A stretch of DNA of 37,273 nt, from positions 1-37,273 of the forward strand of contig NW_021836849.1 in assembly GCF_006345805.1 (NCBI RefSeq), in the 5' to 3' direction. Position 1 is the stretch's first letter; each line of letters opens with the position of its first letter. Shown one piece after another: positions 1-37,273 of this stretch. This stretch comes from Octopus sinensis. Taxonomy: Eukaryota. The notes under the pieces were generated by a model, which searched no databases, was not told where the DNA came from, and saw only the letters and a program-made list of their open reading frames with translations. A program made the position numbers and the translations under genes.

Positions 1-1430
1 TTTGGAGAATATTCACGGCAGTGCTGGGTGAAAAACTTTGTAGTTTATTTAAAAGCTGAATATTCGGTCAATCATATTGCAACTGTTAGTTTCACAGCGA
101 AATATATCAACGGGTAATGATTTTTACTCATGGTTAATCTTTTAGAGACTCACGTATGATGAATTTTGGTAAAAGACTTCTGGTATTCAATCTATGCCAT
201 TCCCAGACTTCTCTTTCTCTCAGTACAATCTTCGTTTCTAATATTTCTGATTAGTAACTGATCTTTACAATCATACAAGCTTTTCCAACATCGCCTTTGC
301 TTTTAGGGAAACAAGATTTTTTTCCATATTTCTAGTTACCCTCTGCGATATTATTGCAGATAAAGCTTTGTAAATTGTAGAAAAGCAGGTTATGGGTAAG
401 TTTTAGGGTTTACCGTGTCTTTAGTTTTGGGAATTCTGATGATTTTCTCCATAATCATGTACATTTTGTCTTTTTCACCAATACTAAACATCCTTTTATT
501 TTCTATCTTTTGGTATCTGCTTTCCATGTTTGCTTGGGCTTTAATATTGATATACAAATAAATTTAAGGGATTATCCACTTTCCTTCGTAAGTACAGCTG
601 CTACTGCTGCTGCTGCTGCTTATATTATTTCGTTTGACCTGGTTATATTTATGTTCGTGTATGTTTTCATTAAGTCTGTGGGAGCAAGGTTTGCGATATT
701 TGTTGCTAGTTCAAACGTTGTTTTATCCCTATAAGATACTTTAATTAGCCCCTACAAAGATCCACAGATCAAAAAGCTTAATTAGTTCCCCCTTTAGATT
801 CATATATTATTTCCATCGTCAGAATTTTCTACATTAAAATATATTTCATATACTCACGTATCTATATTTTGGTTTCTTACTATTCGATGGCTTTTCTAGG
901 CTTGATTTCATTGTAACTTGTTTTTCTTTTTATATTTCATTTGTTTAGTACTTGTTCGGACAATTTTTCCGGTTTACCTTTATAATATAATTTGTTTTTC
1001 TTGTTTGTTTTGAATTTGTTGTTTGTGTTTTTGTTATGTATCATTTATTTTCAGAATTCTATTTCTGATATTTTGTACTTTTAAGAATTTGTCTTCTTAA
1101 ATTATAAGGTTAATAGAGATACAAACTTTTAGTTCATAGTTTATTTTTTCTCCAAGTTGTATTCGCGAGTGTTGCCAGCCTCGTTTTGAAATAGACTGCG
1201 GGTGTAATATATGCAAACAACTCTCTTAATTTATTTGTTTCGATTTTGTGGGATATCGCGTTGTCTCTGGCGAAGTCGAGTTTTGAACGTTGTATCCTTC
1301 GCACTTTTTAAATATGAAGTTCAAATTAGGTTTTCCTTTATCAGCCTACATTTGAGCAATGCTGTTTTTATTTGTAATGTTTCTGGTTTCGTGTGTGGGG
1401 AGGCAGTGGAGTCGGTCTCCTGTTAACCTG
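1..1430 (-). mobile_element. Decayed R4/Dong-clade non-LTR retrotransposon: N-terminal region and start of RT domain, running off the window edge
   Basis: Minus-strand translation with stops/frameshifts gives IPKTKDTVNPKTY (396-434), CFSTIYKALSAII, CKDQLLI (249-269) and MA*IEYQKSF (171-200). These match the R4/Dong RT motifs LIPK..NYRPITCL.TIYK, GCKDQLLI and MAWIDYKKAF. An NEII.AAAA motif near 590-635 resembles the R4 N-terminal region. The upstream boundary is approximate. Confidence 0.8.
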
Positions 1431-1624
1431 ACTTCGTGAGGGTAGTGTCAGAACATCGGCCAATTGAAGCACTTGTAAATTAATTTTTATCAAAGTTTAC
1501 AAGATTTACCTTTGAACATTTTCGGAGGTTTTTACCCCCCATTTAAATTATTTAACTATATTTACAGATATTTATTGGAACGGTCGAATAGTGATACTTC
1601 GTGATAAACGGCCTCCAATATTTT

Positions 1625-1733
1625 CCTATTATTTTCAATGACTTTTTATGTACTTTCAATATATCACACCGCGTGTCTTGTGCAAGCAGTGTTTTGTCTT
1701 GATTTTATGGTTCCTCTTGTATCGAAAGTATGT

Positions 1734-1791
<58 letters not shown>

Positions 1792-2340
1792 GCCGAGCAG
1801 TGCTAACTTCTCTTTGTAGTACATATTTCTAAGCTGTGAGGTTTTTGCTAAGTATTTGTCTTTCGTTGTGTTTGATTTTAATCATTCACTGAACAAAATA
1901 TTGAGGGTTTTTTTCCAAGTCTTGGCCTCAGATAATATATTTCCTCGTTTGTTTTAGAAAATACATTATCGTCTGTTGGGATTATTACTTCGTTTTCCGA
2001 ACTTCTTTTACAGTTGGTCCTCAATAACTGTATCTGGTGGAGTAATCTTGACATCCCAGTCTAAATGGAATGACATATCACACTTTATAGCCGTTTTGCC
2101 ATTCACTGAGATTCTATTTGCTTTTTGTTTATACTATTTATAACTGCTCCTTCTTTGATTGATGTTTCGTAATGAAGGTAAAAACTTCCATTTTATGAAA
2201 ATCCCAAGTCTGCCATGCCTATTGTATTCTTTGGTATTCAAGCTTTTCCTCCCAACGAAAGATAATTGCAAATGTTTTGTCCCAGTATCCATATTTTCTG
2301 CAGTTATTTGATATATATTCTCTTGCCTTACACGCTTCTA
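1625..2340 (-). mobile_element. Decayed R4/Dong-clade 3' end: zinc-knuckle remnant, restriction-like endonuclease (RLE) and 3' UTR
   Basis: Minus strand reads NNCRKYG (CRxC remnant), RHGRLGIFIKWK (cf. RHD.V..YIHW), PPDTVI (2023-2040, cf. RPDIV), IPTDDNV (1962-1982) and DKYLAKTSQLRNMYYKEKLALLGITH (ending ~1783), then ILSIQ after the (TG)n tract. It is truncated at its 5' side by a SINE. Confidence 0.8.
1737..1788. repeat. (TG)n microsatellite inside the RLE coding remnant
   Basis: Perfect TG run interrupting the GITH...ILSIQ C-terminus. Confidence 0.95.
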
Positions 2341-2359
2341 GAGGTTTCCAGTACGACGT

Positions 2360-2791
2360 CTTTGGCAGAAACGTTAGAGCGTCGGACAAAATGCTTAGCA
2401 GTATTTCTTCCGACCCTTTATATTCCGGTTTCAAATCCCACCGATGTCAGCTTTGCTTTTCATCCTTTTGGGGTCGATAAAATAAAGTACCAGTCAAGCA
2501 CTGGAATCGATGTCGTTGATTAACAACCCCTCTCTTCGAAATTACAGACTTTGTGCTTAAATTAGAAATCATTATTAAGGCGGCGAGCTGGCAGAATCGT
2601 TAGAGCGTCAAACAAAATGCCTTGCAGTGTCTATTCTCGTTCTTTACATTCTGAGTTCAAACCCAGCTGAAGACAACTTTGCTTTCCATCTTTTCGGGGT
2701 CGATTAGTACCAACTGCATACTGGGGTCGATGTAATCCACTTATTCCTTCCCTAAAGCTGTTGGCCTTGAGCCAAATTTTATTATTATTAT
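2360..2791 (+). mobile_element. Two tandem copies of tRNA-derived SINE family A
   Basis: Head aaggcggcgagctggcagaatcgttag (A-box-like TGGCAGAATCG), B-box-like gagttcaaa, central tttcatcctttcggggtcgataaa..gtaccag (Deu/Nin-domain-like, from recall) and a (TTA)n tail. The second copy starts in the tail of the first. Confidence 0.9.
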
Positions 2792-2856
2792 TGAACAAAA
2801 TAGGGAAAGAAATAACAAGAAAAATTATTATTTTAATTTTAATTGTTTCGTTGCAG

Positions 2857-2912
2857 CGCTAGTCAGTCAGTCTATGCTGTTGTATTGTCTTAATCGACAA
2901 CGAGGGCAATAA
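2857..2912 (+). CDS. Candidate terminal coding exon of an unknown host gene (phase 1: xLVSQSMLLYCLNRQRGQ*)
   Basis: Strong acceptor ttttaattgtttcgttgcag ending at 2856, followed by unique non-repetitive sequence. No homology recognised. Confidence 0.2.
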
Positions 2913-3553
2913 CCCCCTCGAGGACAACGTTTTTGTGTTCTTACCAAACCTTTGAGTTCCAGTTGGGCCGCGCCAATCTTTATTGCGGTATTAATTCTTA
3001 CTGAATCGATCATCAGATTCGATGAGAAATTCCCATTGAGATATTGATACGATGGGAAATAAAGCAATACTTCAACAACCAAAACAAAAAGATTTTCTAT
3101 AATTTGTCACGTTAGTACTTATCGACAGTGTGTATGCGTATGTATATATATATAATATATATATATCTATATATATATATATATCTATATATATATATAT
3201 ATACGGATGCGTATGACTATCATTGTACGCATGTGTGTGTGTGTGTGTGTGTTTTAGTGTAGGTGAGTTGGTGGGTAACAGGGGATATATAGATATGGTA
3301 TATATGTCTGCTTAAATGATTTTTCGTACATAAGTGTACGTAATTTAACATAGAAACAGGGGGGGAGTATGAAGCTATTATCTGTGTGCGTGTGAACTAT
3401 GTATAGATGCGTAACTCTCCCCCATTCCCTCACCCCCACCTCTAGATGATAGATAGATAGATAATGTGTGTGTAAAAGTATTAAATAATACGCATATGGA
3501 TTTCTGTGTATATGTGTACGCACATACATTCACACATGCACATTATATATATA

Positions 3554-3584
<31 letters not shown>

Positions 3585-3675
3585 ATATATATATGTACGT
3601 ATTTGCATATATACACACAATGGGGGGAACTAATTAAAGTCGAGTAATAAAATCACCAAAATTGAGGAAACAAAA

Positions 3676-3707
3676 AACAACAACAATAATAATAACACTA
3701 ATACTAC

Positions 3708-3773
<66 letters not shown>

Positions 3774-3778
3774 TAATC
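3676..3778. repeat. (TAA)n microsatellite
   Basis: Direct reading. Confidence 0.95.
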
Positions 3779-3927
3779 AGTTTTGAGAATCGAATCAGTT
3801 TTGCAAACTAATCGATATTTGTCTATTCGATTTTTATTAACTATTTTCTTAGCGTCTATTTAAGAGTAATATGTTGTTGTTGTTGATGATGATAGTGGAA
3901 ATAACGTAAATGAAACTACTGAAACGC

Positions 3928-3966
<39 letters not shown>

Positions 3967-4266
3967 ACACGGGCGTGCAAACCTGTGTGTGTGTAACAGA
4001 TAGACATGATGAAGAGCACGTATACATGTGCGTATGTAATATATATATATGTATATATGTATGTATGTATATATATATATGTATATATATGTAAATATGT
4101 GTGCGCAGTTATATATGTATAAAATACGTGAGTGTGTGTGTGTGTGTAAAATATACAAAACGCACGCACAAAGAAAGAGGATTGTGAAAGAGCAGTAAAA
4201 GAAATAGAAGCAGAAACAGATGCAAGAGATACAAGAAGAGTAGCAGTAAGAGAATGAGAATGAGCT

Positions 4267-4308
4267 GTGGTGGTGGTGGTGGTGGTATTAGTAGTAGTAT
4301 TAGTAGTG

Positions 4309-4362
<54 letters not shown>

Positions 4363-4507
4363 ATAGCGGTGGTGGTCATGGTGGTGATGGTCGTGGTGGT
4401 AGAAGCTGTAGTGGCAGTGATGATGGCGGCGGCGGTGGTAGTGATAGTAGTGGTTGTAGTAGTATTAATGGTTTAGTAGTAGTAGTAGTAGTGGTTGTAG
4501 TAGTAGT

Positions 4508-4545
<38 letters not shown>

Positions 4546-4600
4546 TAGTAGTAGTAGTATTAGTAGTAGTGGTGGTGGTGGTGGTGGTGATGGTGGTATG
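4267..4600. repeat. Compound (GGT)n/(AGT)n trinucleotide repeat
   Basis: Direct reading. It explains the poly-T/S/V ORFs. Confidence 0.95.
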
Positions 4601-4728
4601 AAGGGTTGATGTAAGAGTAGGAGGAATGTGTTTTATAGATTGACGAAAAAGTAAAAAATAAGAGTTAAACTAGAATAGAATCGGAGAAAGAGAATTTAAA
4701 AGTGAGACACAATGTGTGTGTGTGTTTG

Positions 4729-4768
<40 letters not shown>

Positions 4769-5364
4769 TGTGTGCGTGTGTTTGAATGAGTTTGTGTGAT
4801 CAAGTGGGTGCGTATAAAGGGGTGAGTGAGTGAGTATGGGAGCGGGTTGGACTGAGAAATATATTCGAAGATGGTGCGGTTCCTGGAAGGGTGGCGGAGG
4901 AATTTACCGTTTATTTCTTGACATTAATTTCACTTACAATAAACTACTAACCTTTGCCATGTCATACGATAGATTTTTGTTTTTAATCTCCAAAATTTAT
5001 TCGATCATCGGTTCAAGTTATTTTTTGATTCTGTTTTGGGGTTGTTTTTTGTTTTGTTTTTGGTATTTTTCTTTTGTATGATATATAAGGGTGTGTGTGC
5101 GTGTGTGTGTGGAAGAATGGTCTTACAGGAGAACAATTTGATTTTTGTGTCTTATTCAATTTGAATTGGTCAAATCCTTATTTGACAAGTGAAAAAGAAA
5201 TATTGTTCGTTTTGAACAGACGAACGGATAAGAAATTCTTTTGTATAAACAAAATAATATACACACAAACACACACAATATACACAAAGTATATTTTTCC
5301 AGAGAAACTGAATGAATACACACAGGATATATATACACACACATGCATATATATATATATAATA

Positions 5365-5416
<52 letters not shown>

Positions 5417-5924
5417 ATATATATATACTCGCATGCACATTTAAATCAGAGAATTTGAAGAATGTGGTGTGTGTTTGTTTCACAAATTCTCTGGAGCAAG
5501 TATCGTAGAATTCATCAACATTCCAGATGATAAGTGTTGGTAGACATCAACTAAAGTCAATTCGCTGAAACGAAAATATTTTATGAAGATGTCTGCCTCA
5601 TAAAATCACTGAAACACTTTTTTTAAAAAATCAACGAACCAACATGGAGAGTCACTACGCGTGACATATTTCCTCTTCTCACTACACGAAACTAATTTAA
5701 AACCAATCCTTTCCAGACGATGAGGTTTCACTATGAGGTTACTCTGGCTGCAGGAAATAACAACTAAATAGCCATCAAATTATACACTACGGCGTTAAAA
5801 GTGGATGACCCATTGAATTATGCAGCGAATTGCTCGCCGCTAACATATCGCTAAACTCCAACAACAAAAGCAAAGCATTGATGGCAATTTTATACGTTAG
5901 AAAATATTATTATTATTATTATTA

Positions 5925-5964
<40 letters not shown>

Positions 5965-5966
5965 TA

Positions 5967-6012
<46 letters not shown>

Positions 6013-6250
6013 GGAGGTAACCAATTTGATGAATTGTTAGTGCGCCGAACAAAATACTTAGCGGAATTTCTTCCGACTTTACGTTCTGAGTTCAAATTCT
6101 ACCGAAGTCGACTTTGCTTATCATCCTTTCGGAGTCGATGAAATAAGAAACAGTGAAACACTGGTGGGTCGATGTAATCGACTGGCCCCTTCTCCCCAGA
6201 ATTTCAGATCTTGTGCCAATAGTAGAAAGGGTTGCTATTACTATTATTGA
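6013..6250 (+). mobile_element. SINE family A copy following a (TTA)n tract
   Basis: ttacgttctgagttcaaattctaccgaagtcgactttgc...gtcgatgtaatcgactggcccc...tagtagaaagg. Confidence 0.9.
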
Positions 6251-6347
6251 GAAACTCTCAGCTTGTTTTGCGGGTACGATGGAATGTGTCGGCTTTTGTA
6301 CATTTATTTCACACAAACGAATATATATAAAAATGCACGTATGGAAT

Positions 6348-6349
<2 letters not shown>

Positions 6350-6419
<70 letters not shown>

Positions 6420-6611
6420 ATATATATATATTATGTATATATATTATATGAATACATACATATGTATATATATCATGAATACATGTATATATATATAATA
6501 TATATATGTTATATATAATACATGTATATATATATGTATATATATGTATATATATATATATGTATATATATATGTAATATATATAGTATGTATATATATT
6601 ATATATATATA

Positions 6612-6672
<61 letters not shown>
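6350..6672. repeat. Imperfect (TA)n microsatellite
   Basis: Direct reading. Confidence 0.95.
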
Positions 6673-6673
<1 letters not shown>

Positions 6674-7626
6674 CAGCTTTTGTGAGGGCGGACGTATAGT
6701 TGTAGGATGTGTGAGAGATGGAGAGATATATATAGAAAGCGGGTGGGAGCAGAGATATAGAAAGACATAAACCGAGAGAGAGAGAGGAGGAGGGGAGAGA
6801 GAGAGACGGAGGAGAAAGAGAGAGAGCAGTGATGTACCGGAAGTAGTTGAAAGATGTTAGGAACTTGCTGAATTTACAATCAGTGTTGCCAATATTATTT
6901 TTTTCTTTTTTATTTCATTTTCTTTGTTATTGTTGTTATTGTTGTTGTTGTTGTTGTTATTGTTGATGTTTTTTCTGGAAATCTGGCAGCCAACTCATCT
7001 CAGTTCCTTCTCTCGGTTTATATTGCATTTTTGTTTTTTTTTCTCCTTCGTGCTGTTCAGATGTCAATTGGTATGATCTACTACTACTACTACTACTACT
7101 ATTGCTAATAAGTTCTCTTATTATTATCATCATTACTACTACTATAATTATCACTTCTAATAAGTTCTGTTATTATCATCATAACTACCACCATAATTAT
7201 CTTTGTCATTAATATTATTATTTTAATACTATCGTTGTAACTATCATCATCATCATCATCATCATTACATTCGTATCATAAATATTACTCATTTTTATCA
7301 TCATCGTCATCATCATGATCATCACCATCATTAATATTATTGTTAGTGATTTTTAAATTACGTGAAGAGTTTTCTTTCTTAATGCAAGAAACATCGGAGT
7401 TTACGATGAGGAAGTCAAATTAACGGCCATCAAACATCACAGACTAACGATGTTCATGGTTAATAAAAAAAATGTCCAAGCTTAACGAAGATATCCAATG
7501 TTAACGAACAATTATCGAAGATTAACTGAAATATGTAATGTTAACAGAAAAATTATTGAAACAGATTATAAATGGCAACACTAGCCATTCTGGAAGGGCA
7601 GTTTTTCCTCTCGATGTTGCTGGTTG

Positions 7627-7686
<60 letters not shown>

Positions 7687-7720
7687 TATATATATATATA
7701 TTATATATATATATATATAT

Positions 7721-8110
7721 CAGGCATGTGCCGTCAGTATTTACTCAGGGTAGGCAGTTGGTGACCTTTATGTAGAAAAGCACACAAAGAAATAAACGAA
7801 ACAGGCGCGCGATTGAGTTGAAGGCAGATTTACTTCTGCCTTTATAGCGCGTAAAGAAAACATTGTTGTAGGAATGTACGCAGCACGTGTACTACAGAAG
7901 CACTATGCGTAGCTTAAATACTAAGAATGAAAAGCAGGGGCGAATTATGCCTACCTGATATCCCAAAAAATAAATTATTTTGCATTTTATGCATAATAAT
8001 TAGAGTAACCTTCATAATTTTATTTAATTTGTTGCTTATTTTGCCATGAAAGGAAAATGTTGCTATCGATCTATTTCATTCAGGATAGGCACTGCCTACC
8101 TTGCCTACCT
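7721..8110. mobile_element. Possible degenerate hAT-type MITE inserted in (TA)n
   Basis: The left end caggcatgtgccgtcag...gggtaggcag and the right end ggcactgcctaccttgcctacc carry inverted GGTAGGCA/TGCCTACC subterminal motifs. The outer right TIR is missing. Confidence 0.4.
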
Positions 8111-8115
8111 AATAT

Positions 8116-8198
<83 letters not shown>

Positions 8199-8259
8199 AT
8201 AACATTATTTCAGACACCAGGCCAGCAGTTTTGAGGGGATGGTGATAGAGTTTATAGAG

Positions 8260-8435
8260 CGGTGATTGGCTGAGTCAATAGAGCGTTGGACAGATTCACT
8301 TGCACAATTTGCTCCGGCTCTTTAAGGTCTAAGATCAAATCTTGCTGAGATTAACTTTGCTTTTCATCCCTCTAGAGGCGATAAAACAAAGTACCAGACA
8401 ACTACTGAGGCTGGTGTAATTGACTAATTAACCCC
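8260..8435 (+). mobile_element. Diverged SINE family A copy
   Basis: ttggctgagtcaatagagcg...aactttgcttttcatccc...aaagtaccag. Confidence 0.75.
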
Positions 8436-8824
8436 GTCTCTTATCACCGACGCCAGAACGGCTCGTGCTCGTTCATAAGAAACTGTTCTTTTGGTTACAG
8501 GCTTCGTCGTTTCCGTCCCGCTGCAGTCATTATATTGAATTAATCACGACGAAAGTTTATTTAGATTTTCTCGTCCAGATCTAAGTTATCATAATTTTCC
8601 CACTGTCATGAACAATCATTGTCATAAACATAGGCATCAACATGACCATTATCATCAATAATAGAACAATAATTTGTTAAACTCTAACAAGGCATCATGT
8701 GTGCAGGGAAAGGTGGTTGGAGACAGAAAATTTCCAAATCGACCAACCTACTTCTTACCGATTCTCTCATCCATCACCGTCTTAACAATAATTATTATTT
8801 CTTTTTTTATTATTATTACTATTA

Positions 8825-8952
8825 TCCGAGGTTGTTTTTGCCTTTCATGCTTCTGGAGTCGATTAAATAAGTACCAGTTGAGCACTGGGGTCAATGTAAT
8901 CGATTAGCCCCCAAAATTACGGACCTTGTCGATTTAGTAGAAAGGATTATTA
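8825..8952 (+). mobile_element. 5'-truncated SINE family A copy
   Basis: tttgcctttcatgcttctggagtcgattaaataagtaccagttgagcactggggtc...tagtagaaaggattatt. Confidence 0.85.
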
Positions 8953-8954
8953 AG

Positions 8955-9135
8955 TTCAGAGTTGCTGAAGCTTGGAATAAACTGCCTGCGTCAGTTGTTG
9001 ACTGCCATGACACTGCATTCTTTAAGGCCCTCATGCTTTCCGAAATCCGTCGAAACTACACCTGATTATATATGCACTTTAGATGAGTTGTAGTGCACCT
9101 GAGCACTGTACACAATGTTTATTATTATTATTATT
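8955..9135 (+). mobile_element. 5'-truncated CR1/L2-type LINE 3' end
   Basis: Open frame 8955-9065 reads FRVAEAWNKLPASVVDCHDTAFFKALMLSEIRRNYT*, matching the RV...WN.LP..VV....F K C-terminal signature of CR1/L2/Jockey-group ORF2. A short 3' UTR and (TTA)n tail follow. Confidence 0.8.
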
Positions 9136-9137
9136 AT

Positions 9138-9969
9138 AAGGTGGCGAGCTGGCAGAATCGTTAGCACGCCGGGCGAAATGCATAGCGGTATTTCGCCCGC
9201 TGTTACGTTCCGCCGAGGTCGACTTTGCTTTTCATCCTTCAGGGATCGATAAATTAAGTACCAGTGAAACACTGGGGTCGATGTAATCGACTGGTTTCCG
9301 TCCCCCAAAATTTCAGGCCTAGTGCCCATAGTAGAAAGTATTATTGTTATTATTATTGTTATTCTTATTATTATCATCATTATTATTATTATTGTGCCTT
9401 GCAGTATTTCTGAGTTCAAACACTGCCGATGTCGACTTTGTCTTTCATCCCTTCGGGACGATAAAATATCAACCAAGCACTGGAATCGTTGACTAATTCT
9501 CCTCCCTTCAAAACTGCTGGTCTGTTGCCTGCGTCCGAATTCTTTTCTTAATGGCAGTGAGCTAACAAAATCGTTAACGCGCCGAACAAAGTGCTTAGCG
9601 GAATTTCTTCCGGCTCTTTACATTCTGAAATGAAATATCGCCGAGGTCAATTTTGCGTTTCTTTCCTTCAAGCGTTGATGAAATAAAGTACCAGTCAGGT
9701 ACTCGGGTCGATGTGATCCACTAGCCCATCCCGCAAAATGTCTTGTGCATATAATAAAAAGGATTACCATTAATTATTAATGCAGCGAGATGTCAGAATC
9801 GACGGCATGCCGGACAAAATGTTCCGACTTTACGTTCTGAGTTTAAATGCCTCCGTCGTCGACTTTGCCTTTCATCCTTTCGGGGTCGATTAAATATGTA
9901 CCAGTTGAATACTTGGGTCGAGGTAACTGATTTACCCCATCCCTGAAAATTGTTGACCTTGTGCCAAAA

Positions 9970-9975
<6 letters not shown>
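9138..9975 (+). mobile_element. Cluster of four head-to-tail SINE family A copies (~9138-9345, 9395-9540, 9551-9775, 9782-9975)
   Basis: Repeated A-box/B-box heads and central domain, separated by TTA tails. Confidence 0.9.
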
Positions 9976-10026
<51 letters not shown>

Positions 10027-10142
10027 CCTTCTTATTTCAAATTTTCTTCCGTTTCTCGCTGAGTGTTTTCCGCACACCTAGGGCAGAGAAGCTCATGGTA
10101 TGCATTCCCAGATTACACACGCAATTCACAGATAAAATATGT
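10027..10142 (-). mobile_element. Probable R4/Dong-type 3' UTR remnant inserted in (TAA)n
   Basis: Unique ~115 bp flanked on both sides by TTA repeats. On the - strand it ends ...ccctaggtgtgcggaaaacactcagcgagaaacggaagaaaatttgaaataagaagga(taa)n. Dong elements are known to target TAA repeats; the family assignment is inference. Confidence 0.5.
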
Positions 10143-10150
10143 TATTATTA

Positions 10151-10182
<32 letters not shown>

Positions 10183-10588
10183 GGACATAATAGCCGTAAC
10201 ATATGAACTGCTGATTTATGGGGGATATTTTTTTCATTCCGACAAGCAAAATTTTACCAATGAGAATTAATGTAGACCATTAGGCTGTGATTACAATTAT
10301 ACGCCAAAAGTCTTGTAGTCAATTAGACCAAAATTCTGAAACCTAAAATCAATATTAAACAGAAATCAGCAAGAATTTCGTTAATAAATGGTTATAAATG
10401 AAGTTCAATCAACTTAGACTGACGCACAAATCACAGTACATATGCATTCACAGAAGCCGGCAACTATGTTGATTTGACTTAACGTTAGTGACTTAATGTT
10501 ACGGCGACCAGGAAAGTTTCATTTAAATGCATTTATTTTGCGATCTACTTTGAGTATGGCTTGATATTGGCTTCGGAGTGTGTAAGTG

Positions 10589-10619
<31 letters not shown>

Positions 10620-10695
10620 TGTGTGGTTGGGTTGTTTGTGTATATATATATATATATATACATACATACATACATACATACATACATACATACAC

Positions 10696-10726
<31 letters not shown>

Positions 10727-10740
10727 CATATATACATAAG

Positions 10741-11430
10741 GTAAAAAACACATCAAACGGAAATCGTCAAAACATAACAAACAGGAAAAGGGCGATAGCA
10801 CAACAACAGCAAACAGGACAAAACAGGATACGCGGATCATTCGCAGCCAATTGCTCCTTCAGTCGGAGTCTGCAATGTCCATGTAATTTCGCCCAATCCT
10901 CTCCGATACTACCCGAAACCAATTGGGCGGAGGGCTTAAGCTGAAGGCATTAAGACCTTGAGCAAGGCAAGCGAATGTACATATACAAACACAAGGAAAT
11001 AAAAAACAGAAAGGGTCTTTCGACTATCGGACGAACGTAACATAAGAAATATAATTATACACATACAATGGACAAAAGCCTTTCGGCTATGCAACAAAAG
11101 TAAAACAAAACAGTCTTTCGACTATCAGACAGTGTAGTAAGGTAGCGCATGGAAAAAGGAAATGGGAACATTTTAACTGACCAGGCGGCGAGACAGAACA
11201 GATGCGAATGACCTCAAAGGCGATCGCCCGAAAAAAACGACAATGCATAAACGGGACAGCGATCACGTGGTAGAGGAGGGGGGAGTTGAAGAAAGCAGAG
11301 GACTCAGGAATAGGAGAGAGGGGAAAGAAATCAGAGGGACCAAATAATGGGAAGGAGGGATCACAGAATGTGAGGGAGGAGGAAAGAGAGAGAGAAAGAA
11401 ACAAGGTACAAGAGAGGTGAGGAAGGAATA
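10741..11430. mobile_element. Purine-skewed insert between TA-rich tracts, possibly a Penelope-like element terminal region
   Basis: Unique insert bounded by (TACA)n and (TA)n, with a triplicated tttcg(a/g)ctat motif and a degenerate hammerhead-like ctgaagg...gaat on the - strand (~10835-10865). No coding motif was recognised. Confidence 0.3.
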
Positions 11431-11649
11431 TATATATATATATATATAATATTCCAGGGGAATAATGTCCGGTTACTTAGTATAAAGGACTCAAAAGTAA
11501 GTTTGAGAGTGAATAGAATATTTAATCCTTATGAATTATATATAATTATTATTAGCCCTTAAGGCCGGTTTGCCAGTTTCAGCAGCATATAAGTCACAGC
11601 ATCTGTCCTGAACGGGACGCCAGACCATTACAGGATCCAGGGACAAGTA

Positions 11650-11786
11650 CAGGTCTTTTACTGGTAATTCATTTTACCGACCCCGAATCAGGTAAAGTTG
11701 ATCTCGATGAGATTTGAACTCAGAACGTATAACGCGGAAAAAATACCGTTTAGGCATTTTGTCCAACACTAGGATTCGCCAGCTCA
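11650..11786 (-). mobile_element. SINE family A copy, the only clear minus-strand one
   Basis: Reverse complement reads gagctggcgaatcc...ttatacgttctgagttcaaatctc...ggggtcggtaaaatgaattaccag. Confidence 0.85.
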
Positions 11787-11803
11787 TATATATATATAAT
11801 ATA

Positions 11804-11886
<83 letters not shown>

Positions 11887-12296
11887 TTATATATAATATA
11901 ATATCTTATATATAGTATATATATATAATTATAATATATATATAATATATTATATCGATTATATATATATATATAAGATATAGAATATATATATATATAT
12001 ATATAATATATATATATATAATTTCACAATTGAGGGTAAATAATTAATTTTAATCAATTTCACAAGTGTTCAGTATGCAAAGGCCATTTAAGGCGAATCA
12101 ATTACTTACATTATATAAAAGGGGCTTAGTAAAATAAATTACTTGCCGCATACTGAACTCATTAGAAATAGCAGCTAAAAAAACTTTTTTAAAACTATTT
12201 CTAATACTTAAGGAAAACCTCTCCCATAGTGTTTGTCAATTCAACTCACGCAAATATGGGGGTAGAGACATTAAAAAAATCAAGTGCAAAGGTTAT

Positions 12297-12345
12297 TGAG
12301 AACGTACGTTTCAAGATAGTCAAACATACACTTATCATCAGCTCA
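12297..12345 (-). ncRNA. Type I hammerhead ribozyme motif (left arm)
   Basis: UGAG-CUGAUGA-[weak stem II]-GAAAC-GUAC-GUU-CUCA. Stem I is UGAG/CUCA and stem III is the palindrome AACGUACGUU. Confidence 0.65.
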
Positions 12346-12559
12346 GAACTCCCTGGTTTGGATTTAAAACACTGAAAGTAGGAGCATACCCGTTCGCCTC
12401 CTCGCTTCCGAACATCTTCCCTACGGAAAGGGGAGAGCAGAAAATTCTCGCTGCATTTTTGAGTTTGTTCGGCACTAGTTGCGAGCAGATCTTCGGAAGC
12501 GAGAGGAGCCGAAAGGGTATGCTCCTACTTTCAGTGTTTCAAATCCAAACCAGGAGTTC

Positions 12560-12613
12560 TGAGTGATGATTAGGAAGTGTCCGTGTTGACTAATCTTGAA
12601 ACGTACGTTCTCA
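12560..12613 (+). ncRNA. Type I hammerhead ribozyme motif (right arm, C3 missing)
   Basis: UGAG-UGAUGA-UUAG...CUAAUCUU-GAAAC-GUAC-GUU-CUCA. Confidence 0.5.
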
Positions 12614-14354
12614 AATAACCTTTGCACTTGATTTTTAATGTCTCTACCCCCATATTTGCGTGAGTTGAATTGAGCAAACACTATATGAGAGAGGTTTTCT
12701 TTAAGATTAGAAATAGCCGGAAAAAAGTTTTTTTTAGCTGCTATTTCTAATGAGGTCAGTATGCGGCAAAGTAATTATTTACTAAGCCCTTTTATATAAT
12801 GTAATAATTATATATATATATATATATATGAGCTGGCAGATTTACCCTCCTACCAATATTAATATATATATATATATATAGTAGGTTATAATTATGTATT
12901 TAAACATCTCGTTTCTCTTGTTGCTACTCTACTCAGTTTCACAAGAGTCAACATTTTCCAGACTTTTAATATTTTCAATCCGGCGCTTAAAGACTTCGAT
13001 TTTATGGGTTTAAACAAATCGATTTTATGGGTTATCTCACTGCATGTGGTTTCGTTATGCCTTGTATGGTTTTCAAAGGTGCCAACACTTAACAGGAATG
13101 AAGATTACTTCAGGGGAGGTGACTCTGTTTATATTCGAATTTTGAAATGGTATTTATCAGCTTCTTTTTCTAAAGTATCCATGCAGAGACGTGTTAAAGG
13201 ATGAAAGAGTTAATTTTCTTCTGTACAAACAGGTGGAGGTTTTGTCTCTCCTACTGAAAACATTGGCCGGTATAACCAGTATTTTAATCCTTTTAATAAT
13301 GCATGACTAGATCGGCTGCAGTTTCTTATGTTTCCGTTTGGCTTTTAGTAACAATGCACTTCTTTATAGTGGCATCAAATAGTCTGTCTTCGAGATTATC
13401 ATCAAACTTTCAATTAAATAATTGGAAACAAGGACTTCAAAATTAAAAGTGCAAAACGGGTTTCAGTTTCCTAATTTGAAATGTAATTTAATCTTTGTAG
13501 TTAGATACTCTTTTCTCTCAATTGTAAATTCACGCACAAATAAATTACACAGATAGGCACACGTTTTTAAGTGTGTATATGTACGTGGGTTCGAATACAT
13601 ATGTTAAAATACTGAATAGATAAATCGACTACAATTACTGTCGGTTTCTTTTTATGATTCGTCAGAACATGACGGTTTAATGAATCGTAAAAACAAAAGG
13701 CACTCATTTTTCAGTACCTGAATTAAACATTTTACTCGTGAGTTTACACGTTTACAGTGCAATAAGGTTTAAACCCAATATTTACACGCTAGTACTTATA
13801 GCGTTATCTACTTCGAGTTTCGCAGTTAAAAACGAGTTACTGACCAGGCGGCGAGACAGAACAGATGCGAATGACCTCAAAGGCGGTCGCCCGAATTACT
13901 TCACGCGTCTCTCGAAGATTCTAAGTTCTTATAACGTAAAACATATTCGTACACGAGTGTCTATGTTTTCTGTAACTTAACGGTTCGACAAGTAGAGAAA
14001 GATATATTAAGTATGAAACTTTGAACACGAACTGTGGGTTGTGATCGTCTAAATCTTCGAAGACAGTTCCACAGTATGGCCATGGCCGCTGTCCAAAGAC
14101 GAGACTTGGTCAAGAAATTTTTAAACTTACCACAGTACAAACTTTGTATAATTCCAAACTCAACTGGAATCTCTCTCCATTCCTGAATTCATAAACGATA
14201 ACGTTCAATTCGTGATTTGCCAAATATTAACATCTACTTTGGCTGACACACGCAGGCGTTCATGAATCACAATAATCTGCACACCGCAAGCCTGTGGCCT
14301 TTGTCTGTGGCGGCCTTTCGTAGGGTTCAAAAGAAATTGTAATTGCTTTTACTA

Positions 14355-14580
14355 TTTATCATCGTTTGTTTCAGTTGTTGGATTGCGGCCATGCTGGAGC
14401 ACCGACTTGAAGTAAAATAAATCGACTCCACTACTTATTTTCTTTTCTTATCTGTTACTTATTGTGTCGGTCTCTTTTGTTGAACTGTTAGCTTACGGGG
14501 ACGTAAATAGACGCTGGACTACCGTCCAGCGGTGGGTAGGACAGGCAGACATACATAAACGCACACAAACACACACATAT
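14355..14580 (-). mobile_element. SINE family B, 3' half
   Basis: Reverse complement matches the 3' part of the 17336-17725 copy (gctccagcatggccgca, gagaccga, ccccgtaa). Confidence 0.8.
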
Positions 14581-14680
14581 GCATGTGTATATGTCTCTCA
14601 ATAATAATAATTATTATTACGAACTAGCATTAGCATTACCTTTAATTCCTTGATATATATATATATATACAGCCTCAAGT

Positions 14681-14765
14681 AGACCTACATATGTTTCAAC
14701 TACACAAGTAGTGACCGTTGTAACTGCACCCTTACAACAATACCGGTGCAGTTTCTTCAGAATCT
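14681..14765 (-). ncRNA. Type I hammerhead ribozyme
   Basis: AGAUU-CUGAAGA-AACUGCAC...GUGUAGUU-GAAAC-AUAU-GUA-GGUCU. It has an intact core, an 8-bp stem II, palindromic stem III ACAUAUGU, a GUA cleavage triplet and a 5-bp stem I with two G-U pairs. It lies between TA tracts. Confidence 0.8.
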
Positions 14766-14846
14766 TCACTTTATATATATCACGGTATCAACCAGAATAT
14801 CTGATGTATTATACATCTATATAATATCTAAGTTATCTAAGTATAT

Positions 14847-14898
<52 letters not shown>

Positions 14899-15159
14899 TA
14901 TATATATATTATATATATATATATATATATACTATAATATATATTAATATATATCTATATATATATATAAATTAGTAATAAATGGCACAACTAAGTACCG
15001 ATATTTACTGGAAATAGCGAACGTAAAAATACGACGCTAATGTGTAGCTTCACCGCGTATGTATTAGCAAAATGCTTGTGTGCAACAAAATAGAGAAAAA
15101 AAAAACCGTCTTACCTCCAGGGAGAACATCTGAAAGATGAAACACCCGGAAAATGGATA

Positions 15160-15237
15160 ATGTGGTACCTGCAGGTTTCAGGTTTGCAAGATATGTCTCT
15201 CACCCATATTTTGCTTTACCTTCTTCAGCCAAACATA
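15160..15237 (-). ncRNA. Type I hammerhead ribozyme within a ~450-bp insert (14968-15420) in (TA)n
   Basis: UGG-CUGAAGA-AGGU..GCAA.AUAUG(loop)CAUAU.UUGC..ACCU-GAAAC-CUGCAG-GUA-CCA. It has an intact core, a long interrupted stem II and the perfect palindrome ACCUGCAGGU (15167-15176). Predicted cleavage is between 15166 and 15165. Confidence 0.8.
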
Positions 15238-15417
15238 TACCAAGACGAAATCTACGATGTTACCACATTAATACTAACACACTCGACTGAAATACGGAAC
15301 GCTAACAGTACGAGAAACGGTGAAGAAGTTTCAAAATATCAGTAATGCAATACAAAGTATTGCCTTCCAGTAAAAAGTAGCCCGTGAGGGAAAAATACAC
15401 AAATTAGTAAATAATTA

Positions 15418-15466
<49 letters not shown>

Positions 15467-15706
15467 AATATATCATTTGCTAGTAGACACGAAGTATTTC
15501 CCGTAATTTTCATTGAGCCATCGCTATGTTATTGATGTTTGATTTTTATCTTGATTGCACTCAGGATTCAAGAACTGTATTCAAAACTGGGTCAACAATA
15601 CGAGTAGCAAATCGTTTCTTTACACTGGCACACAAGCACACGTATGTATGTACGCATTTATATACACGTACATCTGTGTAAATTTATATATACAATATAA
15701 ATAATA

Positions 15707-15751
<45 letters not shown>

Positions 15752-15946
15752 TGCATTTGTATATATACATGAATATATATATAATTACGAGTACGTTTAT
15801 ATGAATATACGATGTGTGTAGGCACTTATTATATATAGAGAGAGGAGGAAAGGTCTTCATGTGTATATATATATATATAGGTGTAAAATACATATTCATA
15901 TATATATGTGTGTGTATTTACATATGTGACTATATTTATATGTGTG

Positions 15947-16001
<55 letters not shown>

Positions 16002-16318
16002 TATATATAATATATATATATATATATACGTGTGTATATGTGCAAGTATATACAGATATGCATATATGTAAGCATATACATATATATAAGTATATATGTG
16101 TGTGTGTGAGTGTAAGTATATACACACATACATACACATATATATATATTTATGTATGTATATACATATATGTAGAAATGTATATATGTAAGTTCATACA
16201 AATATACGTATGCATCCATTAATTTCCACCGCATATGATTTAAATATTATTCAAAGCTAGACTGCATTACATTTGAACTCAACTTATTGTCTATTCGATA
16301 TTATTATTATAATTATTA

Positions 16319-16375
<57 letters not shown>

Positions 16376-16380
16376 ATAAT

Positions 16381-16650
16381 TCTTTGGTATCTATTTTACG
16401 ACATTCTAATTGTAGCAGTCCCTTGGCTCATCAGCTCATATTAAACAAATTGTCTGTAGATATTTTGTGCTGTTGTTCTTTAAAACTTTCTAATATTCTA
16501 ATTAACTTCTGTCTACTTATTCACTTCCATTTTGTTTCAAGTCTTCCTAAGTACATTATGACTGAAAATGCTCTTACTGGTGCATTGATGTCTATTAATT
16601 TGTTTTTGTCATTATTTTAGTTTTCTGCTCTCTTCCGTTACGTTTCTGGC
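16381..16650 (-). mobile_element. Highly decayed R4/Dong post-RT (thumb) fragment
   Basis: Minus strand reads NDKNKLIDINA...KISTDNLFNMS**AKGLLQLE, compared with the R4 pattern NAKNKI.AIN...KADVDRLY..R..GGRGLIQLE. Confidence 0.55.
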
Positions 16651-17335
16651 GATCATTTCAATTCGGTTTCTTTTTTTTTTTCTAATTTTCACAAAGATGT
16701 TTCCAAGTTTAACCATCTCTGCTACGATCATGCTGGAGCAGCATCTACTAGTGTATTGTACTTTTATTAATTGATTGCTAGATATTTATAATTTTGTCTT
16801 TCGGTATTCAGATTTTGTTCATATCTATGTTATTTTATTTACTATGAAACACCACTATTAAAGTCGTAGTTAACATACTTGATGTAGTTATCTAATAAAT
16901 TAACTTTCTTTAAATATAATTGCTCTCCGAGCAATGAGAAAGGCATTATTATTTAAATGATTGCCTCTGTACGTAGAAGCTAAGAGAACCGACTCATATT
17001 TAAATTAGTTAAAATCAAATTACACCTAAAACGTATTAAGAGATGAGTCTGAGCTTTAGTAATTTGTTCCCAACCCTAAACATGTTCTGACCTTATTAGA
17101 CCTCCTCAGGGAAGCAACTCTGTCCGTTACTGCCAGAGCTTAAAGTGAGCAGAGAAATTATACAGTAACTTCGTAATGAAATGCTGAAGATTATGACTTT
17201 TACATATGACTGACACGAAAGCCTGCTGTATCAAACACTATTGGTGAAAAGCGTGGTTTCTCTGCTATTTCTGCATCTTCCCATGACCTGCATTTATATG
17301 AGCTAGTTCGATGTTGAACTGAGAGTGTTTGTGTG

Positions 17336-17725
17336 TAGAGTGGCTGTGTGATAAGTACTTTGTTTACCGACTACATAGTTCCGGGTTCAGTCCCACTGCG
17401 TGACACCTTGGGTATGTGTCTTCTACTATAGTCTCGGGCCGATAGAAGCCTTGTGAGTGGATTTGGTAGACGGAAACTGAAAGAAGCCCGTCATTTGTGT
17501 GTATGTATGTGTGTATGTGTTTATCCTCCCAACATTGCTCGACAACCGATACTAGTGCGTTTCCTTCCCCGTAACTTAGCAGTTCGACCAAAGAGACCGA
17601 TGGAATGAGTACTAGGCTTACACAGAATAAGTCCTGGGGTCGATTTGTTCCACTATGGCGATGCTACAACATGGCCGCAGTCAAATGACTGAAACTAAAA
17701 GAATAAAAGAATAAAAGTATAAAAG
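17336..17725 (+). mobile_element. Full-length SINE family B (tRNA-like head, CORE/V-like gacaccttggg domain, aaaagaat tail)
   Basis: A box tggctgtgtgat, B box gggttcagtccc and tail (aaaagaat)n. Partial relatives lie at 14355-14580, 19080-19230, 20545-20705 and 29100-29230. Confidence 0.85.
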
Positions 17726-17826
17726 AATGTGTGTGCGCGGGCGCACCTGACCACGTAGACATAGGTGCAAAGAACGGTAGAGGAAACTAGTATTCGAATA
17801 CTAAAGGTAATGTAAATTATTAATTT

Positions 17827-17993
17827 ATTGAAGCTGAGAAACTTCACAAACTGTTACTCAGAGTTTCATGTAAATGATTATCAAACAGCGGTGATGTTTA
17901 GAGCAACAGTCTTGGTCTAAATATGCACGACAATCTGATGGTCGGGTACATGAAATTCTGATAAGCAGTTTGAACATTTTCTTCGGCTTCAAT
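17827..17993. repeat. Decayed inverted repeat with hammerhead remnants (probable old Penelope-like pLTR pair)
   Basis: 17827-17872 reverse-complements to tacatgaaactctgagtaacagtttgtgaagtttctcagcttcaat, similar to 17947-17993. The right arm is preceded by ctgatg (17935). Confidence 0.6.
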
Positions 17994-19079
17994 TTTATGT
18001 TTTATCAGTGTTTCAACATAGTCTCGAAATTATAAAGACAATGTCCTTATGCGTTAATAGATCCGTTGGCTGATGTATTCTAAACAATGATAAATTTGAA
18101 GCTTCTCGGCCTGTTTTTCTCAGAGTCGCCAGTGTTCAATCGAGTCAAGTTATTTGAAACCATGCCAAAAGATTAGAGATTCGTCTCCTGTGACTGTTAC
18201 TAAAGCACTTATTTTCCTACTCCAGCGATAAAGTAGCAACTGTGGGATAATATAATTCTGCAACGTATGCAGCAGCAGCACTATAAAACTGACGAGAGTT
18301 TCACTGTTTATTTTTCAATAGTCAATAATGTTTTGAAATTTGATATTGCCTCGAGAGTTATAACATGAACAGATGAACTCAGAATGAAGTACATCGATCG
18401 ATTTAAGTACAGTTTTATTCGTGATGTTTTTTTTCTTTTGGCCCCAGGACAACCCCAATGGAACAAGGTCAAACGCATTGCAATTGTGTTCATCTGACTC
18501 CAACATAGTCTATCTAAGACTATTTTGCTTAATGTGTCTTTTTGTTTTGTTGTTGCTTTGTCCTAGCTCATCGCTGTGTTTGAATAGACAGACCTATGAT
18601 CAGACATTCCTTCCGAAGTGTTCTTTTAACTAATATAGGGACTTGCACGGTTTTTTAAAATAATCTTTATTTTTTACGGAGATGCACTTGCATAGCAAGC
18701 GACCTGATCTGAGATCGTGTGCTGGAACGAAAACAATTGCAGCGTGGAAGGTGTTTATAAGCCATTTAAGAAACACACAAAATCCGTTAGATTCACTTCA
18801 ACATTTAAATTTAATTTGTCAAAATATTTTCGTCGCTTTGAGACCGCGACTTGTTCGCTGACAAAATTCCGTGCTGCATCTTGTTATCTTTATTTTTAAT
18901 CGTTTCGTATAAAGAAGTCGTTGCAAAGGCGAAAAGCTTCATTATGTCAGAATAAGCACTTAGAAGAACAGTAGCGTTTAATAGAATATTCGAAAACAAG
19001 ATAACTCTACGTGCCATGAGAAAAGTTGAAATTCTGGCGCATCAGGGAAATCAAGGTTCATCTGCTGAGAATGAAGGCA

Positions 19080-19230
19080 AGCGTGTGGCTGTGGACTGAA
19101 GTGTTTTACTCTGCAAACAACGGTTGCGAGTTCGATTCACGGCTCCTCGAAGGATTATCTTCTGCTTCAGACCCAAGTCTGACCAAATCCTTGTGAGTGA
19201 AATTTGCTAAACGGAAACTGTGTGGGAGCC
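19080..19230 (+). mobile_element. SINE family B 5' fragment
   Basis: gtggctgtgg...gagttcgattc...ccttgtgagtgaaatttgctaaacggaaactg. Confidence 0.7.
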
Positions 19231-19911
19231 TATATGAGAGATTATTCCTATTGTTGAGCTATATAGTTAATTCGTCACCTGTTTTTTCAAACACCACCTG
19301 GAACCTCAGGTGCCTTCAGCAGACCCCACTCTTTTGCAAACATTCGCGTCAGGACCCTGATCAGAAGACTAGGACCTCCTTTATTCACATAAGTTCTAAG
19401 ATTTGCTTACTGTTAAATATTTTAAACGAGGAATGCGATTTTTTTTAAATCACAAGAAACAAAAATATTAAAAATATATTCAGATATTTTAAAATTTCAG
19501 CATCAAATCTGGGAAGAGTTTCCAGTTTAGTGCTTGGTTTTTTGGTTTCAAATGTTAAAAATATTTAAATACAGCTCAAGTTGTATAGTCTATTAAACCA
19601 TTTTATTCACGACCATAATGCATTACACTTCAGATTAATGTCCTCTAGTATGACCTTCAGTTCACAAAATGCTTTAGTAGATGGAAACTGTACAGAATCC
19701 CAACATGTATATATGCAAGTATGTGCACAAGCGTATGTGTGCACGTGTATGTGTACGTGTATGTGTGTGCGCGCGTTTGTGTTCGAAAACTATTTCGGCC
19801 TATATTAGAAAAAAGACCTTGAACGTTCATTATATTTTGATATGGAAAAATATACCCCCCAATGCCACTCTGCTCTATAAGCAATAAATAATAAGAAAGA
19901 AGAAAGATGAT

Positions 19912-20120
19912 GAGCTGCTGACCGAATTGTCAGCATTGCCAGGCAAAACGCTTAGCGACGGCATTTTGTCTGTCTTTATGTTCTGAGTTCAAATTCTGTC
20001 GAAGTCCTTTCATCCTTTCGTAGTCGATAAAATAAATACCAGTTGAATACTGGGGTCGATTTAAATAACTTATCCTTCCTCTGAAGTTGCTGACTTTGTG
20101 ACAAAATTTGAAAACCAGTA
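19912..20120 (+). mobile_element. SINE family A copy
   Basis: ttctgagttcaaattc...ttcatcctttcgtagtcgataaaataaataccagttgaatactggggtcgat. Confidence 0.9.
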
Positions 20121-20544
20121 ATGAAAAGTGGGGAAGGAGTAAACTTGCTTGCGGCAAATCAACTCGATTTTCCTTTTTTTTTTTAAGGAATTGTAAATCT
20201 CAAGAATTCACCTCATTTACCTTATTGGTTCTCCTTTGAAAGGCATGAACCTCACGCATTCCCTTTTCCAGTTTTCATTCATTTGACAACTGATGCTCTC
20301 TTATTTTATTTTTCACTTTAATTTACAATTAGTGAAGAACGTGTCGTTGGTAACAGGTTTCCAACAGATCAAGCACTAATTTGCTAACTACATGAGGGTC
20401 AAGGGAGTTTAAGTTGCTCGCCATGGAACAAATATCTCGAAGGATTTCTTTAATAAAGAACCTGTTTTTCGGTTTACTTGCCGGTGCTTACAGATTTCGC
20501 AGATATCGATCGGCGACAGTGATGCGTACATTCACATTCTATAC

Positions 20545-20705
20545 ATACAACTGACTTCTACACAGTTTCTGTTTACCAAATTTCACTCAGACGGTATTTC
20601 TCAAGCCAGGACTATGTTAAAAAGCACATGACCAAAGTACCGCGCACCGGGATCGAACCTGGAACTATACGATAACAAAGTAAAGTTCTTAGTCACACGG
20701 CCCTG
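20545..20705 (-). mobile_element. SINE family B 5' fragment
   Basis: Reverse complement has ccaggttcgatcccggtgcgcggtactttggtcatgtgc and ttggtaaacagaaactg. Confidence 0.65.
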
Positions 20706-21169
20706 TCTGGGAACCCCAGCATAAGCAAAATGAAAACCATTCGATTGAAAATAACAAATTACATTCAACCCCTGAGAAGATGTAAAAACAAATTTCCCGC
20801 TCTTTCTAACGACTTTATATAAAATACGATTTTCGTCCACTTTTTATGCGGTGGTCTATAAAAATCAGTTGACTTTTTTCTCTCTATTTGGGTTTACGTT
20901 TGGCTTAGATTTTTTTTTTTCCTTTTCGTTACATGTTTTGACTCAATTAACATCTTGTTTCACGTTCCTAAGGTTTCGTTGTGTATTTAACATCGTCGCA
21001 GTAGCTCGGTATGTAAGGTGTCCATTTTCTAGTGAACGTAGACCGGAAGCTCTGATAGAGTTGTATTTATTACCGCCATTGTCAAGACAAGGAGCTTAAA
21101 TATATCAAAGAGACCTAAACAAGTTTTTTTTTTTTTCCAAACGATAAAGAATATAGCGTCAATAACCAG

Positions 21170-22309
21170 CCATAGCAGAATCGGCAGAGCGACGGACAAA
21201 ATAACTCGTGGTATTTAGATACGTCCCTCTATGCTCTAAATTAAAATCCCATAGATGTCATAGAATCTTATTCTAATCTATTTCGGGAGTTCGAAAAAGA
21301 TTAGTACCAGTAATGTACAAAATACAATGTAATCAACTGGCCCCTTCATTAAAACATTATGACCAGTCAAGTACTGAGATCAGTGGTATCGACTAATTCC
21401 TTGCTCACACAACTACTGACCTTATACAGAAAGCAGAAATTATTATTATTATCATTATTATTATCATTATTATTAATATCATTGTTGTTATTATCATCAT
21501 CATCATCATCGTTAAGGCGGCGAGCTGGATAAAACGTTAGCACGCCGGGTGAAATGCTTAGCGGTATTTCGTCTGCAGCTACGTTCTGAGTTCAAATTCC
21601 ACCGAGGTTGACTTTGCCTTTCATCCTTTCAGGGTCGATTAAATAAGTACCAGTTACGCACTGGGGTCGATATAATCGACTTAACCCGTTTGTCTGTCCT
21701 TGTTTGTCCTCTCTGTGTTTAGCCCCTTGTGGGTAGTAAAGAAATAGGTATTTCGTCTACCGCTACGTTCTGAGTTCAAATTCCGCCGAGGTCGACTTTG
21801 CCTTTCATCCTTTTGAGGTCAATAAATTAAGTACCAGTTGTGTACTGGGGTCGATCTAATCGACTAACCCCTTCTTCCGAAATTCTAGGCCTCATGACTA
21901 TAGTAGAAAGATTATTATTATTATTAATATTATTATTAAAGGTGGCGAGCCAGTAGAATCTTTAGCACATTGGGCGAAATGCTTACCAGTGTTTTGTCCT
22001 CCTCCCCCTAATTACTGGCCTAGTGCCAAAATTTTAAACCATTATTATTATTATTATATATTTATTCATAGTTATTGTTGTTTTCTGGGGTCGATAAAAA
22101 TAAGAAGTAACCAGATTATATCGAGCTGAAATATCCATTCGATAAACGCAGTTAGCTTCCCAAGATGCAAATCAAGGGCGGAACATCGTAGTAAATGCCT
22201 TACGTTATTTAGCCATGCCACTTTTAGGTCTTAGTTAAAATCCTGCCTGAAGCGGCGACAAAGATACTAGTCGTGCTTTTGTCAGAAATTATCATTATTA
22301 TTATTATTA

Positions 22310-22349
<40 letters not shown>

Positions 22350-22553
22350 GAGATGGCAAGTGAGTAGAATCGTTAGCGCGCCGAAAAAATGCTAAGGGTA
22401 TTTCGTGCGTTTTTATGCTGAGTCGAATGCCGCCAAGGTTGACAATTTTTCATCCTTTCGGGGTCGATAAAATAGGGACCAGTTGAGCGCTTGGGTCGAT
22501 GTAATCGACTTGGCCCTTGCCCCAAAATTGTTGGCGCTGTGCCATAATGTGAA

Positions 22554-22560
<7 letters not shown>
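21170..22560 (+). mobile_element. Cluster of SINE family A copies, including a dimeric/composite copy at 21514-21925
   Basis: Heads at ~21170, 21514, 21939 and 22350 separated by TTA/TCA tails. Confidence 0.85.
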
Positions 22561-22614
<54 letters not shown>

Positions 22615-22620
22615 TATTAT

Positions 22621-23172
22621 TGACTTAGAGAGCAATACATACTATCAAAATGACACTTGGGTACAAATACACGAGGCCCAGTATACCTATCATGACTACC
22701 CGTCTGATAAGGGTACACCAGACTCATGCATCACAACCATATGAGCGCGACATGGTGACCCCACAATAAACAGCGCATGATCTTGCTGGCGAAGCCCAGT
22801 GAGAATTCTTTCAGTTCGAGTAGCGCACCCCGCCCAAAAGGTCCCTGAATATAAAGGTTGTTGAAGGATGATGAACGAAACACCCATGTTTCCAGAGGCG
22901 AATTATCCAAATCCCAAAGAATAATCTCTCGATACCTGGATACGATCCCCCACTACTTTTGCTCGTGATCAGAGATGTACATATCTTCAGCCACTAAGGG
23001 ATATGTTCAACTGGTTATGGTCAAACAACTGACAAGCATATCTGTGGTATTGAGCAGAATATCTGCTGTAGCCCATCTTTTATACCAAGACAAAACCATG
23101 TACATGATAACACTTCCATTCAGTGTAAGATCAGAAACCATGAGAACCACTGCCCAATGTTGCATCAGGACA
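22621..23172 (-). mobile_element. ~550-bp non-coding interspersed element inserted in (TAA)n, possibly a non-autonomous partner of R4/Dong
   Basis: GC-richer unique block flanked on both sides by long TTA tracts, with no credible ORF. Strand and family are inferred from the TAA orientation only. Confidence 0.45.
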
Positions 23173-23193
23173 TTATTATTATTGTTATTATTA

Positions 23194-23252
<59 letters not shown>

Positions 23253-23736
23253 GTACTATTGTCATCATCATCATTATCATCATCGACTTATACCAAGTGC
23301 AATCGACGTATCATCAATGACATGATAGCTTAAATAATCATCAGCATCATCATTATCCTCATCATCACAATTAAAATCATCATCATCGCTGTAACCACCA
23401 TCATCCTCATCAGCAACAGAATCATTTTTCTTTTTACTTTTCCATATTTTTAACTATTGTATATTTTGCAATTCCCTGTTAATTTTTTAAAATTATTCTT
23501 TGTCACATAAAACTACGTCCATATATATATATATATACAGTATATATAGACACATACATACACATGTGTGTATATGTGTGTCTTTACAAATCTAAATAAA
23601 TGAAATAGTAATAATGATAGCAATAATAATGTTCAATGTAATTATTAACGCAAATATATTTATCAAAATTAATATTAATAACTTGTTGCATATTTTTTAT
23701 TTACTCTCGTTTCATGTGTTTTATACTAACATTTCA

Positions 23737-23799
<63 letters not shown>

Positions 23800-23837
23800 G
23801 TTTCAAATACTACCAATAGAACTACTAACACTACTAT

Positions 23838-24218
23838 GTGACACTGCGTCAGTTGCGACGACGAGGGTTCCAGTTGATCCTATCAACAGAACAGTCTGCT
23901 CGTGAAATTAACGTACATGTGGCTGAGTATTCCACAGAAACGTGTACCCTTTATGTAGTTCTCGGGGAGATTCAGCATGACACAGAGTGTGACAAGGCTG
24001 GCCCCTTTGGAATACAGGTACAACAGAAACAGGAAGAAAGGGTGAGAGAATTGTGGTGAAAGAGTACAGCAGGGTTCGCCACCACCCCTTACCGGAACCT
24101 CGTGGAGCTTTAGTCGTTTTCACTCAATAGACAATCACAACGCCCAGTCTGAGAATCGAAAACACGGTCCTACGACCGCGAGTCCGCTGCCCTAACCACT
24201 GGGCCACTGCGCCTCCAC
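23838..24218 (-). mobile_element. Full-length SINE family C (tRNA-derived)
   Basis: The minus strand begins gtggaggcgcagtggcccagtggttagggcagcggactcgcggtc...ttcgattc (A and B boxes). Its 3' half matches 33610-33780 in the opposite orientation. Confidence 0.85.
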
Positions 24219-24598
24219 TAATACCCCTTATACTACATTATCATTATTAACACTATTTTGTCCACATATGGAATGATAAAAAAAGAGTTGCTTTGGCAGA
24301 AAATAGACAGAGTGCTGCATAAAATACTTTTTGGTCTTTTGCCTCACGTCTTTTTTATGTTAGCATTATTTCTGAGTTCCGATCCCATCGTGGGGCTCAC
24401 GTTGCTCTTTTAAGGTGGGAAGAAAATGAGTGAAACAGCAGTCGATTACTCATGTTGATCGACTATAAGATAGCACAAAGTAATTCATAGTTCTATACTT
24501 ATGTCAGGAAATATTAATAAATTCTAATAATAATAGATATTAAGAATAATAATTTATGGAAATAAGATTACTGAATAACAATAATAATAATAATAATA

Positions 24599-24638
<40 letters not shown>

Positions 24639-24766
24639 TCGTTATTAAATTGAATTTATTTTGTTCATATTCATAAGTTGTGGAGACAGAGGGCAAGCGA
24701 GGTTACACCAAGAATATTCCAGATGTTACGCGCAAGAAAATAAAGTTTATTTTTCGTTTTATTAAT

Positions 24767-24819
<53 letters not shown>

Positions 24820-25431
24820 TAAGGAAAAGCCAGTTTTGATTGGTGGAAAATTGAACTACGAAATATTGTTCCTTTAGGTCTAATCCGAAGACTTCATAAA
24901 AACGCAATTTCTCTAGGATTAAGTATATTGGAAGCGAAATTAAATTTGCTGCGTTGCGCCGATGCTAGCTCGGTTTTGTCTGTGAGTGTTTTTAAGAGAT
25001 ATAAAAGAATCTATTATGATGACCAAACAGAAGTGCAGCAACAACTGCAGCTGTCAAACTACACACCACAGGAAAAGCTAGATGGTTATAAAGTTTCTTT
25101 CCCAATTATGGGATCCGGTGAGGTATCACCACGCGCAGTATCTCGAGTTTTAGCTGTAGATCATAGTTCCATGTGGACCCAAGCCGCGGGAGTGAAAATG
25201 GGTAGATGAAAACTCTATGGTAGCACATGAGGAGAACTATGCCAAGTCCTCACTGACACGTTTAGTGCTACTTACCCTACCCGAGGATTGCATTAACAGT
25301 ATAAACCTCCAGTCATCCACTCATTTGTAAATATAAATATATACTCTACTAAAAGATACCGAGTAATCCTTTAGTTTAATGATGAATTGTTTATGTATAT
25401 ATATATATATATATATAATATATATATATAT

Positions 25432-25861
25432 AATGATAAATCTCAGAGCGAGTTATAAACAGTAGTAGCAACACATCGTGACGTATATTTGCCATTTGAA
25501 TATGGCTAACCTAAGGGTGGATGCTACTGTAGTTTGTAGCCCCAGGAGGACACCTCCTCCAGCTGGCTATAGACACACTTTCTGTGCCCTATCAGTATTT
25601 GCGAAGGGAAGCCATCCTTCCCGACTTCAACTTATGATACACACGGACTCGAATTTCAGGGTATTGACCCGTCATCGGCGTGTGACAATCATAGTTGTCG
25701 ATGAGAAGTCGGTTCCCTTCACAAATACATATACTTTTTCCAGTATCGAATGACACTGATATTGAAAAAGTGAAATCAAACAATGATAAATCTCAGAGCG
25801 AGTTATAAACAGTAGCAGCAACACATCGTGACGTATATTTGCCATTTGAATATGGCTAACC
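25432..25861 (-). mobile_element. 350-bp unit with 80-bp direct terminal repeats and a central hammerhead (retrozyme-like or Penelope-like pLTR)
   Basis: 25432-25511 and 25782-25861 are identical except for one base (agtagtagc/agtagcagc). The left end abuts (TA)n. Confidence 0.8.
25635..25692 (-). ncRNA. Type I hammerhead ribozyme motif with variant core CCGAUGA
   Basis: CACACG-CCGAUGA-C-GGGU(CAAU)ACCC-U-GAAA-UUCGA-GUC-CGUGUG. It has a 6-bp stem I extended past an internal loop, a 4-bp stem II, a near-palindromic stem III and a GUC triplet. Confidence 0.75.
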
Positions 25862-25924
25862 GAAAGAAGACGCACACTCCAAGATGTAGAGCAGTAAATA
25901 TTAAAAATGGGGAAAGCCGGTTTA

Positions 25925-25987
25925 TGGGATTACCTTAGGTTTTCTGTGCATAAAGGGTTTTGATTTATGACGTATCGTCAGATCCCA
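25925..25987 (-). ncRNA. Second type I hammerhead motif, imperfect
   Basis: UGGGAU-CUGACGA-...CAUAAA(loop)UUUAUG...-GAAA-A-CCUAAG-GUA-AUCCCA. Stem I is a perfect 6 bp; there is one extra A after GAAA and the base of stem II is mismatched. Confidence 0.65.
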
Positions 25988-25989
25988 AA

Positions 25990-26043
25990 ACCTGTTGGCC
26001 CATGACCTCCTCCATATTTTTAAGAGGTCATGGACCAACAGGT
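25990..26043. repeat. Terminal 20-bp hairpin
   Basis: acctgttggcccatgacctc / gaggtcatggaccaacaggt (one mismatch, 14-nt loop), abutting (TA)n. Confidence 0.9.
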
Positions 26044-26056
26044 ATATATATATACA

Positions 26057-26093
<37 letters not shown>

Positions 26094-26266
26094 GTAAATG
26101 TATATATATATACATATATATATGTGTGTATGTATATATATATATATGTGTATGCATATATGTATGTATATATATATATATGTATGTATGTACATATGCA
26201 TATATATATGTATATATACGTATGTATATACATATATATGTATGTATATGTATATATATATATATA

Positions 26267-26318
<52 letters not shown>

Positions 26319-26484
26319 ATGTATATGTATATGTATGTATATGTATGTATGTGTAGTTTTCAGTATAACCTAATGGTTTCAATAGTGCGTATATCTTCGC
26401 TAATTCAACTTATTCTCCTTATGTTTGTGGTCGGTGTTGGTTCATGCCTTTTCAGGGAAATTTTCTTTCTTTTTTTCATAATAG

Positions 26485-26700
26485 TAAGCTGCAAAATCGT
26501 TAGCATGTCGGACCAAATGCTTAACAGCATTTCTTCCGGTTATTTACGTTCTGAGTTCATATGAGGCCAAGGTCAACTTTGCCTAGCAGCCTATCTCAGG
26601 GTGGGGGTGAGAAAATAACTACAGTTCCGCACTAGTGTTTCATGCTATCGACTTCTCCCTCCGTTTAAAATTGCTGGTCTTGAGCCGTCGAAATTAGGAA
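26485..26700 (+). mobile_element. Diverged SINE family A copy
   Basis: aagctgcaaaatcgttagcatgtcggaccaaatgc...ttacgttctgagttca...ggtcaactttgcc. Confidence 0.8.
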
Positions 26701-26704
26701 GAAA

Positions 26705-26766
<62 letters not shown>

Positions 26767-27139
26767 TATTATATTATTATTATTATTATCATTATCATAA
26801 GTAGGTTTAGTGTGAGGCGAACCAAATCATAAAATGTTTTTAATTATTTATGTCCCTTATACGAACGGAGATGAAATCTCATTAATAATGCCTTCGTCTT
26901 TTCGCCCGGAGTCAACGAAATAAATAAGTATTCGAGTTGTGGATTCGTAAAGTCAACAGCCTCGTCGATTATAAATCTGTGGCATGTTGACTTTGTTGTT
27001 TCGAATCTTCATAATGTCGTTCTTCTAACTGAGGGTAGGCGTCGATGAATGATGAATAAAATACCAGTTGAATTTCTAGAGTCTATGTCGTCGGTTGTCA
27101 CCCAACTTCCAGATTCTGATCTTGAACTTTCTTTTGAAA

Positions 27140-27186
<47 letters not shown>

Positions 27187-27422
27187 TATTATTATTATTA
27201 TATTATTATTATTTATCATCATCATCATCATCATTGGTATTACATATGATATATATGGAAAGACATGATGCACTTCTCGACGAATATCACTTCATTCGAA
27301 GCAAGCATAAAAATGTCGGGAAGTTGTAGTAATAATATATATACATATATATATATATATATAATATACGTAGGTGTATATATGTATGTCTATATATGCG
27401 TACATATATGCATATATATATG

Positions 27423-27457
<35 letters not shown>

Positions 27458-27558
27458 TATGTATATATATATATTTATATACGTATATATATATGTATAT
27501 ATATACGTATATATATATACGTATATATATACGTTTATACATATATAATTATATATAT

Positions 27559-27650
<92 letters not shown>

Positions 27651-27687
27651 GCGTATATATCGGTGTGTGTTCCTCTTTCTATTGCAG

Positions 27688-27812
27688 ACCCCGATGGGTG
27701 GGGTGTCAACTTTCACCACCCCAACCAAGAAACAGCCTCTAATAATCACATATTATACAGGAAAGCCAAACTCCCGGTTTTCGGAGCTCTAGAACTTAGC
27801 ACTTTTAGCTAA
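27688..27812 (+). CDS. Candidate terminal coding exon (phase 1: [41 protein letters not shown])
   Basis: Strong acceptor ttcctctttctattgcag ending at 27687, then GC-richer unique sequence open for 40 codons, then AT-rich UTR-like sequence with AATAAA. No homology recognised. Confidence 0.3.
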
Positions 27813-28619
27813 ACACAACTACCACGAACAACCACAAATAACGTTTATAAATAATTAATTGACAATTGAACCAAGTGAAAAAATTTTTATATTAAATATT
27901 AAACACCCGCACATACATACACAGTGTAAATACAATAATAAATACAATAACAAAGAAAGAAAAACGGGGGAAAAAGAAGAAAAGAAGAGAAAAAGTAAAA
28001 GGAATTTTATAGTCCTTAACACGTGTGTATGTGTGAATGTGCGTGTGGATGTGCGTGTGTATGGCTTGGTTGTAAGTTGTTAATTGGTTTGTCGGTCGTT
28101 AGGTTTGTCGGTCAATAAGTTTATAGCCTTATCACGGCTTGACTTAGTTTCGGCTTGGAATAGGCCTTATAACTTGGCTCATCGTCGCCTGATCTGGGTT
28201 TCGGTCTTGCTTCAGATCTTGGTCTTGCTTTTGATTTTTGCCTTCATGTTGGCTTGCCTTTACGTAGTCTTGAACTTGGTGCTGCTTTTATTTGCCTTGG
28301 TTTTTACTTGTTTATTTATTTATTCATTCATTAGTTTCATTTTATTTATTTTATAATTTTTGCTTGTTTGCTTGTTTTTTTTTTTCTTTTATGTCCTGAT
28401 TTCGGTTCAGAGACAGAAACGGATGTTTCTCTCATGGGCTGGCCCTGTTTGAGGTTGAGGCAGGAATGGCATGATTGGATGCAGAGTGAGGAGGTTGTAT
28501 GTCATATGAGGGGGAACAAATGTTACTTCATCAATACCATGAATTTCAACTAATGTTTATTATTATCCTTATTATCCTTATTATTATAATTATCATTATT
28601 ATTATTATTATTATTATTA

Positions 28620-28665
<46 letters not shown>

Positions 28666-28850
28666 GGTAGCGAGCTGGCATTTCTTCTGTCTCCTTATTT
28701 TCTGACTTCAAATGCCGCCGAGGTCAGCTTTGCCTTTCAGCTTTTCGGGGTCGATAATATAACAATAAAGTACCAGACATGTTCTAAGATTGAGTAATCG
28801 ACTGGCACCTACCCCTATAACTGCTGCTCCTGGGCCAAAATTATTATTGC
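28666..28850 (+). mobile_element. SINE family A copy with internal deletion
   Basis: ggtagcgagctggc...ttcaaatgccgccgaggtcagctttgcctttc...ggggtcgata. Confidence 0.85.
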
Positions 28851-29433
28851 TATAATTCAGTTTTTAGTTTGTCGATGACAGATTTTGCAATGAACAACCA
28901 GTCACCATTATTACTTCGTTGTTTGTTATTACTTCGAGTACTTCTACTACTACCACTACTACTACCATAACCCCTGCAGTTTCTCCTATCAATAGTTCTG
29001 CAGCAACAAAAACATTCAACAGGACGTACTCAATACAATCTTGTTACTATTGCAGTCACTAATATTGCCACTGCTACCCGCACATTTAACGATAGTGTTT
29101 TAAAATTTGTTAGTCAAAAAAACACAGTCTTTGACCATACTGCGTGGCATCTTGGGCAAGCTTTTTAACTGCAGGTTTTCAAATGCCTAGTTTGTGGAAG
29201 TTGACAGACAGAGACTGAGCGCAAAGGCATCGCATAATTTTTGAATGAAAGCTCTGCGTGAAACTGCGAGTACTTATGGAGGGAACCATTTTGTTAAGAT
29301 ATATAGTCTGATTTGGGGAAATTTATCGACGAGTACAGTTTACCAATGTCAACCGCACGAAGCCTTTAGGTATGAAAAATAATCGAAGGTACGAATTATA
29401 AAACATACATTACACATTTCGAACTTAAGAGAA

Positions 29434-29490
<57 letters not shown>

Positions 29491-29492
29491 TT

Positions 29493-29544
<52 letters not shown>

Positions 29545-30183
29545 ATACATAGAGAGAGGGAGAGAGTATGTGTGTGTGTTAATTAGGATTCAAGGAAGGG
29601 AAAGGAAAACTTTTCGCGTTCGTGTGTGTTAGTGTTTAGAAAAGGAGCAAAAGAGGAAAGTGTAAAAGGAAGAAAGGAAAAAGGAGTGGTTTATTAGCGG
29701 GGAATCAGATGAGTGTGAGTCGAAACGATCGTATTTGAAACATTGAGATTAATATGATTGCTTGAAGTATTTGAAAGAAAGCAGTGAGCTTAAAATGTAG
29801 TGCTTGTACGATAAAATGTTTCGTTGGTGAAATACTTTTTGTTGTTCCAAATGATGTTGAGTGGAAAGGAAAGGTCATCTCATTGACTAATTTCAACTGT
29901 TTGGACGAATGAAAGGTTTTAAATATTTCGAGTGATTCGAGCATGTATGCAGCTAATGAAACACCAATTGTGAATGGTGATTATTTCATTTTATTTATTT
30001 ATTTATTGTTGTTGTTTATTTTTCTTCATCCTGGATTCAATTTACTTTTTATCCATCTGATGCCGATGGAAGGAACAGGCAAGTAGTGCTGATCGGTTAA
30101 ATCGTTTACACAACTCCTGCCTCCCTCCCTTATCTGTGGCCTTGTACCAAAATTAGAAAGCATTATTATTATTATTATTATTA

Positions 30184-30218
<35 letters not shown>

Positions 30219-30957
30219 GAGGAATTTTCATAATAAATTGCTGGGTAAATTACTGCCTTCATCCGACTGCTACAGTCAGTTCGGTTACGACCGGCACCTA
30301 CACCACAACCACTAACAAAAAAAACAACCACAACCATACTGTAACCACTACCACAGTCACCTTTAACACCACTAATACTAACGCTACTACTATCACAACT
30401 ACCACAACTACAGACCATCCATCCATCCGTGCACACACCCAAACAATCAACGCCATCCTCATCTGCATCATTATTGTGTCTGCTAGCGCTGTCTTCATCA
30501 CCATCAACACAATCATCATCATATAAGCACCTGTTTTTTTAACAATGTCACCTAACTCTAACCGACCCCATCCCCGTTCTTGTGGCACAAACCAGCAGCT
30601 GCGCGAACCACCACGGTCACTAATTATTGCAGGCACCACTCCCTACTAAAACTACCACTGCAACCACCACTACTACTACTACTACCATCACTACGGGGGT
30701 AGTTAGCATTAGGAAATAAACACTCCCGTTTCGCTTTTCGCGGACACCCCGAAATAAAACCTCTTGTTTTATAAAACCTCCCATTATCTTTCCTTGGATG
30801 TATTCCAAACGTGACCATTCAATTTTTAAAAAAAGCTACAAGTACTACATCACTACTTCTACTGCAATTCCCACTACTGCTTTTACTCATACCACCACTA
30901 GCAATAACACCAACACGATTGCTATGTTGAGCCTTCATAACGCGGCCAAATGTTGCA

Positions 30958-30959
<2 letters not shown>

Positions 30960-31024
<65 letters not shown>
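30960..31024. repeat. (GTA)n microsatellite
   Basis: Direct reading. Confidence 0.95.
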
Positions 31025-32133
31025 CTAGTTATTGTTTTGGTCAATTGCAATGGTCAAGAATTAAATGAATCGTTAGAAACACGACCGCAATAAACGTAAC
31101 AGCACAAATCTATCACAACAGTAAAATATGGCAACTCTTGTTTGCGCATGCGTGATCACTCTTATAAGACAATCATTTTCAAATTACACCTAACAGTCTT
31201 TAAAAACTATAAAAGCGCTGGATAATGCTGTGGTCCTTAGATAAAACAAGAAAGAAAATGGGATGTTACGGTTGGGGTGTTTGTCCTGCTCTATGACACG
31301 TGACTGCTCGTAGCAGACACCGATTTTCAAATAAGACAGGTTAATAGTATAGTTCTAGACACACCAGCCTTTCGAAACAAAATTCGACATAGTCTATTGT
31401 CAGAGATCTGCTCTATGATAGTGGTCACTCCGAGACATAGTCATTCTAATATCTGATGGCGTAGTCCTAGATATACCAAGCCTTTAAAAAAACAAAAACA
31501 GGATTTTCTATGTCCATATGTCTATGAAGAACTGACCAGGAGCTAATCAACAACGAAGCCCCTCGTTTGTTATTATGACAACTTGGATAATGTAACTCTA
31601 GACATAGCACGTTTGATTAAAATAAGGAAGACGGCATGGTCGTGAATGGAACGCCTTTGATCATATGTCTGTTCGATGCAGACCTGAGTTAAACAATAGA
31701 AAGAACAAATACTGCAACAACAACTACGGCCGTAACTACTACCACCAACATTACTACTACAACTACTACAACTAATTATGACACAGACTCCTCACTACTC
31801 TCTGCGCTCCACAATGTCTATTAAAATTAATTTTTTCTGAATTATTTCCCTTGCCTTTTTTTCCCTTCACCAATTTAATCAGTCAGCTAATGGTTGACCG
31901 CATTACTAAGAGCAATTCTTTTTTTAATATCAATTAATTAATTAATCAATACATCAAGTTTAATCGGGTCCACTACCATTTACCTACTACTTGGTGCTAC
32001 TAAGACCCCTACTTCTATTACATTATTTTCTTGTTTCTAAAAACACATCAAGACGAAATCTAGCGCCCTCTCATCACCATTTTCATTCTTCCTAAATCAA
32101 CGGTCTCATAAACAAACACACACACAACACAGA

Positions 32134-32184
<51 letters not shown>

Positions 32185-32660
32185 CAACCATTTTCCTCAT
32201 GATTCCCTAAACTATTTGCTACACAACAACCATTCAGCCATGCTTTTTGTATTTTTCGGGTTATTTTGGGGTGGGGAGGGGTCTGTCTTTCAACTTCACC
32301 CACCGTTCCTCTCTCTCTCACACACACATTCACACACACACACACACTCATAACTTAGCACATCACAACAAGCACAGCACACACATACATGCACACGCAC
32401 AACAGAAACCACACACAACCTACAATAACTAAACGCTCGTTTTTGGAACTTACCTCAAGCAGAACATTCTAAATCCCAGGTAATTATAATCATAATGACA
32501 AGGATGAATACTTGCTACACACTGCATCATTTAATAATGACATCGTGCTCCTCCTGCCAACACCAGCCACCACTATCGCCGATCTAAGTTATTGCAGTTA
32601 TCATCATCATCATCATCATCATCATCACCATGAATAACAGTCATCATCATCATTATTATT

Positions 32661-32818
32661 AAGGTGGCGAGTTAACAGATCGATTTTGCCTTTCATCCTT
32701 TCGGGGTCGATAAATCAAGTACCAGTTGAGTACTGGTGTCGATGTAATCGATTGTCCACCTCCCTCAAAATTTCAGGCCTTGTGCCTATAGCAGAAAGGA
32801 TTATTATCATTATTATTA

Positions 32819-32872
<54 letters not shown>
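32661..32872 (+). mobile_element. SINE family A copy lacking the B-box region, with (TTA)n tail
   Basis: aaggtggcgagttaacagatcg is joined directly to ttttgcctttcatcctttcggggtcgat. Confidence 0.85.
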
Positions 32873-32873
<1 letters not shown>

Positions 32874-33489
32874 GTGTTCTTCACTACGTAATAGAGCACA
32901 ACTACTTTCGTCTGTATAATAGCCGCGAATTCATATAGATCGACTACAGACATCTATGTGTCCAAAAGTTGGTCTTTGGTCCTTGTGTTTTCTGGACCTG
33001 ATACATCAGAGATTTTAAAGTTCTTATTTTAAAAAATTGTTATTATGAATCAGGCAAATCAGGATCAAATCTCAATGAAACTGCTGCTTGGTCTTGCATT
33101 TAATTTGTCGTTACGCACTAAGTTATATTTACCATTCTATTGCAAGAATTAAGACCAGTCAGTGGTACCATAGGAAAAAAGCCCCCCTCTAACTTTTCTG
33201 GCTAAATTTTAAATTACAAAAGCCGAAAAAAACTTACGTCATAAATCACAAACGAGATGACGTCATGCTACACTAAGGCAGATAACGTGGCACGCCAAGT
33301 CACGACAACTGTAAAAAGCTTCCCGAGTTTAAAATCCGTTTCTATCGAGTTTTATTCACCAAATATTTTGGACAATGTCAGATGTGGAACCAACAGTTAC
33401 ATCTTAACAAATACACAACGACGACTGGATATGGACACGAAACACACACATACACACGAATATGTCAGTGTTTGTGTATGCATATAGTT

Positions 33490-33780
33490 GTGAGCGGAAA
33501 GGTCAGAAGTTCGATACATGGCGGTGCGTTGTGTCCTTCAGCAAGACATGTTATTTCATGCTGATCCAGTTCACCTGACTGTCATAAATGAGTAACACCT
33601 ATAATTCAAAAGGAGCCATTCTTGTCACATTCTGTGTCATGTCGAATTTCAACGGAGAACTTCGTTAAGGGTACGCGTGTCTGCGGTGTGCTCAGCCACT
33701 TGTATTTCAATTTCACGAGTAAGCTGTTCTATTGATCGGATCAACTGGAGAACTCGTTGTCATAACTGACGGAGTGCCTG
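33490..33780 (+). mobile_element. SINE related to family C (shared 3' half, different 5' part)
   Basis: cttgtcacattctgtgtcatg...aagggtacgcgtgtctg...ctcagccact...ttcacgag...gatcaactgga matches the reverse complement of 23840-24000. Confidence 0.75.
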
Positions 33781-33904
33781 CCCTAAGATCCTTCAAGACG
33801 CTGCCCTTCAAAGACCCTATAACTAAGCCATAAAAATATTCAAAAGAAAATATAACTTTGTCCATTTATGATGTGGCAGTGGAGATATTTTCGACTTTCA
33901 GATC

Positions 33905-34888
33905 TTCAACAATCGTTAAAGCATTTGGAAAATGCTTTATGGGATTTGTTCCGACTTTTCAAGTTCAAATCCTGCCGAGGTCAACTTTATCTTTTCATCC
34001 TTCTGGAATCGATAAATTAAAATGCCAGTTAAACACTAAGTTAGCTGGTACCGAGTGACAGTCACTCCTTTAAAAATTGCAGTATTTTGCATTCTGAGCT
34101 CAAATCTCGCCGAGGTCAACTCTACTCGTCACCCTTTCGGAGTCGATAATATAAAGTGCCGGCCAAATACTGAGATCGATGTAATCGACTAAACCGTTCG
34201 TTTCAAATCTAGCCGTGTCCTAATTAGAAACCATGATTATTATTGTTACGCATTCAAATTCCACCGAATTCGACTTTACTTTTCATCCTTTCGGGGTCGA
34301 TAAAGTAAGTACCAGTTGAACACTGTGGTCACTTACATTGACTGGCCTCCTACCGCAAAATTTTAGGCCTTGTGTTTACAACAGAAAGTATGATGATGAT
34401 GATTATCATCATCATCATCACCATCATCAAGGCAGTGAGCTGGCATAATGGTTAGCACGTCGGGCGAAATACTTAGGGGTATTTCGTTTGCCACTTCGTT
34501 CTGAGTTCAAATTCCGCCAAGGTCAATTTTGCCTTACATCCTTTGGGGGACAATAAAATAATTACCAGTTGAATACTGGGGTCAATGTAATCGACTATCC
34601 CCTCCCCCAAATTTCAGGTTTTGTGCCAAGAATAGAAAGGATTATTATTATTACTATTAAGGTGGCGAGCTGGCAGAATCGTTTGCACGCTGGATGAAAT
34701 GCTTAGCAGTGTTTCGCCCTTCGCTACGTTCTGAGTTCAAATTCGGTCGAGGTTGGTTTTGCCTTTCATTCTTTCGGGGTCGATGAAATAAGTACCAGTG
34801 AAAAACTGGGGGTTGATGTGATCGACGAGTCCCCTCTCTCCAAATTTCAGGCCTTGTGCCTCTAGTAGAAAGGATTATTATTATTATC
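33905..34888 (+). mobile_element. Cluster of five head-to-tail SINE family A copies
   Basis: Repeated central domain at ~33980, 34110, 34270, 34520 and 34760, with full heads at 34428 and 34659. Confidence 0.9.
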
Positions 34889-35313
34889 ATTTGAATTTGT
34901 CCACATCGTCATTGTCATCAAATTAAACCATCATCATTAACATCATCATCATCACAAATATCATCATAGAAAGTTCTTCCAACACAGCAAAAAGCAGCAG
35001 CACCACCGCCCCAAACGGCACCCGCACCACCAACATTATCAACACCAAAACAGAAAAACAACCATCACCATTATCACATGTATCCTCCCACGACAACAAT
35101 CACGACCATCACCACCAACAACGACAACAACAACGATATAATGTATGCAGCATGCCACACCCCACAACCCTTGCTTCTGCATTATTTATTTGCACGAAAC
35201 GTTTGTTCGCTTATGTTGCTGAAAATCAAAGAATAAACAGAGTTTGTTGGATAACGTCCTGGCTGCTCTTCTATCTTGTACATACGTTCATGTATATATA
35301 TATGTGAATATTG

Positions 35314-35516
<203 letters not shown>

Positions 35517-35663
35517 GTATACACGTATGTGGTGTATATCAAATTCACCTAAATATTGCCAACCATACATAGCCACAATCACGCGTTTATGACACTCGCA
35601 TTAATATATATAAATTAGCATTGCATTGTCCATATTCACATATTTTCCATCACACGAAATTAC

Positions 35664-35712
<49 letters not shown>

Positions 35713-36112
35713 CGCGCGCAAACACACACATTCATTCTAGCGGTCAAATACCTAAATAAGGTTAGGTAAGGATAGTTGGTTATACAAATAGTATGTATTC
35801 CCAAATACACACATTCATATTGCATTATATATATATTGTCATAAATGTATATATAAAACTATTCTATATCAAATACCAATGTATATGTTACATATGTACC
35901 TATATATCCATATATACACACACATCATATATAGAGACATATATGTATTATACATGCATAAACGTATGCTATATATTACATCGCTTATTTATAGGCATAC
36001 ATATTCATATATGTCTTTATACGCATATAATAACATGAGCGATATTCTATGGTGTATTATAATATATATTATAGTTGTGTGTATTATATACATATATCAT
36101 AGCTGTGTGTAT

Positions 36113-36222
<110 letters not shown>

Positions 36223-36634
36223 CATATGTTGCATATACATAACTCTAAACGCCTTCGTTGAAAAGCAATGTTAAAATAAAATTATGTCCATGTCTACTAA
36301 TTGCCCTTCCATATTATTTTTTACATTCTTCCGCCATCTTCTTCGTCTTCTTTCGCATAGCTTATTATTTCTCTTCTTTTCCTTCTTTCTTTCCTTTTTT
36401 TTCCTTACATATTCCATATCAATCAAAATTAACCAACTGCATGAAAGTTCCTTAATTCTATGTTTGTTCTTTGAGCTCCGAAAATTGACCAATTTTTTTT
36501 TCACATCTATCTATCTATATATATATATATTGTTGATATTCTAAATGTATTCACATATCACACAGGTTTATATATACATGTCTAGCTCACTTTTGTTTGT
36601 GATATATTTCTATACACGAGGCACTTGTATATGT

Positions 36635-36674
<40 letters not shown>

Positions 36675-36882
36675 GTGCTCGCGCGCGCGATTATGTATGT
36701 TATATGCGTGTATGTGCACGCGCACGTTTGTTCATGCGTGCGCAAGTGTGCGTATGAATATATGAAAGTACATAAGTTCAAGTGTATTTTGACGCATAAA
36801 TATAACCTACATACATACTACATATAATTATATACACGTTTTATATAACATGTACTTATCACATAGATATCACACATACTTC

Positions 36883-36921
<39 letters not shown>

Positions 36922-37273
36922 TATATATATTATATATATATATATAGATATATATATATCTGTACCTAAACACATCACACACACACACTTACACGCTCAC
37001 TACAGATATATATATATATATATATACAGGTGTTAAGGAACAAACTTGTTCACTAATTGTGGACGCACACCGAATGCCTGCTCTCACTCAATACCGTAAT
37101 ATCACCTGAGATTGCACCTGAATATGTTATGCTTCTTGCTGAAGTATAGTGTTCGTTAAGAAATTAGGTATTTTCTTTTTGTAATATTATACATAATAAA
37201 TATATATATATATAATATATATATATATATATAATATATATTATGGAATGCATATGTACATCTAATTGCAATA

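Follow-up and report, generated by a model that had tools for sequence, protein, structure and literature searches.

The window analysed here, a 37,273-nucleotide stretch of an Octopus sinensis contig, contains what is very probably a 5′-truncated 1.2-unit copy of a non-LTR retrozyme from a dispersed non-coding family, likely put into a (TA)n tract by the RT and GIY-YIG activities of an autonomous Penelope-like element (PLE). Retrozymes are a known class, and this family is an added member with unusually clear insertion evidence; it is best read as a moderately old, abundant, non-autonomous and PLE-dependent retrozyme. The suggestion in the initial annotation that the family was undescribed holds within the reach of our literature search, which returned no description of it.

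The features of the window copy are collected in Table 1. The direct repeats, their period and the minus-strand hammerhead recorded in the initial annotation were all confirmed, with a hammerhead descriptor giving one match in the window and none in 200 block-shuffled windows, while Rfam gave no hammerhead match in the window either at the gathering score or at E-values up to 10. The period of 350 nt is particular to the window copy, which is 2 nt short near position 25510 compared to the 352 nt of most full units in its subfamily. The longest ATG-initiated reading frames in the concatenated unit encode only 57 a.a (minus strand) and 83 a.a (plus strand). Folding of the 430-nt redundant copy gave a z-score of −6.2 and that of the 350-nt circle −6.0, the rod in the latter being capped by the ribozyme; the plus strand folds nearly as well (z-score of −5.9), so this measure does not choose the strand.

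Table 1. Coordinates of the retrozyme copy and of the adjoining older repeat in the window.
Feature	Position	Strand	Remarks
(TA)n tract at the RNA-sense 3′ end	25392..25431	.	Likely target and primer
80-bp repeats	25432-25511 and 25782-25861		Spacing 350; identity 79/80, mismatch at 25466
Complete unit of 350 nt (352 nt is typical)	25432..25781	-	Non-coding; GC 43%
PLE-type tail between two fixed 3′ start sites	25432..25474	-	Used by 40/82 and 29/82 arms; one site per arm in two-arm insertions; unit position ~1 corresponds to 25432 or lies 3 nt beyond, and position 44 corresponds to 25475
Conserved hairpin domain between ribozyme and tail	25464..25589	-	Candidate RT-recognition element (putative); portion common to the more distant subfamilies
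Rod extending stem I	25595..25728	-	Compensatory changes between subfamilies in inner helices
Type I hammerhead (U4C core; stem III short and palindromic)	25640..25684	-	Predicted cut 25646/25645
Hammerhead stem I	25684-25679/25645-25640	-
Hammerhead core CCGAUGA	25678-25672	-	U4C variant
Hammerhead stem II	25670-25667/25662-25659	-	4 bp
Hammerhead GAAA	25657-25654	-
Hammerhead GUC	25648-25646	-	Stem III of 2 bp, closed by a palindromic loop
Partial second unit (80-bp redundancy)	25782..25861	-	Ends at a variable 5′ truncation
2-nt microhomology, 5′ junction to older repeat	25860..25861	.
Older PLE-type 3′-end remnant (family Y)	25860..26043	-	Lacks the distal 22 nt
Degenerate hammerhead of family Y copy	25926-25986	-	G12 changed
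Short inverted arm of family Y copy	26010-26043

A search with the 430-mer returned 2929 first-look candidates (not a copy number; 40 candidates were scored in this and in each other DNA search), among which full-length matches were 93–98% identical to the query, and a query limited to the rod returned 1970 candidates on the same footing. More distant subfamilies, with periods of ~345–362 nt, gave 3353, 2741 and 3107 first-look candidates. Copies are spread over many contigs, and the closest relatives of the window unit are 97–98% identical to it. This bears out the earlier description of a small, non-coding unit of the retrozyme class with a type I hammerhead, which both forms tandems and is dispersed. 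We also noted a young related subfamily (L262-L285; 96–98% identical) with a period of ~360 nt, a tail of ~59 nt, and a hammerhead-like motif that, read by eye, combines a U3-A8 core with a palindromic stem III. Contigs from four sets cover the unit, although three of these sets are only presumed to represent RNA and contigs cannot show strand, ends or level.

The ribozyme of the window's subfamily carries a variant core and is otherwise conserved. A type I hammerhead is found in each unit. At position 4, 58 of the 61 rods from this subfamily have C, while the other subfamilies mostly have U (among 13 aligned copies of greater divergence, 12 have the canonical U4). Across 23 aligned copies of the window's and the next subfamily, the core residues A6, G8, A9, G12-A15.1 and U16.1 were retained in every copy, and 92.6% of cells were paired, compared to 35–48% in slid controls. 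Double changes were observed in 11 of 63 pairs, lying in the rod, stem II and the stem III palindrome, with the covariation mostly reflecting one split between the two subfamilies. The nested pairings proposed to extend stem I stand as a rod kept by compensatory changes, with the exception of ccgacttc/gaagtcgg, which is perfect only through a private base at position 25624 that differs in 60 of 61 rod sequences; the conserved helix in this region pairs in a shifted register.

The evidence that bears most directly on mobilization comes from the ends of the insertions, which we mapped in 82 de-duplicated arms from 60 loci. The RNA-sense 3′ ends fall at unit positions −7 to 8 in 40 arms and at 43 to 52 in 29, with 13 elsewhere, placing the two fixed sites 43–46 nt apart. 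A query internal to the unit, and so free of selection for ends, gave a similar picture (20, 20 and 8 of 48 arms at site ~1, site ~44 and elsewhere, respectively), and the same two 3′ ends occur in a second subfamily that is 70–83% identical to the window's. Of the 69 fixed 3′ ends, 58 adjoin a (TA)n tract, compared to just seven of the 5′ ends of those same arms. The 5′ ends are spread around the whole unit, giving arms of 22 to 2530 nt, and 35 of the 69 fixed-end arms exceed one unit and go on into unit sequence, reaching 7.2 units. A cluster of 5′ ends at unit positions 78–84 (6/69, including the window copy) lies at a hairpin base and is partly an artefact of the end of the first query. 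At the cut site (unit positions 210–218), three of 69 5′ ends were found compared to ~1.8 expected, noting that both queries select against copies stopping there; one arm (L086) is compatible with a 5′ end at the cut. The initial annotation implied circular permutations with free ends. Given that the 3′ ends are fixed at two sites, with the other end representing 5′ truncation, free permutation does not describe the copies, and in the window the redundancy of 80 bp corresponds to the overshoot of a 5′-truncated arm.

Many insertions comprise two inverted arms. Of the two-arm junctions examined (n = 29), 19 join the two different fixed sites, same-site pairing was never seen, and another start is involved in the remaining 10; thus, all 19 junctions with both arms at fixed sites are mixed. 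After removing duplicated loci, 16 mixed junctions remain, with a probability of ~1e-5 that 16 of 16 would be mixed by chance. Two further loci pair both fixed sites when inspected by eye but were not counted among the 19, one being scored as other due to an inserted fragment (L007) and one having lost an arm to the overlap filter (L075).

This end anatomy matches the tail and internal-initiation signature of PLEs, namely a tail bounded by two fixed 3′ ends and present at one end alone, an inverted 5′-truncated second copy, partial tandems, and a (TA)n bias. Craig et al. (preprint and PMC8557442) describe PLE copies with partial tandems, an inverted 5′-truncated copy, a 30–40 bp tail on one end, and a bias for (TA)n. 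In the anole PLE PAc (PMC11167929), RT initiates internally at two sites that bound the tail, and both strands of AT-rich DNA are cut. Mobilization by a Penelope-like enzyme, as previously suggested for this unit, is accordingly supported by the insertion anatomy (two fixed 3′ ends, (TA)n, and inverted arms). Two observations sit less comfortably with PLE dependence: the tail of 43–46 nt is longer than the quoted 30–40, and 13 of the 82 arms start away from the two fixed sites.

Under the PLE-dependent mechanism that we propose, a PLE enzyme would nick (TA)n on both strands, and each nick would prime cDNA internally on the RNA, at unit position ~1 and at position 44, at microhomologies ending in AU. 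The RT would then pass the ribozyme site and continue beyond one unit on a template with no end there, before halting at variable points, with the arms joining each other or the target; the 80-bp redundancy would reflect such an overshoot of one arm rather than a permuted start. The template itself may have been a circle, closed by host ligation after the hammerhead had cleaved as a dimer, or a tandem transcript that had stayed uncleaved. The (TA)n tract was presumably in place before insertion; neither an empty allele nor a target duplication was obtained, and most of the left flank is single copy.

Around the window copy, the (TA)n recorded in the initial annotation flanks the left end only, and the right end joins another repeat. 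This is an older PLE-type 3′-end remnant (family Y; 1818 candidates), whose tail is ~60 nt and whose ends are of the same style as those of the retrozyme unit; long family Y copies contain a decayed GIY-YIG-like frame, recognized by eye. The family Y copy in the window is 89% identical to its relatives (best 92%), compared to 97–98% for the retrozyme unit and its own, making a nested insertion of the retrozyme into the (TA)n end of family Y likelier, judging from these identities, than a template jump to it. The window copy is thus more probably a 5′-truncated 1.2-mer inserted where this older PLE-type remnant ended in (TA)n. Directly left of the tract lies the end of another dispersed repeat (25325-25391; 39 weak matches), and the three repeats appear to share the (TA)n tract at 25392-25431.

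Read-through past the cut site, which seven of the 69 fixed-end arms pass at least twice, indicates a template without an end there, i.e., a religated circle or an uncleaved multimer. Terminal redundancy is expected from PLE-type RT on any template longer than one unit, whichever of the two it was. We give nearly an even chance to the first, in which tandem transcripts self-cleave as hammerhead dimers and are ligated to 352-nt circles, around which the PLE RT rolls from the two fixed sites. Arms running across the cut site and past one unit fit this reading, as do the conservation of the core, rod and stem III palindrome, and the cost of the active hammerhead fold, which when forced is 6 kcal/mol above the minimum-energy fold of the circle. 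Palindromic helix III and dimeric cleavage have been described, and more-than-unit copying of circles has already been proposed (PMC4209133), while the mussel retrozymes of 350–390 nt give abundant circles (PMC7229834). Several points weigh against circles, including the U4C change in 58 of 61 rods, which is reported to lower activity in vitro (PMC3088659), and a G5A core change in the longest array. In vitro, ribozyme cleavage is dispensable for the anole PLE, with unprocessed RNA being the dominant substrate (PMC11167929), eight of nine Xenopus retrozyme dimers were uncleaved (Li et al. 2026, 10.64898/2026.07.22.740005), and Naiads that lack a hammerhead also form tandems (Craig et al.). The longest array (L023/L024, G000:C2:197248011-197250548) comprises 7.2 near-identical units, and we considered it as proof of rolling-circle copying; this was rejected, as every rod-covering unit in it shares the G5A change and the array could have arisen by local amplification.

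These same objections all count in favour of an uncleaved linear template, which we regard as a serious possibility without thinking it probable. Here, a deletion derivative of a PLE pLTR would be transcribed through genomic tandem arrays, with the uncleaved multimer serving as the template and the ribozyme being weak or vestigial in the window's subfamily. The redundant parts within arms differ at 94 of 2821 bases (3.3%), compared to 4.1% between insertions, which does not require a single circular template and, equally, does not discriminate a circle from a linear multimer. The linear reading must also account for a core, rod and palindrome that have been kept across subfamilies 20–30% apart; together with canonical U4 in nearly all of the distant copies, these features point to selection acting on the function of the ribozyme within the lineage.

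An ordinary pLTR, i.e., a 3′ end repeated internally in some autonomous PLE, with the copies that bear its ORF having gone unsampled, would combine fixed ends with attachment to a PLE ORF. The ends are indeed fixed and built as in PLEs, but no attachment was found, and we consider this explanation improbable. By tblastn, there was no contiguous ORF in 90 family loci and the window, nor a contiguous PLE frame in 48 loci of two further subfamilies. The 5′ flanks of the 24 arms scored as single lacked shared PLE sequence, except for one locus with a duplicated 58-nt fragment. Comparison by BLAST over 125 PLE loci (566 kb) revealed no DNA shared between an autonomous PLE and the unit, the strong matches and most of the weaker ones from a profile search across 152 PLE loci proved on inspection to be separate insertions of the family, and alignment of the last 110 nt to five PLE families indicated no likeness (p of 0.1–1.0). 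PLE ORFs beside family copies are, where read out, set off by (TA)n tracts, and apparent chimeric co-insertion with PLE RNA at three loci (L093, L012 and L068) was rejected as (TA)n separates the elements. Also difficult to reconcile with a pLTR are the many arms longer than one unit that return to unit sequence rather than entering an ORF. In its favour, PLE families were sampled only in part, with 40 candidates scored per DNA search, such that an ORF-bearing parent, if rare, may have escaped. Copies permuted at random from a circle are very improbable, and so is a local duplication or satellite, as although 5′ ends are distributed around the whole unit, 69 of 82 3′ ends lie at two sites and the copies, with thousands of first-look candidates, are dispersed over many contigs.

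No autonomous PLE among the loci compared shares DNA with the unit, and the helper PLE that would supply the RT and GIY-YIG in trans is therefore a putative one. The genome contains several apparently intact RT-encoding PLE families (775–811 a.a), with GIY-YIG detected by Pfam in two. Two of the autonomous families have two 3′ ends ~30–40 nt apart at (TA)n, one with a clear hammerhead. We further noted an apparently recently active Neptune-type PLE (L135-L164; 775 a.a, copies up to 99% identical), with a hammerhead ~500 nt after the ORF that is mostly U4C and canonical U4 in some more diverged copies. The 3′ UTR of an 811-a.a family (L220-L225) displays a tail of ~40 nt and, by eye, a possible minimal U3-A8 hammerhead. 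Other hammerhead-bearing repeats were seen at L226:2300-2560 and L102:6950-7020, one within a long inverted repeat.

Among known systems, the unit most closely resembles the metazoan non-LTR retrozymes (PMC7229834; Li et al. 2026), which share its small size, GC content below 45%, non-coding tandem unit, type I hammerhead, and short palindromic helix III, with the mussel retrozymes (350–390 nt; PMC7229834) also close to it in length. At some loci, the family has at least two consecutive ribozyme units, while the window copy carries one. The subfamily differs from these retrozymes in its U4C core, and its cleavage and circles are only predicted. Mobilization of non-LTR retrozymes by PLEs has been proposed in both sources, although two fixed start sites and two-arm inversions, the main evidence here, are not mapped in their available text; Li et al. 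2026 found such families in Xenopus to have pLTR homology in 24 of 57 cases, whereas none was found for this unit. With EN+ PLEs (Neptune-type with CxxC linker; the Poseidon element PAc of Anolis, PMC11167929), the unit shares a tail between two initiation sites and on one end only, an inverted 5′-truncated arm, partial tandems, an AT-rich or (TA)n target, and a hammerhead upstream of the 3′ end, but it has no RT or GIY-YIG frame, is only 352 nt in its entirety, and has a tail of 43–46 nt. Non-autonomous Chlamys PLEs such as MRC1 (PMC8557442) are likewise non-coding PLE dependants with pLTRs and head-to-tail multicopy insertions, though these generally resemble their autonomous family at the 3′ end, a likeness for which our comparisons gave no match. 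Plant LTR retrozymes, as summarized in Li et al. 2026, are also non-coding hammerhead retroelements, with circular RNA intermediates, but have a type III ribozyme, true fixed-length LTRs, PBS/PPT, and 4-bp target duplications, in contrast to the type I ribozyme and copy-to-copy variation in repeat length of this unit.

So far, PLEs have been linked to the mobilization of animal retrozymes through co-occurrence and through similarity to pLTRs. In this family, which has no ORF, the insertions themselves bear the tail and the two-arm signature of PLEs, tying a retrozyme to internal initiation of the PLE kind. The unit is also a defined substrate of 352 nt with two predicted priming sites, and the genome that contains it encodes candidate helper ORFs that appear intact. 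More tentatively, the family may belong to a long-lived clan of viroid-sized circular RNAs in this genome (at least four subfamilies, with periods of ~345–362 nt and canonical, U4C and U3-A8 hammerhead cores), which would have lost all sequence likeness to the helper and hijack its RT by structure alone, with both (TA)n strands primed at two fixed sites on the circle. If true, this would be direct genomic evidence of how the circles of animal retrozymes retrotranspose, with the exact priming sites named.
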